IMG/VR virus record: IMGVR_UViG_3300044568_003939
Source of the DNA: a virus
Strand: one strand, 5' to 3'
DNA: 64,000 bases
Shown: positions 1-64,000 of the stretch, piece after piece
Layout of the letters: the number at the start of each line of letters is the position of its first letter
How positions within the stretch are numbered: position 1 is the first letter of the stretch
Notes under the pieces: model-generated
Told to the model about the DNA's origin: nothing
The model's input: the letters and a program-made list of their open reading frames with translations, nothing else
Databases searched by the model: none
Made by a program: the position numbers and the translations under genes

Positions 1-39
1 TTTAGTGTATAATAATCTTGTAAGGCAAACCACCACATC
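1..39 (+). promoter_or_regulatory. Early promoter cassette (partial): -10 TATAAT at 8-13 plus conserved GTAAGGCAAACCACCAC leader
   Basis: Near-identical to copies at about 5830 and 22795; -35 lies outside the window. Confidence 0.8.
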
Positions 40-333
40 ATGAGTTTAGAAAAAGCAATCATTCACCGGAAAGAAAATCGCAAACCATATCGCGGCAGCA
101 AGGCATTTGATTGCTCTTGCCGCAACCACGGCAGCTGCGCCTATTGCGAAAGCAATCGTACGCTCTTCGACAAGAAAGCTCGGATGCGGGTCGAGGGTCA
201 AGTGGATGAATGGTTTGGTTATTGGAACCTTCCAGACCCGTACGATGCCTCGAGCGATGCATACGATGAGCGTCTCAAGCAAATTGACGTTGACCCTTGG
301 GACTTTGAGACACGTCGAGAATTAGATATCTAA
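40..333 (+). CDS. Hypothetical phage protein with basic N-terminus and Cys/His cluster (CSCRNHGSCAYC)
   Basis: ORF directly after early promoter; putative Zn-binding motif. Confidence 0.75.
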   Translation: MSLEKAIIHRKENRKPYRGSKAFDCSCRNHGSCAYCESNRTLFDKKARMRVEGQVDEWFGYWNLPDPYDASSDAYDERLKQIDVDPWDFETRRELDI

Positions 334-352
334 ACACAAATAAAATAAGCAT

Positions 353-814
353 ATGAAACCACAATACATTGAAATTGATGAAGGCGGCAAAAAGCGTTAC
401 TACTCTGACCGACATATGACTATTGCACATCGACTAGATGGGCCAGCAGTTGAATATGCTGATGGAAGTAAAGAGTGGTTTGTTAATGGTAAGCTTCATC
501 GTACTGATGGTCCAGCAATTGAATGGGCTGATGGAGGTAGAGCATGGTGGCTAGATGGTAAGCTTCATCGTCTTGATGGTCCAGCAATTGAATGGGCTGA
601 TGGAGGTAGAGCATGGTGGCTAGATGGTAAGCTTCATCGTCTTGATGGTCCAGCAGTTGAATATGCTAATGGAAGTAAAGCATGGTATGTTGATGGTAAA
701 CGTCTCACTGAAGAACAATTCAATGCTCTCACAGCACCAACACTAGAGTTGACACTTGAAGACATTGCTGCTAAGTTTGGTGTTGATGTTGGTAAGATCA
801 AGATTGTAAAGTGA
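353..814 (+). CDS. HRLDGPA(I/V)E 23-aa repeat protein with C-terminal ELTLEDIAAKFGVDVGKIKIVK module
   Basis: Four repeat units; paralogs at 839 and 9262. Confidence 0.85.
   Translation: MKPQYIEIDEGGKKRYYSDRHMTIAHRLDGPAVEYADGSKEWFVNGKLHRTDGPAIEWADGGRAWWLDGKLHRLDGPAIEWADGGRAWWLDGKLHRLDGPAVEYANGSKAWYVDGKRLTEEQFNALTAPTLELTLEDIAAKFGVDVGKIKIVK
505..655 (+). repeat. 69-bp perfect tandem repeat inside repeat-protein gene
   Basis: DGPAIEWADGGRAWWLDGKLHRL is encoded twice with identical DNA. Confidence 0.9.
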
Positions 815-834
815 CAGGAACAATAATATAATAA
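746..834 (+). repeat. 89-bp dispersed repeat copy 1 (C-terminal peptide + stop + promoter)
   Basis: Identical to 9514-9602; about 6 mismatches to 10174-10260. Confidence 0.95.
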
Positions 835-838
835 AAGT
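804..838 (+). promoter_or_regulatory. GGAAC-N5-TATAAT promoter (TTGTAA-N17-TATAAT), likely leaderless
   Basis: GGAAC at 817-821, TATAAT at 827-832, ATG at 839. Confidence 0.7.
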
Positions 839-1273
839 ATGCAAGAACAATACATCGAGACATTAAAGAACGGTACAAAGAAGTACTACAAAGACAAAGC
901 TAAGACAATTCTTCACCGTGAAGACGGTCCAGCAATTGAATATGCTGATGGAGGTAAAGAATGGCTAGTTGATGGTAAGTATCATCGGCTTGATGGTCCA
1001 GCAATTGAAAGCGCTAATGGTAAAGAAGCATGGTGCATCAACGGAGAATCTATTTCTGAGGATGAGTTCTTCAAGCGTACCGATTGGCGTGAAGACCAAC
1101 ACATTGTAGATCTTCAATACCTGCGTAATTTACTCTCCATTGGCACAGTTGACACAGCTGACACAGCTAGCGAACTTCTCAAGACAAGCCTCATCAAGAT
1201 GGCCCTAGACAGTGTCAATGAAATGCATCGCGTCGCGATGGAGGAGAAGAGGGCTAACGGATTTGTTGGATAA
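839..1273 (+). CDS. HRLDGPA repeat protein with unrelated C-terminus
   Basis: Two repeat units; start region identical to the 9262 gene. Confidence 0.85.
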   Translation: MQEQYIETLKNGTKKYYKDKAKTILHREDGPAIEYADGGKEWLVDGKYHRLDGPAIESANGKEAWCINGESISEDEFFKRTDWREDQHIVDLQYLRNLLSIGTVDTADTASELLKTSLIKMALDSVNEMHRVAMEEKRANGFVG

Positions 1274-1275
1274 AG

Positions 1276-1298
1276 GGAACACCGATATAATAAAAATT
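1276..1298 (+). promoter_or_regulatory. GGAAC-N5-TATAAT promoter
   Basis: ggaac accga tataat, ATG at 1299. Confidence 0.65.
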
Positions 1299-1460
1299 AT
1301 GATTACAGAAAAAGAAATTGAACAAAAAGCAAATGATGCATTAAAAAGTTTGGAAGCTAAGGTTGACAAATTAAATGATGGTAGCAAACAAAGTAAAGTA
1401 ATCATTTGGGTTATTGCTGCAGTGATTGCTGTAATCATCATTTACTTTAAGCAACACTAA
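1299..1460 (+). CDS. Small protein with coiled coil and C-terminal TM helix
   Basis: ATG after promoter; hydrophobic VIIWVIAAVIAVIIIYF. Confidence 0.7.
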   Translation: MITEKEIEQKANDALKSLEAKVDKLNDGSKQSKVIIWVIAAVIAVIIIYFKQH

Positions 1461-1464
1461 ATTT

Positions 1465-1779
1465 ATGGAAAAATTTGCAGTTAATTTTGACCGCTTTAAA
1501 GAAGAAGTATTGTTTGAATGTATCTTGCACGGCAGCTTAGTTGCATGTCAATATTCATTTGAAGATTTTTATACACACAATGGAGAACCAAAAAATTGGA
1601 AGGATGACTTCCTATCGGACGTTCATGCTTGCCGACGTATAGAATATGGTGAAGAAATTTTCTTTGTGAATCGTGATACGGAGATTGATAGTATCCGTTA
1701 TATTTTCCACGGGGGCAAAGTATATTCATTCGATTCTTACTATACTGACTGTCCCATCTTACAAAGAATCTTAAAATGA
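1465..1779 (+). CDS. Hypothetical protein
   Basis: Tightly packed co-oriented ORF. Confidence 0.7.
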   Translation: MEKFAVNFDRFKEEVLFECILHGSLVACQYSFEDFYTHNGEPKNWKDDFLSDVHACRRIEYGEEIFFVNRDTEIDSIRYIFHGGKVYSFDSYYTDCPILQRILK

Positions 1780-1922
1780 GCATTCTTTGGTTATTGAAAT
1801 TTTTAATTGCTTTTGGATGCGCATGTTGTATTTCGTACTGCACAGATTCTTTACATCGCAAAATTAAAATCATTGCATATCTGACCATCGCTTTATACTT
1901 CACATTACGTATTATTGAATAA
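1776..1922 (+). CDS. 48-aa hydrophobic microprotein (not in ORF track)
   Basis: ATGA overlap with upstream stop; fills the gap. Confidence 0.55.
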   Translation: MSILWLLKFLIAFGCACCISYCTDSLHRKIKIIAYLTIALYFTLRIIE

Positions 1923-1938
1923 TTATGAAACACAATTT

Positions 1939-2235
1939 ATGAAAATCACAGAAGAAATTATTAAAGAGTTAGATGAATTAGCAAGCTGGGACGGTTGCGA
2001 AACTGGAGGTTATTGCCATATGCTACTTGAATTGCGTGAATCATATTTACCTACATATTGCTCTATTGAATTTGCAGAGGCTTTAGATACAGAATTGATT
2101 GTTTTGTATAATTCTTTTAAAGAATTTAAAGCTGATGAAGATGAGTTGACCGCTGAATTGTCATATGCTGACAAAAGAGAAAACGCTTTAGATAAACTAA
2201 CTGATGAAGAAAAGAAAATCTTAGGATTGATTTGA
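1939..2235 (+). CDS. Hypothetical protein with C-terminal ALDKLTDEEKKILGL motif
   Basis: ORF; motif common in phage hypothetical proteins. Confidence 0.7.
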   Translation: MKITEEIIKELDELASWDGCETGGYCHMLLELRESYLPTYCSIEFAEALDTELIVLYNSFKEFKADEDELTAELSYADKRENALDKLTDEEKKILGLI

Positions 2236-2236
2236 T

Positions 2237-2515
2237 ATGAAAACAAAATACAAAATTATTAAAAGTGAGGGATGTACATCATTTGGCACTACGGTGAATG
2301 GTCAAAACGTTTATGGCGAATTTGAACCAATGTGCGAGTCTCAGATCAATGAGTTTGTGGATTATCTCTGCGAGAAATTCAAGGAAGAGTTAAAAGATAA
2401 TACTGTCAGCCTTGACGATTTGATTGGTTGTTTCCAATATGACTCTTGTGAAACTGAGGATGGTTACTGTGAGACATGCGGTGATTCTGTGACAGAAACT
2501 ACTTGGAATATTTAA
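2237..2515 (+). CDS. Hypothetical protein with CETCGD motif
   Basis: Tightly packed ORF. Confidence 0.7.
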   Translation: MKTKYKIIKSEGCTSFGTTVNGQNVYGEFEPMCESQINEFVDYLCEKFKEELKDNTVSLDDLIGCFQYDSCETEDGYCETCGDSVTETTWNI

Positions 2516-2525
2516 CATTTTCTTG

Positions 2526-2560
2526 TTTACCTTCCGAAGGAACTATGTTAAAATAATCAT
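2526..2560 (+). promoter_or_regulatory. GGAAC-N5-TAAAAT promoter (TTTACC-N17-TAAAAT)
   Basis: GGAAC at 2539, -10 at 2549-2554, ATG at 2561. Confidence 0.65.
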
Positions 2561-2923
2561 ATGACGAACGAACAATACCTAGATAAACAAAGCAATCGCA
2601 CTAAAACTATCAAAGAAAAAACCATGAATCCTGAAGCACAACGGATCGCCATCGCGAAAGCGTGTGGGTGGGAAAAAATACCATTACCAAAAGACCTTGG
2701 ATGTGGAGCATCTGCGCCAGAGAAAAAATGGTATTTAATCCATCAACTCCCCGACTACATCAACGACCTCAACGCGATGGCAGCAGCCGAGTCCATCATC
2801 ATCAAGGCTGGGGCGCAAACCATTCGGCTTTATGAGGACGCACTCCAAAAGTTTGTTGCTAACATCGTATTTGCCACCGCCGCACAACGCGCAGAAGCTT
2901 TTCTCCGCACCATTGGCAAATAG
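2561..2923 (+). CDS. DYxNDLNAM / ATAAQRAEAFL family protein
   Basis: Paralog of the 24592 and 25541 genes. Confidence 0.8.
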   Translation: MTNEQYLDKQSNRTKTIKEKTMNPEAQRIAIAKACGWEKIPLPKDLGCGASAPEKKWYLIHQLPDYINDLNAMAAAESIIIKAGAQTIRLYEDALQKFVANIVFATAAQRAEAFLRTIGK

Positions 2924-2931
2924 AAGATAAC

Positions 2932-2953
2932 GGAACTTTGGTATAATAATCAT
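2932..2953 (+). promoter_or_regulatory. GGAAC-N5-TATAAT promoter
   Basis: ggaac tttgg tataat aatcat ATG. Confidence 0.65.
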
Positions 2954-3154
2954 ATGAAAGACAGTCTATCACTTATGCAAATCAACGACCTTATTGAATA
3001 TGAAAAGCTTCATAGTTTCGTTCGTTTAGTAGCATCTGGTCCTCGTCCAGATGGCACGTACAACTACTGCCGTGACGCTTTGCAGCGACGAGCAGAAAAT
3101 GTCTTGGCTGACATTAAAAAAGTAAGAAATGAAACCATAGAAAGTATGGGCTAA
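2954..3154 (+). CDS. Hypothetical protein
   Basis: ORF after promoter. Confidence 0.7.
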   Translation: MKDSLSLMQINDLIEYEKLHSFVRLVASGPRPDGTYNYCRDALQRRAENVLADIKKVRNETIESMG

Positions 3155-3241
3155 ATGATTAACATCGACACATTTGAAATGATTTTCGCTATACCTGTTT
3201 TGATCGCAGGTTTTTGGCTTATTTACGACTCTTTTAAATAA
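3155..3241 (+). CDS. 28-aa single-TM microprotein
   Basis: ATG abuts upstream stop; hydrophobic core. Confidence 0.45.
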   Translation: MINIDTFEMIFAIPVLIAGFWLIYDSFK

Positions 3242-3251
3242 CAATAAAAAA

Positions 3252-3812
3252 ATGATTCACACATACAAAACCAATCCATTGAGAGTGTTTAAGCACCCCT
3301 CACTAATCTTTAACAGTTTCTTCTGGTGGGATTTGAAATATCAAATTTCTGCATCGTTTAATCCACGACAAAAGTGGTTAACCAAAAGCATTCCAAATAC
3401 ATGGTGTGATAAGACAACACTCATACCACATTTGCTTTTTGAGTGTCTTATTCATTATGTAGAAAAGGAAGAGGGTCTTCGGGATCAAACAGACTGGAGT
3501 GAGGATCTTAAAGCGGGATACGTGTCTCAAGAATATATTAATACTTTAAAAACAAGAGACACTCTTCTTCGTGCAGTTTATAACTACGTAAAGACTGAGC
3601 GTACAGAACTTGAAGCAGCACACGACAACTCTCATCCAATTCCGTTATGCCCCAAAAAAGATTTATTCTCAATGAGAAGTTGTGATGATGTTTATGGAAT
3701 GCCATACGCAGAAGCATATGCCGAAACAAATCGTCTCGAAAAACTAATCGAAGAAAAAGACTTGTGGGCCATGAACATCATTGTTCAATATCATCAATAC
3801 CTTTGGACATAA
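3252..3812 (+). CDS. Hypothetical protein
   Basis: 186-aa ORF. Confidence 0.75.
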   Translation: MIHTYKTNPLRVFKHPSLIFNSFFWWDLKYQISASFNPRQKWLTKSIPNTWCDKTTLIPHLLFECLIHYVEKEEGLRDQTDWSEDLKAGYVSQEYINTLKTRDTLLRAVYNYVKTERTELEAAHDNSHPIPLCPKKDLFSMRSCDDVYGMPYAEAYAETNRLEKLIEEKDLWAMNIIVQYHQYLWT

Positions 3813-3872
3813 TATGTGTTTTATAATTATTATAATCCTGCTATGCATCATCATTTACAAAGAAAATAATTC

Positions 3873-4085
3873 ATGACCGTAAAACAACTGATTGAAAAAC
3901 TAAGCGCTTATGATCCAGAAACGATGGTTATTGTTTCTGGATATGAGGATGGAGTCAATGAAGCGGAATATGCAGCTGACGTTAAGATTAAACTTAATGT
4001 GTATACCGAATGGTATTATGGTAAACATGAAGTTGCTGATCGTGATGATGATCCGTTTGACTGTGAAGCAATTTATATTCATTAA
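3873..4085 (+). CDS. Hypothetical protein (MTVKQLIEKL family)
   Basis: N-terminal motif common in phage hypothetical proteins. Confidence 0.75.
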   Translation: MTVKQLIEKLSAYDPETMVIVSGYEDGVNEAEYAADVKIKLNVYTEWYYGKHEVADRDDDPFDCEAIYIH

Positions 4086-4088
4086 ATT

Positions 4089-4562
4089 ATGACAAACCGA
4101 GAAACAATTAAATTCCGAGTCTGGACTAAAAAATATAAACGATGGTTGAGTGCCGATGACGGAGGTACACACGCTAGTAGTAACTGGGTACTTGATATTT
4201 TTACTGGAAAAATCGTAGACTATGTAAACTGCAATGGTGAGTATATACCATCACCAGAACCAGATCATTACTTTGATGGACTTACACACATCAATGAATC
4301 TCCTCTCGTCATTCAACAATGCACTGGTCTAAAAGATAAGAATGGTATAGACATCTACGAAGGCGACATTTTAGAAATTTTTAATCACTCTCATCACGAG
4401 GAGGTTGAATATGAACCTGAAGGGAGCGGTTTTGGATTTTTTGCATATGATAGTGCAAATCGAGATTGCGGTGCATTTCAATTTCTTAGCGATTGGACCA
4501 CCTCTGAAGGCTATATGATTGTTGGCAACATCTTTGAGAACAGTGAACTATTAAAAGCATGA
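4089..4562 (+). CDS. YopX family protein
   Basis: IKFRVW...QCTGLKDKNG.DIYEGDI...IVGNIFENSELL motifs. Confidence 0.9.
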   Translation: MTNRETIKFRVWTKKYKRWLSADDGGTHASSNWVLDIFTGKIVDYVNCNGEYIPSPEPDHYFDGLTHINESPLVIQQCTGLKDKNGIDIYEGDILEIFNHSHHEEVEYEPEGSGFGFFAYDSANRDCGAFQFLSDWTTSEGYMIVGNIFENSELLKA

Positions 4563-4971
4563 GAAAACTAAAATTTAGAGTGTGGTCAAAGACCTCAGAG
4601 AAGTTCTTTACAAAAGATGAATGGTTTTTGATTTTGATGGTGATTTATATTTTTTAGATATTGTAGAAAATGATATGATTAGAGTCCCTGACAATGAATA
4701 TCTCGTTCAGCAATATACTGGCCTAAAAGATAAGAATAATGTTGAGATTTATGAGGGAGATATTGTAAAATATCACGAATGTCCATTGGCTCCTGTTGTG
4801 TTCTCCCCATTTGTTGTTGGGTTTGTCTTAAACACGTCTGGTAGACATGCAATCGGCGACGATAAATATGGTAATTATATTCCCTTGGTGGCTAACTGCC
4901 CAAAAGAAGAGAATGTTTATTATGAAGTTGTTGGCAACATCTTTGAGAACAGTGAACTATTAGAAGCATGA
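4559..4971 (+). pseudogene. YopX family protein, frameshifted at T5 run 4625-4629
   Basis: MRKLKFRVW start at 4559 is out of frame with the QYTGLKDKN...GNIFEN body. Confidence 0.75.
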
Positions 4972-5341
4972 ACAGAGAAATTAAATTTAGAGTCTGGGAT
5001 AATCAGAGTGATTTTTATTGGGGTGAGGGAGAGGGAATGGATTTTAAAAAAATAGCTTTTAATTTTTATGATGCATTGTTTACTGATGAATCAAGATTTG
5101 TGTTTGAACAATACACTGGTCTAAAAGATAAGAATGGCGCTGAGATTTATGAAGGCGATATTGTAAAAGCGACATCTGATCAATACATAAATGAAAACTT
5201 TGTTGGCAAAGTGATTTTTGATGAAGGGTGTTTTTTTAACTTGGATTAATAAAAATGATATTCGGGGAATTTGGGGCGAGGAGGATATTGAGGTAATCGG
5301 CAACATCTTTGAAAACACTGAGCGTATTAGAAAAAGCATGA
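4968..5341 (+). pseudogene. YopX family protein, frameshifted at T7 run 5231-5237
   Basis: C-terminal IEVIGNIFEN motif lies in a different frame. Confidence 0.75.
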
Positions 5342-5607
5342 GCGTATTTGAAAAAGATAAAGAAAGAATGGGACTCCCGAAAGATGGCCAAAAGATTACA
5401 TTTACTCAACCTTGCACGCACGCATGGTTTACCAATGTAGTAGACGATCAAAAGTATCTTGTCATTGGACAGGAATATACCGTGCGTAAAACTCAACTTA
5501 ATTCCTCTTCGTCATATGTTTGGCTAGAAGAGATCGAGCCTTATGACGCTGAACGTGATGTGCCATTTTTCAATATGTGGAGTTTCGATTGGGAAGGTAA
5601 AAAATGA
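5338..5607 (+). CDS. Hypothetical protein
   Basis: ATG at 5338 in GCATGA junction like the other YopX junctions. Confidence 0.65.
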   Translation: MSVFEKDKERMGLPKDGQKITFTQPCTHAWFTNVVDDQKYLVIGQEYTVRKTQLNSSSSYVWLEEIEPYDAERDVPFFNMWSFDWEGKK

Positions 5608-5755
5608 GCTCATTGGATTCCATGAGCCAAAGTATTTTCGCTTTTTATGTAAAAAGATGTGTACAAAGGCCCTGAATACGGTAGGATACCCTTGTAACTG
5701 CCAAAAATCCTCGGAATCTGCAAAATCTTGCGGCCCTAGGATTTTTTATGCCTCT

Positions 5756-5868
5756 GTAACTCGTTGATTACCAACAAAAATGAAAAAATATGCATTTTTA
5801 CTGAAAAAAGTCCTTTACATGTGGGATTTTTTAGTGTATAATAATCTCGTAAGGCAAACCACCACATT
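5756..5868 (+). promoter_or_regulatory. Early promoter cassette: 20-bp upstream motif, TTTACA-N17-TATAAT, conserved leader
   Basis: -35 at 5814-5819, -10 at 5837-5842. Confidence 0.85.
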
Positions 5869-6048
5869 ATGATTACACTCGCTCCAAAATACAAGAAACA
5901 TTCCCAATATCTCGGAAAGACAATTTATAAACGTCTCCCGAACACTGGCACCAGCGGCGGAATGTGGTTGGCAGATTCCACTACGTTTCAATCATTGGCT
6001 CGTGTCAAAGCATTTTTGGAATATTACTACGGTTCAACCACAATATGA
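5869..6048 (+). CDS. 59-aa early hypothetical protein (not in ORF track)
   Basis: ATG at end of conserved leader; ATGA overlap with next gene. Confidence 0.7.
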   Translation: MITLAPKYKKHSQYLGKTIYKRLPNTGTSGGMWLADSTTFQSLARVKAFLEYYYGSTTI

Positions 6049-6200
6049 AAGTCAAGATTCACAAATTCTGGATTCCAACTACTTCCTCTGTAGGAACATC
6101 CAAATATAAGAGCTTCGTAGCAAAAGCTGATTATGATCGTGCAATGAAACAAATCAAAGAGCTCACTGAAATTATTAATCGGCTCGACGGTCTTGATTAA
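6045..6200 (+). CDS. Hypothetical protein
   Basis: MKVKIHK start overlaps the upstream stop. Confidence 0.6.
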   Translation: MKVKIHKFWIPTTSSVGTSKYKSFVAKADYDRAMKQIKELTEIINRLDGLD

Positions 6201-6201
6201 G

Positions 6202-6222
6202 GGAACTCCAATATAATAAGAC
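6202..6222 (+). promoter_or_regulatory. GGAAC-N5-TATAAT promoter
   Basis: ggaac tccaa tataat aagac ATG. Confidence 0.65.
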
Positions 6223-6423
6223 ATGAAAAAGCACACAAAACTTCCAACTGGAAGACTAACTCAGATTCAAAATTACACTCAAGAAGAACAACTTGTATTG
6301 CTTACGCATATTTGTCATCAGATCTTCATTGCCAGAAATATTAGTATGAATCAAGAAGTAATCCTTGCTAATCTAAAGAAAATTGATACACTCTTCTGTA
6401 CGGGACCAGAAGACGGAAATTAA
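6223..6423 (+). CDS. Hypothetical protein
   Basis: ORF after promoter. Confidence 0.7.
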   Translation: MKKHTKLPTGRLTQIQNYTQEEQLVLLTHICHQIFIARNISMNQEVILANLKKIDTLFCTGPEDGN

Positions 6424-6426
6424 AAT

Positions 6427-6792
6427 ATGAAATCAACCGCAGAAATAATACTTGATCGTTTTGAAGAAATTGAAGCCGACAACAGGCATCTTATTAATCA
6501 AAATAAAGTATGGAAAATCAAGTGTGAAAAACTTGAAGCTGTAGTCAAAGGTGATACATATAATATAAAAAGGCTATCTGAAGAAAATGAAAAATTGAAG
6601 ATTGAACTTGCCGAAGCAAAAGATTATGCCGATAGACTTGTAGAGCATAAAGACATGGTATGTCTACCAGCTGACCTAGCTAACCTTCGTGAAGCCAACG
6701 CTCGATTTGCCTCTGAGAATGCAAAACTTAAAGAAGGAATCAAAAGCTTATCAGAAATACTATCTATTGTAAATTACAAAATATACACATGA
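6427..6792 (+). CDS. Coiled-coil protein with DYADRLVEHKDMVCLP module
   Basis: Module shared with the 26282 gene. Confidence 0.75.
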   Translation: MKSTAEIILDRFEEIEADNRHLINQNKVWKIKCEKLEAVVKGDTYNIKRLSEENEKLKIELAEAKDYADRLVEHKDMVCLPADLANLREANARFASENAKLKEGIKSLSEILSIVNYKIYT

Positions 6793-7292
6793 GCAACACA
6801 CCAAAAACAGACGCCGCTGCTCGTCATATCGATGGATTTGCCGATCAATGGGTTCCACGATATATAAGCGAAGAAATTGAAAGAGAAATGATCGAACTGA
6901 GAAAAGCAACAACTACGCAGGAGGAATTAGATAAGTGGGAGCAATTAGCGTATGATAAACTTAGTGAAGTGTGCAAGCAAATCGAGAAAACAAGAATTGT
7001 CACCGAGCAACGAGATCAACTTAAACGTGAATGTGATGCGTGGAAAGCCGCTCACGACAATCAAGTAAAACTAAAGCAAATCATTAGTGACCGCCCTGAC
7101 TTGAAAGAGCGTGCTAAACTTGTAGCTGAGTTGATTGAAGAACGTGATGGCTGGAGAGAAGCCGCATACGCACTAGGCGAAGCAATTCCGCCATCATGGG
7201 ATGAACTACAACCTCCAGCAGCACAACTACAAAAATTTAAAGAAATGGTTGCACTTCAAAACGAGAAAACCAAAAAAGAACTTAATTTATGA
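6789..7292 (+). CDS. Coiled-coil protein with N-terminal TPxTD motif
   Basis: N-terminus resembles the 24882, 25843 and 26282 genes. Confidence 0.75.
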   Translation: MSNTPKTDAAARHIDGFADQWVPRYISEEIEREMIELRKATTTQEELDKWEQLAYDKLSEVCKQIEKTRIVTEQRDQLKRECDAWKAAHDNQVKLKQIISDRPDLKERAKLVAELIEERDGWREAAYALGEAIPPSWDELQPPAAQLQKFKEMVALQNEKTKKELNL

Positions 7293-7516
7293 AACAAGAT
7301 AGCCCGTTAATGTGTTTGGGTGTTGGTGTTTGTTTAGGAATAGCAATCCTTGCCTTAGTAATATCATTCTTTCCAAAAAATACTATTGCATATCGACAAG
7401 CAGTTAAGGATATTCATAAAGAAGCGTTTGAAAATGGCCTTATGATTAAAGAGATTAATAAAGATGATCAAGTAATTTACCGTTGGATTCACACAGAAAA
7501 ACTCGGCTACGAATAA
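7289..7516 (+). CDS. N-terminal TM hypothetical protein
   Basis: Architecture similar to the 31857 gene. Confidence 0.7.
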   Translation: MKQDSPLMCLGVGVCLGIAILALVISFFPKNTIAYRQAVKDIHKEAFENGLMIKEINKDDQVIYRWIHTEKLGYE

Positions 7517-7517
7517 T

Positions 7518-8123
7518 ATGAAAAAATGCAAAGACTGCAATGACACCCTCTTCACGGATCGTTATGAAACATGTATGACCTGTTATGAAAAATATCACAC
7601 CAAATTACTTATGAAAAAATGCCCTAATTGCGAAACCCACGCTAAAAATAGCGAGACGAAAAGCGACATCATTGGAGACTTGTGGAGCGTCTTAGACAAA
7701 ACACTCTATGAACTGCCTGTAGGCTATATTCCTGCACATACCTATGAAAGTATTCCTGAGCGAGTAGCTTATTATGTTAATGAATATACGAAACTAGTCA
7801 ATGATGTCATGAACACCGCCGATTATATCGAAAATGTGATACCTGATTTTTATCAGGATACTGAAGACATTACAATGTATAATACCACCAGAAAGTTATT
7901 CGCTATACTCAATAAGGCTGATCTTGAGTCTCGGGTAGATAGAGAAGCATTAGAAGCCCTACAAGGAGAGATTAAAATGACCTATAAGTATTATGCTGGC
8001 TTTGGAGCAAAGAAAGATCTTACGACTACTCAGATGTTGAATCATATCTTGAAGAACGTGGCAAACTATAAACCGACCAAAGAGGAGCACGATCTGGAAG
8101 ATATGAAGCAAACATCGAACTGA
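7518..8123 (+). CDS. Hypothetical protein with N-terminal CxxC motifs
   Basis: CKDC, CMTC, CPNC. Confidence 0.7.
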   Translation: MKKCKDCNDTLFTDRYETCMTCYEKYHTKLLMKKCPNCETHAKNSETKSDIIGDLWSVLDKTLYELPVGYIPAHTYESIPERVAYYVNEYTKLVNDVMNTADYIENVIPDFYQDTEDITMYNTTRKLFAILNKADLESRVDREALEALQGEIKMTYKYYAGFGAKKDLTTTQMLNHILKNVANYKPTKEEHDLEDMKQTSN

Positions 8124-8135
8124 AAGAAAAATAAC

Positions 8136-8552
8136 ATGAAATGGGAAGACTTTAAAGACAAATTAAAAAGGGGAATGGGCATTCCAAATGCTTATATTGT
8201 TGTTGATTATAATTGGACTGCCGATATACTACATTCTTACAGAAACGCTATGGAAAAATTAATTCGTAATACAGATGCTACTGATCTTAATTTAGACGAG
8301 ATGAGTATTGATAAAGCAATTGAATATCTTAAATCACTACAAGAAAAATATTCAAAGGATTGGACCGATTTACAAATCTATGAAGATTATTGCTATGAAG
8401 GCGGGTATCATCTCAAGCTTCGTGGTAAACGATTTGAAACTGATCTTGAATACGCAAATCGATTAAAGTATGAAAAAGAACGTGACGAGGAAAAAATGAT
8501 CAGAGCTCGTTCTGAATATGAGAGATTAAAAGCTTTATTTGAAAAGCAATAA
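8136..8552 (+). CDS. Hypothetical protein
   Basis: Distant similarity to the 23284 gene. Confidence 0.75.
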   Translation: MKWEDFKDKLKRGMGIPNAYIVVDYNWTADILHSYRNAMEKLIRNTDATDLNLDEMSIDKAIEYLKSLQEKYSKDWTDLQIYEDYCYEGGYHLKLRGKRFETDLEYANRLKYEKERDEEKMIRARSEYERLKALFEKQ

Positions 8553-8556
8553 TAAT

Positions 8557-9249
8557 ATGAAAACTAAAACCGTGAAAGAACTAAAAGAAAAAATCGAAGC
8601 AGAAGTCAAAGAAGATTTCGACTTTGAGCAACATCTGTTTAAAAAGTATCCGAGTCTTTTTTATACAGGAGAAGACGGCGAACTACTACCACAGTTTCAA
8701 AGATGCTGGAATGATTGCCCTAAAGGTTGGGAGACTCTCGTAGACAATCTTTGTGGAGCAATTGTAGACTATACCAAAAATACTTCTCGTTCGATTCCTA
8801 ATCCAAATAAGAAAACTATGCGCTTTTTCCAAAAAGCTTGGACACCTATTCGGATAAAAATTGATCAATGGTTTAACCCATATAAAAACTGTAAAATTGC
8901 TTTTACTTTGGAACAAAAACAAAAACTTAAAAATTCATTTGCTAGTAAAGTAAGAGCTGCAACCAGTAAGATTAGTCAATACTTTTACAATAAAGAGCTT
9001 TATGTCTATCAGAAACCACCAGCAGTAAAGGTTGACCAATATAAAGAAAAGTTTGGCACACTGAGATTTTATATTGATGGGGGTGATGAAACTGTTGAAG
9101 GTATGATTCGATTTGCGGAATATCTTAGTGGAAAGACCTGTCAGGAGACGGGTGAAGCAGGATCTACTGTTAGCAAAGGTGGCTGGTGGGCAACACTATC
9201 ACCGAAAGTAGCCAAGCGATTGGGTTACTCTTCAAAGAAGGAACAATAA
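8557..9249 (+). CDS. Hypothetical protein (KEKFGTLRFY family)
   Basis: Recognisable conserved phage motif. Confidence 0.75.
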   Translation: MKTKTVKELKEKIEAEVKEDFDFEQHLFKKYPSLFYTGEDGELLPQFQRCWNDCPKGWETLVDNLCGAIVDYTKNTSRSIPNPNKKTMRFFQKAWTPIRIKIDQWFNPYKNCKIAFTLEQKQKLKNSFASKVRAATSKISQYFYNKELYVYQKPPAVKVDQYKEKFGTLRFYIDGGDETVEGMIRFAEYLSGKTCQETGEAGSTVSKGGWWATLSPKVAKRLGYSSKKEQ

Positions 9250-9261
9250 TATAATAAAAGT
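9240..9261 (+). promoter_or_regulatory. GGAAC-N5-TATAAT promoter
   Basis: Identical to 817-838. Confidence 0.7.
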
Positions 9262-9582
9262 ATGCAAGAACAATACATTCACATTGGCAAATATGGTAGT
9301 AAGATTTTCTACAAAGACCGAGAAATGAAAATATGTCATCGTCTTGATGGTCCAGCAGTTGAAGATGGTGATGGATATAAAGCTTGGTATGTTGATGGTA
9401 AACTTCATCGTCTTGATGGTCCAGCAATTGAATGGGCTGATGGAAGTAAAGCATGGTATGTTGATGGTAAACTTCTATCAGAAGAAGCATTCAATGCTCT
9501 TACCAAGCCAATTGAGTTGACACTTGAAGACATTGCTGCTAAGTTTGGTGTTGATGTTGGTAAGATCAAGATTGTAAAGTGA
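9262..9582 (+). CDS. HRLDGPA repeat protein with ELTLEDIAAK C-terminal module
   Basis: Looks like a hybrid of the 839 N-terminus and the 353 C-terminus. Confidence 0.85.
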   Translation: MQEQYIHIGKYGSKIFYKDREMKICHRLDGPAVEDGDGYKAWYVDGKLHRLDGPAIEWADGSKAWYVDGKLLSEEAFNALTKPIELTLEDIAAKFGVDVGKIKIVK

Positions 9583-9602
9583 CAGGAACAATAATATAAT
9601 AA
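9514..9602 (+). repeat. 89-bp dispersed repeat copy 2
   Basis: Identical to 746-834. Confidence 0.95.
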
Positions 9603-9606
9603 TAGT

Positions 9607-9843
9607 ATGCTGAACAACACTATGAAAACCAAAATCTTTGACACTCTCATCTTGATCTCGATGATCATCCTCTTCGCCCTCGCTCATGTCTCACCACTGG
9701 TCGGCATCATCATGATGTCACTAGCAGGTAATATGGTGTATCAAATCCTAGGAGCGATCTTACAAGTAGTATCTATTGCTGGACTTGTATACATTCATTA
9801 CTGGAACGGCACATTCCGCTCCGATAAGAAAGACCTCGACTAA
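9607..9843 (+). CDS. Membrane protein
   Basis: Two to three hydrophobic helices. Confidence 0.7.
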   Translation: MLNNTMKTKIFDTLILISMIILFALAHVSPLVGIIMMSLAGNMVYQILGAILQVVSIAGLVYIHYWNGTFRSDKKDLD

Positions 9844-9861
9844 CACTAATATAATAATAAT

Positions 9862-10242
9862 ATGAAAACAACAATCGCACAACAATTAAAAATCAAAGAC
9901 TTTCCATTCGTCATCAAGGATAAAGATGGCAATACAATCTATCTCGAAAAATCCACTGGTTATTGGGACAAAAGTGAACGTGATGCACATGGCAATGAAA
10001 TCCGTTTCGAAAACTTCACTGGTTATTGGAGCAAAAGAGAATATGATGCCAATGGCAATGAAATTTATTACGAAAACTCCAATGGTTATTGGAGCAAAAG
10101 AGAATATGATGCCAATGAAATTTATTGGGAAAACTCCAATGGAAAAATCATTGACAAACGCCCAAAAGTGGTGGAGCTAACACTCCAAGACATTGCTGCT
10201 AAGTTTGGTGTTGATGTTGGTAAGATCAAAATTGTAAAGTGA
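9862..10242 (+). CDS. YDANGNEIYYENSNGYW repeat protein with ELTLQDIAAK C-terminal module
   Basis: A different repeat family carrying the same C-terminal module. Confidence 0.85.
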   Translation: MKTTIAQQLKIKDFPFVIKDKDGNTIYLEKSTGYWDKSERDAHGNEIRFENFTGYWSKREYDANGNEIYYENSNGYWSKREYDANEIYWENSNGKIIDKRPKVVELTLQDIAAKFGVDVGKIKIVK

Positions 10243-10260
10243 CGGGAACAATAATATAAT
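10174..10260 (+). repeat. Dispersed repeat copy 3 including GGAAC-N5-TATAAT
   Basis: About 6 mismatches to copies 1 and 2. Confidence 0.9.
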
Positions 10261-10452
10261 ATGCGATACTATATTGAAGGTAACAATGTGTTTTTTCCAA
10301 AACATGGCTTTGTTTTTCATTGTAGTTTCGCAGAAGTATATCGAAATTATTCCACTATAAACGCTAGACGAAAGCTGAAAAAGAGTTACACAAAATCACA
10401 ACAGGATGACATCATCCACTATTTAAAAGATCAAAAATATATTACAATATGA
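10261..10452 (+). CDS. Hypothetical protein (ARRKLKKxYTK family)
   Basis: Paralog of the 30820 gene. Confidence 0.7.
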   Translation: MRYYIEGNNVFFPKHGFVFHCSFAEVYRNYSTINARRKLKKSYTKSQQDDIIHYLKDQKYITI

Positions 10453-11135
10453 GCAATCCAATTTACATTATCGGAGACATCCACGGCGCATTTAATCGTC
10501 TAATGAAGAAAGTTACTGACCTCGATTTGCGCGACTGCACATTGATTTGTGTTGGTGATCTTGGTATGGGATTTAACTATTCACCAGAGGGCGAACGTAA
10601 AGGTTGCTTCCTTATGAATGAATTTTTTGAAGAGCGAAATATGATATTTATGTCGATTCGCGGCAATCATGATGATCCACAATATTTTAATGGTTCTGAT
10701 CGAATTGACCTGAGCCACTTTAAATTGCTGCCTGACTATCATACCGAAACGATCAACGGAGAAAAATTCTTGTTTGTCGGCGGAGCAGTAAGCATTGATC
10801 GAGTCTTTCGAAAAGAAGGTTTAAGTTACTGGAGTGATGAAGTATTCGTACTAAAACCAGAACTGGTTGAGAAGTGTGACGTTCTTATTACGCATTCTAC
10901 GCCAAGTTGGATCGGCCCCTTTGATAAGGAAGGTCTTAGCGGTTGGTGCGAAAAAGATCCTACGCTCTGGGACTTATGCTATAAAGAGCGTATTGAACAT
11001 AGCGAATTGATTAAACTCTGTCAGCCATCAAAATCATATCATGGCCATTTTCACGAAAGTCATTGGGTTGACTTTGCTGAATGTTATTCTACAATTTTAG
11101 CGATTGAGGAAATAAAAGAGCATCGAAAAGCTTAA
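10449..11135 (+). CDS. Calcineurin-like metallophosphoesterase
   Basis: GDIHG, VGDLG, RGNHD, ITH and GHFH motifs. Confidence 0.9.
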   Translation: MSNPIYIIGDIHGAFNRLMKKVTDLDLRDCTLICVGDLGMGFNYSPEGERKGCFLMNEFFEERNMIFMSIRGNHDDPQYFNGSDRIDLSHFKLLPDYHTETINGEKFLFVGGAVSIDRVFRKEGLSYWSDEVFVLKPELVEKCDVLITHSTPSWIGPFDKEGLSGWCEKDPTLWDLCYKERIEHSELIKLCQPSKSYHGHFHESHWVDFAECYSTILAIEEIKEHRKA

Positions 11136-11158
11136 CAACTAACATATATTTTACACAC

Positions 11159-11977
11159 ATGATTACATCACAAATTGTTGCTGACAGCATTGCTCCTAAC
11201 GGCAAACGTATTACTACGTTTGAACTTGAATACCCGCGATTCATTCACAGTGAATTTATGACGCATCGTGCATTAAGCCGCAATGCAGCTAGCAGCAGAG
11301 CAATACCTGTAAGTGCTATGTTGTCGCGCATCTGGGAAGAACCGGCAGTTCCTGTACATTGGGGACGCAACGCGAGTGGCATGCAAGCCGCTGAAGAATT
11401 GCAAGGATGGCGGAAAGCATGCGCAGAATGTCTATGGGACTTGAGCGGGCGTGTGACATGCGGCTTTGCATGGCTTCTATCTAAAATTGGTGCACACAAA
11501 CAAATTGTGAATCGTATAGTTGAGCCGTGGAGCCACATCAAGGTTGTTGCTACCGCAACCGAATGGGATAACTTTTTTTACTTGCGCAATCATCCAGATG
11601 CACAGCCTGAGATTCATGAACTTGCGGTATATATGTATGATGACTATCTGCACAGCAAACCCAAGTTGTTAAAAGCTGGTGAATGGCACCTGCCGTATGT
11701 TCCTGATTATACTAACTCTGACATATCACTTGAAGATGCGTTGAAACTTAGTGCTAGCTTGTGTGCTCAGGTGTCATATCGTAAAGCAGATCAAAGCGTA
11801 AAGAAGGCGCTGTTCATTTATGACCGATTGGTTGCTAGCAAACCAGTTCATGCATCGCCATTTGAGCATCAAGCATCTCCTGCTCCTAAGAAAGGTGACC
11901 GTAGTGGTAATTTTGTGGGATGGCTGCAGTACCGTCAACAGATTGCTGACAATGTTTGCTCCTCATACAAGTCCTAA
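11159..11977 (+). CDS. thyX: FAD-dependent thymidylate synthase
   Basis: THR..SRNAASSRA, HPDAQPEI and HASPFEHQ motifs. Confidence 0.85.
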   Translation: MITSQIVADSIAPNGKRITTFELEYPRFIHSEFMTHRALSRNAASSRAIPVSAMLSRIWEEPAVPVHWGRNASGMQAAEELQGWRKACAECLWDLSGRVTCGFAWLLSKIGAHKQIVNRIVEPWSHIKVVATATEWDNFFYLRNHPDAQPEIHELAVYMYDDYLHSKPKLLKAGEWHLPYVPDYTNSDISLEDALKLSASLCAQVSYRKADQSVKKALFIYDRLVASKPVHASPFEHQASPAPKKGDRSGNFVGWLQYRQQIADNVCSSYKS

Positions 11978-12005
11978 AATACGCCTCGGTTTTTAAGAAA
12001 AAGCC

Positions 12006-12158
12006 GTAACTAGTTGACAGTCAACGTGCATTAAAATGCCGATTTATTTGTGTAACTTGTTGATTTTCAACGGTTAGTAAATAAATCCCATTTTAATGCA
12101 TTTTTTATTTACATTCTCGGTAGTTTGTGGTACAATAATCCTGTAAGGAAACCACAAT
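12006..12158 (+). promoter_or_regulatory. Early promoter cassette with two 20-bp upstream motifs
   Basis: Motifs at 12006 and 12052; TTTACA at 12108, TACAAT at 12131. Confidence 0.8.
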
Positions 12159-12365
12159 ATGAAAGATTCTCAACAACTACTCGCTGACATTAAGGACGCT
12201 GAACGTGCCTTTGATGATGCCGCAACACACCTGTGCAGGTTGCTGTTTGCAGTCTCAACAAGTGAGCAGCTTAAAGATCGCTCACTACTATACGGCGAAT
12301 TTCTTGACAGCATCCATGCCGATATTAAAAAAGCATTTCCGAACAATTACTTTCCAAACTTCTAA
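12159..12365 (+). CDS. Hypothetical protein
   Basis: ORF after early promoter. Confidence 0.7.
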   Translation: MKDSQQLLADIKDAERAFDDAATHLCRLLFAVSTSEQLKDRSLLYGEFLDSIHADIKKAFPNNYFPNF

Positions 12366-12366
12366 T

Positions 12367-12510
12367 ATGAATCCATACGACACCATTATTGCGCGCTACT
12401 ATGAATTGCTCAACAGCAAAACTCCACTCATCATGAGTGAAGAAGCAGAATTCCGTGACATTTGCACAACGCTTCTGGGCTTCTTCTTGGAACAAAACAA
12501 GAATCGTTAA
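12367..12510 (+). CDS. Hypothetical protein
   Basis: MNPYDT start just after upstream stop. Confidence 0.55.
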   Translation: MNPYDTIIARYYELLNSKTPLIMSEEAEFRDICTTLLGFFLEQNKNR

Positions 12511-12593
12511 TATGCCTCTTGATTATGACTCGCTATCCGAAGCTGACCTTTGGGATCTAACTGACTACTATTACTCTATAACACAATAAACAT

Positions 12594-12977
12594 ATGGGAC
12601 TTGACATGTACTTTACGCGGGAGCCAAAAGCAAAGAGCTCTAAGGATAGCCGCCGCTATACAAGCGAGGTTGGATATTTCCGCAAACACAATGCGCTTCA
12701 TGGCTGGCTAGTTGACAATGCACAAGGTGGCCTTGACGAATGTCAGCGAGTCGAACTCTCACATGAACTCCTAACCAAACTGTCCAGCTTGGTGGAAACT
12801 GCTCTGCAAACGCGAGAAGACACATTGTTTCCACCAGTCGCTGGTTTCTTCTTTGGACACAATACTGTTGATGAATGGTATTGGTCAAAGATGGCTGACA
12901 CAGATGAAACTCTAAAAACCATCATCAACACAACTGACTTTGAAACTGAAAGCGTATACTATCAAAGTAGTTGGTAA
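12594..12977 (+). CDS. Conserved phage hypothetical protein (MGLDMY...YFRKHNALHGW)
   Basis: Recognisable widespread motif. Confidence 0.8.
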   Translation: MGLDMYFTREPKAKSSKDSRRYTSEVGYFRKHNALHGWLVDNAQGGLDECQRVELSHELLTKLSSLVETALQTREDTLFPPVAGFFFGHNTVDEWYWSKMADTDETLKTIINTTDFETESVYYQSSW

Positions 12978-12995
12978 ACACAGATATATAAAAAT

Positions 12996-14114
12996 ATGAG
13001 ATTTCACCTGTTAGGATTACCGCACACGGTATCAAATAAAGATTATGTTGCGTGCGCATATACGCAAAAAGTTGTCAAGTTTGGCAAGATGATGAAAGCA
13101 CTTGGCCATACAATTATTCATTATGGTCATGAAGATAGCGATCTTGAATGCGATGAACATGTTACAGTAACTACCAATCGTGACCTTGAAATTGCTTATG
13201 GCAATTATGATTGGCGTGCTAACTTCTTTAAGTATGATCCCGAAGATCATGCATATCAAACATTTTATGGCAATGCTATTCGAGAAATTTCTGCGCGCAA
13301 ACAGAAGAATGATTTCTTGCTTCCATTTTGGGGCAGCGGTGTTAGACCAATTTGTGATGCGCATAGTGATATGATTGTAGTTGAGCCTGGTATTGGTTAT
13401 GGTGACGGACATTGGGCTAAGTTTAAGATCTTTGAAAGTTATGCAATTTATCATGCATATTGTGGTTTGCAGAGTGCAGTAGAATGTAAACAAAGTTGGA
13501 GAGAAGTAGTTATTCCAAACTACTTTGATGTCAATGACTTTAAGTATAACGCAAAGAAAGAAGATTACTTTCTTTATCTTGGGCGTGTATATGATGGCAA
13601 AGGTGTTAACATTGCTATTGATGCTACTCAACGTGCTGGTGTTAAACTTGTGATTGCGGGGCAAAAAGAAAAAGGTTATAAGTTGCCTGCTCATGTTGAA
13701 TATGTTGGTTATGCTGATACTGAAAAGCGCAAAGAACTTATGAGTAAAGCAAAAGCTAGTTTCTTACCTAGCATTTATCTTGAGCCGTTTGGTGGAGTTC
13801 AAATCGAAAACCTGTTAAGTGGCACACCAACCATTACCACCGACTGGGGAGCTTTTGCCGAAAATAATTTGCATGGCATTACTGGTTATCGTTGCAGAGT
13901 AATGCAAGACTTTATTGACGCTATTCATCGTATCGACGAAATTAAACCTAAAGATTGTCGTGTATGGGGTGAAAACTTTAGTCTTGAAAAGGTTGCTCTT
14001 ATGTATGAAAAGTATTTTGTTGATGTTCTTAATATGTACACAGGCAAAGGTTTTTATGATGAGAAAACCAAAGGCATCGATTGGCTTACTAAAAAATATC
14101 CTAAGAGCAAATGA
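12996..14114 (+). CDS. GT-B glycosyltransferase (GT4-like)
   Basis: LYLGR...KG and EPFGGVQIE...GTPTITTDWG motifs. Confidence 0.9.
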   Translation: MRFHLLGLPHTVSNKDYVACAYTQKVVKFGKMMKALGHTIIHYGHEDSDLECDEHVTVTTNRDLEIAYGNYDWRANFFKYDPEDHAYQTFYGNAIREISARKQKNDFLLPFWGSGVRPICDAHSDMIVVEPGIGYGDGHWAKFKIFESYAIYHAYCGLQSAVECKQSWREVVIPNYFDVNDFKYNAKKEDYFLYLGRVYDGKGVNIAIDATQRAGVKLVIAGQKEKGYKLPAHVEYVGYADTEKRKELMSKAKASFLPSIYLEPFGGVQIENLLSGTPTITTDWGAFAENNLHGITGYRCRVMQDFIDAIHRIDEIKPKDCRVWGENFSLEKVALMYEKYFVDVLNMYTGKGFYDEKTKGIDWLTKKYPKSK

Positions 14115-14821
14115 AGAAGAATGTAGCGTTATGTTATAGCGGTCAAATCCGCAATTTTAAAGAGTGTTGGCCAACACACCTTAAACATATTATTCAATGC
14201 AATCGAGACCGCTATAACTTTTATATTTTTGGCCACTTTTGGAATGACAACTCTTTGCATGGCCAAAATTATTGGCCTGAGATTGCTGATCGTGATGGTT
14301 ATAGTTTAGCCAACGTATTATCATTTATTGATTGCAATCCCGACTCTTACATTTGCGAAAAACCTATAGACTTTAAAAGTACCTTGATACCCGACTCAAG
14401 GTTTCCTCATCCAATACAAAATACGCTGTCGATGTTTTCTTCAATGAATGGAGTTAATCTCGTCAAAAATGCTTTTGCATATAAACGCAATTTAAAGTTT
14501 GATATTACATTACGCTTAAGAACAGATTTGTATTTTTCGCAAAATTTAGATTTTAATAAATTTGATGAAAAATATGTATATGTAAATGCAGACTATTATT
14601 ATCAACATACTGAATATAGCGTGAATGATATTTTTGCAATTGGTAATGATGTGAATATGTGTAAGTACTTTTCAGTGTTTCAAAACATCAATCAGTTGGT
14701 AGCTGAAGGTTGTGCAATCAATCCTGAATGCTTTTTGGGTTTTAACTTGCAGAGACACGGCGTGCCAATACATAAAATTGAGATGCAGGACATTGCATAT
14801 AAATTGTTTAGACATGTATGA
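14111..14821 (+). CDS. Putative glycosyltransferase-like protein (ALCYSGQIR...RLRTD)
   Basis: Motif family typical of phage glycan clusters; paralog of 16170. Confidence 0.65.
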   Translation: MKKNVALCYSGQIRNFKECWPTHLKHIIQCNRDRYNFYIFGHFWNDNSLHGQNYWPEIADRDGYSLANVLSFIDCNPDSYICEKPIDFKSTLIPDSRFPHPIQNTLSMFSSMNGVNLVKNAFAYKRNLKFDITLRLRTDLYFSQNLDFNKFDEKYVYVNADYYYQHTEYSVNDIFAIGNDVNMCKYFSVFQNINQLVAEGCAINPECFLGFNLQRHGVPIHKIEMQDIAYKLFRHV

Positions 14822-16173
14822 TTAAACTTATTATTTTTGACCTGGATGGCGTATTGGTAGATGCAAAGAAAATACATTATGATACGCTTAACCAAGCTCT
14901 TTACCAAATAGGTAAGCAGTATATTATAAGTGAAGCTGAACATTTGGCTGTTTATGATGGTCTTAAAACATTTGAAAAGTTAAACATACTTTCACAACGA
15001 AAAGCATTACCTATAGGAACGCACCAAACGGTTTGGGAAGAAAAACAAAGATTAACAATTGAAGCAATTTCACAATTGCAGTCTGACGCTAAACTTATTG
15101 GGATGTGTAGGCAGTTACGTGATGATGGTTTTAAACTTGCGTGTTGCAGCAACAGTATTCGCCGTAGTGTATTTGTAATGCTATCACGCCTTGGTATAGC
15201 TGAACATATGGATTTGATATATTCCAACGAAGATGTAAGACATGGCAAGCCTCATCCTGAAATATATTGGGCTGCAATGAGTGCTCTTGGATTGTTGCCT
15301 GAAGATACTCTTGTGGTTGAAGATAGCCCGCACGGATTGTTGGCTGCACAGCGTTGTGGTGCTGATGTATTGCGCGTTAAGAATTCCCAGGATCTCACAT
15401 TGCAAAAAATACAAACACACCTAAAAAGAAAAGACACTCTTATGAATACAACATGGCAAGATAAAAATTTAAATGTACTTATACCTATGGCTGGTGCAGG
15501 CAGTCGATTTGAAAAGGCTGGCTATACATTCCCAAAACCATTGATTAGTGTACATGGTTCACCTATGATTAAAGTGGTTGTTGATAACTTAAACTTTGAT
15601 GCACACCACATTTTCATTGCACAACGAGAGCATCGCGAAAAATACAATCTTACTTCATTGCTAGGTTTAATCTCTAAGGATTGCGACATTATTGATGTTG
15701 ATGGATTGACTGAAGGAGCATGTTGTACTACATTGCTAGCCAAGCATCTTATTGACAACGACTCTCCATTACTTATTGCTAACAGTGATCAGTATCTTGA
15801 TTGGAACACAAGTGAGTTTATGTACAAGATGCAAGAACAGGATGTTGATGCTGGTATGGTTACATTCCGCTCAACACATCCAAAATGGAGTTTTGCACGA
15901 ATTGATAGCGATGGATATGTAACAGAGGTTGCCGAAAAGAATCCTATTAGTGATATTGCTACTGCTGGAATTTACTACTGGAAACATGGACGCGACTATG
16001 TACGATATGCGGAACAAATGATTGCGAAAGAGATTCGTTTTAACAATGAATTTTATGTATGTCCAGTATTCAATCAGGCCGTTGCAGATGGTAAGAGAAT
16101 TAAAACATATGATATTGATGGTATGTGGGGGATTGGAACACCTGAAGACTTAAACACATTTTTAACACGATGA
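14818..16173 (+). CDS. HAD phosphatase fused to sugar-nucleotidyltransferase
   Basis: FDLDGVL, GKPHPE and VEDS motifs followed by IPMAGAGSRF...PKPL. Confidence 0.9.
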   Translation: MIKLIIFDLDGVLVDAKKIHYDTLNQALYQIGKQYIISEAEHLAVYDGLKTFEKLNILSQRKALPIGTHQTVWEEKQRLTIEAISQLQSDAKLIGMCRQLRDDGFKLACCSNSIRRSVFVMLSRLGIAEHMDLIYSNEDVRHGKPHPEIYWAAMSALGLLPEDTLVVEDSPHGLLAAQRCGADVLRVKNSQDLTLQKIQTHLKRKDTLMNTTWQDKNLNVLIPMAGAGSRFEKAGYTFPKPLISVHGSPMIKVVVDNLNFDAHHIFIAQREHREKYNLTSLLGLISKDCDIIDVDGLTEGACCTTLLAKHLIDNDSPLLIANSDQYLDWNTSEFMYKMQEQDVDAGMVTFRSTHPKWSFARIDSDGYVTEVAEKNPISDIATAGIYYWKHGRDYVRYAEQMIAKEIRFNNEFYVCPVFNQAVADGKRIKTYDIDGMWGIGTPEDLNTFLTR

Positions 16174-16886
16174 AGGTAGCAATATTATTTTTTGGCCAAC
16201 CGCGTTTTATTGAAAATGCTCAGGTATTACATACATATAAAAATCTTATAAAAAGATATGATGCTGATGTATTTTGTCATGTGTGGTGGGAAGAATCTGG
16301 CATTTACGAAACAGCAACATGTAGTACATTAAATGGATGCCGCATTCACAAAAATGCAATAGATATAATTAAAGAAAATTATAGGCCAAAAGTTATTGAT
16401 GTAGAACAGTCTCGTAAATTTTTTATGCCTATTCAAGTTAAACAGTTTCTTGATGCAAAATTTACGAATAGATTTGAACATTGGAATGAGCGTAATTATG
16501 GATGTGTGTTATCACAATTGTATAGTATTCAAAGTGTTTCACGATTGTTTGAGCAGTATGAAAAAGAAAATAATCAGAAGTATGATTGGATCTTCTTGGT
16601 ACGATATGATGGCTATATTCACGCATTACCTAGATTAGATCATCCAAAATTGCCACAAGATAAATTTTATATTTCAGATCATCATCCTAATTTTCCTGAT
16701 TTGGTTTTTTGTTACTCACGACGTTTTTGTGATTGGTCGTCAAATGTGTTCGACGACATATCTAGTGTATATCATACAATATGGGAACCATCTGCTGAAG
16801 CGTTTAAGAGTGGTAGCTTTTACAAAAGATTTACTGCACATGATATAATGCCTACACATATGAAGTGCGATATCATAAGAAATTAG
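16170..16886 (+). CDS. Putative glycosyltransferase-like protein (AILFFGQPR...RYD)
   Basis: Paralog of the 14111 gene. Confidence 0.65.
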   Translation: MKVAILFFGQPRFIENAQVLHTYKNLIKRYDADVFCHVWWEESGIYETATCSTLNGCRIHKNAIDIIKENYRPKVIDVEQSRKFFMPIQVKQFLDAKFTNRFEHWNERNYGCVLSQLYSIQSVSRLFEQYEKENNQKYDWIFLVRYDGYIHALPRLDHPKLPQDKFYISDHHPNFPDLVFCYSRRFCDWSSNVFDDISSVYHTIWEPSAEAFKSGSFYKRFTAHDIMPTHMKCDIIRN

Positions 16887-16897
16887 AGCCGCATTAT

Positions 16898-16905
16898 TAT
16901 AAATA
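16898..16905 (+). promoter_or_regulatory. T4-type late promoter TATAAATA
   Basis: Exact consensus in an intergenic region. Confidence 0.7.
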
Positions 16906-16963
16906 AACTCGATTACGCATGTTCTAGTGAACATGCAACTAATCACAACCAAAATATAAAAAT

Positions 16964-17146
16964 ATGGAAGTAATTATCTCACTGATCGAAAACCAACCAT
17001 GGTTTGTCATTGTTTCCGCTGTAGTCACACTTGCAAGTGCAATTGCTGCAGCAACACCAACTCCACAAGCTGGTACGGTATTAGCCAAAATTTATAGTGT
17101 TATCGACCTGTTAGCACTTAACATTGGAAAAGCAAAGCAAAAATAA
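16964..17146 (+). CDS. Small membrane protein, holin-like
   Basis: TM helix, basic C-terminus, late promoter. Confidence 0.55.
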   Translation: MEVIISLIENQPWFVIVSAVVTLASAIAAATPTPQAGTVLAKIYSVIDLLALNIGKAKQK

Positions 17147-17150
17147 TTTG

Positions 17151-17265
17151 ATCTGCTCTTGCAGATACTTTATTTTAATTTACATATGATGCAGTACGCA
17201 TCCGAAAAATTGCCGATGCATCTTCTTAGGGTACCCCGCCCTGGGTTCCGATGCATCGGCAGTTT
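17151..17265 (+). other. Multi-hairpin structured region upstream of phoH (terminator or attenuator)
   Basis: Hairpins at 17151-17166 and 17188-17202; 16-bp stem 17207-17222/17250-17265. Confidence 0.65.
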
Positions 17266-17306
17266 AGTTTTATAAGACAATCTCATTAAACAAACAACCA
17301 AACAAT

Positions 17307-18077
17307 ATGCCAATCAACCCAATCGCACACCGTAGAGAAAAGAAACGTAAGGCCGCCGAAGCAGCAATGTATCATGATGATGCGTTGGCTGGAATTGAAA
17401 ATGGAATGGCCGCTACCTTTTCATACAACTTTAAAATTAAAAAGCCATTTCACTTTAATGAAAATCACAAAGGGTTTTATGATAGTATCAAGTGCGATGA
17501 CTCCAACATGACTTTTGTTGATGGCCCTGCTGGCAGTGCTAAAAGTTATATTGCAGTACTCGCCGCGCTTGAGCTGTTCAAGGAAAAAAAGATTAAGAAC
17601 GTCATCTATATTCGTAGTGTAATTGAGAGCGCTTCACGCAGTATTGGTTCACTACCTGGGGAAGTTGATGACAAGTTCTTGCCATATGCAATGCCACTAC
17701 TTGAAAAAGTTAAGGAGATTACAGATGATGCAACATGCTTGCAACTAAAAACAGCCAACATCATTAGTGCTATTCCCGTCAACTTTTGCCGCGGCTTGAC
17801 ATTTAATGATAGTATAGTAATTATTGATGAAGCCCAAAACTTAACCAAAAGTGAGATTGTAACCATCCTTACACGCTTCGGTAAGAACAGCCGTTATGTT
17901 GTTTGTGGTGACCTTAAGCAAAGCGATATTGGCAAGCTTAGCGGCTATAAGGAAATCTACAATAAATTTGATACGCCAGAAGCGGCACAAAACCATATTC
18001 ATGTATATAAATTTGGACAAAACGAAATTGTTCGCAGTAAGATCTTGCGCTTCATTGTTAGCGTTCTTGAAGCATAA
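17307..18077 (+). CDS. phoH: PhoH family ATPase
   Basis: GPAGSAKS, RGLTF, IIDEAQN and GDLKQSD motifs. Confidence 0.92.
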   Translation: MPINPIAHRREKKRKAAEAAMYHDDALAGIENGMAATFSYNFKIKKPFHFNENHKGFYDSIKCDDSNMTFVDGPAGSAKSYIAVLAALELFKEKKIKNVIYIRSVIESASRSIGSLPGEVDDKFLPYAMPLLEKVKEITDDATCLQLKTANIISAIPVNFCRGLTFNDSIVIIDEAQNLTKSEIVTILTRFGKNSRYVVCGDLKQSDIGKLSGYKEIYNKFDTPEAAQNHIHVYKFGQNEIVRSKILRFIVSVLEA

Positions 18078-18089
18078 TGCATTTTTTCC

Positions 18090-18266
18090 TTTACAATATA
18101 ATATAACTTGTTATAATAATATAAGATTCCATTCCGCAACGGCTTCGCATTATACCTTAACAAATCTGGTGTTACCGTAGGTTCCCGCAGGGATGATTGA
18201 GAATCGGAGAAAGAGCAGTTAGACTCTAATCCCATGGCCGATATGATTCAGCCATGGGATTTTTTT
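18090..18266 (+). ncRNA. Candidate ORF-less transcription unit (about 140 nt) or structured DNA element
   Basis: TTTACA-N16-TATAAT, no + strand ORF, mini-hairpins, terminator. Confidence 0.45.
18228..18266 (+). terminator. Rho-independent terminator
   Basis: aatcccatggc/gccatgggatt stem followed by T run. Confidence 0.85.
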
Positions 18267-19980
18267 ATAATACACGAGCTAAGAAGCTGTCGCTGAAGTA
18301 TCGCTTGTTGCCTTTTATAAACTTTGCAGCACGATCATCGAGTATATAAGTTGTGCTCCAATCGTCAGCGTGACGAGTGCTGCGCCCTGCACTTTGTTCA
18401 AGTACAGCAGCCGTTTCTCCAAAGTAAACGTCTTTCTGAAATTTATAGCGGCGACTCCACAATTGGCTGCTTACATTTGGAAAGCTTAATTTGAATATGA
18501 TGTTGAATCGTGCCAGCTCGTCACTCAAGTCGATTCCTGTGAATAGTGATGGCCCGCACAATACAGCATTGCTAGGCAATTCACGAATGCGCTTTAACAG
18601 CTCAAGCTTTTCAGCAGTCCCATTGTAAGTGTATAGTCGAGCTGCATGTCGTGAGCGGTCAAGTAAACTATTCATAATGACATTTGTTGTTGTATGAATA
18701 ATGCCGCGTTCACTGCTGTGTGAGTCAAGCAAGCGATCAATCTTTTTGATTGCAGAGTCGACACTTGCCCGCCCATTGCTATATGACATGTTACTTGTTG
18801 CACAACAAACAATTGGACTTTTTAGCGGATCCCAATCGCTTTGAATATCAATTATGTGTGTTGTAGCTGGGTTTAAGTTCCAGCGCTGTATCAACAATTC
18901 AGGCTGCAGCGTAGCGCTCATGTATATACGCACACCTGCATGTCGCCGAAAATGCTTGTGAAAAAGGTTGTAATCGGAAAGATTATGATATGACCGATCT
19001 CCGCCGTCGCCATTGCAAGCAACAAGATTGCGAAGCCCATGCACTTCAATCATTTGTGTATAGTCTTCAACTTTACAATGTTGATCTTTAACGTCATCAG
19101 CCAGCACAAATAATGCACGTGCTTCGCGAGGAAGTTTAGCGCTATATTGTTTTAGTGCTTCAGGTGATAAGTTGGCTGGCAAGTATTTTGCAGTCACAGC
19201 GGCCTTAACAGTATGAATGTCGTGAAGAAGATCTGTATAAGCTTTATAAACTCGTTTGAGCGCATCGTGATGTAATGCTGGTGAAACACCTTCGGCATGA
19301 CTTAATGCATGCTGTAATGCGGTTTGCAGTGCTTTTGTTGATACCGTAAAAGTAAAGCCGCAATTGTTTAGTGCACCTATTACAGCGTCAATTCTATTAA
19401 CGACCTTTTCATTAAGGCGACACGCAAAGTGACTTTCAATGATGTCAGGTATTTTGTGCGCCTCATCGCATATAACAACGTCACGCCGACAAAACGGCGG
19501 GCTCTTATACATTTTGGGCAAGACATAATTCATTTGAATTAGCCAATAAGAATAATTCATTAAGACGCGATCGCTTTGGCGTGCAGTGTCCCATCGGGTC
19601 AAATAGCCGCATGTAGCAGCGCAAGGCATTGAAGCAATTGCTTCTTTATTGCTAAGGCCTAAATTGCGGCAAACACCCAATGAGAATTTTTCGCCATTCA
19701 CGTCGCACGTGTATGTGTCAATGCCAGAAATACTTGTCACGTCGGAATGAAGTGAAGAAAATTTTCCTTTGCAGTCAACTTCATACTGTTGCTGTAAACT
19801 TTTTTCGCTTGTTAGTATATATGACTTTTGCCCGTTTGCTTTAAGCAGCCGCGAAAGTTCAAGAGCAATAAGACTTTTTCCAGTGCCTGTTGGCGCTTGA
19901 ATAAAAATGTCATGTTTCCCATTTTCTATGGCTGCTTGAATTTCAAGCAGCGCCTCTTTTTGTGCTTCTCGTAATTGCAT
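18265..19980 (-). CDS. DinG/XPD (Rad3)-like SF2 helicase
   Basis: APTGTGKS, four Cys (possible FeS cluster), DEAH, SATL and QSAGRSTR motifs. Confidence 0.85.
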   Translation of the reverse strand: MQLREAQKEALLEIQAAIENGKHDIFIQAPTGTGKSLIALELSRLLKANGQKSYILTSEKSLQQQYEVDCKGKFSSLHSDVTSISGIDTYTCDVNGEKFSLGVCRNLGLSNKEAIASMPCAATCGYLTRWDTARQSDRVLMNYSYWLIQMNYVLPKMYKSPPFCRRDVVICDEAHKIPDIIESHFACRLNEKVVNRIDAVIGALNNCGFTFTVSTKALQTALQHALSHAEGVSPALHHDALKRVYKAYTDLLHDIHTVKAAVTAKYLPANLSPEALKQYSAKLPREARALFVLADDVKDQHCKVEDYTQMIEVHGLRNLVACNGDGGDRSYHNLSDYNLFHKHFRRHAGVRIYMSATLQPELLIQRWNLNPATTHIIDIQSDWDPLKSPIVCCATSNMSYSNGRASVDSAIKKIDRLLDSHSSERGIIHTTTNVIMNSLLDRSRHAARLYTYNGTAEKLELLKRIRELPSNAVLCGPSLFTGIDLSDELARFNIIFKLSFPNVSSQLWSRRYKFQKDVYFGETAAVLEQSAGRSTRHADDWSTTYILDDRAAKFIKGNKRYFSDSFLARVL

Positions 19981-19988
19981 CAGGTATT

Positions 19989-20017
19989 ATTATAATCAAA
20001 AAATAGGCATATGTAAA
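19989..20017 (-). promoter_or_regulatory. Early promoter TTTACA-N17-TATAAT for the helicase
   Basis: Reverse-strand consensus; ATG 8 nt downstream. Confidence 0.75.
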
Positions 20018-20033
20018 CAAAAAAAATGACTCC

Positions 20034-20126
20034 GTTGAATATCAACGAGTTACGGCAAAAAATACATTTCACTAAAAAAAGTCCTTTACAAGTGGGCATT
20101 TTTAGAGTACAATGATCACGTAAGCA
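20034..20126 (+). promoter_or_regulatory. Early promoter cassette (20-bp motif inverted)
   Basis: TTTACA at 20085, TACAAT at 20108. Confidence 0.8.
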
Positions 20127-20366
20127 ATGGCAACCACCTACCTCACCGAACCTCAAATGGATCAGCTGATTATTCAAGTTCAGCGACTCCGAAAAGGACA
20201 TAAGCTGAATTCTTTGCGTAAAAGATACACCGTAATTGTTGATGATGCGCATCACTATTTCCGCAGCACAACCACTTTAAGGAAGTTCTTAAACTCCTGT
20301 GTTTTTCCTGAAAACTTTCGGATTTTCCGCAATTTTGACAAGGGCGTCAGCATAAATCTTGACTAA
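20127..20366 (+). CDS. Basic hypothetical protein
   Basis: ORF between two early promoters. Confidence 0.7.
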   Translation: MATTYLTEPQMDQLIIQVQRLRKGHKLNSLRKRYTVIVDDAHHYFRSTTTLRKFLNSCVFPENFRIFRNFDKGVSINLD

Positions 20367-20439
20367 ATGCATTTTTCTGAAAAAAGTCCTTTACAAGTGG
20401 GATTTTTTAGTGTATAATAATCTCGTAAGGAACCACAAT
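20367..20439 (+). promoter_or_regulatory. Early promoter cassette
   Basis: TTTACA at 20390, TATAAT at 20413; near-identical to the 5790-5855 copy. Confidence 0.85.
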
Positions 20440-20661
20440 ATGTATAAATTCACTAAAACCGAATACTGCCATACACCAATATCCATGGGCGGAGGGACTG
20501 GAGTCGAAACCAAAGTTTCATTCAGCCGCTCGCCCAAGTTGGCTGCATCACTGCAAGGAGTAATTGTTCGCACTGTTCGCGGTGATTGTGAATGTCCTCA
20601 ACTAACCTACATCCGCTTTGAGCGCGATGGTATGATTCTTAGCGAAGGCTGGATTGACTAA
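20440..20661 (+). CDS. Hypothetical protein
   Basis: ATG after leader. Confidence 0.7.
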   Translation: MYKFTKTEYCHTPISMGGGTGVETKVSFSRSPKLAASLQGVIVRTVRGDCECPQLTYIRFERDGMILSEGWID

Positions 20662-20672
20662 ACTACACTCAT

Positions 20673-21011
20673 ATGAAATTGATTGAAACCACCTCTTTTG
20701 GATATAAGTTTGAAACTAGCAACGGGTGCACTTTTACACGTGAGCGCTTGAAGCCGTGCCACATTGCATATGAACTTGATGGCTGGTATGGCTCACGTTC
20801 GCTATATGAACTTACTGAGCATGACCTCATAACTTTTCCTGAAGCTACTCACCGCATTGCATTGACACAAGATCGCTCGCAAGATGATCCATTTTTTATT
20901 ACTGTTCCTTGCTGGATTAAGAACGGAACCAAACATCAGCTGCAATACATTTCCGACGATGATCAAAACTTTGATCAAGTAAAAATCAAAAAAGTATACG
21001 ACTTCTCCTAA
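20673..21011 (+). CDS. Hypothetical protein
   Basis: Packed ORF. Confidence 0.7.
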   Translation: MKLIETTSFGYKFETSNGCTFTRERLKPCHIAYELDGWYGSRSLYELTEHDLITFPEATHRIALTQDRSQDDPFFITVPCWIKNGTKHQLQYISDDDQNFDQVKIKKVYDFS

Positions 21012-21014
21012 ATT

Positions 21015-21308
21015 ATGACAAAACTTGAAGAACTAAACATCGATCTTGAAATTCACGAAGCATCGTACGCAAAGCTGTTTGACCCAGCATACGTTGCGTA
21101 TTGGCTTAAATTTAAAAAACTTGATGTGAATCTTTTAATCCCATCTTATATTAAAATCATCAAAAGTATCAAGGATGAAATTGCAATGATTGAAAGCAAA
21201 AAGAAACCGAAGGCTGAGTCAACAGCTAAGGTGAAGAAAGCTACTAAAACAGCTGTAAAGACAAAGAAAACAGCTAAAACCGCGACAAAGAAAACACCTA
21301 AAAAATGA
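21015..21308 (+). CDS. Protein with histone H1-like K/A/T-rich tail
   Basis: KVKKATKTAVKTKKTAKTATKKTPKK. Confidence 0.7.
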   Translation: MTKLEELNIDLEIHEASYAKLFDPAYVAYWLKFKKLDVNLLIPSYIKIIKSIKDEIAMIESKKKPKAESTAKVKKATKTAVKTKKTAKTATKKTPKK

Positions 21309-21496
21309 GTGAAATAAAACTTACTAAAGAAGAAGACGTATTGCTGCGAAGCATGCTAAGAGGAATCATCGCTATTGCGGCTGGTGAGCAACAAGCAGCT
21401 GCTCTGTTTGACAATCAACAACTACAAAGTGGAAATGTTCAAACCGTCAATCGTATGGTTGACTATACCAAAAATTTTATCAGAGAAAACGCTTAA
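21305..21496 (+). CDS. Hypothetical protein
   Basis: ATGA overlap. Confidence 0.6.
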   Translation: MSEIKLTKEEDVLLRSMLRGIIAIAAGEQQAAALFDNQQLQSGNVQTVNRMVDYTKNFIRENA

Positions 21497-21497
21497 A

Positions 21498-22496
21498 ATG
21501 AAACTAGCAACAATTGAACGCATTCAAAGCATCACTGCACATCCTAATGCAGACAAGCTTGATCTTGCCACCGTAAGCGGCTATACTTGTATTGTAGGTC
21601 GCGATCAATATGCCGTCGGAGAAGCTGTTGTGCTGATTCAACCAGATACACTATTGCCTGAAGCGCCGTGGAGCGAGATGTTCCGCAAGCGCAGTAATCG
21701 TGTTCGTGCTATGAAGTTGAGAGGCGAATGGAGCTTTGGTATTGTGATGCCATTTTCTACATTCTTTGATGGCATACTGCCAGTGCATTCACTAGCTCCT
21801 GGCTGTGAAGTAAGTCATCTGATTGGAGTCGCCAAGTATGAGCAGCCACAACCGCAGCAACTTGATGCAATGGGTTACCCACCATCTGGATTGCCAAAGA
21901 CTGATGAAGAGCGCTATCAGAACCTTGACGGAACTCTTCCTTATGGCGAACGCGTTGACATCACTCTTAAGATTGATGGCTCAAGTGCAACCTATTTCTG
22001 CAAGATGAATGCAGAGACTGGCGAATATGAAACTGGAATCTGCAGCCGTTCATTGCGCCTCAAACCAGAGTGTGAAAATAACTATACGCGAGCAGAAGCA
22101 CGCTACAACATTTTAGCTAAGCTTAAAGAATATTGCGTCAACAACGGCGTTAGTCTTGCGGTGCGAGGAGAGGTATATGGCGCCGGCATTCAAGCGTTTA
22201 GTACCAATCCGCATGCCGGAGGAGAAGTAAATTTTGCATTGTTTAGCGTATGGGATTTTGAGAAACATGAATACGCTAAACCGTCAGATCTTCACTATTA
22301 TGCTAACCTAGGCTATGCACTCAGCATTCCTTGCGTGCCTTGCATTGAAAAGGATGTGGTGTTGACTCCCGAGATTGTCAAGTATTACGCACAGGGGATT
22401 GATCGCATTGCTGACAAGCCGTTTGAAGGAGTTGTAGTCAAGCACCACTCTGGTTCTTTTAAAGTTTTGAGCCTATCATACGATGAGCGCAAATAA
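21498..22496 (+). CDS. RNA ligase (DRB0094/PHA02142-like) with N-terminal OB domain
   Basis: HPNADKL, KTDEER, KIDGSS, GEVYG, EGVVVK and SFKV motifs. Confidence 0.85.
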   Translation: MKLATIERIQSITAHPNADKLDLATVSGYTCIVGRDQYAVGEAVVLIQPDTLLPEAPWSEMFRKRSNRVRAMKLRGEWSFGIVMPFSTFFDGILPVHSLAPGCEVSHLIGVAKYEQPQPQQLDAMGYPPSGLPKTDEERYQNLDGTLPYGERVDITLKIDGSSATYFCKMNAETGEYETGICSRSLRLKPECENNYTRAEARYNILAKLKEYCVNNGVSLAVRGEVYGAGIQAFSTNPHAGGEVNFALFSVWDFEKHEYAKPSDLHYYANLGYALSIPCVPCIEKDVVLTPEIVKYYAQGIDRIADKPFEGVVVKHHSGSFKVLSLSYDERK

Positions 22497-22938
22497 AAAC
22501 ATTGACCTGAGCAAATACCGCTATGTCTATTATGTAGATTCTGGAGAATTGTATGAAGTTGATGGATGGCATAACCTAGGGCGTTACTCTGATGTAGGCG
22601 GTCTTGTGGCCTATGAAGTAAAGAGCTGGAAACCGTTTCGAGTACGCCGTCTTATTGACGGATTGGTGGTTGACAATAAAGCTGACAATAAAGCTGCATT
22701 TCTCGGTTTTCTCCGCATTCTCCAGCCATGCATTATCAACGAGTTACAACTTTTTTCACAATTTATGCATTTTTTCCTTTACAAGCCGCTTTTTTTAGTG
22801 TATAATAATCTCGTAAGGCAAACCACCACACCATATGACCAACACCACACTATCATCCCACATCGTCAGTCTCAATGCCGCAACTCTCGCTTGGGTTGCA
22901 GAAGATCCGACAAACCGCGGTGCGTGCACCTACACTGA
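22483..22938 (+). CDS. Hypothetical protein, probably 3'-truncated and reading into the promoter cassette
   Basis: The frame runs across the promoter and into the next gene. Confidence 0.45.
   Translation: MSANKNIDLSKYRYVYYVDSGELYEVDGWHNLGRYSDVGGLVAYEVKSWKPFRVRRLIDGLVVDNKADNKAAFLGFLRILQPCIINELQLFSQFMHFFLYKPLFLVYNNLVRQTTTPYDQHHTIIPHRQSQCRNSRLGCRRSDKPRCVHLH
22728..22834 (+). promoter_or_regulatory. Early promoter cassette
   Basis: Inverted 20-bp motif; TTTACA at 22778, TATAAT at 22801. Confidence 0.85.
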
Positions 22939-23266
22939 GGATATGTCCTATTGGAATGAGATGGGCGTTTGCACAGTGGAAGACTTTCAACGCAACGAGC
23001 TGGAATCCACAATTTGGGATTTGTACAAAAGCGTGCATGGAATCCGCCCTCGTTGGGTAAACTTCAAGGAAATGTCAATCGAGGATCTTGAGAAAACCAT
23101 TACAAGTCTCCACGAGACGGCCGCATGGCATGCCGAAATGGAGGAGAAATATGCCGCTCAACAAAAGATTGAGGACGCATGGCGTGCCGAAGTGGATGCA
23201 CACGAAGTCACTCTTTGCATTCCAGGTGAATTGCAATTCGTCCGTGGAACCTGGGCTGTCGCTTAA
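22835..23266 (+). CDS. Conserved phage hypothetical protein (DLYKSVHGIRPR)
   Basis: ORF after leader; motif typical of T4-like early genes. Confidence 0.8.
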   Translation: MTNTTLSSHIVSLNAATLAWVAEDPTNRGACTYTEDMSYWNEMGVCTVEDFQRNELESTIWDLYKSVHGIRPRWVNFKEMSIEDLEKTITSLHETAAWHAEMEEKYAAQQKIEDAWRAEVDAHEVTLCIPGELQFVRGTWAVA

Positions 23267-23283
23267 TATTTAAATCTAACATT

Positions 23284-23607
23284 ATGAAAAAACAAGAAGT
23301 TAAAAAAACATTGGACAGCAATTGCCTGTATGAATTGGACGGTCTCACTCTTCGTGAAGCTGCAGCTTATTTGCTTAAGCGTTCTACTGAATATGAAGCA
23401 GAAGGCTATACCTACATTTCGTTTGATACCGACACGGATTATGACAATACATGCTTGATGATCAATGGCTCTCGCCCTGAAACGACTGAAGAAGCAATTG
23501 CACGATCTGAAGCTGAAGCACGTAGAGCAAGAGTAAGTCATGAACACGATCTGAAGGTCTTTAAGGCTACTGCGGAACGTCTGGGAATTAACATTGAAAA
23601 CATCTAA
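23284..23607 (+). CDS. Hypothetical protein
   Basis: Packed ORF. Confidence 0.7.
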   Translation: MKKQEVKKTLDSNCLYELDGLTLREAAAYLLKRSTEYEAEGYTYISFDTDTDYDNTCLMINGSRPETTEEAIARSEAEARRARVSHEHDLKVFKATAERLGINIENI

Positions 23608-23611
23608 CAGT

Positions 23612-23836
23612 ATGAAACATATTAAACATCTATTGGTGCTGCTCGCTTGCGGCATATCTTTTACCAGTTGTGCTGTAAGCTATGACGCTTATGGCGTGAC
23701 TGTTGCCGCTCCGGTTATATACACTCCTCAGTACTATACATACCGCTGTCGCCCTAGCGTATACTCACATTATGATTATTCCATTGCACGTGCGCATGGC
23801 ATTCAGAATCGTTATATGCGGCGCTGTCATTATTAA
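23612..23836 (+). CDS. Putative lipoprotein
   Basis: Basic N-terminus, hydrophobic stretch, lipobox-like Cys. Confidence 0.6.
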   Translation: MKHIKHLLVLLACGISFTSCAVSYDAYGVTVAAPVIYTPQYYTYRCRPSVYSHYDYSIARAHGIQNRYMRRCHY

Positions 23837-23851
23837 GACCAAAATTTTTCC

Positions 23852-23886
23852 TTTACAACTCTTGTTTTTTATTGTATAATAATCTT
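23852..23886 (+). promoter_or_regulatory. Early promoter TTTACA-N17-TATAAT, likely leaderless
   Basis: ATG 6 nt after the -10. Confidence 0.75.
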
Positions 23887-24228
23887 ATGGAAGTAGAATA
23901 TACATGTACTGAAGATGGAATGATTCAATTTCATTGCACTGACTCTGATGGCGCAGTGTATGGTGTTGCAGACACCGTTAGCGATGGGCTGATCACCGAT
24001 ACACTCGTCATTAATATGGAAACATATGATGAAGTTGAAGATAGCGAGCTGTTTAAGCGTATTGTGATTGCGCGCGCGGCTTTTATGAATGACAATTACT
24101 TTGTGCAGGAAGCACTCACCGTAAAAACCACGGAACGCGCCAAACGTGCCTTGGGACGTGCCGCATTTTCTTCGCTGAACGTCCAAGGTGACGGATCGTC
24201 CGTCACTAACACTCAACCAACAAAATAA
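23887..24228 (+). CDS. Hypothetical protein
   Basis: ORF after promoter. Confidence 0.65.
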   Translation: MEVEYTCTEDGMIQFHCTDSDGAVYGVADTVSDGLITDTLVINMETYDEVEDSELFKRIVIARAAFMNDNYFVQEALTVKTTERAKRALGRAAFSSLNVQGDGSSVTNTQPTK

Positions 24229-24602
24229 TGCCACTACCACCAACACCCGCCGACAGCCCAGTCATCTATGGTGCATCGCTTGTGATCCCAACAAACCCAT
24301 CGTGGGCAAACAGTCCGATCCATCAAGAGGTTCAGGAGTGGGAGAAGGAGTCGATCCATTCCCAGTATGTGAACAAACCAAGTGAGACATTGGTCGCCGC
24401 GCTCGATGAGCTGGACGATCAACTGGATCAAATAATACTCCGACTTGGCGAAACGCAAGAACGCATGATTGATGCGGAGAGGCAGCGGGACAGGCTGGCT
24501 GAGGCTTTGAATAGAGCGTGTGCCAATCCAACGACTGGCACCTGGTATCGAGAAGCCCAAGACGCTTTAGCTGCATGGAAGGTGGCGCGCTGTGAATCCT
24601 GA
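24228..24602 (+). CDS. Coiled-coil mosaic protein
   Basis: QERMIDAERQRDRLAEALN module shared with 24882. Confidence 0.65.
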   Translation: MPLPPTPADSPVIYGASLVIPTNPSWANSPIHQEVQEWEKESIHSQYVNKPSETLVAALDELDDQLDQIILRLGETQERMIDAERQRDRLAEALNRACANPTTGTWYREAQDALAAWKVARCES

Positions 24603-24885
24603 ACAACAAAGAATCGCCATAGCGGAAGCGTGTGGGTTTGCTAAAGACTGGGATTTTAAAAGGGCGCAACCTTGCCGTGGATGGTGTGTCACTAGCCTTC
24701 CCGACTACCTCAACGACCTCAACGCGATGCACGAGGCGGAGAATGTGCTGACGAACGAACAATGGTGGTTGTTTGTGGAGTTTCTTACTGAAATCCGTGG
24801 TGGTGGTGTAGCTCTTTGTATTTCAGCCACCGCTGCTCAACGCGCTGAAGCCTTTTTGAAAACACTGAACCTATGGAAACCATGA
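24592..24885 (+). CDS. DYLNDLNAM family protein
   Basis: Paralog of 2561 and 25541. Confidence 0.8.
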   Translation: MNPEQQRIAIAEACGFAKDWDFKRAQPCRGWCVTSLPDYLNDLNAMHEAENVLTNEQWWLFVEFLTEIRGGGVALCISATAAQRAEAFLKTLNLWKP

Positions 24886-25544
24886 ATACAGACACACCAG
24901 AAACAGACGGAGAATGGAACCGCCTAGCTTGCCAAGACCACCCGGAATTTGAACGGAACCTAGCTGACTTCGCCCGTAAGCTCGAACGCGAGCGCGATGA
25001 GGTGCTGGAGCAGGTGCAACAACTGAACCACCAACTCGATAGATCGCAAGCAGCCGGAACAATCTGGTATCGCCGCTGTTTCAGCGAGGATGCGGAATGG
25101 AATCTAGGAGAGTTGACCAAGCTGACTGAGGAGCGCGATGAACTCCGCGACATGCTACAAGAAGAACAACGGCTGCACATCCAGACGCTTAATGAGCGCG
25201 ACGAGGCGCGGGAGGAGACGATCCGAACCCGCGAGTTCATGGGTCGCGGATTTGCTAAGGCTAAAGAGGAACTCGCGACAATGGAAACCCGCCATGCCGC
25301 CACGATGATGCACACTCAGAGCGTTGTCGAAGATGCTAAACAATTACGGGAGCAGCGGGATGCTGTAACACTCAGATTAGGCAATACTCAAGAACGCATG
25401 ATTGATGCGGAGAGGCAGCGGGACAGGCTGGCGGAGGCTTTGAATAAAATACAATTAGTTATGGTAGATGGCTTCGACAAACTAAAAAGAATTGATGAGA
25501 TTGCAACCGAAGCACTCCAATCCCTAACCCCGAAGGAACTATGA
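24882..25544 (+). CDS. TPETD-motif coiled-coil mosaic protein
   Basis: ATGA overlap; shared modules. Confidence 0.75.
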   Translation: MNTDTPETDGEWNRLACQDHPEFERNLADFARKLERERDEVLEQVQQLNHQLDRSQAAGTIWYRRCFSEDAEWNLGELTKLTEERDELRDMLQEEQRLHIQTLNERDEAREETIRTREFMGRGFAKAKEELATMETRHAATMMHTQSVVEDAKQLREQRDAVTLRLGNTQERMIDAERQRDRLAEALNKIQLVMVDGFDKLKRIDEIATEALQSLTPKEL

Positions 25545-25846
25545 ACAAAGAACAACAAAGAATCACCATCGCGGAAGCGTGTGGATGGACGAAAATTTCC
25601 GATTGGAAAGCGGCAGGAATTAACGGGCAACACCCAACTGAACCGTGGATAGAAGTAATTCCCGACTACCTCAACGACCTCAACGCGATGCACAAAGCGG
25701 AGGACACAATGTATGATGGTCAACTGTGGATTGAATATGAAATCGAACTCACCACTGCAATGGACCATGTTGGATGGCAATTTCACGCTACCGCCGCTCA
25801 ACGCGCTGAAGCCTTCCTGAAAACACTGAACCTATGGAAACCATGA
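25541..25846 (+). CDS. DYLNDLNAM family protein
   Basis: Paralog of 24592. Confidence 0.8.
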   Translation: MNKEQQRITIAEACGWTKISDWKAAGINGQHPTEPWIEVIPDYLNDLNAMHKAEDTMYDGQLWIEYEIELTTAMDHVGWQFHATAAQRAEAFLKTLNLWKP

Positions 25847-26277
25847 AGACAGACACACCAGAGACAGACGGAGAATGGAACCGCCTAGCTTGCCAAGACC
25901 ACCCCGCAACTGGATGGGGCTTCGCCAGAAAGTCACCCGACACCACTAACCACGAAAATACTATGCAAACCGAAAATGATACATCGAAGCTGGAAGACTC
26001 ACCCGAACAAGAGGATGGTGAGGGTTGCTCAGGAGCGTCTTGTTCGCGGTCTTTGTTGACCGATAGACTGCGATCTGAGTTGCACGAATCGAACGCCCCT
26101 CAAGTGGTGTGCTACAATCAAATGATGCTGCTGGCACGCAAACTGGAATCAGCATTGCGAGACATGATTGATGCGGAGGATAGACACGGATACGGGGCGA
26201 GCATGAGTCATCCGCGCGTCACGAGGGCGCGTTCCGCTGCGGTCAAAATTCTTTCCGCGAAGCCCTCAACCAACTAA
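25843..26277 (+). CDS. TPETD-motif chimeric protein
   Basis: First 21 aa near-identical to 24882, then diverges. Confidence 0.6.
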   Translation: MKTDTPETDGEWNRLACQDHPATGWGFARKSPDTTNHENTMQTENDTSKLEDSPEQEDGEGCSGASCSRSLLTDRLRSELHESNAPQVVCYNQMMLLARKLESALRDMIDAEDRHGYGASMSHPRVTRARSAAVKILSAKPSTN

Positions 26278-26281
26278 ATCT

Positions 26282-26653
26282 ATGAACACTGACACACCGA
26301 GAACGAATGAAGCCCTTGTCGCCATACTTGAGAGGGACGGCGAGCTGTCCGAAAAGAATGCGCCCGAGGCACTAGTGAAACTTTGCAGAGCGATGGAATG
26401 CAAAGTAAAGGAACTGAACCACCAACTCGCCAGATCGCAAGAAGCCGCGGATCGGCTTGAAGAGTTGCAGGCACAGCTGCAGGAAGCACAGGACTATGCG
26501 AACCGATTGGTAGCGCATAAAAATATGCTGTGTCTGCCAAAGGATTTGCAAAATCTCCGTAGCGTGAATTCACAGTTTGCGGCGGAAAATCACATCTTAA
26601 AAGAACAGATGAGAATACTAGAGAGTTCTAAAAACCAAATAACATGGACATAA
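26282..26653 (+). CDS. TPRT-motif coiled-coil mosaic protein
   Basis: Modules shared with 24882 and 6427. Confidence 0.7.
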   Translation: MNTDTPRTNEALVAILERDGELSEKNAPEALVKLCRAMECKVKELNHQLARSQEAADRLEELQAQLQEAQDYANRLVAHKNMLCLPKDLQNLRSVNSQFAAENHILKEQMRILESSKNQITWT

Positions 26654-26844
26654 AAGATAAACGAATAACTGTTACTGTTGTGAATCATAATAAGTTCAAC
26701 AGCGAATTGCAATTAACGATGAACTGGGATGCCAATCTCGATGATTGGATCGGTGCATTCAAGACGATCTTGATTCATCAGACGTTTGCAGAAGATAGCG
26801 TCAAAGAATTATTTGAAGACGCTATCCAATACACACTATTATGA
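26644..26844 (+). CDS. Hypothetical protein
   Basis: Packed ORF. Confidence 0.6.
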   Translation: MDIKDKRITVTVVNHNKFNSELQLTMNWDANLDDWIGAFKTILIHQTFAEDSVKELFEDAIQYTLL

Positions 26845-27446
26845 GCAGCACTGCATACAATGGATACAAGCACTTCTTTCTTGATGTTGAAACCACTGGC
26901 ACTGATCGGTCATTACACAACATTTTTCAGATTAGTGGAATCCTTACAGACGAGAACTTTAATATTCTAGAAGAATGTGACCTTAAGTTTAAGCCGTTTA
27001 GTCTTGAACATTGGGAGCAGGGCGCATTGGACAAGACGGGCATGACATTAAAATCACTTGCCGAACTAGAGTTGAATAGCGCCGGTGCTTACCTGCAATT
27101 CTCACAGTTGCTATCACGTCATTGCAATAAGTTTGACAAGAAAGACAAGATTCATTTTGTTGCCTATAATGCAAGCTTTGATGCAGACTTTATTCGTGAA
27201 TGGTTTGCCAAACATGGAGACAACTATTTCGGCAGCTGGTTTTGGCATCCGCAGATTTGCGTAATGCAAGCCGCGGCATGGATGACCCAACGAGTACGTG
27301 GCGCATTGCCCAATTTTCAGCTGGGAACGCTCTGTCAATGTGCTGACCTGGGATGGGATGAAACACAAGCACATGATGCAAAATATGACATTCTGAAGAC
27401 TCTGCAGCTGTTCCGATACATTCAGGCAAATGTGCCTACGCTGTAA
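26841..27446 (+). CDS. DEDDh 3'-5' exonuclease (DnaQ-like)
   Basis: DVETTG, YNASFD and HDAKYD motifs. Confidence 0.9.
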   Translation: MSSTAYNGYKHFFLDVETTGTDRSLHNIFQISGILTDENFNILEECDLKFKPFSLEHWEQGALDKTGMTLKSLAELELNSAGAYLQFSQLLSRHCNKFDKKDKIHFVAYNASFDADFIREWFAKHGDNYFGSWFWHPQICVMQAAAWMTQRVRGALPNFQLGTLCQCADLGWDETQAHDAKYDILKTLQLFRYIQANVPTL

Positions 27447-27564
27447 CTCATTGAAAATCAACGGAAACCCAAAAAATGCATATTTTTGAAGATTTATGTA
27501 TTTTTTCCTTTACAAGTCCTCAAAAATGTTGTATAATAATTCTGTAAGGAAACCACCACAAAAT
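27443..27564 (+). promoter_or_regulatory. Early promoter cassette
   Basis: 20-bp motif at 27443; TTTACA at 27509, TATAAT at 27532. Confidence 0.85.
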
Positions 27565-27852
27565 ATGTCAAAACCAACTGTTGCTACCCTCAAGTCGTTT
27601 ATCGCTAAAAACCGAGCAAACCTATTCGTTCAACAAAAAAGTGCATTTGACGGCATGCATGATTGCGTGATGCAAAATGAGCATGCTGGCTTTACTCCTG
27701 CAACCGCAAGTGACGGTTATAAAAATACTCTAGGCATCAACGGAGTGTGGGTTGTGGGCCGAGACGCAATCTCGCCTTTTGAAGCTAAAGGTTTTAAAGG
27801 CTATAGCGTCTACAATTGCTGCGGCTCGTTTGTCCTTGCTGTCCGTGCCTAA
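27565..27852 (+). CDS. Conserved phage hypothetical protein (YNCCGSF)
   Basis: ATG after leader. Confidence 0.75.
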   Translation: MSKPTVATLKSFIAKNRANLFVQQKSAFDGMHDCVMQNEHAGFTPATASDGYKNTLGINGVWVVGRDAISPFEAKGFKGYSVYNCCGSFVLAVRA

Positions 27853-27886
27853 TTTCTAAAACTAACCTCTACCTATAAATTATATT

Positions 27887-28144
27887 ATGAAAGACCAAAA
27901 CTACATTGTACTTGATAAGAATGGAAACGAAGTGATTGTGCCAGCGCGCACAGCATCTGAAGCATTAGGTATCTTCCTTAAGCGCGGCCGATTCGGTTTG
28001 GGCGCTGGCTGGACGCTTACTCGCCAACCAGACGGTTGGATTGTGGCTAGCAATAAGACTGGCAGGACGCTTGAGCGTACCTACCACAAGCTGCGCGAAG
28101 CAGACTACAGCCGCGCGCACAAGCGCTATTCCAACATTGCCTAA
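27887..28144 (+). CDS. Hypothetical protein
   Basis: ORF. Confidence 0.65.
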   Translation: MKDQNYIVLDKNGNEVIVPARTASEALGIFLKRGRFGLGAGWTLTRQPDGWIVASNKTGRTLERTYHKLREADYSRAHKRYSNIA

Positions 28145-28172
28145 TCTCCTAATACACACCAACTACTATATC

Positions 28173-28376
28173 ATGAAACTAAAATTTAATTCGCAAACAT
28201 CTTTTAATACCGCTTACAATGCACTTAGTGGCAATAACTTTAAGTTTGACAACTATCGCGATGAACTCGCACTAAAGTTCTTTACTACAGAATGTGTCGG
28301 CAATGCAATTCTCGACTTGACCTCAAAAGGATTGATTGAAGGTACTGACTTTAATTTTTATCGTTATGCTGCTTAA
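28173..28376 (+). CDS. Hypothetical protein
   Basis: ORF. Confidence 0.6.
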   Translation: MKLKFNSQTSFNTAYNALSGNNFKFDNYRDELALKFFTTECVGNAILDLTSKGLIEGTDFNFYRYAA

Positions 28377-28421
28377 TGAATCGGGCGGTTACGCAGCCCG
28401 ATTTGATTATATCACTAAATT

Positions 28422-29537
28422 ATGAAATTACCTACCCTTTATAGTCGCACGAGCACGGGAGCCATTCAAGTATGGACCGTCGAAATTCAAGAAAACGCTT
28501 ACCGCACATTGCATGGTCAATACGGTGGCAAGATTGTCACCACCGAATGGTTTACGGCGTCTCCTACTAATGTGGGGCGAAGCAATGAGCGTGACGGCGT
28601 TGCACAAGCTCTGTTTGAGGCTCAGGCATGCTGGAAGAAAAAGTGTGACAGCGGAATGTTTGAAGACATTCTTGCAGTTGACACCTTTACATTCGTCGAG
28701 CCGATGTTGGCAAAAAAGTGGGAAGATCGCCGCAGTAAGGTTTCGTTTCCGCTCTATTGTCAACCCAAGCTGGATGGCATGCGCGCAGTCATTACTCGAC
28801 ATGGTGCAACAAGCCGCAACGGCAAGCCATGGGTAACCATCCCGCACATTCTCAAAGCATTGGAACCAGTGTTCGCAGCATACCCAGATTTGATTCTGGA
28901 TGGTGAATTGTATTGCCACGGGCTACACGATGACTTTAACAAGATCAGTTCGCTTATCAAAAAGACTAAGCCTACCACTGCAGATCTTGAGGAAAGCGCT
29001 GCAACCATTCAATATCACTGGTATGATATTGCGGACAACAAGCTAAAGTTTGTTGATCGTAACCAAAAGATTGGGAGCATTTGCGCAACATATGATTTTA
29101 ACGAAAAGTCTGTGGTTGTTCCAGTACCAACATATGTTGCATGTGATGAGCTGCATCTTGATGAGCTGTATGGTATTCTTCTTGAAGATGGTTATGAAGG
29201 TCAAATGGTTCGCACCAATGAGCCTTATGAATTTAAGCGCAGCAACACACTGCTTAAGCGCAAGGAGTTTCAAGATGATGAATATCGTATTGTGGAAATT
29301 TGTGAAGGTAATGGCAACAAGACTGGAATGGCTGGTTATGCTGTTCTTGAGCGCGAAGATGGTGTTCGTTTCCGTAGCAATATCAAAGGCAATCATACGT
29401 TCCTAAAAGCGCTGCTGCCACAGGCTGCAAGTTATGTTGGGCAATATGCAACCTGCAAGTACTTTAATCTTACACCTGACGGGATCCCAAGATTCCCTTA
29501 TGTGATTGGATTCCGTGCTGGACGTGGAATGGACTAA
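28422..29537 (+). CDS. ATP-dependent DNA ligase
   Basis: PMLA, QPKLDGMR, DGELY, EGQMVR and LLKRK motifs. Confidence 0.92.
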   Translation: MKLPTLYSRTSTGAIQVWTVEIQENAYRTLHGQYGGKIVTTEWFTASPTNVGRSNERDGVAQALFEAQACWKKKCDSGMFEDILAVDTFTFVEPMLAKKWEDRRSKVSFPLYCQPKLDGMRAVITRHGATSRNGKPWVTIPHILKALEPVFAAYPDLILDGELYCHGLHDDFNKISSLIKKTKPTTADLEESAATIQYHWYDIADNKLKFVDRNQKIGSICATYDFNEKSVVVPVPTYVACDELHLDELYGILLEDGYEGQMVRTNEPYEFKRSNTLLKRKEFQDDEYRIVEICEGNGNKTGMAGYAVLEREDGVRFRSNIKGNHTFLKALLPQAASYVGQYATCKYFNLTPDGIPRFPYVIGFRAGRGMD

Positions 29538-29540
29538 CAT

Positions 29541-29660
29541 ATGAAACGATTTTACTGCATAAAACACTCCGCTATGATGATTAGCGTGATTGTAGCTAAC
29601 TTTGCTGCATGGATACTAATCGTGTATGCATTCGCCGCCTTAATTAAGCATTATCTCTGA
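29541..29660 (+). CDS. 39-aa TM microprotein
   Basis: ATG 3 nt after ligase stop; hydrophobic. Confidence 0.45.
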   Translation: MKRFYCIKHSAMMISVIVANFAAWILIVYAFAALIKHYL

Positions 29661-29673
29661 TTCCGCATCAGTT

Positions 29674-29711
29674 ATGCCGCAAATCTGGATTTTTCTGGAT
29701 TTGCGGCATTT
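29674..29711 (+). terminator. Hairpin/terminator upstream of promoter cassette
   Basis: atgccgcaaatc/gatttgcggcat stem. Confidence 0.7.
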
Positions 29712-29715
29712 CTAT

Positions 29716-29825
29716 GTAACTTGTTGGTAGTCTGTAGCGGAAAAATATGCATTTTTCTTCATTTTTTCCTTTACAAAGCCGATTTTTTGTTGTATAATAA
29801 TTCTGTAAGGAAACCACCACAAAAT
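29716..29825 (+). promoter_or_regulatory. Early promoter cassette
   Basis: TTTACA at 29770, TATAAT at 29793; leader identical to the 27.5 kb copy. Confidence 0.85.
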
Positions 29826-30032
29826 ATGACTACTCCAACCGTAATTAAGACCACCACCTCCGATATTGACAGCCAAAACCGCCAGTTTATCTGGACGCAA
29901 TATTCCGATGGCAGCGCGCTTAGTTGCGAAATTACTCGCTGCACCGGCGATGCCGCACGCCCCGCCAAAGAAACTTGGCGGGAGTTTCACGAAGCTGGCA
30001 GCACCATGGCGCTCATGATTTGCGCTTGGTAA
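29826..30032 (+). CDS. Hypothetical protein
   Basis: ATG after leader. Confidence 0.65.
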   Translation: MTTPTVIKTTTSDIDSQNRQFIWTQYSDGSALSCEITRCTGDAARPAKETWREFHEAGSTMALMICAW

Positions 30033-30075
30033 TTGCTGGTGTGCCTAAAATTAAACTTTACCTATAAATTATATT

Positions 30076-30333
30076 ATGAAAAACTATACTATGTACGAAA
30101 CCTATAAAACCGAAGCTGAAGCACTCGCGGCAGCTGAAAAGTACGCTACTGAAAACTGTGGTGTTGATACATTCGACGGTATGAACTGCAATGATTACAA
30201 AGAGGATCATGAGCCTGAATGCACTGGTTGGGACGGCTTTGATCGTCGATGTGACTGCGGTAACCGTCGCGTATCATGGGACATTGAGAAGAACCTCGAT
30301 GGTACCTTCGCCGCCTGGGCCCGAGCCTACTGA
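30076..30333 (+). CDS. Cys-rich hypothetical protein (CxGWDGxDRRCDCGNRRV)
   Basis: Putative Zn-binding motif. Confidence 0.75.
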   Translation: MKNYTMYETYKTEAEALAAAEKYATENCGVDTFDGMNCNDYKEDHEPECTGWDGFDRRCDCGNRRVSWDIEKNLDGTFAAWARAY

Positions 30334-30363
30334 AAAATAAATGAAAATCACAGCATTTTATCC

Positions 30364-30428
30364 TTTACAAGCTTCCCACATTTTGTTATAATAATTCTGT
30401 AAGGCAATCAATTAACCACAAGACAAAT
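30364..30428 (+). promoter_or_regulatory. Early promoter cassette
   Basis: TTTACA at 30364, TATAAT at 30387, GTAAGGC leader. Confidence 0.8.
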
Positions 30429-30812
30429 ATGAATACCAATCGTTCCACTAATTACCTCAAGACAATTGTCAATGACCAATCTGCAACAGCTGAAATCCGA
30501 AGGGTGCAGGCATCTGCACGAATCTTCAATCTCGAGCAAAAACTGATGCAGGAAAAAAATCCAGCTCACATTCGCCTTGTTCAACGTGTTGACCGTTTTG
30601 GTCGACTTGGGAAGAATAATCCTGCAGCTGTCGGTTACCGCGAGCGTGCAGAGAAGCAGAGGCGCAATTATAACTATGGTGCCAACCCTTATCAGCGCAT
30701 TGCAATCTCTGATGCTGCAACGGTTGACATTTACATTCGCACAATTCATCATGAGTCATGCGCACGTCGGCAATTTGTTAATATGACCACAGGTGAACTC
30801 TATTACGCTTAA
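30429..30812 (+). CDS. Basic hypothetical protein
   Basis: ORF after promoter. Confidence 0.75.
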   Translation: MNTNRSTNYLKTIVNDQSATAEIRRVQASARIFNLEQKLMQEKNPAHIRLVQRVDRFGRLGKNNPAAVGYRERAEKQRRNYNYGANPYQRIAISDAATVDIYIRTIHHESCARRQFVNMTTGELYYA

Positions 30813-30819
30813 TCTTTAT

Positions 30820-31071
30820 ATGAATGAAACACCGCTAATACCAACCGCAGCTTTCGATAGGAGTGCAGCACTCCCAGACTCTAGGTATATTTTTAGCGGC
30901 AACTATGTGATATTTACGCGCCGCCGATTTGTTTTTCACATCACCTTTGGCCGAAGTTATGCTAACATGACTCTGATTGAAGCACGGCGTAAACTTAAAA
31001 AATACTATACCAAAGGTGAACAGAATGACATCCTGCATTATCTCAAAACCAACAACATTTTAAAAGCATGA
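30820..31071 (+). CDS. Hypothetical protein, paralog of 10261
   Basis: ARRKLKKYYTK...DILHYLK. Confidence 0.7.
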   Translation: MNETPLIPTAAFDRSAALPDSRYIFSGNYVIFTRRRFVFHITFGRSYANMTLIEARRKLKKYYTKGEQNDILHYLKTNNILKA

Positions 31072-31283
31072 CCAATGGGATTCAGGTGGTAGCAAACTAC
31101 AAAGCGTCCATGATGGGTGGAATGGAAATCGTTCAAGTTTATCTTAAAACTGATGAAGGTGAAATTACCTTGAGTAAGAAGCAATGGGATGAAATCAAAA
31201 CAACTATGGCTGGGCATCGCAAGAGTGGATATTCAGAAGAGTTTGATGGTTATACTCCACACACAGCAGCTTTTTGGAATTAA
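31068..31283 (+). CDS. Hypothetical protein
   Basis: ATGA overlap. Confidence 0.65.
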   Translation: MTNGIQVVANYKASMMGGMEIVQVYLKTDEGEITLSKKQWDEIKTTMAGHRKSGYSEEFDGYTPHTAAFWN

Positions 31284-31295
31284 GAAAATATACAT

Positions 31296-31601
31296 ATGAC
31301 AGAAGTAGAAATTTATTTTAACGTAGACAAGCAGCATCGCTTTACTGAAACAGAGGATGCAGATCGTGAGTTTGCATTGTGGTACTATAGCGACAAAACT
31401 GGAGAGGCTGCTGCGGAAGAAGCCTTTCACATTTCAAATGCTCCAGATGAATTGCTGACTGATAAGCAAAAACACATCAGACTCCGTTGGAAAGGTCGTT
31501 CACTATCCATTGGTGATGTTGTCGGTCTAATTGAAAAATCAGATGATCAAATAGTCACTCAACGGTACCTGTGCTGCAGCTGTGGATGGAAACAAATTTA
31601 A
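31296..31601 (+). CDS. YodL-like domain protein
   Basis: GRSLSIGDVV...YLCCSCGW motif. Confidence 0.6.
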   Translation: MTEVEIYFNVDKQHRFTETEDADREFALWYYSDKTGEAAAEEAFHISNAPDELLTDKQKHIRLRWKGRSLSIGDVVGLIEKSDDQIVTQRYLCCSCGWKQI

Positions 31602-31602
31602 T

Positions 31603-31860
31603 ATGACAGACACTATTAGAAAAGCAATTTTATCTTCAGGATTTTTGATATGCCCGGGATGCAATGGCGAAGGAGAAATTGGTTGTTGGAGCGGCCATGA
31701 ATCATTTTCAACATGTTATTTTTGTGCAGGACATGGAATGATTCGATCCTTAAAGAAAGTAAAACAAAGGAAAGAATGTATAATTTGTCAAGGGAAAGGA
31801 TGTCTGGGCGGTTGCAACCACAGAGGATATCACGAATGGGAAAGTTACGAATTGGTATGA
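31603..31860 (+). CDS. DnaJ-type CxxCxGxG zinc finger protein
   Basis: CPGCNGEG, CYFCAGHG, CIICQGKG. Confidence 0.75.
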   Translation: MTDTIRKAILSSGFLICPGCNGEGEIGCWSGHESFSTCYFCAGHGMIRSLKKVKQRKECIICQGKGCLGGCNHRGYHEWESYELV

Positions 31861-32036
31861 AACATTACACAGCAGAATGGTTACTAGTACTTGCACTAAT
31901 TACATTGCTTATTACAGCATTTTTAGTTGCTCAACAAAGAGATGATCTTAAAGCCGAAGCGGTAAAGCGTGGAGCCGCAGAATGGGTTGCCGATTATAAT
32001 GGCATCACCACATTTAAATGGAAAGAAAAACAATGA
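31857..32036 (+). CDS. N-terminal TM protein
   Basis: ATGA overlaps on both sides. Confidence 0.65.
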   Translation: MKHYTAEWLLVLALITLLITAFLVAQQRDDLKAEAVKRGAAEWVADYNGITTFKWKEKQ

Positions 32037-32626
32037 AACCGATTACACTATACCTAATTCGCCATGGGCAGAGCGAAGGCAATGTTAATACTCAAGTCTA
32101 TTATGATAAGAATGATTGTGATATCGAATTGACTGCGCTGGGTCACTCTCAAAGTTTAGGCGCCGGTGCAGAGCTAGCACGCATGATTGACCACACTGCA
32201 CCAAGGATCATTTGCAGCGCATACATGCGTGCTAAGCAAACTGCAAGCGGTATATACAGTGTATTGGCAGAAGATCATCAACCAAGCCTACAAGAGGATG
32301 TATTGCTACGAGAACGAGAGTGGGGTAGCCTGCGAACAGTTGTAGATAATCGACACCTCAAGCGTGAAGAACACTTTAACTTTTATTATCGTGCACAAGG
32401 TGGAGAAAGCTTTGCTGATGCCTATACACGTGTAGTGTTATTTTTCCAATGGCTGGAGCTCCGTCGGCTGCGCAATCCACACGATGACAGCCCAATCGTC
32501 ATTGTTTCACATGGTGAATGGATCCGCCTTGCATTGATGTATCTGGATGGAAATACTGTTGAGTACTTTACAGTCAACCGTAAGAATCCAAAAAATTGTG
32601 TTATTCACACGCGCACACTATCATAA
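32033..32626 (+). CDS. Histidine phosphatase (PGM family)
   Basis: LIRHGQS, RAKQTA, GGES and VSHG motifs. Confidence 0.9.
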   Translation: MKPITLYLIRHGQSEGNVNTQVYYDKNDCDIELTALGHSQSLGAGAELARMIDHTAPRIICSAYMRAKQTASGIYSVLAEDHQPSLQEDVLLREREWGSLRTVVDNRHLKREEHFNFYYRAQGGESFADAYTRVVLFFQWLELRRLRNPHDDSPIVIVSHGEWIRLALMYLDGNTVEYFTVNRKNPKNCVIHTRTLS

Positions 32627-32631
32627 AGTCC

Positions 32632-32660
32632 TTTACATTCTCAAGAAAATATATTATAAT
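32632..32660 (+). promoter_or_regulatory. Early promoter TTTACA-N17-TATAAT
   Basis: Consensus match. Confidence 0.75.
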
Positions 32661-32668
32661 AAATCGTA

Positions 32669-32938
32669 ATGAAAATTAAACATACAAAAGAAACTCTAAA
32701 AACCGCACTGCAAGCCGGTGCGCACTCTGTAACCTTTACTAAGCTGGATGGTTCTGTTCGCGAAATGATTGCTTCACTGCATGCATCGGATATCCCAGCT
32801 GAGCATACACCCAAAGGAACTGGTATGGCCAGTGATGGTGCAGACGCTCCATTGCGTGCATATGATATTCCAAATGCTGGATGGCGCAGTATCAATGTTA
32901 GCACAGTTACCAGCGTGATTCCATTCAATAACGCATGA
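32669..32938 (+). CDS. SH3/WYL-like beta-barrel protein
   Basis: FTKLDGSVREM...YD....GWRS pattern. Confidence 0.65.
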   Translation: MKIKHTKETLKTALQAGAHSVTFTKLDGSVREMIASLHASDIPAEHTPKGTGMASDGADAPLRAYDIPNAGWRSINVSTVTSVIPFNNA

Positions 32939-34155
32939 GCATTCAATTTAAAGCAGGGCGCGTATTAGCGCCTGACAGCAAATGGACTGGAGAAGAACCG
33001 GATTGGCATGGGTGGGAAAAGTGGGACACTGAAAAGTTCTATCGTACTCGTCAACGTGCATTGCAATTCTATAACTATTATCTTGATGCGACATCAATGA
33101 AGCCGATGGTGTTAGGGTGGATGAAGAAGGAAGGTTACTCCCAAACCGAGATCAGTACAATTAAAGACGCCAGTCCAAATGTATTGCCAAGTACTGTCGG
33201 CAAACTTGTACGCTGTCTTGAGCACGGTATGCCAAGCCTTCATCCTGAAGCGCACCAATACTTTGCGGCATTGCCTTTTCATGAACATCCACCAACCGCT
33301 AAGGATGACCGTATCATAGCAAAAAGTGAAATTAACAATGCTCTTGCCGTATTGAGTAATGCCAAGTATGTTGCTGCTCAAGAAAACAATACACCTAAAG
33401 CATATGTACCGTCTCCATTGGAGCGTATTAAAAATAAAGTTGAAAAGGAAATTGTTGGCGCACTACTTGATCCGCTGCTTGATGCATGGTGCGATACAAG
33501 TGTTGAGGTTGCAACTGTTAATCTTGTAAGTTACTTGCGTGATGGCAAGGTACCAACCCAAGGCTGCAAGTTTATCCTTGAATGGTTGAACGCAGTACAT
33601 GCTGAGTATAATGGTGCTTATACCAAAGAAGACGCACAACTGGTTGAAGGGTATAGTTACCTGTCACGCGCCGATTTGCGCAAGATTGTCAAGAACCTTG
33701 AAGTTATGATTGGAGATGTCAATGCGCATGCCAAGATTAAGGTTAGCATGCGCAAGCCGCGCGTTAAGAAGGTTAAGGATGCAAGCAAACAAGTTGCTAA
33801 ACTTAAGTACCAAACCAACAGCAGCGAATATAACATTGACAGCATCAATCCATCACGTATCCCTACAGCTCAGCGATTGTATGTGTTCAATACCAAGACG
33901 CGTCAACTAGGTGTATACTTTGCAAAAGGAAGTGCTGGTTTTGAAGTTAAAGGCACTAGCATCAATGGTTATGACGCTGCTGCTAGTTATATTGCCACTC
34001 TGCGCAAACCTAAAGACCTGCTAAATGCGGTACTAAGCAATGCACCAAAGGCACTTGATAAAACGATTGAAGCCGCTAAGTTGAAAAAGAGGCCTGCAAA
34101 TGGCCGATTCAACCAACACACTGTCCTACTTAAAGTAGTTGAAAACAAGCTATAA
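32935..34155 (+). CDS. Conserved T4-like phage hypothetical protein
   Basis: 406 aa; VFNTK...GFEVKGT...TLRKP...NGR C-terminal domain; upstream of gp33. Confidence 0.75.
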   Translation: MSIQFKAGRVLAPDSKWTGEEPDWHGWEKWDTEKFYRTRQRALQFYNYYLDATSMKPMVLGWMKKEGYSQTEISTIKDASPNVLPSTVGKLVRCLEHGMPSLHPEAHQYFAALPFHEHPPTAKDDRIIAKSEINNALAVLSNAKYVAAQENNTPKAYVPSPLERIKNKVEKEIVGALLDPLLDAWCDTSVEVATVNLVSYLRDGKVPTQGCKFILEWLNAVHAEYNGAYTKEDAQLVEGYSYLSRADLRKIVKNLEVMIGDVNAHAKIKVSMRKPRVKKVKDASKQVAKLKYQTNSSEYNIDSINPSRIPTAQRLYVFNTKTRQLGVYFAKGSAGFEVKGTSINGYDAAASYIATLRKPKDLLNAVLSNAPKALDKTIEAAKLKKRPANGRFNQHTVLLKVVENKL

Positions 34156-34394
34156 TGACTGAAGAACTACATATTAAAGTATTAAGCAAGCAAGAATTTG
34201 CATTGCAAATTGAGAGCCGTGTCAAGCGCAAAGAAATGGGTTACCTAGAAGCCATCATTGACTATTGTGACTCCAACGGATTGGAAGCCGCTGATGTACA
34301 CAAGTTGGTGGTTGGCAGTCTTAAGGACAAACTTGAAGCAGAAGCACAGCGCAATAATTTATTACCCAAATCATCTACTGGAATCTTTGCGTGA
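34155..34394 (+). CDS. 33: Late transcription coactivator gp33
   Basis: YLEAII.YC...LKDKLEAEA motif; synteny with 59 and 32. Confidence 0.85.
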   Translation: MTEELHIKVLSKQEFALQIESRVKRKEMGYLEAIIDYCDSNGLEAADVHKLVVGSLKDKLEAEAQRNNLLPKSSTGIFA

Positions 34395-35038
34395 TTTGTT
34401 TGTCTACTGAAACTGGAGTTGCACCGTTTGATGTGTGGAGTATCTATACAGCAATCAACCTGCATTTTAAAAAAGGTGGGAGCTATGATGCATTCAAGTT
34501 TAACTTTAAAGGCCCGCGACTAAAGCGCGAAACCTTTATGACTAATCGTAACCGCTACTCCTTTGAAAAATTAGCACGTGCTTATCCCAAAAAGAATGAC
34601 TTGATTTGCTACTTTACGAGCAATGTGATAGCTGGCAATGTATGGATCAACAACATGAATGATAGCGTTTATGCTGAATGGTCTTCACGCATTCAATCAT
34701 TGGACTATCGCTTTAACTCTGAAATGAGCGATGCAGCATTGCTTGCTGAGCGCAATGGTTATTTGTTTGACCAACTCTTTAAGCCGCGTGATAAGAGCGA
34801 GGTGCCTGCAATCTATAAACTATATCAAGCTGAAAAAGTAAGCCTTGAATCATTGGTAATACTAGACAATCTACTCAACTATACTAAGAGTATAAATAAC
34901 AATCTTAGTGATCCGCTCGAAATATCAAGTGATATTTCACACCGCGTCATTAAGTATAAACCTTTTCTACGTTCAGAAATGAATGTAGAAAAACACAAAA
35001 AGGTTGTAATTAATTTGTTTACAAGTGTAAGCAAATAG
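34391..35038 (+). CDS. 59: Helicase loader gp59
   Basis: LHF...YDAFK, SLESLVIL and KYKPFL motifs; synteny. Confidence 0.85.
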   Translation: MICLSTETGVAPFDVWSIYTAINLHFKKGGSYDAFKFNFKGPRLKRETFMTNRNRYSFEKLARAYPKKNDLICYFTSNVIAGNVWINNMNDSVYAEWSSRIQSLDYRFNSEMSDAALLAERNGYLFDQLFKPRDKSEVPAIYKLYQAEKVSLESLVILDNLLNYTKSINNNLSDPLEISSDISHRVIKYKPFLRSEMNVEKHKKVVINLFTSVSK

Positions 35039-35085
35039 ATTATAATAAAACACAACGCAATACAAAACAACACACTGTAAATAAT
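34891..35085 (+). promoter_or_regulatory. gp32 promoters (late TATAAATA at 34891; early TTTACA 35018/TATAAT 35041) and unstructured A/C leader
   Basis: Consensus matches. Confidence 0.65.
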
Positions 35086-36021
35086 ATGTCATTTGAACAA
35101 CTAAAACAAAATCGTTCCGCCGCAATTAGCAAACTTGTTAATGCAGCAGAAAAAGTCGGTGGTGCAACCAAAACATATGGCGATGATCGTCTATGGGCAC
35201 CAGCAGTTGATAAAGCAGGCAATGGTTATGCAATCATTCGTTTCCTTCCAGCCAAAGAAGGTGATGACCTGCCATGGGCACGTTTCTGGGATCACGGATT
35301 CAAGGGGCCAACCGGTCGTTGGTATATTGAAAACAGTTTGACTAGCATTGGTCAACCTGATCCCGTTAGCGAAATCAATAGCATTCTATGGAATAGCGGT
35401 AATGAAAAGGACAAGGAAATTGCACGTGACCGCAAGCGTCGCCTGCATTATGTATCCAACATTCTGGTGATTAGTGATCCTGCAAATCCAGCCAATGAAG
35501 GCAAGGTTTTCCTCTATAAGTATGGAAAGAAAATCTTTGATAAAATCATGGATATTATGCAGCCGCAATTCCAAGACGAGACACCAGTCAATCCATTTGA
35601 CTTTTGGGCGGGAGCAAACTTCCGTTTGAAGATTCGCAACTTTGAAGGTTATCGTAACTATGATAAGAGTGAATTTGACAAGGCGAGCGAATTGTATAAT
35701 GGTGATGAAGCGCAACTTGAGGAAACCTATGGGCAACTATACACTTTGAGTGACTTTACCGATCCAAGCAATTACAAGTCATATGCTGAATTGAAGCGTA
35801 AGCTTGTTGAAGTTCTTGGTGCAGAAGCAGCTGGCACATCACATGAAAGTGAAAGTGTCGAAGCTCCAGCACGAAGCGTTGTTGGTCGCACTGTTGAAGC
35901 AGCTGAACCACAACGTACTGTTCAAAGCAGCTATGAAACAACTGAAACTGTTACCAGCTCAGCATCTGATGATGACGACGATGACAGCCTTAGCTACTTT
36001 GCTAAATTGGCTCAAAGCTAA
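35086..36021 (+). CDS. 32: ssDNA-binding protein gp32
   Basis: DDRLW...GNGYAIIRFLP, WYIENSLT, NPFDFW motifs; acidic tail. Confidence 0.97.
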   Translation: MSFEQLKQNRSAAISKLVNAAEKVGGATKTYGDDRLWAPAVDKAGNGYAIIRFLPAKEGDDLPWARFWDHGFKGPTGRWYIENSLTSIGQPDPVSEINSILWNSGNEKDKEIARDRKRRLHYVSNILVISDPANPANEGKVFLYKYGKKIFDKIMDIMQPQFQDETPVNPFDFWAGANFRLKIRNFEGYRNYDKSEFDKASELYNGDEAQLEETYGQLYTLSDFTDPSNYKSYAELKRKLVEVLGAEAAGTSHESESVEAPARSVVGRTVEAAEPQRTVQSSYETTETVTSSASDDDDDDSLSYFAKLAQS

Positions 36022-36035
36022 TCTATAAAAAATCT

Positions 36036-36072
36036 AAAATGCGCAAAGGGTTTGTTATCCTTTGCGCATTTT
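36036..36072. terminator. Bidirectional-type intrinsic terminator
   Basis: aaaatgcgcaaagg/cctttgcgcatttt. Confidence 0.85.
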
Positions 36073-36074
36073 AG

Positions 36075-36082
36075 TATAAATA
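36075..36082 (+). promoter_or_regulatory. Late promoter TATAAATA
   Basis: Consensus match. Confidence 0.7.
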
Positions 36083-36094
36083 TGATGAGACTGT

Positions 36095-36358
36095 ATGAAA
36101 CCGTATATTAGAGTATTTAGCATTGGTACATGCAAAGATTGTGCAGCTTATCATCAGATCGTACATGAGTTTGCAATGCAATATGACATTGAATATGCTA
36201 TAGTTGATGTTGACCGTGAAGAAAATTTGCATGAAATATTGCAACGAAAACTGCAATATATTCCTTCTACTCTGATATTCAAAGATGGCGTTTTATCCCA
36301 CCAAGCTGGAGAAATATTAACAAAAGAATCACTATATAAACTTGTGTATGATATTTGA
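36095..36358 (+). CDS. Thioredoxin-like protein
   Basis: CKDC motif; VDVD...IPSTLIFKDG. Confidence 0.8.
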   Translation: MKPYIRVFSIGTCKDCAAYHQIVHEFAMQYDIEYAIVDVDREENLHEILQRKLQYIPSTLIFKDGVLSHQAGEILTKESLYKLVYDI

Positions 36359-36596
36359 AGAAGGCTCTTTTGATTTTGGTTTTACTGCGGTTCATGAACT
36401 TGAACTTGAAAGTGTTCAGGCTGCAGCAAATAGCAATGCGGTTGCTCAAAACAAATTAGAGAAAATGTATAAGGCAATACTCCCACTGTTGGATAATCTT
36501 AAAAAGAATCCAGAAAAGGACTATATTTTTTGGCCACAACGAATGGACAAAATAGAAAAGTTTGAGCGGATGATTGAAGAGATATACAACGGCTAG
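36348..36596 (+). CDS. Conserved T4-like hypothetical protein (FDFGF...NLKKNPEKDYIFWP)
   Basis: Recognisable motif. Confidence 0.75.
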   Translation: MIFEEGSFDFGFTAVHELELESVQAAANSNAVAQNKLEKMYKAILPLLDNLKKNPEKDYIFWPQRMDKIEKFERMIEEIYNG

Positions 36597-36892
36597 CCTG
36601 CATATACATTGCTACTTGCTACGCATAGAGAAGGAGTAAAAGTACCAGTGTGACTATCAAGTGCATCACCATTACAATGTGCAGGGCGTCCATTTATGAA
36701 TACACTCCCACTGCCAACTATAGCAATTTCTCCGCATAGTGTAGTGTCACCAATTGCTACAGCTTGATAGCCATCAATGTATACCGTATTTCCATTACCG
36801 GCATATGGTGAATTGATATGAGGAGTACCGCCACTAAGCGGCGTATGCGTTGTAGCATAATCAGCACCAACTCTTGCAATACTCTTTCCCAT
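36593..36892 (-). CDS. PAAR spike tip (gp5.4-like)
   Basis: ARVG...H, GD...CG and VFINGRPAHCNGD motifs. Confidence 0.85.
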   Translation of the reverse strand: MGKSIARVGADYATTHTPLSGGTPHINSPYAGNGNTVYIDGYQAVAIGDTTLCGEIAIVGSGSVFINGRPAHCNGDALDSHTGTFTPSLCVASSNVYAG

Positions 36893-36894
36893 AA

Positions 36895-38907
36895 TTATAT
36901 GCTAGCAAATCCCATAGCACTGCCAGTCATTATAGGGTCATATGAACTGTTGCTGTTGTTTACTGAACTTTGAGTTGTATTGTTTGTATTGCCACCGTAA
37001 TTATTAACAATCACAGGAGACACTGATATGTTGTTGCTGCTATTCATCAGTTCGGCACCGGTAGTATTGCTTATAGGAGATACCGTTGGCATTTTATATT
37101 TCCATCCTGATGACCTGTAATCATCCCATGACTCATAGCCAGCTTCTTTAGCTTTAAGTGATTTTTGATCTTCCGTTAACGAATCAGCAGCTGGCATGGT
37201 ACTGCTGCTAGTTGCTTCGCCTTCCTTTGCTTTTGCTTTAAGACCAGCATATTCGTAGATACTGTCTGGTATTGCTTTTGCAACCCAAGTCATTGGATTG
37301 AGTACGCCGGCAGCTGCCGGATCTGGCAATACATCTCGCAATACACTTTTTGCAAACCCTTCGGCAAGATTACCAGCACCGCTTACAGCATTGTTAATGG
37401 CCTCGCCCATCTTAGCCGTCAATTCGGTTATAAGAGTTGGAATATTCATTACCCAATCAATGAGGCCGTCTATTGCTTTGCCAATCGCATCAAATACAAA
37501 CGCTAAAGCTTTATTGAGGGTATCGGTAAAAGAAAAATTATCCAATGCAACTGCAAGATCAAACGCTCCAAACATAGTAGCAATCCATGATACTGCTCCT
37601 TTAAGAGTATCCAATATACCACCAACAAGAGTTGCCCATATGCCAGCTAGCCCAAAATTTTCAAAGGCTTTAGAGAATTTTTCAAATGAAAAGATTGATT
37701 TAAACCAGTCAAATGCGTATATGACTGTATCAAAGATTGCATCTACGCCATCCTTAAGAAGCTGTGAGAATGAGAAACTGTCAAGTAATTTTGAAAAATT
37801 TTGAAAGCCTAATTTGTTAGCAACCCATGATACTATATCCTTTGCGAGGTCTGCTATACCACCAACAAGACCAATTAACAATCCACTGATAGCGCCTTTA
37901 ACAGCACCTAGTACGCCACCTTGTTTGTAGCCTTCGATAGCACCCATTACCGTTTCATATAGTGCGGTAATAAAAACTAACGGCTTAGCTAATACTTTCA
38001 ATACACCAAATAATGCTGGTAAAATGCGAGCTATTCCTTTACCTATCGATACACCAGTTTTAAAGCCTGTTACAAATGCTCTAAGTATACCACCTAAACT
38101 TGTAAAAAATTTCGCAATATTTGGAAACATTTTAGCTAGGCGGCCGCCTATAGTCAGGCCTTCATCGGCCGCTCCAAACAATGGACGAATCATATCGCCT
38201 ACAGCGCGCACTGCACCTGTGAATTTGCCCCAGGCTTCGGTTATTTTGGTAATTGTATTTGTTACATATTTGGCGATTGCAGATTCTCTTACAAAAGCAA
38301 CAGCACTTTCTCCAACTAGTTTTATGGTATTGAAAAAAGAAGTTAGTGCAGCGCGTATAGGGTTGAACGCCTTGGCTATAGCTGTTCCGAGTTTAGAAAT
38401 GCCTAAACTTATTTTTTGATATATTGCAGTGTCTTTAATTAGAGCGCTAAACATCGCAGCCGTTTCGGTAACAAATCCTACAACAGTACCGCCAATTAAA
38501 GCTGCAGCAAAAGCAAGAATGCCACCTAAACCAGATGGTGCCTCGCCTGCGCGTGGTGACGGGCGTCGTCTCTCAGTGTCAGGCGGTGGCTCGTTGCGTG
38601 CACGCAATGCGGCAAGAAGATCTCGACGATTTTCTTCTTGCTGCATATCATTGCTGGTAAAGAATTCCAACAACTCTTTATTGCTGCGACTGATATCAGA
38701 TATCAGTCGGCGCATACTAGTGACAACCGCTAACAGCTGACCACCATTATCAACGCGTTCGCCTTCGGCTTGTGAGTTGATTAAAAGACCGCGAGTAACC
38801 AATTGGTTGGTATTGTCTATCGCGTCCATAATAACATCGCCTGAGAAGTTTAAACTTTTCAGTTGTGCGATTACTTCGACTAATTGACTACTTTCTGTAT
38901 TGGCCAT
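36895..38907 (-). CDS. Tape measure-like protein (gp29 analog)
   Basis: Long Ala/Gly/aromatic helical protein downstream of gp26/gp51. Confidence 0.65.
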   Translation of the reverse strand: MANTESSQLVEVIAQLKSLNFSGDVIMDAIDNTNQLVTRGLLINSQAEGERVDNGGQLLAVVTSMRRLISDISRSNKELLEFFTSNDMQQEENRRDLLAALRARNEPPPDTERRRPSPRAGEAPSGLGGILAFAAALIGGTVVGFVTETAAMFSALIKDTAIYQKISLGISKLGTAIAKAFNPIRAALTSFFNTIKLVGESAVAFVRESAIAKYVTNTITKITEAWGKFTGAVRAVGDMIRPLFGAADEGLTIGGRLAKMFPNIAKFFTSLGGILRAFVTGFKTGVSIGKGIARILPALFGVLKVLAKPLVFITALYETVMGAIEGYKQGGVLGAVKGAISGLLIGLVGGIADLAKDIVSWVANKLGFQNFSKLLDSFSFSQLLKDGVDAIFDTVIYAFDWFKSIFSFEKFSKAFENFGLAGIWATLVGGILDTLKGAVSWIATMFGAFDLAVALDNFSFTDTLNKALAFVFDAIGKAIDGLIDWVMNIPTLITELTAKMGEAINNAVSGAGNLAEGFAKSVLRDVLPDPAAAGVLNPMTWVAKAIPDSIYEYAGLKAKAKEGEATSSSTMPAADSLTEDQKSLKAKEAGYESWDDYRSSGWKYKMPTVSPISNTTGAELMNSSNNISVSPVIVNNYGGNTNNTTQSSVNNSNSSYDPIMTGSAMGFASI

Positions 38908-38916
38908 TGTGATGGT

Positions 38917-39105
38917 TTAGTTGCTATTTTTACGTTTTTGTTCTTCTTCTTTAAGGTGTGAAACAAGCAGTGAAATGTATATTTCCCTCTCCCATGGTAT
39001 CATCATATCCAATTCGCTTAATGAGTATTTGTGGTGCTGCATCAATGCAAAGTTAGTTTGGAAATAATTTACTAATGATTCATGTGAGAGGGCTAATCGA
39101 AAAAA
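38917..39105 (-). CDS. 51: gp51-like ORF in the -1 frame of gp26 (first ATG only at 39042)
   Basis: LSHESLVNYFQTNFALMQHHKYSLSELDMMIPWEREIY; not in ORF track. Confidence 0.8.
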   Translation of the reverse strand, partial: FFRLALSHESLVNYFQTNFALMQHHKYSLSELDMMIPWEREIYISLLVSHLKEEEQKRKNSN

Positions 39106-39800
39106 GCTTTAGTGCCTACCAGTTCCAACGAGTTGTCATGGCCGCAGCCTTTGCATTTGAATTGAACAGTTTGTTTGAGCGCAGGAACTGCTGCAATGAA
39201 CGCTTCAATTTTTTGCATCTGTGAGCGGTTAAGACTGTTGATGAAAACGATCAATTCAGCTTTTGATGAATTCTCAGCTGGATATACCTTCTCAGCATCA
39301 AAGATACTTTCAATACTTGCAATAACAACTTCATTGATAAGATCACCTTGTGTCTTTTTGTCATCAGTCAATCCGCTCATATCTTTAACTCGAATGTAAC
39401 GCATATTGACGCCAACAGTATCAGTAATCATAATTGTCTTTGATACCGAGTCATCAAATTTTACTGCTATTTCATCAAGGTTAATTTCAACTGGGTTTGG
39501 AGCTTCGCACGAGCTGCACTTGACGTTGACGTTGCTAATCTCTCCAACGCTTTTGCTGCGCAACTTAAGGAAAACATATTCAAGGTCAAATGATGTTAAT
39601 GCATTAACATCAACTTTTTCAAATGTGCATGCACGAATAATATCTTTCATTGCGCCTAACATCTCGCGTGAATCTTGTGACTCTTGAGCCATCAGCAAGA
39701 TCTTTTCTTCTTTTACGAGAAATGGGCGATATTCAATAGCCTTCTTTGTGGAAGGAATTTCAACGGTATACTTTGGGGATTCTAGGATTGGTAATGCCAT
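39093..39800 (-). CDS. 26: Baseplate hub/tail assembly chaperone gp26
   Basis: MALP...RPFLVKEEKILL, LRSKSVGE, two CxxC motifs, C-terminal FF. Confidence 0.9.
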   Translation of the reverse strand: MALPILESPKYTVEIPSTKKAIEYRPFLVKEEKILLMAQESQDSREMLGAMKDIIRACTFEKVDVNALTSFDLEYVFLKLRSKSVGEISNVNVKCSSCEAPNPVEINLDEIAVKFDDSVSKTIMITDTVGVNMRYIRVKDMSGLTDDKKTQGDLINEVVIASIESIFDAEKVYPAENSSKAELIVFINSLNRSQMQKIEAFIAAVPALKQTVQFKCKGCGHDNSLELVGTKAFFD

Positions 39801-39821
39801 AATTTAATTTATAATATATTT

Positions 39822-40337
39822 TTAAGTTAGTTTTCGTGATGACCACGTGTTGTATGTAAACACTATTGTTAATTTTTGAACGCTATTTTCTGAAGAGTTG
39901 TCTAGTTCGATAGAATTAACTCCAACAGGCCATGCATATGGAAGTGTGACTTCATATATTGGTTTGTCTGTTTCATCCAACTGTTGTATTATAACTGTTG
40001 TTGCAAATTTTTTAGTATACTCAACCAAGTATGATACTGGATTTATTATCTTAACAAGCCATTGGTCAAAAAGGTTTTTAACATAATAGTCATTTGTTAA
40101 ATAAAACACACAAGTAACATCCTCATCGCTATAACCAGTTGGTACTTTGTTTTCATTACGCCAAACAGAAAAGTCCGTTGTAAGTATTTGTCTCCCTGGC
40201 AGCGTACAGCTTTCGCACAATAGGTTAAGATCTTTTCCATCATCAATTGGATTGGAAATGATAATATTAAAGCGATTACCACGTGATAAACCGGATCGTT
40301 TTATAATGGTACTTTGTAAGTCTTGTATAGATCCCAT
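39822..40337 (-). CDS. Tail tube-like protein (gp54/gp19 family)
   Basis: CESCTLPG...IQQLD...AWP.....EL...KLTIVF pattern. Confidence 0.75.
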   Translation of the reverse strand: MGSIQDLQSTIIKRSGLSRGNRFNIIISNPIDDGKDLNLLCESCTLPGRQILTTDFSVWRNENKVPTGYSDEDVTCVFYLTNDYYVKNLFDQWLVKIINPVSYLVEYTKKFATTVIIQQLDETDKPIYEVTLPYAWPVGVNSIELDNSSENSVQKLTIVFTYNTWSSRKLT

Positions 40338-40339
40338 GG

Positions 40340-40951
40340 TTAAAATTGTTTAAGAGATTCTTTCCATACACCTGCTTTATCAGAACCAACAAATTTCCAT
40401 GTTGGCAAACATACAGCAATTTCCCAATCCGTTGATGGTACCTCTACAGGCACACTGCGTAAGTGAGCGAAAAGATAGTGTTTAAAACATGGCGCAAAGT
40501 ATTTAAGAACTTGCACACTGCTCAACATATTGTATGTTAGCTTGAACTTTGTGCTTTCATCATACTTATCATTGTTGGTAAATGATAGCAGCTTATCAAA
40601 AAATAGTGCACGCAACTTATTGGGAAGGTAGTGTAGGTTGAGTCCATAGAATCCACCTTTGGCTTTTCCTACCATTATAACAAGTGGAAAATTATCGTAA
40701 TATGGCAATTCTTCCTTTCCTTTTGGATCATAAAAGAACATAAACATGCGACCGGCTAATGGTCGAGCCATAGGATTGAGCGCCTGATCTTTAAGAAGTG
40801 TTTTGCGATCTATGTTGCTAAGTCCTTTTAGCTTTCTAAAAAACCATGCACGTGACTCATCAGTTTTAGCTTCAATTCCGCTAGCAGACAATTTTTCATG
40901 ATACTTTTGAAATGAAAAACCTGTTCTTGTAGTTGGACGTTTAGATGCCAT
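40340..40951 (-). CDS. 2: DNA end protector gp2
   Basis: YDPKGK..LPYYD.FPL and GLNLHYL motifs. Confidence 0.92.
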   Translation of the reverse strand: MASKRPTTRTGFSFQKYHEKLSASGIEAKTDESRAWFFRKLKGLSNIDRKTLLKDQALNPMARPLAGRMFMFFYDPKGKEELPYYDNFPLVIMVGKAKGGFYGLNLHYLPNKLRALFFDKLLSFTNNDKYDESTKFKLTYNMLSSVQVLKYFAPCFKHYLFAHLRSVPVEVPSTDWEIAVCLPTWKFVGSDKAGVWKESLKQF

Positions 40952-40962
40952 AAGCGCAAGTA

Positions 40963-40970
40963 TATTTATA
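40963..40970 (-). promoter_or_regulatory. Late promoter TATAAATA
   Basis: Reverse consensus 11 nt before the gp2 start. Confidence 0.8.
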
Positions 40971-40973
40971 CAC

Positions 40974-41417
40974 TTATGTTAGCAGCTTGATTCCCATACC
41001 ACGAATTGTCTCTTCTGTCCAAACCTCAAATTTCCAGCCACGCTGCTTTGCATATTCATCAGCGCTTTCCCACTTGCTTATATTCTTAACATACTTTAAT
41101 ACCTCAGTAAGATATCCTTTGCTTTTGGTAGCTCTTTTCTTTGGCTCAACTGTTTCTTTCTTTGGCTTTATTTCAACAAGATATGTGTCGCCATTCTTAA
41201 ATGTAATTTTAAGATCAACAAAATATCTGTGTACACGGTTGTCTGTTTTACAACGGTAAGGAACAACTACTTCTTCGCTGCTCCATCGCACAATTGCGTC
41301 ATTGTCATCGCAAAAACGAAAAACCTGTCGCTCCCAAAGGCTGCGATACTCTATGCGACGCCAATCTCCTTCATACTTGTTGAGATTCTTAGGGTTAAAT
41401 TTGCCACGATAAGCCAT
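40974..41417 (-). CDS. 4: Head completion nuclease gp4 (TnsA-like)
   Basis: YRSLWE, WSSEE, RYFVD and EIKP motifs. Confidence 0.92.
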   Translation of the reverse strand: MAYRGKFNPKNLNKYEGDWRRIEYRSLWERQVFRFCDDNDAIVRWSSEEVVVPYRCKTDNRVHRYFVDLKITFKNGDTYLVEIKPKKETVEPKKRATKSKGYLTEVLKYVKNISKWESADEYAKQRGWKFEVWTEETIRGMGIKLLT

Positions 41418-41441
41418 ATAAATAGTTATAGTATTTATATG
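41415..41441. promoter_or_regulatory. Overlapping divergent late promoters
   Basis: TATAAATA at 41417-41424 (+) and 41432-41439 (-). Confidence 0.85.
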
Positions 41442-42347
41442 CCCGCACAAATATTAGTATACCCACTTGAATTGAATAGCGTTGCAACCTCGGCTGTTGG
41501 CGCACAGGCAGGTCGCCCAATGATTCGGTTTCAAAGCTTTGGTGCTGAACCTGGTTCTAGTGTTGCTATATGTATGCCAATACCACAAAATATATCTTTT
41601 GCTGATGCAGCCACATATAATGATGCTGAGCTTGGATTTGCTGGCGGAGCTGGTATGGCCGCAGCACGGGCTGGACTTGGTGCAGGTGGTAATATAGAAG
41701 CTGGTGTAAATGCTGGATTGGGCGCAATTGGTGGCGGTATACCAAAAAGTTTGGGTAACTTGGTGCAAGGTCTGACAGCTAGCTTTACTTCGGCTGGTGC
41801 CACAGTACAATCAGCCGTAAGTATTGGTGTAGGAGCTACACTAAATAAAAACATAACTACACAATTTACTGGAACTGGCACTCGGCGCTTTTCATTTGTA
41901 TTTAAATTCATTTCGGTATCTTCGGCAGAATCTAACCAAATAAATAAAATTTCAAAAGCATTTCGTTTGGGATTATATCCTAAGGGCAATGCTTATCAAT
42001 TGCAATATCCAGCTACATGGACTATTCAATTTGTTAATGGTGTAACTGGAAATGATATTGAATACTTACCCAAATTGTTTGAATGCTATTTGGAAAGTAT
42101 GACAAGTACATACAATAGCATTGCAAATATATGGAGAACGGATGGCAGTCCATTGGACAGTGAAATAACATTAACGTTTATTGAGTCACGCGCACTTACT
42201 AAAGATGATATTAAATTTCTTGAAGACAAACCTTATGATAAGAGTCGCTTCCTTGCAAATTATAATGTTCCAGACGCAACGGTAAGCGATGTAAACAGCA
42301 ATTCGGCTAATACTACACCAACTCCTGTTGCAAACACACCAGCTTAA
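41439..42347 (+). CDS. 48: Baseplate tail tube cap gp48
   Basis: F.G...RRFSFVFKF...ES, YP and TLTFIE patterns. Confidence 0.8.
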   Translation: MPAQILVYPLELNSVATSAVGAQAGRPMIRFQSFGAEPGSSVAICMPIPQNISFADAATYNDAELGFAGGAGMAAARAGLGAGGNIEAGVNAGLGAIGGGIPKSLGNLVQGLTASFTSAGATVQSAVSIGVGATLNKNITTQFTGTGTRRFSFVFKFISVSSAESNQINKISKAFRLGLYPKGNAYQLQYPATWTIQFVNGVTGNDIEYLPKLFECYLESMTSTYNSIANIWRTDGSPLDSEITLTFIESRALTKDDIKFLEDKPYDKSRFLANYNVPDATVSDVNSNSANTTPTPVANTPA

Positions 42348-42350
42348 TTT

Positions 42351-43817
42351 ATGGCAACAAATTTCTTTTCACAATTTCCAAAATTATCATATGACATTGA
42401 TGGAGAAGGATCATATGTAAATTTAACTGATATATCACGAAATGTTGATATATCAAATCTTAACGAAGATAAAGGTAGTTACTATACATACTATGATATT
42501 ATGGATGGAGATCGTCCAGATACAATATCACAATTGTTATATCAAACTCCTCAATACTATTGGAGCATTTTCATATTAAATGATTCTCTTAAAGCTGGCC
42601 TTAATAATGCATGGCCGCTGTCTGCATTGGATTTTGAAACAATGATCGGCAATGAATATGACAAATATAGTTCATTTGCGGTAAGTCCACAATTAACGGT
42701 ACCTGGCTCTATTCAACAACAACGCAGCGACTTTTCAGTTGTTCCTTTGAATGAAAAATATTTACCTTATTTGTTTTTGTCTTCAAACGAAACCGAATTG
42801 CGTGCTAATATTTTAAAGTATGACCGCCGTTTGTTACAAGCTGTAGTGTATAATATAACACCGCATGAGCATGCAACCCAATCATATGCAAACACAGCAT
42901 CTTTTGAGCTGCGCAATACATTTTTAAGTAGTAGCGAATATGTTTTGGAATGGATCAACCCGTTCAATTCTGTTACACAAGCCGCTGCATATGCTGCTTG
43001 TGAAGCATTAAAAGAAGAATGGATTGACATTGCAATAGAGCCATTTAAAACCATAGACATTGCTATACCCAATGCTGGCTATAATACTGTTGCAAATGGC
43101 ACATATGCAAAGGAATCATATATGTTCAATAAAAAATATTTGACGGCCGGTGAAGGATTCACTTGGCCATTATATAGAAATGCAGTATATCAATATTTTA
43201 AGTATGACACACTAGATTCTTCAATTACATATCCAGTAAGCGCATTTAATATACTTGAAGAAAAAGCAAATACGATTTATATATCCGGTGATACAAGCCC
43301 AAACGTAAACGGCGCATTAACTTATGTAATGACTAGCGATGGGCAAAACGGTTTATGGACAAATGCTGATATTCAATTTGTTGATGTCTGGTTTAGCGAA
43401 GATCCAAACATAAGCTTCCCACTGCGACCATATGATGTTACTGTATTAAGTTATTTAGATTATCAAGACCCTCCTCATTGGCGTATTAATACATATGCAG
43501 CAAATAGTGAGACTATTATATTTGCAGCTAAATCGGAGTCAACTGATAATTCGTTTTCGCCATTAAATTTAACATACACAACCGAGCTCAGCAGTACTAC
43601 AGTATGTATTGGTAGCGATCCTCCTGTTTGCACAACCACAATACTTAGGTATGGCACCGGAACCCCAATAGTTAGCACTAAATTTATTGGTAATCCAAGT
43701 ATTAGTAATTATGAAAAAGAACAGCTTGAGAACGACACCAAAAGAAAGATAAAAGTTGTCAGACCCGATATAGTGCGGGACTTCACCAGAACATATTTTA
43801 CACTTTTAAACTCTTAA
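42351..43817 (+). CDS. 53: Baseplate wedge gp53 with large insertion
   Basis: FSQFP, GDRPDTIS..LY....YYW, WP and C-terminal NDTKRKIKV motifs. Confidence 0.8.
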   Translation: MATNFFSQFPKLSYDIDGEGSYVNLTDISRNVDISNLNEDKGSYYTYYDIMDGDRPDTISQLLYQTPQYYWSIFILNDSLKAGLNNAWPLSALDFETMIGNEYDKYSSFAVSPQLTVPGSIQQQRSDFSVVPLNEKYLPYLFLSSNETELRANILKYDRRLLQAVVYNITPHEHATQSYANTASFELRNTFLSSSEYVLEWINPFNSVTQAAAYAACEALKEEWIDIAIEPFKTIDIAIPNAGYNTVANGTYAKESYMFNKKYLTAGEGFTWPLYRNAVYQYFKYDTLDSSITYPVSAFNILEEKANTIYISGDTSPNVNGALTYVMTSDGQNGLWTNADIQFVDVWFSEDPNISFPLRPYDVTVLSYLDYQDPPHWRINTYAANSETIIFAAKSESTDNSFSPLNLTYTTELSSTTVCIGSDPPVCTTTILRYGTGTPIVSTKFIGNPSISNYEKEQLENDTKRKIKVVRPDIVRDFTRTYFTLLNS

Positions 43818-43823
43818 TTTGTT

Positions 43824-45224
43824 ATGGCTAATAGTTTAAATTCGCCGGTGTCAAGAAATACTCCCAAGGGAATTGGCGCGGATGGTAATGTTGCTCTTAT
43901 ACCATCTGCATATACTGTCAAGTCGTTAAGCATACAAAATTCCAAAGGGGAAGTGCGTGACATACAAACTATAATTACTGCCTTTACCATCACAGAAGAA
44001 TTGTTTTCTCCAGTGGTAGTTTTTAATGCACGCATAAGAGATACAATCAATTTCTTTGAAGATTTTGCAATTAGTGGGCAGGAAATTATAAATGTAAAAT
44101 TGCAAAAAGTTGATGTTGCTCAACAAAAACGAGATCCTGCAAATACATCACAACGCGATGTTGAAATCAATTTTATTGTAAAGGAATATCCAAATTATGA
44201 AAAGACTGTTACCAATATAGGTACACAAGAATACAATTTGATTGCTGTTAGCGACTATGGATACCTAAGCATGCTTAAACGAATTAGCAGAAGCGTCAAA
44301 GGTAACGTAGCAGAAAATATACGAAAGATTTTTGAAAATGATTTGAATGTAACTAAAGTAATTGTGCGCGGCTCATGCAGTACAGCATTTGATGGCATAC
44401 TAACAATTCAAAGCCCACTTAAAGCGGTTGAATGGTTGCGTAAAAAAGCATATGATGTTAATGGTGCGCCATTCTTTGTGTATGTTACCATATCAAGTGG
44501 AGTTGTGTTGATCAGTTCGCTAACAACGCTACTCAAAGGACCATTATATTCAACATACCGCTATCATCAGTTTTTAAAAAATACTGCAGCAACACCAGAG
44601 TCATATGCTGAATCAATGAGTAGAGTGCTCAACATGAAAAGCAATATCAAGTTGGACAAGCTCAAGCAGGCTACTGAAGGTGGATTTGCAAATCGTACCG
44701 ATGTCACCGATTATGCTAAGAAAAGTTTTATTAGTAAGATATTTGATTATAGCAAAGATGATACAGTTGCAAAAAATAGATTGCTTGCGAATACTACATA
44801 TGGGCAAGCCATGAATTTTTTTTCAAAAGGAAAGACTAGCCCAGGCGCAAACTTAACAGGTAGCCCAGATGCTAGTCGCAGTTTGTTGTCAGTAAACACC
44901 GATGCAAACAGTAATGGCGCTCCCAATTCAAGTGGACCGCTGGCAGAGAATATTGGGCGTGCCAAATCATACTTAGCAAATCTTGAAAGTATGAATCATG
45001 AAATTGAAGTGTATGGCGACTTTCGACTTAATCCTGGGCGTAAAATTAAAATAGAAGTTCCTAAGAGTAGTGATCCTACGGAATACAATACAAATATCAA
45101 CAAGTCCAATACTGAAGAATTGGATCTGTCTCTTAGTGGCGAATATTTGGTAGCGGTAGCCGTTCATTCATTTAAAGAAGGCGTATATACTTCACGTTTA
45201 AAAATAATTAAAGATAGTGCATAA
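43824..45224 (+). CDS. Baseplate hub-like protein (gp27 analog)
   Basis: Synteny before gp5; YGDF.L.PG and LSGEYLV motifs. Confidence 0.65.
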   Translation: MANSLNSPVSRNTPKGIGADGNVALIPSAYTVKSLSIQNSKGEVRDIQTIITAFTITEELFSPVVVFNARIRDTINFFEDFAISGQEIINVKLQKVDVAQQKRDPANTSQRDVEINFIVKEYPNYEKTVTNIGTQEYNLIAVSDYGYLSMLKRISRSVKGNVAENIRKIFENDLNVTKVIVRGSCSTAFDGILTIQSPLKAVEWLRKKAYDVNGAPFFVYVTISSGVVLISSLTTLLKGPLYSTYRYHQFLKNTAATPESYAESMSRVLNMKSNIKLDKLKQATEGGFANRTDVTDYAKKSFISKIFDYSKDDTVAKNRLLANTTYGQAMNFFSKGKTSPGANLTGSPDASRSLLSVNTDANSNGAPNSSGPLAENIGRAKSYLANLESMNHEIEVYGDFRLNPGRKIKIEVPKSSDPTEYNTNINKSNTEELDLSLSGEYLVAVAVHSFKEGVYTSRLKIIKDSA

Positions 45225-46228
45225 TGAATATTAGCAATTGGTTTACTGCTGTAGTTGAAGATGTAAGCGATCCTTTACAGCAAGGTCGTGTGCGAGTGCG
45301 ATGCCTTGGGTATCATACTGATGACACATCCGAATTGCCTAAAGAAGATCTTCCATGGGCTACATGCATTATGCCAGTAACAAGTCCATGCGTAAGCGGC
45401 GTTGGGCAAAGTGCTACTGGTCTTGTCCCAGGGTCATGGGTATTTGGTTTCTTTAGAGATGGATTAGAATTGCAGGATCCAGTTGTAACTGGCAGTATAC
45501 CAAGTGCTGTTGGTTATGATAATGGCTTAGGTACGGTTGGGCAAGGGTTTGGTGACCCGCATGGAGTATTTCCATATAGAGCTGGCAGTGATACTCCAAG
45601 CGGTGCAGGAATATATTCTGGAACTAGTGCTGGCTATGCAACTCAAGCTAGCGGCGCGCAAAATTTTGGAGGATGTGCAGTAGGCACTGGTAGCCCATGC
45701 TCAACACTTGAAAATCCACAAACTCCTATTGTAGTAAACAGTGCAGCTAAAACAAAAATTATTCAAGCCGCTCAAAGTAAAGTAGGCAACACATACGAGG
45801 TTAGTCAAAATCAAGGACCTGGGATAGCTGAGATGTGGAAAGCTACAGATTATTCTGATGGCTACAATGCACGAGCTCCATGGTGCGCAGCATTTGTTAG
45901 TTGGTGTGTGCAACAGAGTGGTGTATTTAGTGAAGCAGATCGCCCAAAAAGCGCGGCTGCATTTAAAGGTGGTGGCTATGAAGCATGGGCACGCAGCAAA
46001 AGCAATGCTGTTAGATTGACAACAAATCCATCTAAGGTGTATGCTGGTGATCTTGTTATATTTTCATTTAGTCATATTGGTATAGCTACAAGTGATAGCG
46101 ATGCTAACGGTAAATTTAATACCATTGAAGGAAATACAAATGCTGCTGGCAGTCGTGAAGGAAATGGTTGTTATGCAAAGACGCGTAGTTTATCTGTTGT
46201 TCGTAGTACTTGTACCATAATTGCTTAA
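45224..46228 (+). CDS. 5: gp5 N-terminal OB domain plus CHAP-like peptidoglycan hydrolase
   Basis: DPLQQGRVRVR...LPWA...WVFGFF.DG; PWCAAFVSW, HIGI and TIEGN motifs. Confidence 0.85.
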   Translation: MNISNWFTAVVEDVSDPLQQGRVRVRCLGYHTDDTSELPKEDLPWATCIMPVTSPCVSGVGQSATGLVPGSWVFGFFRDGLELQDPVVTGSIPSAVGYDNGLGTVGQGFGDPHGVFPYRAGSDTPSGAGIYSGTSAGYATQASGAQNFGGCAVGTGSPCSTLENPQTPIVVNSAAKTKIIQAAQSKVGNTYEVSQNQGPGIAEMWKATDYSDGYNARAPWCAAFVSWCVQQSGVFSEADRPKSAAAFKGGGYEAWARSKSNAVRLTTNPSKVYAGDLVIFSFSHIGIATSDSDANGKFNTIEGNTNAAGSREGNGCYAKTRSLSVVRSTCTIIA

Positions 46229-46239
46229 TAAATACAATT

Positions 46240-47022
46240 ATGGCAAACAATGAAACATGGAGTGCATCTTTACCAACCGATGGTGCTGTATATCCATTCA
46301 ATAACGTTACTCAAACACGCAGTGGCCACGTTTTTGAAGTTGATGATACTCTTGGTCACGAGCGTTTGCTAAGACAACATAAGAGTGGTACACGTGAAGA
46401 GATTAACCCCACTGGTGATCGTACCATTACTGTATATGGCAATGGTTATAAAGTTGTTCATGGTGAAGACAACATTACGGTTGAAGGAAATGTTAATATA
46501 ACAGTGCTTGGCAATTGCAATACTGTCGTGAATGGAAATTATAATGTTGAAATCAATGGAGACTATAATGAAACTGTAAAAGGAACACGCCGTACTAAAG
46601 TTGGTGGTCAATATGTAATGGAAATATCTGATGAATATGCAATGAACATTGGTGCTGGCGCCAAAGTAACGGTGCATGATGACTATTCATTGCATGCAAG
46701 CGGCAAATATACTCTTTATGTTGGTGGAGAAAGTAAGACTGATGTGTATAGCACCAATACAAGTACGGTTCACGGTATGAACTTAACAACTGTTCTTGGC
46801 GAAAATAAAACAGTATCAACTGGCAAAAGTATAACTGTTGCGGCAACCATTGAAATTGCATCAAGCGGTACAACAAGTATCAATGCAAAAGGAATAAGTG
46901 TAACATCAACTGCTGGCGCGAAATACTCTTCAGAAAGCACTACAAGTATCAGAGGAAAAGGTATTAATGTTGTAAGCATCCGTGATGTGGTAATCATAGG
47001 TAATAAAATTAAACTAAACTAA
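46240..47022 (+). CDS. gp5 C-terminal beta-helix needle (separate gene)
   Basis: YPFN.V..TRSGH..E.DDT...ER...H.SGT followed by VxG repeats. Confidence 0.85.
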   Translation: MANNETWSASLPTDGAVYPFNNVTQTRSGHVFEVDDTLGHERLLRQHKSGTREEINPTGDRTITVYGNGYKVVHGEDNITVEGNVNITVLGNCNTVVNGNYNVEINGDYNETVKGTRRTKVGGQYVMEISDEYAMNIGAGAKVTVHDDYSLHASGKYTLYVGGESKTDVYSTNTSTVHGMNLTTVLGENKTVSTGKSITVAATIEIASSGTTSINAKGISVTSTAGAKYSSESTTSIRGKGINVVSIRDVVIIGNKIKLN

Positions 47023-47023
47023 T

Positions 47024-49000
47024 ATGCCATCATCCAATGCAAATCTTTCGGCTTTAACCACAAGCGCTGGAGCTTTAACTCCTTTTCCTTTTAATGCATC
47101 CACAACGGCATATACAGTTTATATGCCATACACAGCATATGAAACTCCTACACGAACAGTAACACCAACCGTAGCGGATACTGGATTAGCTACAGTTAAA
47201 GTTAATGGTGTTAGCGTAACTTCAGGATCAGCTAGTGCGGCAACTTTTATAAATGTAGGCAGTAATGTTTTTACAATAGTTGTTACCGCAGAAGATGCAA
47301 CTACAAAAACATATACCGTTAATGTTATACGGGCTGCAGCGTCAACGGTCAGTTCATTATCAGCAATCGGTTTATCAGCTGGACAATTATCTCCAGCCTT
47401 TTCTGCTGAAAACAATTCATACAGCGTTGATGTATCAACCGAAACTACTACATTGGCTATCACTCCAACTAGCACGTCTGCCAATTCAAAGATTGATGTA
47501 GAAGGAAGTGATGTAACCTCAGGAGCATCTAGTATAGCATTAAATCTTATTATTGGTACAAACATATTGGTAATTACATGTACTGCTGAAGATGGCGTCA
47601 GCGCATCAACATACACTCTTACCGTTATGCGCGCAGATTTTTCTGATAGCATTTCAACTTTTGAATCAAAATCAAATGCGCTTGGGTACGGTGTATCGGA
47701 CGTTTCAATACTTGATACTTTTAATGTAAACGACTTGCAACTTGTTAATCAGGTACAAAGTTTAGCAGATTGTGCTAAGAATTTGCCACATCGCTTGATG
47801 GAAATGGGTATCAAGAAAGCTACAGAATTGGTACTCAATAATCCAACAGCCACTTCTTTACTATTACAACTTGATGCTCTTGCAAAAAAATATGATGCTA
47901 TCAAAAAAATAGCTGATCTAGCAAATCCCAAAAAGACTAAACCCGAAACTCTTATTGAAGCATTGCTTGCATCGCAAGGATTGACTGGAATAGCATTGGT
48001 AAATAAAATTAATGCCATAGTAAACAACTTTTCTGATGTCTCTGGGCTATCAGATATACTCAATAATTTAAACAATCTTGATGTTTGTCAAACCGCTAAC
48101 TATTTACCAGGAGGCGCATCCGTTCCCAACCCTACAAACATACCATTAGCAAATCCTCCACCAGCTGTAGGAGGTGTCATATCTCCAGTAGCAAATGCTT
48201 CTTATGATCCTAAACCTAAAGATGAGTATGATGCATTTATCTTCCAATTAAAAGAATATCTTGATAAAGACCCTCAAAGAGTAGCAGCATTAGGTGGCAC
48301 AGATTTGCAAAATTACATACGCATGCTAGCAGTATTAAACACGCTTGCATATTCATATCATGATAATATTAGTCGAACAACCGATGATGGTAAAGACCTT
48401 GAATATAAAGCAACATATCTTAAATTGGTATCAGACGAATTGAGTAAACATCCTGAATGGGACGCTGCAACAAAACTTGATTATAAAGGGCGGAGCGCTG
48501 CAATTGAAAATGAAATAACACGCAATACCAATGCAATTCGTTCTTATTACGCGCGTAATTCTGCAGCTACTGGAGAATGGATAACTATGTATATGACAGT
48601 GTATGGATCTGCTGCCATAGATAAGACTACCGCACAGGATCAGATTAAAGCTGATAGTGGAGTTGGTGGATATGAAGGTTTTAGTCAAAGCAAAGGAGCA
48701 TATGGTGCAACTCTGGTGGAAGGAGTTAGTGTGGCATCCAACTATTGGACTGGTAAAACTGTTCTTGAAATACGTTATGCCGAAGATCAAACACCCGTTG
48801 GGAGTGGGCGCGTAACCGTTCATGACACTGGCGGTATGTCAAACAATGTGATTGATTATTATTGCGGCTCCAATCTGTCTCTATACAAATCAATTCAAAA
48901 TAAAGGCATCAATACTGGTGGAAAAACAAAACCATCATATGCTGTACCAATCCAAGTTCGTGTTGTAAGCGGTGCGCCAAAAGCAGGCAAGACGCTTTGA
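47024..49000 (+). CDS. Virion protein with two cadherin-like beta-sandwich domains and a C-terminal 3D-like domain
   Basis: VTAED..TKTYTV repeats; VHDTGG....IDYY motif. Confidence 0.7.
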   Translation: MPSSNANLSALTTSAGALTPFPFNASTTAYTVYMPYTAYETPTRTVTPTVADTGLATVKVNGVSVTSGSASAATFINVGSNVFTIVVTAEDATTKTYTVNVIRAAASTVSSLSAIGLSAGQLSPAFSAENNSYSVDVSTETTTLAITPTSTSANSKIDVEGSDVTSGASSIALNLIIGTNILVITCTAEDGVSASTYTLTVMRADFSDSISTFESKSNALGYGVSDVSILDTFNVNDLQLVNQVQSLADCAKNLPHRLMEMGIKKATELVLNNPTATSLLLQLDALAKKYDAIKKIADLANPKKTKPETLIEALLASQGLTGIALVNKINAIVNNFSDVSGLSDILNNLNNLDVCQTANYLPGGASVPNPTNIPLANPPPAVGGVISPVANASYDPKPKDEYDAFIFQLKEYLDKDPQRVAALGGTDLQNYIRMLAVLNTLAYSYHDNISRTTDDGKDLEYKATYLKLVSDELSKHPEWDAATKLDYKGRSAAIENEITRNTNAIRSYYARNSAATGEWITMYMTVYGSAAIDKTTAQDQIKADSGVGGYEGFSQSKGAYGATLVEGVSVASNYWTGKTVLEIRYAEDQTPVGSGRVTVHDTGGMSNNVIDYYCGSNLSLYKSIQNKGINTGGKTKPSYAVPIQVRVVSGAPKAGKTL

Positions 49001-49008
49001 TATAAATA
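49001..49008 (+). promoter_or_regulatory. Late promoter TATAAATA
   Basis: Consensus before gp25. Confidence 0.8.
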
Positions 49009-49015
49009 GAATGTA

Positions 49016-49453
49016 ATGAGTAATATCTTATCGGATTACAATTCTTCAACCATCACTTCAAGTAATGTTGCAAAGAAGTACATATATTCCGATTTAGATT
49101 TATCATTTATCGTTCATCCGGTTCTTAAAGATATCAGGCCAATTACAGATATTGATGCTGTAAAGAACAGCATAAAAAATATAGTCCTGACAAGTTTTTA
49201 TGATCATCCGTTTCATCCTGAAATTGGAAGTGGTGTTCGCGCTTTACTGTTTGAGCCAGCTAGTATTTTTACTGCTCTTTCGTTAAAGGATGAAATCTTG
49301 CGATGCCTTGGTCAGTTTGAACCAAGAATAAACAATGTGACCGTTCAAATATATGATGATAGCGACAACAATGCATACCGCATAACCATAGGATTTGTTG
49401 TACTATACGATCAAGAAGAAGAAGTTCAATTTTATTTAACCCGTTTAAGATAA
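49016..49453 (+). CDS. 25: Baseplate wedge gp25
   Basis: YSDLDLSF, AVKNSIKN, PFHPEIGS and FEPR motifs. Confidence 0.92.
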   Translation: MSNILSDYNSSTITSSNVAKKYIYSDLDLSFIVHPVLKDIRPITDIDAVKNSIKNIVLTSFYDHPFHPEIGSGVRALLFEPASIFTALSLKDEILRCLGQFEPRINNVTVQIYDDSDNNAYRITIGFVVLYDQEEEVQFYLTRLR

Positions 49454-49460
49454 TCAATAT

Positions 49461-51323
49461 ATGTCAATTTCTAGACAAACACTAAATGTAACCGAATTGG
49501 ATTTTGATGCAATCAAACAAAATCTAATTGATTATTTTACAACAAGCGATTCACCATTTAGTGATTGGAATTATGCTGGCAGCGGATTAAACCAACTGCT
49601 AGATGTATTAGCATACAACACACACTATAATGCAATTTTGGCGCATATGGCACTAAATGAAACATTTATTGACAGCGCCCAATTGCGCAGCAGTGTAGTT
49701 TCAAATGCAAAACTTGTTGGCTATATTCCTCGCAGTAAAGCTAGTGCTTCTGCTTCAATAAATGTTTCATTTGTTGGTGACGGGCGATCAGCCATTACTT
49801 TACCACGCGGAAGCAATTTTAAAACAAGTATCAATGGAAAAACTTATGTGTTTCTAAACCTCGATGAATTGGTTATAAACAAAGACTCTGGGCAAAATTT
49901 ATATACCGAAACAATTAAAGTTCAACAAGGTAGTATTGAGACTAAACGTTTTCAGGTTAATAATGTATCCGAAAAATTAACATATCAAATTGATGATGAA
50001 AATGTTGATATTAGTACACTTATTGTTAGAGTATACAACAGCAGCAGCCAACAAACTGCTGACATCTATACTCCTTTTACTGAAGTAAGCATAGGAAGTA
50101 TAAATGGCGATAGCCAAATTTATCTTCTTAACGAAAATGTTTATGGCAAATATCAAATAGAGTTTGGTAATAATATTTTTGGAAAACGCCCTAACAATTT
50201 AAGCATAATTGAATTTGAATATCTAACAACCGCTGGTGTCGATAGCAACGGCGCAAATTCATTTCAGTACATAGGCACCTTGCCGTCTGGTGCAACCAGC
50301 ATACTTCCTATAATTACTGTTAGCTCCGCAGCAGGTGGTAACAGTAAAGAAGATATTGAAAGTATTCGATTCAATGCGCCCAATTCATTTGTCAGTCAAA
50401 ACCGTGCAGTAACAGCGGATGACTACAAAACAATTATTACTGCTAAATTTCCATCAACCCAAAGTATAGCTGTATGGGGCGGTGAAGATAATGACCCTCC
50501 TCAATATGGTAAAGCTTTCATTTGTGTAAAACCAAAAGATGCATTGTATTTAACAGCTACACAGAAAGCAGAAATACTCAACATTGTTAAATACAAAAAG
50601 GTATTGAGTATTACTCCTGAGTTTGTAGATCCTGAATATATCAACTTAAGCTTGGACGTGTTGTTCAAATATAACAATACCAAAACAAATCTTTCAAAAG
50701 GTGAGCTTGAAGGAAAAATATACACAGCGGTTAATGGTTTTGGTGTTGCATACCTTGAGTCATTTGATGGTGTATTCCGACATTCATCATTGTTAAAAAC
50801 TATTGATACATATAGTCCTGCAATTTTAAACAGTTTGGTGCGTGTATATGTATCCAAATCTTTTGTGGTGGATCCGCAAAATCAGTCAGCGAATACTATA
50901 TACTATGGCACAGCCTTAACTAATGATGAAGATGGTTATGTTATAATTTCTTCTTCATCTTTTAATATCAATGCAACACAGTGTTATTATGGTGATGAAG
51001 CTATAGCTGGTGACCCAACATATCACAGATTGTACGTTTATTATTTGGGCGCTGCCGGTGAGCGAGTAAAAATAAACAGCGATGTTGGTCGTATCAACCT
51101 TGTTACTGGAAAAGTTGAATTGGCTGAATTGTATGTTGATGGCGGAGAGCCATTAACAATCACACTAAACTTATTGCCTGCAAGCAACGATATTGCTCCT
51201 AAGAAAAACCAACTTATAAGAATTGATATGAATTTGGTAAATGTTAGCGGAGAAGTTGACAGCATTGCAATTGGTGGAAGCAGTCGCTCAGTTGACTACA
51301 ACACATTTAAACGAGATCGCTAA
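49461..51323 (+). CDS. 6: Baseplate wedge gp6
   Basis: LDFDAIK, LLDVLAYNTHY, QNRAVTADDY and WGGED.DPPQYG motifs. Confidence 0.93.
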   Translation: MSISRQTLNVTELDFDAIKQNLIDYFTTSDSPFSDWNYAGSGLNQLLDVLAYNTHYNAILAHMALNETFIDSAQLRSSVVSNAKLVGYIPRSKASASASINVSFVGDGRSAITLPRGSNFKTSINGKTYVFLNLDELVINKDSGQNLYTETIKVQQGSIETKRFQVNNVSEKLTYQIDDENVDISTLIVRVYNSSSQQTADIYTPFTEVSIGSINGDSQIYLLNENVYGKYQIEFGNNIFGKRPNNLSIIEFEYLTTAGVDSNGANSFQYIGTLPSGATSILPIITVSSAAGGNSKEDIESIRFNAPNSFVSQNRAVTADDYKTIITAKFPSTQSIAVWGGEDNDPPQYGKAFICVKPKDALYLTATQKAEILNIVKYKKVLSITPEFVDPEYINLSLDVLFKYNNTKTNLSKGELEGKIYTAVNGFGVAYLESFDGVFRHSSLLKTIDTYSPAILNSLVRVYVSKSFVVDPQNQSANTIYYGTALTNDEDGYVIISSSSFNINATQCYYGDEAIAGDPTYHRLYVYYLGAAGERVKINSDVGRINLVTGKVELAELYVDGGEPLTITLNLLPASNDIAPKKNQLIRIDMNLVNVSGEVDSIAIGGSSRSVDYNTFKRDR

Positions 51324-51328
51324 ATCTT

Positions 51329-53284
51329 ATGTTATTAAGTATTGCAGACGGCCGCCCACGAAATCTTGAAAGTGTACGTACACAATCATTGTTTCCTGAC
51401 AATATACAATCTGGTGCAGCAAATATCATTGCATTTATTCAAGAGTATTATAACTACATCAATACTCATGGATTGCCTTCGGCTGAAATCGGCAGCATAA
51501 TTACAGATAAAGATATTGATGTTGTAAGCAATAACTATCTTGATAGCATAGGCAATCTTATTGCAAACAATATACCCAACAGTACTTCTTTAGATAAAGT
51601 CTCATTGTATAAAATTATTGTAAAGTATTACAATACGCGCGGTAGTGAAGATAGTATAACTGCATTCTTTAAGATATTCTTAAATGAAACCGTTTCAATC
51701 TTTTATCCTAAAGAATACCTGTTTACACCTTCAAGCGGTAAGATCAATTGGGATCCATATGATGTGCCACCATTAGAATTGACGGCGGCTCCAGTCAATG
51801 GAGTAGCTGACACCATTACTATCAATAACAGTGGCTTTGAAAATCTAATAATTGCCGACAGTAACGATTCGCTATTAACATTAAATGATACCACAGTAAT
51901 AACATTAGACCCAGTCCTTACTAGTGAAGGTGTTGTTATAAACTTTCCAACACTAACGTATGCTGGGTTTTATAATGGACGACTTGCATACACCAGTACT
52001 GGCACACTAACGAATTTATTACAGCAACCGTACGCGTTATATTATGATGAGCAATACGCGGCATGGATATTGCGTGGAGGTGTTGGTGCAACCGCTGGCT
52101 ATTGGTATAGCACGCAAATCACTGGTGCCAATCTACTAGCGCCTCCCACAAATCAAGGAGCTGTTTGGGCTCCCAAGTTATCGTCAACAGTAGGTGTTCC
52201 ATTTTTAAATTTTGTTGATGGAGATGCTGCAGCTACACAACCAACAAATGGCAATCTTTATGCACGAACAGGAACCTTTCCAAATCGCACTGTTTACAAA
52301 TGTGTTGATGACGGCAGTTTACCTGGGCATAGTATAATTTGGCAATTGCAAAGCGGTCCAGAATATGTATATGAAGATCATAAAGGATTTGCTTCAGACT
52401 CTTATAAGATTCAGGATAGCAACTATTGGCAAAACTATTCATATGACATACAATCCAACAGCGATGCAACTGTATGGCGTAATGCATTTTTAAAATTTGT
52501 TCATCCAGCTGGTTTAAAACTATTTACTTCGCTACTATTGGAAATACAAAGTCTTAATGTTTGGGATTCGTTTATTTCATACCAATTGCCAAACCCACAA
52601 GATCGTTATAGTTGGTTGGGCGCTTTAAATCCAACAGATACATATCAACGTCATACACCAAAATACCAACCGGGCTGGTTGTCGATTAGTGATCTTGAAT
52701 ACATCTTTACTGTATTATTCGCTGAAGGCAGTATAGCATTATCGCGTGAAGTAATCATGATCTTTCAACTCATTATGTCTTCGGAATATAGTGAAAGACA
52801 GCTAGTTAGCCAAGAGTATGATCTTAATGGAATAAAGTTTAGAGACCCATCATGTTTGGGCGATGGCTTTTTGGGTAGTGACAGAACAATTTCTTCAATG
52901 ATCAATTCAGGTCTTGCAACAGTTATAGTTTCTTCTGTTATTGGAAGTGGAGCTGCAGGGCCCGTTGCAAGCGTTACCATTCTTAATGCAGGTGTTGGAT
53001 ATATTGTTGGTACTGGTAAAGTTACAACTGGTGGATCTGGAAGTAATTTCGCATTAAACATAACTGCGGTTGATAACAATGGAGGAATTACTTCTATATC
53101 AACACCATTGAATACTTTAGGTTTTAATTATAAAGTTGGCGACGTTCTTACAATTACCAATGGAGCATTTAATTATCTACATTCTTATGCTTATAAGATG
53201 TTGAATGTATCTTCCATTGTAAGAAGCGGCTCTGGTAGTGCAACCACACAAACTGAGTTAATAGCCAACTATCCACTCGTATAA
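51329..53284 (+). CDS. Baseplate wedge gp7-like protein
   Basis: YNTRGSEDS..AFF, IQDSNYWQNYSY and VHPAGLKLF motifs; synteny. Confidence 0.75.
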   Translation: MLLSIADGRPRNLESVRTQSLFPDNIQSGAANIIAFIQEYYNYINTHGLPSAEIGSIITDKDIDVVSNNYLDSIGNLIANNIPNSTSLDKVSLYKIIVKYYNTRGSEDSITAFFKIFLNETVSIFYPKEYLFTPSSGKINWDPYDVPPLELTAAPVNGVADTITINNSGFENLIIADSNDSLLTLNDTTVITLDPVLTSEGVVINFPTLTYAGFYNGRLAYTSTGTLTNLLQQPYALYYDEQYAAWILRGGVGATAGYWYSTQITGANLLAPPTNQGAVWAPKLSSTVGVPFLNFVDGDAAATQPTNGNLYARTGTFPNRTVYKCVDDGSLPGHSIIWQLQSGPEYVYEDHKGFASDSYKIQDSNYWQNYSYDIQSNSDATVWRNAFLKFVHPAGLKLFTSLLLEIQSLNVWDSFISYQLPNPQDRYSWLGALNPTDTYQRHTPKYQPGWLSISDLEYIFTVLFAEGSIALSREVIMIFQLIMSSEYSERQLVSQEYDLNGIKFRDPSCLGDGFLGSDRTISSMINSGLATVIVSSVIGSGAAGPVASVTILNAGVGYIVGTGKVTTGGSGSNFALNITAVDNNGGITSISTPLNTLGFNYKVGDVLTITNGAFNYLHSYAYKMLNVSSIVRSGSGSATTQTELIANYPLV

Positions 53285-53287
53285 ATA
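53280..53287 (+). promoter_or_regulatory. Late promoter TATAAATA
   Basis: Consensus before gp8. Confidence 0.75.
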
Positions 53288-53306
53288 GATTCAAATAATA
53301 TAAAAT

Positions 53307-54698
53307 ATGTCAGCAATTATTACAGACAACTTTCGCAGAAATAGTGCAAAATTATTTTTAAACGATATAGCCGGAGTCACCAATAACTATTACTTGGGAA
53401 TTGGCAAATCTGACAAATGGCCTAATGCAGGTGCTGTAACAGAAGATGCTTCTGGTTATAACGTTGCTGCTCCAGTTGGATCATTTAGCGATGCGTTAGA
53501 AGTGTTGAATAATGTTGCCACATTTAGCAAACTTGGAGCTAGCAATACAACACTAGTAATTCCAAACGTACCATATGCTAGCGGTAACAGATATAAAGCA
53601 TATAATAGTTATGACAGCGGTTGCTTTTATGCAACTGGAAACCTGTTGCCATGTTATGCAACAACGCCAACTGGTATGTATCTTTGCTTAGCTAACAATT
53701 CCGGAGGTCTTACCGCCAGCCCACCATCCGATACATCTACATATGCTCCAGCCCAAGGTGGTGATAATTATGTTTGGATTTTGGTGCAACCTGTAAGTCA
53801 GCTTGGAACGGCATTCATAACTGATCAATTTATTGAGGTAAGTCAGACGCCATTGACTAGTACTCCGTTGGCAAACAGTACAGCTTACGGCGGACTATGC
53901 AGCCCAGTGTTTCACGTGGTGAATGGCGGATCTGGATATACTGGAACGGCTCCAGTAGTAACATTACGAGGAAGCGATGCCGTCGGAACCACAACATATA
54001 CTCAAACGTTGACAGCTACAGTTGTAGGCGGAGTTATTACTGGAGTTATACACAGCCTCACTTTAGCTAACTGGCCAAAAGGATTGCAGGTTGCATCTGT
54101 AGAAGTTACTCATGCTACAGGCACTGGCGCAATTGTTGTTCCGGTCATTGCACCACGTTTAGGATATGGTCATATCCCAGCTGCTGTTATGCCATCTTGG
54201 TATGCTGGTGTATCTGTTGATTTGCCTGATGGTATCAGCTCAGATAACTTTTATACTCCATATCGTCAAGTTTCGATTGTTCGCAATCCGAACACAACGG
54301 CTACAACTGCAAATGCATTGCGATCACTTACTTTACCAACTGGTCATAGTGTTCCTTCTATTACTGACGCTAATGCTTTGATAACTGATGCCAGTGGAGT
54401 ACCATTTGCAGTTGCTGATGCAGTTGTTGGAAATACTTTATATTTCCACCAAAATTACACTTCAGGCTTTAAAGAACTAGCTGCAAGCACTACTTTCCGT
54501 TTATCAACCACAGGATCTACCAATTATACATACACCGCGGTTAATGCTTCAGAATGTACATCAAACTTTAATGGCATTACTGGTGGAGATGGTATATTTG
54601 CACGTACCGTTGGAGAAGTTGTATTTGTTGAGAATCGCAAAAAAATTACACGTAGTGCTGGTCAAACTGAAAAAATCAAAATAATCATTCAATTCTAA
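53307..54698 (+). CDS. 8: Baseplate wedge gp8
   Basis: MSAIITDNFR, YRQVSIVRNP and ENRKKITR..QTEKIKIIIQF motifs. Confidence 0.85.
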   Translation: MSAIITDNFRRNSAKLFLNDIAGVTNNYYLGIGKSDKWPNAGAVTEDASGYNVAAPVGSFSDALEVLNNVATFSKLGASNTTLVIPNVPYASGNRYKAYNSYDSGCFYATGNLLPCYATTPTGMYLCLANNSGGLTASPPSDTSTYAPAQGGDNYVWILVQPVSQLGTAFITDQFIEVSQTPLTSTPLANSTAYGGLCSPVFHVVNGGSGYTGTAPVVTLRGSDAVGTTTYTQTLTATVVGGVITGVIHSLTLANWPKGLQVASVEVTHATGTGAIVVPVIAPRLGYGHIPAAVMPSWYAGVSVDLPDGISSDNFYTPYRQVSIVRNPNTTATTANALRSLTLPTGHSVPSITDANALITDASGVPFAVADAVVGNTLYFHQNYTSGFKELAASTTFRLSTTGSTNYTYTAVNASECTSNFNGITGGDGIFARTVGEVVFVENRKKITRSAGQTEKIKIIIQF

Positions 54699-57600
54699 TG
54701 CCAATTACAACAGACAACAATATATACCGCGATGATTTTACGGCTTCGAATGTAGATGCAAAAAATTATTTGCGTATCTTGTTTAAAGCAGGATACAGTG
54801 TTCAGGTTCGTGAATTGAATCAGATGCAGAGCATACTGCAAAACCAAATCAATAAATTTGGTCTGAGCGTATGGAAGGATGGAGCTGCAGTTATTGGTGG
54901 CAGTTGTACATATGACCAAACCATTCAATACATTGATGCTACGGTTACTGGTACTAATGTATCAACCGCAATCCTTGCATCAACTAACATACTCCCTTTT
55001 AATGGATTAGCTGCAAGTATATTGGGTGTAAAAAGTTTAGGCGTAAGCGGTGCATACCGCATATTCTTAAGATACAATAATAGCGCAACCGGTGGTGTAG
55101 TTGCAGCATACTCTATCAGCAATGCTTTAAGCACAAACAATGCATTGAATGTTGCTGTGACAGCAACCGGTTATGCAGCTGGCATATTTCTTTCAAAAGG
55201 AGTATTCTTCACAAAAGGAAGTTTTGTTGCAACTGATGCACAAAGTGTTTTCTTTACGCTAGATACTAAAGATGCTAGTGTAAACGGTAAAGCTTACCTT
55301 TACGTAGCTGAAACATTTGTTGACTATACAACTGATGCATCATTAACAGACAATGCAAATGGTACTCCCAATTATAATGCTCCTGGCGCTGATCGTTATG
55401 CTGTAGATTTGACATTAACCTTTGAAGCGGACGGGAGTGCAGCCAACACATCAGATAAAATTTCTCTGTTGACAGTTGTTAATAGCGTACCTGCGGTAGC
55501 AATGCGCGATCGTTATAGCGATCTAGACCGTCAACTTGCACAACGCACATATGAAGAAAGCGGAAGTTATACACTCAATCCGTTTAGGGCTCACATTCGC
55601 GAATTGTATAACAATGGCAGCAACTATGGCCGTTATGTTAGCTCTGAATTGGATAAAGCTGGTTATAGTATTAGTGCAGGCGACTTGCCAGCTAGCATAG
55701 CTGACGCACAAACGCGCTACAGCTTGGGTATTGATCCGTCGGTTGCCTATGTGTATGGCTACCGCGTTGCACCACTCGACAAGAACGAATTGAATGCTCC
55801 CAAGGCACGCACACTTTCACCATTGACACCAGCCAATACATATGCGAATATTGGAAACTATGTGATTGGATCTTTTGAGTCTGGTTCATACTTGCCCATC
55901 ATCACAGAGATCAGTAGTACATACAGAGTTGGACTAACTAAAACATATGATGGATCACTCACAAGCACTGTCACGTCAATTTCGCTACCCAACACAACTG
56001 GCATAACAGTTGGTATGACTATGTATGGATCAACTTCTGGTCCGATGACAACCGGAGTTGTAATTACATCAGTTGGTGCAAATACTATTGGATTTACATC
56101 AACGGCTATTACAATTACTAACAATGAAGTATTAAATTTTGTAGCCGGAACAACCAAAATTAAAGCCGTTGAAGTTGAAGGCGCATCAACATATCGCTTG
56201 TATCTTTATGACACCATCATAACTGCAACTGGAGGATTTAATTTGACTGATATTACACGAGTATGGAATACTGGTAGCACAGCTGTTAAATTTACGGTTG
56301 CAACTGGAGGAGCACTCGCCTTTGCTAGCAATGATACTGCAGTATTCAAATTGCCGTTTGATGCAGTAAGTAGGCTGACTAATATCCAATACAACATCCT
56401 GCATACTAGCAGCCCGGTACCAAGCCCCAATACTAGTGTTACCCAAATTACAGTGGATTGCAGTGGTGGTCGTGTATTTTCGGATACTAGCCCAGGCGGT
56501 ATAATCTTTTTTGTTAATGGAGTTAGAAAAACAGATTTTACTACAAGCGAGCAGCCTGGACAAGTTTTAACATTAAGTTGGACTAGCGGGGCGTTGACCG
56601 GAGCAAACTATACTGTTATTGCACCTGTTACTGTTGGTATTCTTTCTGAGGGTGGCGCAGGCACAATAACAAAGACACTCACAGCAGATAATCAAACAAT
56701 GACTGCAACTAACGCGCAAACGGTATTTACTCTTTCTAAAGCAGAAGTATTTGCATTAACAAAAATAACTATTGGCACTGCCCCCGTATTTGTCCCACCT
56801 CTTACTGACTGGGTTATCAGTGATGATGGGCAACGTGATAATTACTTTACAAACGTTAAGGTTAAATATATTGGTAAGAAAAACTTAGACGGACTAAGTA
56901 TAAAATTCGAGTATACCTATTTCCTGCGGTCGTCATATACCACCGTGTGTGCTGCGGTCAACAGCTATTTACCAAATTCAACAAATCAAACACTAGGGTT
57001 AACATATTCAACCATACCATCATACAAAGGAGTACGCCTTGCTGATTGTATTGATTTCCGCCCCGTGATACTTACAGGTAGCACTGGTGTTGTAGATGTA
57101 TTAAATCCTTATAGTAGCATAAGTGCGGCTGCTCAATTTTATTTGCCTAGAATTGACAAAGTGTGTGTCGATTATAATGGAAACTTTGAAATTACACAAG
57201 GGAATGCGGAATTGAATCCGCGTGTTCCTGAGACACCGCCCAAGTCGATGGCTCTATATACATTAGCGGTTCCAGCATATACACACAATGCTACTGATAT
57301 TGTTTCAACATATATTGATAACCGCCGCTATACTATGCGAGACATTGGCGGATTGGAAAGCCGCATTAAGAATATCGAATACTACACTACACTATCATTG
57401 CTTGAAAAATCAGCAAATGATAAGCCAATTTTTGATAGCACTGGCAGCCGCTTTAAGAATGGTATATTGGTAGATTCATTCTACAATAACAATACTGCAA
57501 ACATTGGCAGTGAAGCTTACGCGGCCTCAATTGACATTACAAAAGGTATACTATACCCACAGTATTCTTCTCGTCGCTTTGACTTCAAAAAAGTTGACAA

Positions 57601-60007
57601 CACACTATCTTCAATTAAGATTAACAGCAATACTGCTACTTTAGCATATTCCGAAACTCCACTAATCTCTCAATCATATGCTACTGAATATGAAAGTGTA
57701 AATCCATATGATCTTGCATCCTTTGTTGGTAATGTTACACTAACACCCGGTTCCGACGAATGGAAGGAAGTAACAAATACTACGGTGTATGCCGCGCTCA
57801 ATACTGCAAATTATGATACAGTAAAAGATACTGCAGTGTTGGGTACAATATGGAATGAATGGACTACAAATTGGACCGGTTCTACAGTCACACGGAGTGC
57901 TCCGCATGTGGTAAGTGCTCCTGACGGTGTGATGCGTCAAGCTGTTATAACTACTGAAACAGGTAGACAATCAAGAGTTGGATTGCAAACACAATTAAAC
58001 TTTACCGATATTACACAAAATAATGGTGAACGAGTAGTTGATGTTACTTTTATTCCATTTATTCGTTCGCGTAAAGTTTATTTTAGCGCAACTGGGCTTA
58101 AGCCAAATACAAAGGTATATCCATTCTTTGACGGCATTGATATAAGTGCATACTCAATGCAATTGGATAGCATCGTTGATTATAAAAATAGTGCTGAAGT
58201 AAAAACTTATAACGGTATCAGTCCAGCCAATACAGCGCTTTCAACAATTGGTATTGTCACTTCAGCGCTGATAACAAATGTTGCTGGTGAAATTAAAGGA
58301 GTGTTTCTTATTCCCAACAATGAAGTTTATAAGTTTAGGACTGGTTCACGCTCATTCCGTTTAGCTGATAGTTCGCGTAACCTACCTAGCGAAATCACGA
58401 CATATGCAGATTCAAATTATGCTGCAAATGGATTAACTCAAACGAACGAAACACTAATAACAAGTACTCGTATTCCTCAATTATCTCAAACAAGAGTTGA
58501 CCAATCGGGAGCTGTTAGTAGAGTTACTAAAGTACAGTATGTAGATCCACTTGCGCAAAGTTTCATGATTGGTGACATTGAAACTGGTGCTTTTGTTACA
58601 AGCCTTGACCTGTATTTCCAAAGCACCAGCGCTACTTTGCCAGTCACCGTTGAAATTGTCACAGTTGAAAATGGTACGCCTACACAAAAAGTAGTACCAT
58701 TCTCACAGGTATCGCTCAATCCTTATACAATTGACGGAAGCGGCGCATATACAACTACACGGGTTGTTCAAATCAGTCAAAATGGTAGCGCAGCTACACG
58801 ATTCACGTTTAGCGATCCTGTGTATCTAAAAGCTGGAGCTGAATATGCAATTGTTGTAAAATCAAATGATCCTGCATACCGCATATATGTTGCGCGCGTC
58901 GGTGGAACTGACCTTGCTACATCTCAAAAGATTACAAAGAATGTATATGCTGGTGTTATGTTTATGAGTCAAAATGCTAGTACATGGACTCCAGATCAAA
59001 CACGAGACTTTAAGTTTGTGCTTAATCGCGCAGCGTTTGTTGGTTCAGGTTCACTGCAATTTAAACCGACATTCTCTACTGGTGTTGAAAGTGTAACAAT
59101 TAGCGCGGGTGGTAGCGGCTTTACTCAAGCGGGAGCAAGCATGACTTTTGCTGCACCGTCAACTGTAAAACCGGGTGATATAGCTGCAACAGGTGTGCCA
59201 ACAGTTGATATATTAACAGGATCAATTGTCAGCGTAAGAGTGACCAACGCTGGCAACGGTTATGCATATAATGAAAGTCCGACGCTAACATTTGCTAACA
59301 CAGGTACAACACCCGTGGCTCCAACGGCAACAGCTAACCTACTGAATGTTCCAGTTACTACATTCAATTTAGCTCAAGAGAATATAACTGTTGAAGGCAC
59401 TGGTATAACCAACACACTTCGCCTTGATAATTTAACGCCAATCATAATTAGTCCTAATGAAAATTACGACTTAAAAACTGCTTTTTCGGTGGATCTTTCA
59501 ACTGCACCAAACACAAGTATGACAACGGTGCTGTCAACTAGAAGTGATTATGTAAGTCCAGTGATTGATTTGGACCGTGTATCATTGCTTACTGTTAAGA
59601 ATGAAATCAATGCATTGGCTGACAACGATACAACCGAAACGACAGCCGACAAAGGAGCTGCAACTTCTCGTTACGTAACAAAAACAGTAAATCTTAACAA
59701 TCCAGCTGATCAGTTAAATATTTACATCAATGCAAATCGCCCAACCGCAGCTGCAAAAATTACACTATATGCAAAATTAGCATATGATGGCGCAAGTGCA
59801 ACTCCGACAAGCTGGGTTAAGATATCACCAGTGAATGCAATTCCTGTGTCGAGCAACTCTGAAGAATACGCTGAAGCAGAATATACACTGTCAAGTCCAG
59901 CAAATGATTTTATTAGCTTTACCATTAAAATTGTGTTTTCATCGGACAACCTGTATGATGTTCCATCTATACGCGATTTCCGCGCTATTGCTACAACTGG
60001 TGTATGA
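54698..60007 (+). CDS. Large virion structural protein (DUF4815/VrlC-like)
   Basis: ILFK.G..VQ.RELNQ.QS, APGADR, RTYEESG, NRRYTMRDIG and DPLAQSF motifs. Confidence 0.85.
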   Translation: MPITTDNNIYRDDFTASNVDAKNYLRILFKAGYSVQVRELNQMQSILQNQINKFGLSVWKDGAAVIGGSCTYDQTIQYIDATVTGTNVSTAILASTNILPFNGLAASILGVKSLGVSGAYRIFLRYNNSATGGVVAAYSISNALSTNNALNVAVTATGYAAGIFLSKGVFFTKGSFVATDAQSVFFTLDTKDASVNGKAYLYVAETFVDYTTDASLTDNANGTPNYNAPGADRYAVDLTLTFEADGSAANTSDKISLLTVVNSVPAVAMRDRYSDLDRQLAQRTYEESGSYTLNPFRAHIRELYNNGSNYGRYVSSELDKAGYSISAGDLPASIADAQTRYSLGIDPSVAYVYGYRVAPLDKNELNAPKARTLSPLTPANTYANIGNYVIGSFESGSYLPIITEISSTYRVGLTKTYDGSLTSTVTSISLPNTTGITVGMTMYGSTSGPMTTGVVITSVGANTIGFTSTAITITNNEVLNFVAGTTKIKAVEVEGASTYRLYLYDTIITATGGFNLTDITRVWNTGSTAVKFTVATGGALAFASNDTAVFKLPFDAVSRLTNIQYNILHTSSPVPSPNTSVTQITVDCSGGRVFSDTSPGGIIFFVNGVRKTDFTTSEQPGQVLTLSWTSGALTGANYTVIAPVTVGILSEGGAGTITKTLTADNQTMTATNAQTVFTLSKAEVFALTKITIGTAPVFVPPLTDWVISDDGQRDNYFTNVKVKYIGKKNLDGLSIKFEYTYFLRSSYTTVCAAVNSYLPNSTNQTLGLTYSTIPSYKGVRLADCIDFRPVILTGSTGVVDVLNPYSSISAAAQFYLPRIDKVCVDYNGNFEITQGNAELNPRVPETPPKSMALYTLAVPAYTHNATDIVSTYIDNRRYTMRDIGGLESRIKNIEYYTTLSLLEKSANDKPIFDSTGSRFKNGILVDSFYNNNTANIGSEAYAASIDITKGILYPQYSSRRFDFKKVDNTLSSIKINSNTATLAYSETPLISQSYATEYESVNPYDLASFVGNVTLTPGSDEWKEVTNTTVYAALNTANYDTVKDTAVLGTIWNEWTTNWTGSTVTRSAPHVVSAPDGVMRQAVITTETGRQSRVGLQTQLNFTDITQNNGERVVDVTFIPFIRSRKVYFSATGLKPNTKVYPFFDGIDISAYSMQLDSIVDYKNSAEVKTYNGISPANTALSTIGIVTSALITNVAGEIKGVFLIPNNEVYKFRTGSRSFRLADSSRNLPSEITTYADSNYAANGLTQTNETLITSTRIPQLSQTRVDQSGAVSRVTKVQYVDPLAQSFMIGDIETGAFVTSLDLYFQSTSATLPVTVEIVTVENGTPTQKVVPFSQVSLNPYTIDGSGAYTTTRVVQISQNGSAATRFTFSDPVYLKAGAEYAIVVKSNDPAYRIYVARVGGTDLATSQKITKNVYAGVMFMSQNASTWTPDQTRDFKFVLNRAAFVGSGSLQFKPTFSTGVESVTISAGGSGFTQAGASMTFAAPSTVKPGDIAATGVPTVDILTGSIVSVRVTNAGNGYAYNESPTLTFANTGTTPVAPTATANLLNVPVTTFNLAQENITVEGTGITNTLRLDNLTPIIISPNENYDLKTAFSVDLSTAPNTSMTTVLSTRSDYVSPVIDLDRVSLLTVKNEINALADNDTTETTADKGAATSRYVTKTVNLNNPADQLNIYINANRPTAAAKITLYAKLAYDGASATPTSWVKISPVNAIPVSSNSEEYAEAEYTLSSPANDFISFTIKIVFSSDNLYDVPSIRDFRAIATTGV

Positions 60008-60231
60008 AGATAAAAGTAAAAGATAGTACGGCATTAGAGCGCGATGTAGGTAGCAATGCTATCATCAATGTTGATGGCTCTGCATATGCGGCTGTGCTTG
60101 CTAAGCGTAAAGCAACTGCTGAAGCACGAATTAAGGTAAATGCTCTTGAAGAAGAAGTATCACATCTTAAAGAATCACAACGCCAATTGCAAGAAACTGT
60201 AAATAAACTAATAAGTCTCCTAGATAAATAA
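60004..60231 (+). CDS. Small coiled-coil virion-associated protein
   Basis: L.RD..S.AIIN pattern typical downstream of DUF4815 genes. Confidence 0.7.
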   Translation: MKIKVKDSTALERDVGSNAIINVDGSAYAAVLAKRKATAEARIKVNALEEEVSHLKESQRQLQETVNKLISLLDK

Positions 60232-60236
60232 CAACA

Positions 60237-61604
60237 ATGGAATCTTCTGAATACAATCTATTTTCAAGCATCTCAACCAACGGTGTTACTGTTGCCGATA
60301 CATTCAACACGTGGCGCAAAAGCACAAATGGTATTATTCAAAAACTTACCGTTGAAGCTGGCAGTCCTACATGGGATACCTCTGGAAAATTAGTCATTGG
60401 TAGTATTGTAGCTGACACTGGTAGTGCTATAGTTGATGTAGGAGTAGCAAGCACTGGAAGCCGTGCCGCAATCTTAAATCTAGGGAGTGCTTCAAATGTT
60501 AATAGCGTTGTAATTAATCGTGCTAGCGGAACAAACGGAAGCTTTAGCGTTACAAATAATGGAACGGGATTGTTTAGCTTAAGCCAAGACGGTGCGGGTG
60601 CTATAAGCATATTGACAAGTGCAACCGAAAGAGTGCGAATATTGTCTGGCGGAAATGTTGGCATAGGCACCGCTACACCTGATTCATTGCTACATGTAAA
60701 TGGTGGTAATTTTAAAGTTAGCGGAACAATCACAAGCGGAGCAATTAGTAGCAGCGGCACCATTGGTGGAACTAATATCACTGCATCAGGATTTCTTAAT
60801 GCCGCTACACTTGGAATAGGAAACAGCAACACGGCATTTACTGTTAGTGCTCTTGGTGCTATTGTAGGAACGGCACTAAATGCTGGTGCTGGAGCAATTT
60901 CTACAACAGGTGCATTAAATGCTGGCACACTTAATGTTGGCACAGTACCGCAATTTACTGTTAGTGCTCTTGGTGCTATTGTAGGAACGGCACTAAATGC
61001 TGGTGCTGGAGCAATTGTTACAACCGGTGCAATATCAGGTGGTGGTTTAAAATCTACAAAAAATTCACAAACTGGATATGGTGATGCAGCTTTAATTAGT
61101 GAAAGTGCAAGCGGAGATGCTGGCATAACATTGCATTGTTTCGGAGCAAATGCGGTGTATCTCAAATGCGCACGAGACGCTATAAGCGGTTATGCAGCTG
61201 GCAGTTTACATATAATAACTCATGTTGGAACCACATCGTATGCTAATATTATAGTTAATCAACTTGATGCAAAAGGCGACATCGTTGCTTATAGTACATC
61301 CGACCGCAAGTATAAAGACAACATAGTAAACATTACAAATCCATTGGACAAAGTGTCTCGTATAAATGGTGTGTCCTTTGACTGGAATAACCAACAGTCT
61401 GCATTCTCTGGTCATGACATTGGTGTAATTGCTCAAGAAGTTGAAGCTGTATTGCCTGAGATTGTAGCTACGCGCGAAGATGGAAGTAAGGCTGTTAAGT
61501 ATGATAGGATTGTAGCACTTCTCATTGAATGCGTTAAAGAACTTAAGGTTAGCAACGAGCAGTTGCATGCTGAAGTAGACGCATTAAAACTTCTTGTTAA
61601 ATGA
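60237..61604 (+). CDS. Tail fibre with C-terminal peptidase S74 chaperone
   Basis: DTFNTWR N-terminus; SDRKYKDNI and GVIAQEVE motifs. Confidence 0.88.
   Translation: MESSEYNLFSSISTNGVTVADTFNTWRKSTNGIIQKLTVEAGSPTWDTSGKLVIGSIVADTGSAIVDVGVASTGSRAAILNLGSASNVNSVVINRASGTNGSFSVTNNGTGLFSLSQDGAGAISILTSATERVRILSGGNVGIGTATPDSLLHVNGGNFKVSGTITSGAISSSGTIGGTNITASGFLNAATLGIGNSNTAFTVSALGAIVGTALNAGAGAISTTGALNAGTLNVGTVPQFTVSALGAIVGTALNAGAGAIVTTGAISGGGLKSTKNSQTGYGDAALISESASGDAGITLHCFGANAVYLKCARDAISGYAAGSLHIITHVGTTSYANIIVNQLDAKGDIVAYSTSDRKYKDNIVNITNPLDKVSRINGVSFDWNNQQSAFSGHDIGVIAQEVEAVLPEIVATREDGSKAVKYDRIVALLIECVKELKVSNEQLHAEVDALKLLVK
60836..61016 (+). repeat. 64-bp identical direct repeat, 117-bp period
   Basis: 60836-60899 equals 60953-61016. 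Confidence 0.9.
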
Positions 61605-61616
61605 TACCTTTAATAT

Positions 61617-62171
61617 ATGTCAAAACTTCAATCATCGGGTTTAATATCTTTAGGCAACCTTGCCGACGAATATATAGTATCAAAATCTAATGTCAGCTTC
61701 AATGCATTTCATAAAGTAGCTCCTGGTACAAGCTTAGGACCAGTAAATGGTGTAGTTAAAAGTATAGCAAATAATGCTGCTGTTCCTGCAAGTGGGCAAA
61801 TACGGTTAAGTAATTTTTATGGGTCTGGCTGGTATTACAAAAGAGTTTATTTTCTGTTAACATCCGCAACGGTATTAAGTTCAACCGCTGGTACATATAA
61901 CAGTAACGGTACAATTAGAGTTTATGTTGATGGCTCAAGTTCTAATTATACCGTAAGCGTAACAGGCCGAGCTGGTCAAACATTATCTCAAAACGGATTT
62001 GACGGCTCAGTATACGCACAATTTGATGGATTGGCTGGAGATGTGGCATATACAATAACCGTAACAGATAATCTTTTCGGGACAACTTATACCTTTACCG
62101 CAAACATTTCAAAAGGCGGCACTAGCACCGTAACTGGCTATGCCACAACAACATGGCATAATGTCGGATAA
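61617..62171 (+). CDS. Tail fibre-associated protein
   Basis: LQSSG.ISL...VP.SGQI.LSNFYG N-terminal motif. Confidence 0.7.
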   Translation: MSKLQSSGLISLGNLADEYIVSKSNVSFNAFHKVAPGTSLGPVNGVVKSIANNAAVPASGQIRLSNFYGSGWYYKRVYFLLTSATVLSSTAGTYNSNGTIRVYVDGSSSNYTVSVTGRAGQTLSQNGFDGSVYAQFDGLAGDVAYTITVTDNLFGTTYTFTANISKGGTSTVTGYATTTWHNVG

Positions 62172-62183
62172 ATTAAAAAGAGT

Positions 62184-62900
62184 ATGAATACACCATTTTT
62201 AGAAATTTTCAAAAAAGATATATGTAATGGGCCTGTGTGTATTACTTATAAAGAACGAGAAGATGTTGTATATACTAAGTTTTTTTACAAAGTAGAAGAT
62301 GTAGATTTTTATGATACAACTAATGATGTTTTTCATCTTGTTTCACATATAGATAATAAAACAAAAACCATTAAAGGTTGTGATATTATCAAGTTTGAAT
62401 CGCTAAAAGAAGATGACACTTTTGATGTTAAAAAATATTTCTTAGATAAAGCAGAAAAAATAAAAGCAGATTATAAAGAAATATTAAATTTTGATTATTC
62501 CGATTCATTTAATAATTTTAATGATTACTTTTTTAATGAAAACGTAAGTTTAAATGATCTTAAGATGGTGTGTATGCTTGGCTTACCATCATTTGATAGT
62601 CTTGAAAGTGGCGGTGAAGATACCTTGATTAGAATAAAAGAAGTATGGAAAGCTCAAATTGAATTGCATAAAGTTGAAATTTTAAAATATCTTAAAAGTG
62701 AAATTGATTTGCCTGATTCTTCATATGATGCAGATACAGTTAAAGAAATTATGAATTTGATCACAGAATTTAATCCTTCATCAACATTAAATTCTATAAA
62801 GTCCAAAGAAGAATTGTTTGAATATTGGCCTAGTATACTATTACCTGCGCCAGATTTTATAAATGAAATACATACATTATATGCAACACGCAACATATAA
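62184..62900 (+). CDS. Hypothetical protein (AT-rich)
   Basis: 238-aa ORF. Confidence 0.7.
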   Translation: MNTPFLEIFKKDICNGPVCITYKEREDVVYTKFFYKVEDVDFYDTTNDVFHLVSHIDNKTKTIKGCDIIKFESLKEDDTFDVKKYFLDKAEKIKADYKEILNFDYSDSFNNFNDYFFNENVSLNDLKMVCMLGLPSFDSLESGGEDTLIRIKEVWKAQIELHKVEILKYLKSEIDLPDSSYDADTVKEIMNLITEFNPSSTLNSIKSKEELFEYWPSILLPAPDFINEIHTLYATRNI

Positions 62901-62924
62901 TGAAAATCTCATTTATTAATTTTC

Positions 62925-63632
62925 ATGTTAAAAAAAATATGTATCATAGGTAATGGTGTAGGTTCTATTAGAAAAGAAAACGGAAAATTTGTTGATTCAT
63001 GCGATGAAGTAGTAAGAATCAAAAATTTTGAAACACGAGGATTTGAAAAATATATTGGAAGTAAAACAACAATATATTCAAGTAAATGGTTTGCATGGTT
63101 TGATCGTAAGATTCGCAATAAGCCATTAAAATTTACTTTTTTAGATGAAGTTCATACATTAATGTTTATGTTTCCAAATGAATTCATTAAAGAAGATCCT
63201 AATAATAACTTTAATGCATACACTCTTTTATACAAACAGCTTCAGCTTAAAAATGAATTGCCTCCAATACCCAATAAAAATTGGAAAGGTCATATTGAAT
63301 GTTTAAATATGTTTGGTGTTGAAAAAAAGAAAGCTATACACTTTTCTTTAAATGATGTTGAACAATTATGCATAAACATATTAAAAATACATAATAAAAA
63401 CTATGTTCGATCTTTAAAAAAAATTATAGAGCCAACGTGCGGGATACGCACTGTTTTTAAAATTTTACAAATCTATCCAGATGCAGAAATATTTTTAACA
63501 GGATTTGATTGTTTTCAAAGCGGCTGGTATTGGGATCAAAGTCATAAAATCAAAGCTGTTCATTATTATTTAGACGAATTGCTTTATTTTGGCCAACTCA
63601 AAAAAATGGAAAATGTTACTTTTTTAGATTAA
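62925..63632 (+). CDS. GT29 sialyltransferase-like protein
   Basis: CIIGNG...G..VDS.DEVVR.....G...IGSKTT (sialylmotif L-like); PTCG...LTGFD; H...E. Confidence 0.7.
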   Translation: MLKKICIIGNGVGSIRKENGKFVDSCDEVVRIKNFETRGFEKYIGSKTTIYSSKWFAWFDRKIRNKPLKFTFLDEVHTLMFMFPNEFIKEDPNNNFNAYTLLYKQLQLKNELPPIPNKNWKGHIECLNMFGVEKKKAIHFSLNDVEQLCINILKIHNKNYVRSLKKIIEPTCGIRTVFKILQIYPDAEIFLTGFDCFQSGWYWDQSHKIKAVHYYLDELLYFGQLKKMENVTFLD

Positions 63633-64000
63633 TGCTAAGTACTATTTTAAACAAAAGCATTGCATTTTTGTGTGATGAATCTCTACCAAATTATTTAGAT
63701 AACCCTCAAAGATATGACTACTTAAAAGGTAAGCATAGCGCAACCGGTTACTATTATTGGATATTAAAAAATTTTGGTTTTCATAATGTATCGTTAGTAT
63801 CAGCTGATGATTGTTTAGATCATTATGATGCTGTGGTATTTCATTATGATAATCATGATTGCATAGACATCAACAAAAAGTATAAGACGCTTCAAATCGT
63901 TACCGACCGCCCACAATTACCAGGAGTTGACTTGTATGCAGCATGCAATTTGTCTTCATTCAAACCCATTCTGAATCTAGACATAATAAAAAGCACTGGA
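63632..64000 (+). CDS. Partial ORF running off the window
   Basis: ATG overlaps upstream TAA; open to the window end. Confidence 0.6.
   Translation, partial: MLSTILNKSIAFLCDESLPNYLDNPQRYDYLKGKHSATGYYYWILKNFGFHNVSLVSADDCLDHYDAVVFHYDNHDCIDINKKYKTLQIVTDRPQLPGVDLYAACNLSSFKPILNLDIIKSTG

Follow-up and report, generated by a model that had tools for sequence, protein, structure and literature searches.

A probable programmed −1 frameshift joining gp26 to a gp51-type tail in T4-like phages

A gp26-like tail gene of an uncultured marine T4-like phage very probably carries a real, selected programmed −1 frameshift site, from which translation would yield both gp26 and a gp26-gp51 fusion. We hold this reading with high confidence on comparative sequence evidence alone, the slip itself being inferred in the absence of reporter, junction-peptide or ribosome-profiling evidence. 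The window analysed is a stretch of 64,000 nucleotides from the IMG/VR virus record IMGVR_UViG_3300044568_003939, with a G+C content of 39%, and the features on which the argument turns are the following:

40337..39822, minus strand: tube-fold protein of 171 aa, gp19/gp54 superfamily, upstream of gp26 (phrog_3629, phrog_45)
39800..39093, minus strand: gp26-like gene, giving the short 0-frame product of 235 aa (PF12322, phrog_150)
39105-39099, minus strand: slippery heptamer T_TTT_TTC, in register as X_XXY_YYZ, with one codon between it and the 0-frame stop TAG
39099..38917, minus strand: predicted −1 frame extension (gp51-type tail), 60 codons plus TAA, by translation and phrog_634
39045..38917, minus strand: short open reading frame, 41-42 aa here, called "gp51" by gene callers in relatives, with TTG at 39045 and ATG at 39042
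38907..36895, minus strand: tape-measure-like protein of 670 aa in the gp29 position (weak phrog_5448)
36892..36593, minus strand: PAAR spike-tip protein of 99 aa, the next gene of the operon (PF05488, E 8e-13)

The 3′ end of the gp26-like gene reads ...GGC ACT AAA GCT TTT TTC GAT TAG on the minus strand, where the last base of GCT together with TTT TTC forms the heptamer, in register for a tandem −1 slip, and the 0-frame stop TAG occupies 39095-39093. The −1 frame is shut by a TAA one codon upstream of the T-run; downstream it translates as FF RLALSHESLVNYFQTNFALMQHHKYSL...NSN*, open for FF plus 60 codons up to the TAA at 38919-38917, and its first ATG lies 19 codons past the slip, as the 20th codon of the extension. 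The predicted fusion would join gp26 residues 1-234 to these 60 residues. An earlier note on this DNA had placed an in-register T-TTT-TTC at 39105-39099 and a −1 frame open to 38917, with a tape-measure-like gene starting 9 nt after its stop; the heptamer and the open frame were confirmed, the coordinates being right within one codon, and the 670-aa gene does start 9 nt past the extension stop, at 38907. The fusion of 294 aa that the note predicted came out at the same length when recomputed, and its count of 21 codons to the first ATG was taken from FF; counted from the slip, the number is 19.

Both parts of the predicted fusion have recognizable relatives. The gp26-like protein matched PF12322 (T4_baseplate) with an E-value of 2.4e-57 and 194.6 bits, above the curated cut-off of 24.5, and the match was full-length, spanning residues 9-234 and profile positions 2-218 of 219; it also matched phrog_150 ("baseplate hub") at E 1e-63. 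The −1 peptide matched phrog_634, the gp51 family labelled "baseplate hub assembly catalyst", at E 3e-27 over residues 2-59, a span that takes in the 19 residues preceding the first Met. In addition, the peptide matched the C-terminal end of the gp26 profile itself (phrog_150, positions 236-281 of 282), indicating that some members of that family carry the peptide in frame. A protein collection lists PF28602 on the tail.

We compared the junction across 80 IMG/VR loci with gp26 relatives at 37-89% identity, together with isolate genomes from a phage collection. T_TTT_TTY stood in register near the gp26 end in 83 of the 83 non-T4 relatives first examined (37-89% identity), in which the open −1 frame measured 57-68 codons, four being interrupted by contig ends. 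The heptamer was also found in Pelagibacter phage HTVC008M and, at ~25% identity, in Vibrio ValKK3 (KVP40-like), Aeromonas PX29 (Angelvirus) and Stenotrophomonas YB07, and blastn matches to distant cyanophages and Methylophilales phages started at its first base (query position 1233). The earlier note had proposed looking for a conserved heptamer at the gp26 3′ ends of T4-like phages, and the expectation was borne out: NNT TTT TTY was in register in all 77 distinct junctions, drawn from relatives at 25-89% identity, the canonical heptamer being absent from two distant relatives, Cygsa01 and Madison. Since the relatives share phylogeny, counts of this kind overstate the number of independent observations.

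The codon preceding the T-run was AGT in 27 junctions, GAT in 26, AAT in 12, TCT in 7, GCT in 4 and GGT in 1, ending in T in 77 of 77 across five amino acids, as against 33-75% T-ending codons elsewhere in the gene, and the first Phe codon was invariably TTT, as against 67% elsewhere. The final heptamer position, which a slip does not constrain, varied between C (42 junctions) and T (35). The 0-frame stop followed 0, 1, 3, 8 or 14 codons past the heptamer, and this variable distance suggests that the heptamer is under conservation rather than the stop or its spacing. Which positions are fixed and which vary is as predicted for a putative slippery site, and not as predicted for amino-acid coding. 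With the phrog_634 match of the −1 peptide (E 3e-27) on one side and an invariant heptamer in 77 of 77 distinct relatives on the other, the predicted signal is more than chance.

The T4-type genes offer a second view of the same junction. In phage RB14, gene 26 (208 aa) and gene 51 (249 aa) are divergent neighbours whose products both match PF12322 end to end (E 9e-64 and 4e-55), and gp51 carries an extra tail of ~48 residues matching phrog_634. The description of T4 in the earlier note as having separate, divergent genes 26 and 51 was right, and to it is added that gp51 comprises a full PF12322 domain plus the tail. From the slip-site Phe on, the −1 peptide of the window aligned to RB14 gp51 residues 200-244, with FRLALSHESLVNYFQTNF in the window against FKLLVNPDEIFTFYQINH in gp51, and YSLSELDMMIPWER against YSLNSIMKMIPAER. 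By alignment, T4-type gp51 is a paralog of gp26 that carries this tail in frame, a hard-wired fusion, and the homology is unbroken across the position of the putative slip site. T4-type gp26 retains a C-terminal GLKEFF, coded GAG TTC TTT at its end and no longer slippery. Full-length T4-type gp51 is present in 1,380 phage records, all from enterobacterial, Acinetobacter, Aeromonas 44RR-type and Proteus phages; the gp26/gp51 pair was divergent in RB14, 44RR, Henu6 and Phi1, and in Klebsiella phage Matisse it was arranged in tandem directly after the tube-initiator gene.

A separate small gp51 of 40-57 aa is annotated in S-PM2, S-CAM3, Melnitz, HTVC008M and PX29, and by that annotation the window would hold two independent genes, with a tiny gp51 starting on its own at the TTG or ATG at 39045/39042 and a T-run that merely encodes Phe-Phe. 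Met does occupy the start column in 61 of 73 relatives, and in Cygsa01, where the heptamer is absent, the ATG of the small open reading frame overlaps the gp26 stop. However, the Met column is not universal (I in 7, A in 4, Q in 1), and in two relatives the small frame contains no ATG at all. Conservation of the −1 peptide sets in immediately after the slip site, 19 residues ahead of the first Met, and mean pairwise identity was 48% upstream of the Met, compared with 60% for the core and 35% for the distal portion, so that the conservation upstream of the first Met for which the earlier note had suggested looking is indeed present, and these 19 codons, conserved as protein, also align to T4-type gp51. 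An SD-like motif preceded the internal ATG in 4 of 73 relatives, which is background level, compared with 63 of 72 gp26 starts and 24 of 43 tape-measure starts, and no ribosome-binding motif was found ahead of the first Met of the −1 frame. Phe-Phe coding, for its part, leaves unexplained the invariant NNT across five amino acids and the invariant first TTT, and T4-type gp26 keeps FF yet codes it TTC TTT. An independent gp51 gene is, in our judgement, improbable, and we read the open reading frame at 39045..38917 as the distal part of a putative extension and not as a separate gene.

T-runs are error-prone, and a few proteins fused in frame do exist in metagenome collections, which raises the question of whether the true gene is a single in-frame open reading frame of 294 aa broken by an assembly or sequencing indel in the homopolymer. 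The split recurs in 87 loci, which come from independent samples and include finished isolate genomes, and the fused proteins retrieved by a word-indexed search (P0007, P0012 and others) were all singletons, several with garbled junctions of the kind expected of homopolymer errors. When a fused homolog was used as the phmmer query against 1.84 billion cluster representatives, the best 150 of the 4,676 matches all ended at FF and none carried the tail in frame, implying that an in-frame fusion is not kept in this branch. An indel is scarcely credible as the origin of the split. Selection seems to keep both a stop and a putative means of bypassing it, as would be expected of a gene with two products.

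Under the programmed frameshift that we favour, most ribosomes on the gp26-like gene would end at the TAG (39095-39093) and produce the 235-aa protein, and a minority would slip back one base with two tRNA-Phe on UUU and UUC of U_UUU_UUC (39105-39099). The slipped ribosomes would read 60 further codons, giving a 294-aa protein with the first 234 residues in common and a helical tail, the latter appearing in the annotation of relatives as a tiny gene 51. The two products would correspond to T4 gp26 and gp51, both of which are listed as hub assembly chaperones, gp51 being absent from the particle (Leiman et al. 2010, PMC3004832). If lambda G/GT and HK97 gp13/gp13-14 are a guide, the body common to both forms, which resembles a tail assembly chaperone (TAC), would hold the tape-measure or hub protein encoded by the gene that follows, and the less abundant form with the tail would connect that protein to a further tail or baseplate part; neither form would remain in the virion. 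The binding partners and the chaperone role for the tape measure are inferred, as is the low efficiency of the slip: in E. coli, U_UUU_UUY is reported to shift far less readily than A_AAA_AAG (PMC5009743), and a low ratio of long to short product is expected for that reason, as for lambda G/GT.

Elements that might stimulate such a slip differ among the relatives. Of the 77 relatives, 59 (77%) have a G-rich SD-like element (GAG GGR and similar) 5-17 nt upstream of the heptamer, compared with 8% of background windows, and it is kept by synonymous choice, GAG outnumbering GAA 27:12 as compared with 411:1290 elsewhere (p 6e-9) and GGY being disfavoured relative to GGR (p 1e-6). The element is absent in this window and its clade, where the sequence reads CTG GTA GGC. 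No stimulatory RNA structure was found in the 60 nt after the site in this window (−4.5 kcal/mol, z ~0); downstream folding across the set showed a mild tendency only (mean z −1.6 versus mononucleotide shuffles), with strong hairpins in some relatives such as S-PM2, and we do not claim a conserved stimulatory hairpin.

The identical fused protein would be obtained if RNA polymerase, and not the ribosome, slipped on the T-run and added one U, leaving a fraction of mRNAs with the tail in frame; fusions of this sort are known to arise by homopolymer slippage (PMC5009743), and runs of 7-8 T occur in 35 of the 77 junctions. We regard this as very unlikely, as the strict X_XXY_YYZ register is a requirement of a two-tRNA ribosomal slip but means nothing to a polymerase, with the reservation that the conserved FF would impose it too, and as the SD-like element upstream of the heptamer in most relatives points to the ribosome. 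In 42 of the 77 junctions, namely this window and 41 others, the run is no longer than six T before a C, a short run for a polymerase to slip on efficiently and one that suits a ribosomal slip with two tRNA-Phe. Ribosomal frameshifting remains our preferred reading.

Genes on the minus strand run in the order gp4 head closure, gp2 DNA end protector, 171-aa tube-fold protein, gp26, −1 extension, 670-aa tape-measure-like protein and PAAR protein, with gp48-like and wedge genes on the opposite strand and gp32 nearby. Neither a second gp26-like (PF12322) locus nor a second tail was found within the 64 kb window, which is not the whole genome. The 171-aa protein matched phrog_3629 (E 7e-35) and phrog_45 (E 7e-30), both indicating a tail-tube fold, and PF06841 weakly (E 4e-5, below the cut-off), and the genes syntenic with it are annotated as gp54 tube initiator or tail tube in ValKK3, PX29 and HTVC008M; it is, by these matches, a predicted gp54-type tube-fold protein, and has not been shown to be the major tube gene. 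The 670-aa protein matched the tape-measure family phrog_5448 weakly (E 1e-5), adjoined PF25671 (T4_Tape_measure) clusters in a language-model search of a protein atlas (score 0.94), and has a syntenic counterpart in HTVC008M annotated as a putative tail tape measure. Of the lambda-like V-G-GT-H order claimed in the earlier note, a tape-measure-like gene downstream and a tube fold upstream are seen, the upstream gene being, by its matches, of the gp54 or tube-initiator kind rather than a demonstrated major tube gene.

We then asked what the predicted structure of gp26 resembles. AlphaFold2, given an alignment of 128 sequences, returned a very confident gp26 model (pLDDT 96.2), in which residues 1-90 form an N-terminal domain that resembles a TAC and are followed by a second domain bearing a zinc ribbon of four Cys. 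Foldseek returned nothing against the PDB (best E 0.2) and, against viral models, only gp26-type "baseplate hub" proteins across very diverse myoviruses; searching PDB sequences with a profile of the gp26 alignment likewise yielded no relative with a solved structure. In an exhaustive VIA-align search, the top three chains, all matched over residues 1-95, were 3fgx (Z 8.0, rmsd 4.0, 85 residues aligned), the HK97 tail assembly chaperone 2ob9 (Z 7.2, rmsd 3.8, 83 of 104 residues aligned) and 3klu, or YqbN (Z 6.9), with the next matches at Z 5; Z-scores of this size are middling by the standard of the tool. The chain 2ob9 is HK97 gp13, the short product of the annotated −1 frameshift pair of HK97 and a member of PF06222 (Phage_TAC_1), and YqbN is what we take to be an XkdN-type chaperone of a Bacillus prophage tail module.

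As a stand-in for the 294-aa product we modelled a natural in-frame homolog, P0007, which is 38% identical (pLDDT 92), and obtained the same top three chains (Z 7.2, 7.1 and 7.5). The 60-residue tail in this model was predicted to form three to four helices and gave only generic helical matches. No signal was detected when the gp26 profile was aligned to HK97 gp13 with hhalign (probability 0.2%), and neither gp26 nor its first 95 residues matched a Phage_TAC Pfam family. The comparison of predicted structure with known chaperones that the earlier note had called for thus places tail-assembly-chaperone chains at the top for residues 1-90, at middling Z of 7-8. The observed likeness of the modelled gp26 N-terminus to the TAC fold is suggestive, and membership in the TAC family is unproven.

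A maximum-likelihood tree of PF12322 genes, unrooted and with long branches, separated three clans, namely frameshift-type (96/94), T4-type gp51 (100/99) and T4-type gp26 (66/77), the branching order of which was unresolved. The frameshift form is the more widespread, occurring in Kyanoviridae, pelagiphages, Schizotequatrovirus (KVP40-like), Angelvirus and Menderavirus, and for this reason we infer that it is ancestral and that the T4 gene pair was derived by duplication, a direction argued only from distribution. We lean slightly towards the wider proposal that gp26 and gp51 are the missing G/GT-type tail assembly chaperones of the whole T4 superfamily, in which an ancestral one-gene frameshift was duplicated on the T4 branch into a short gp26 and a long gp51.

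No report of a gp26/gp51 slip was found in the full-text literature searched. The gp26-gp51 frameshift is unreported in the searchable literature, and the paralogy and the chaperone label already exist at the annotation level: the GenBank record of Acinetobacter phage Meroveus labels gp51 "tape measure protein assembly chaperone", and the CPT annotators of phage Matisse note a "gp51 and gp26 protein family". A 2016 review described G-T frameshifting as conserved in long-tailed phages "except T4". If the signal is real, the T4 superfamily is no exception and has a cryptic version of the same arrangement, T4 itself being the derived case in which two products became two genes. If the wider proposal is true, the T4 pair demonstrates, as a natural experiment, that hard-wiring of a G:GT-type pair is possible, which would explain the old label of gp51 as a "catalyst". 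A real signal would also make the 40-60 aa open reading frames annotated "gp51" or "baseplate hub assembly catalyst" in many marine and freshwater phages fragments to be re-annotated as joined coding sequences, and would give the abundant cyanophages and pelagiphages a defined recoding event, for which proteomic and ribosome-profiling data are already available as a check.

Xu, Hendrix and Duda, as cited in PMC5009743, are said to have described, in 2004, a conserved −1 frameshift of tail assembly chaperone genes, with lambda gpG/gpGT and HK97 gp13/gp13-14 among them. The gp26-like gene shares with these pairs a −1 slip predicted on an X_XXY_YYZ heptamer near the 3′ end, products that would have a common N-terminus, and a position between a tube-fold gene and a tape-measure or tape-measure-like gene; the fold modelled for its first 90 residues bears a suggestive likeness to HK97 gp13 (2ob9). 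It differs from them in lacking detectable sequence similarity and in standing outside every Phage_TAC Pfam family, in having an extra domain of ~145 residues with a zinc ribbon and an extension of only 60 residues, and in following what is, by its matches, a gp54-type tube initiator instead of the major tube gene; moreover, T4 genetics puts gp26 and gp51 in hub assembly, not in tube polymerisation.

In E. coli dnaX (A_AAA_AAG), an upstream SD-like stimulator accompanies the heptamer, similar to the G-rich element of 59 of the 77 gp26 relatives, but the element is missing from this window, and both the heptamer and the protein family are different. The dnaX frameshift, moreover, shortens its product rather than extending it.

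The closest likeness is to T4 itself, whose gp26 (208 aa) and gp51 (249 aa) belong to the same family PF12322, form a short and a long version of a common body and end, in gp51, with the same C-terminal tail, and whose gp51 is needed for assembly yet absent from the virion, as is known for T4 only (PMC3004832). In the T4 type, two diverged paralog genes without a slippery site supply the two forms, whereas here one gene and a frameshift would give them identical bodies.

A G-rich, Shine-Dalgarno (SD)-like element precedes the slippery heptamer by 5–17 nt in 59 of the 77 distinct junction sequences of gp26 relatives, as against 8% of background windows (junctions of loci L001–L088). The element reads GAG GGR, AGA GGA, CGA GGA and similar in the relatives, where it is maintained by synonymous bias, with GAG preferred over GAA and GGR over GGY. 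Such a G-rich element may act as a stimulator similar to that of dnaX; the window itself lacks it (39122-39110 compared), as do its four close relatives. In some cyanophages, strong hairpins begin a few bases 3′ of the heptamer (S-PM2, L003:3215-3260, with a 14-bp stem and a z of −4.4; S-CAM3, L002:2465-2500), and no such hairpin follows the heptamer in the window. A stimulatory structure, if one exists, is lineage-specific.

The gp26 genes of two phages end without a canonical heptamer:

L087:3190-3260, region with the gp26 3′ end of Pseudomonas phage Cygsa01, ...ATT TTC AYY TAA, no canonical heptamer
L094:2270-2480, region with the gp26 3′ end of Klebsiella phage Madison, ...ATT TTC AYY TAA, no canonical heptamer

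The gp26 stop of Cygsa01 is overlapped by an ATG (TAATG), at the position of which Madison has ATT, and the −1 frame of Madison holds an unannotated gp51-like tail (..LMPWH..). These two phages either use a non-canonical slip or reach the tail by a different route. The gp51-type tail is assigned to Pfam family PF28602 in the protein collection (proteins P0002–P0028), and that family may already give this tail a domain definition.

In T4-type gp26 (3′ end of RB14 gene 26, L004:3598-3621), the GLKEFF motif found at the C-terminus of the frameshifting genes is retained but coded GAG TTC TTT, and the gene continues three codons further. The slippery run is absent there and appears to have been lost where it is no longer needed. 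In Klebsiella phage Matisse (L092:1501-2795), gp51-like (247 aa) and gp26-like (184 aa) genes lie in tandem on one strand, directly 3′ of the tube-initiator gene, an arrangement that could represent an intermediate stage, with the single frameshifting gene on one side and T4's divergent pair on the other. A structure search of the viral set found the gp26 fold in highly diverse myoviruses, including Bacillus SP-15, Campylobacter CP220, Ralstonia phiRSL1, Pseudomonas PaBG and Leptospira LE4. Whether a phage uses a single slipping gene or a pair of genes could be asked well outside the T4-like group.

Directly after the tape-measure-like gene, with a 3-nt gap, lies:

36593-36892, minus strand, PAAR protein gene

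In ValKK3 and PX29, the gene next after the tape measure is gp3.
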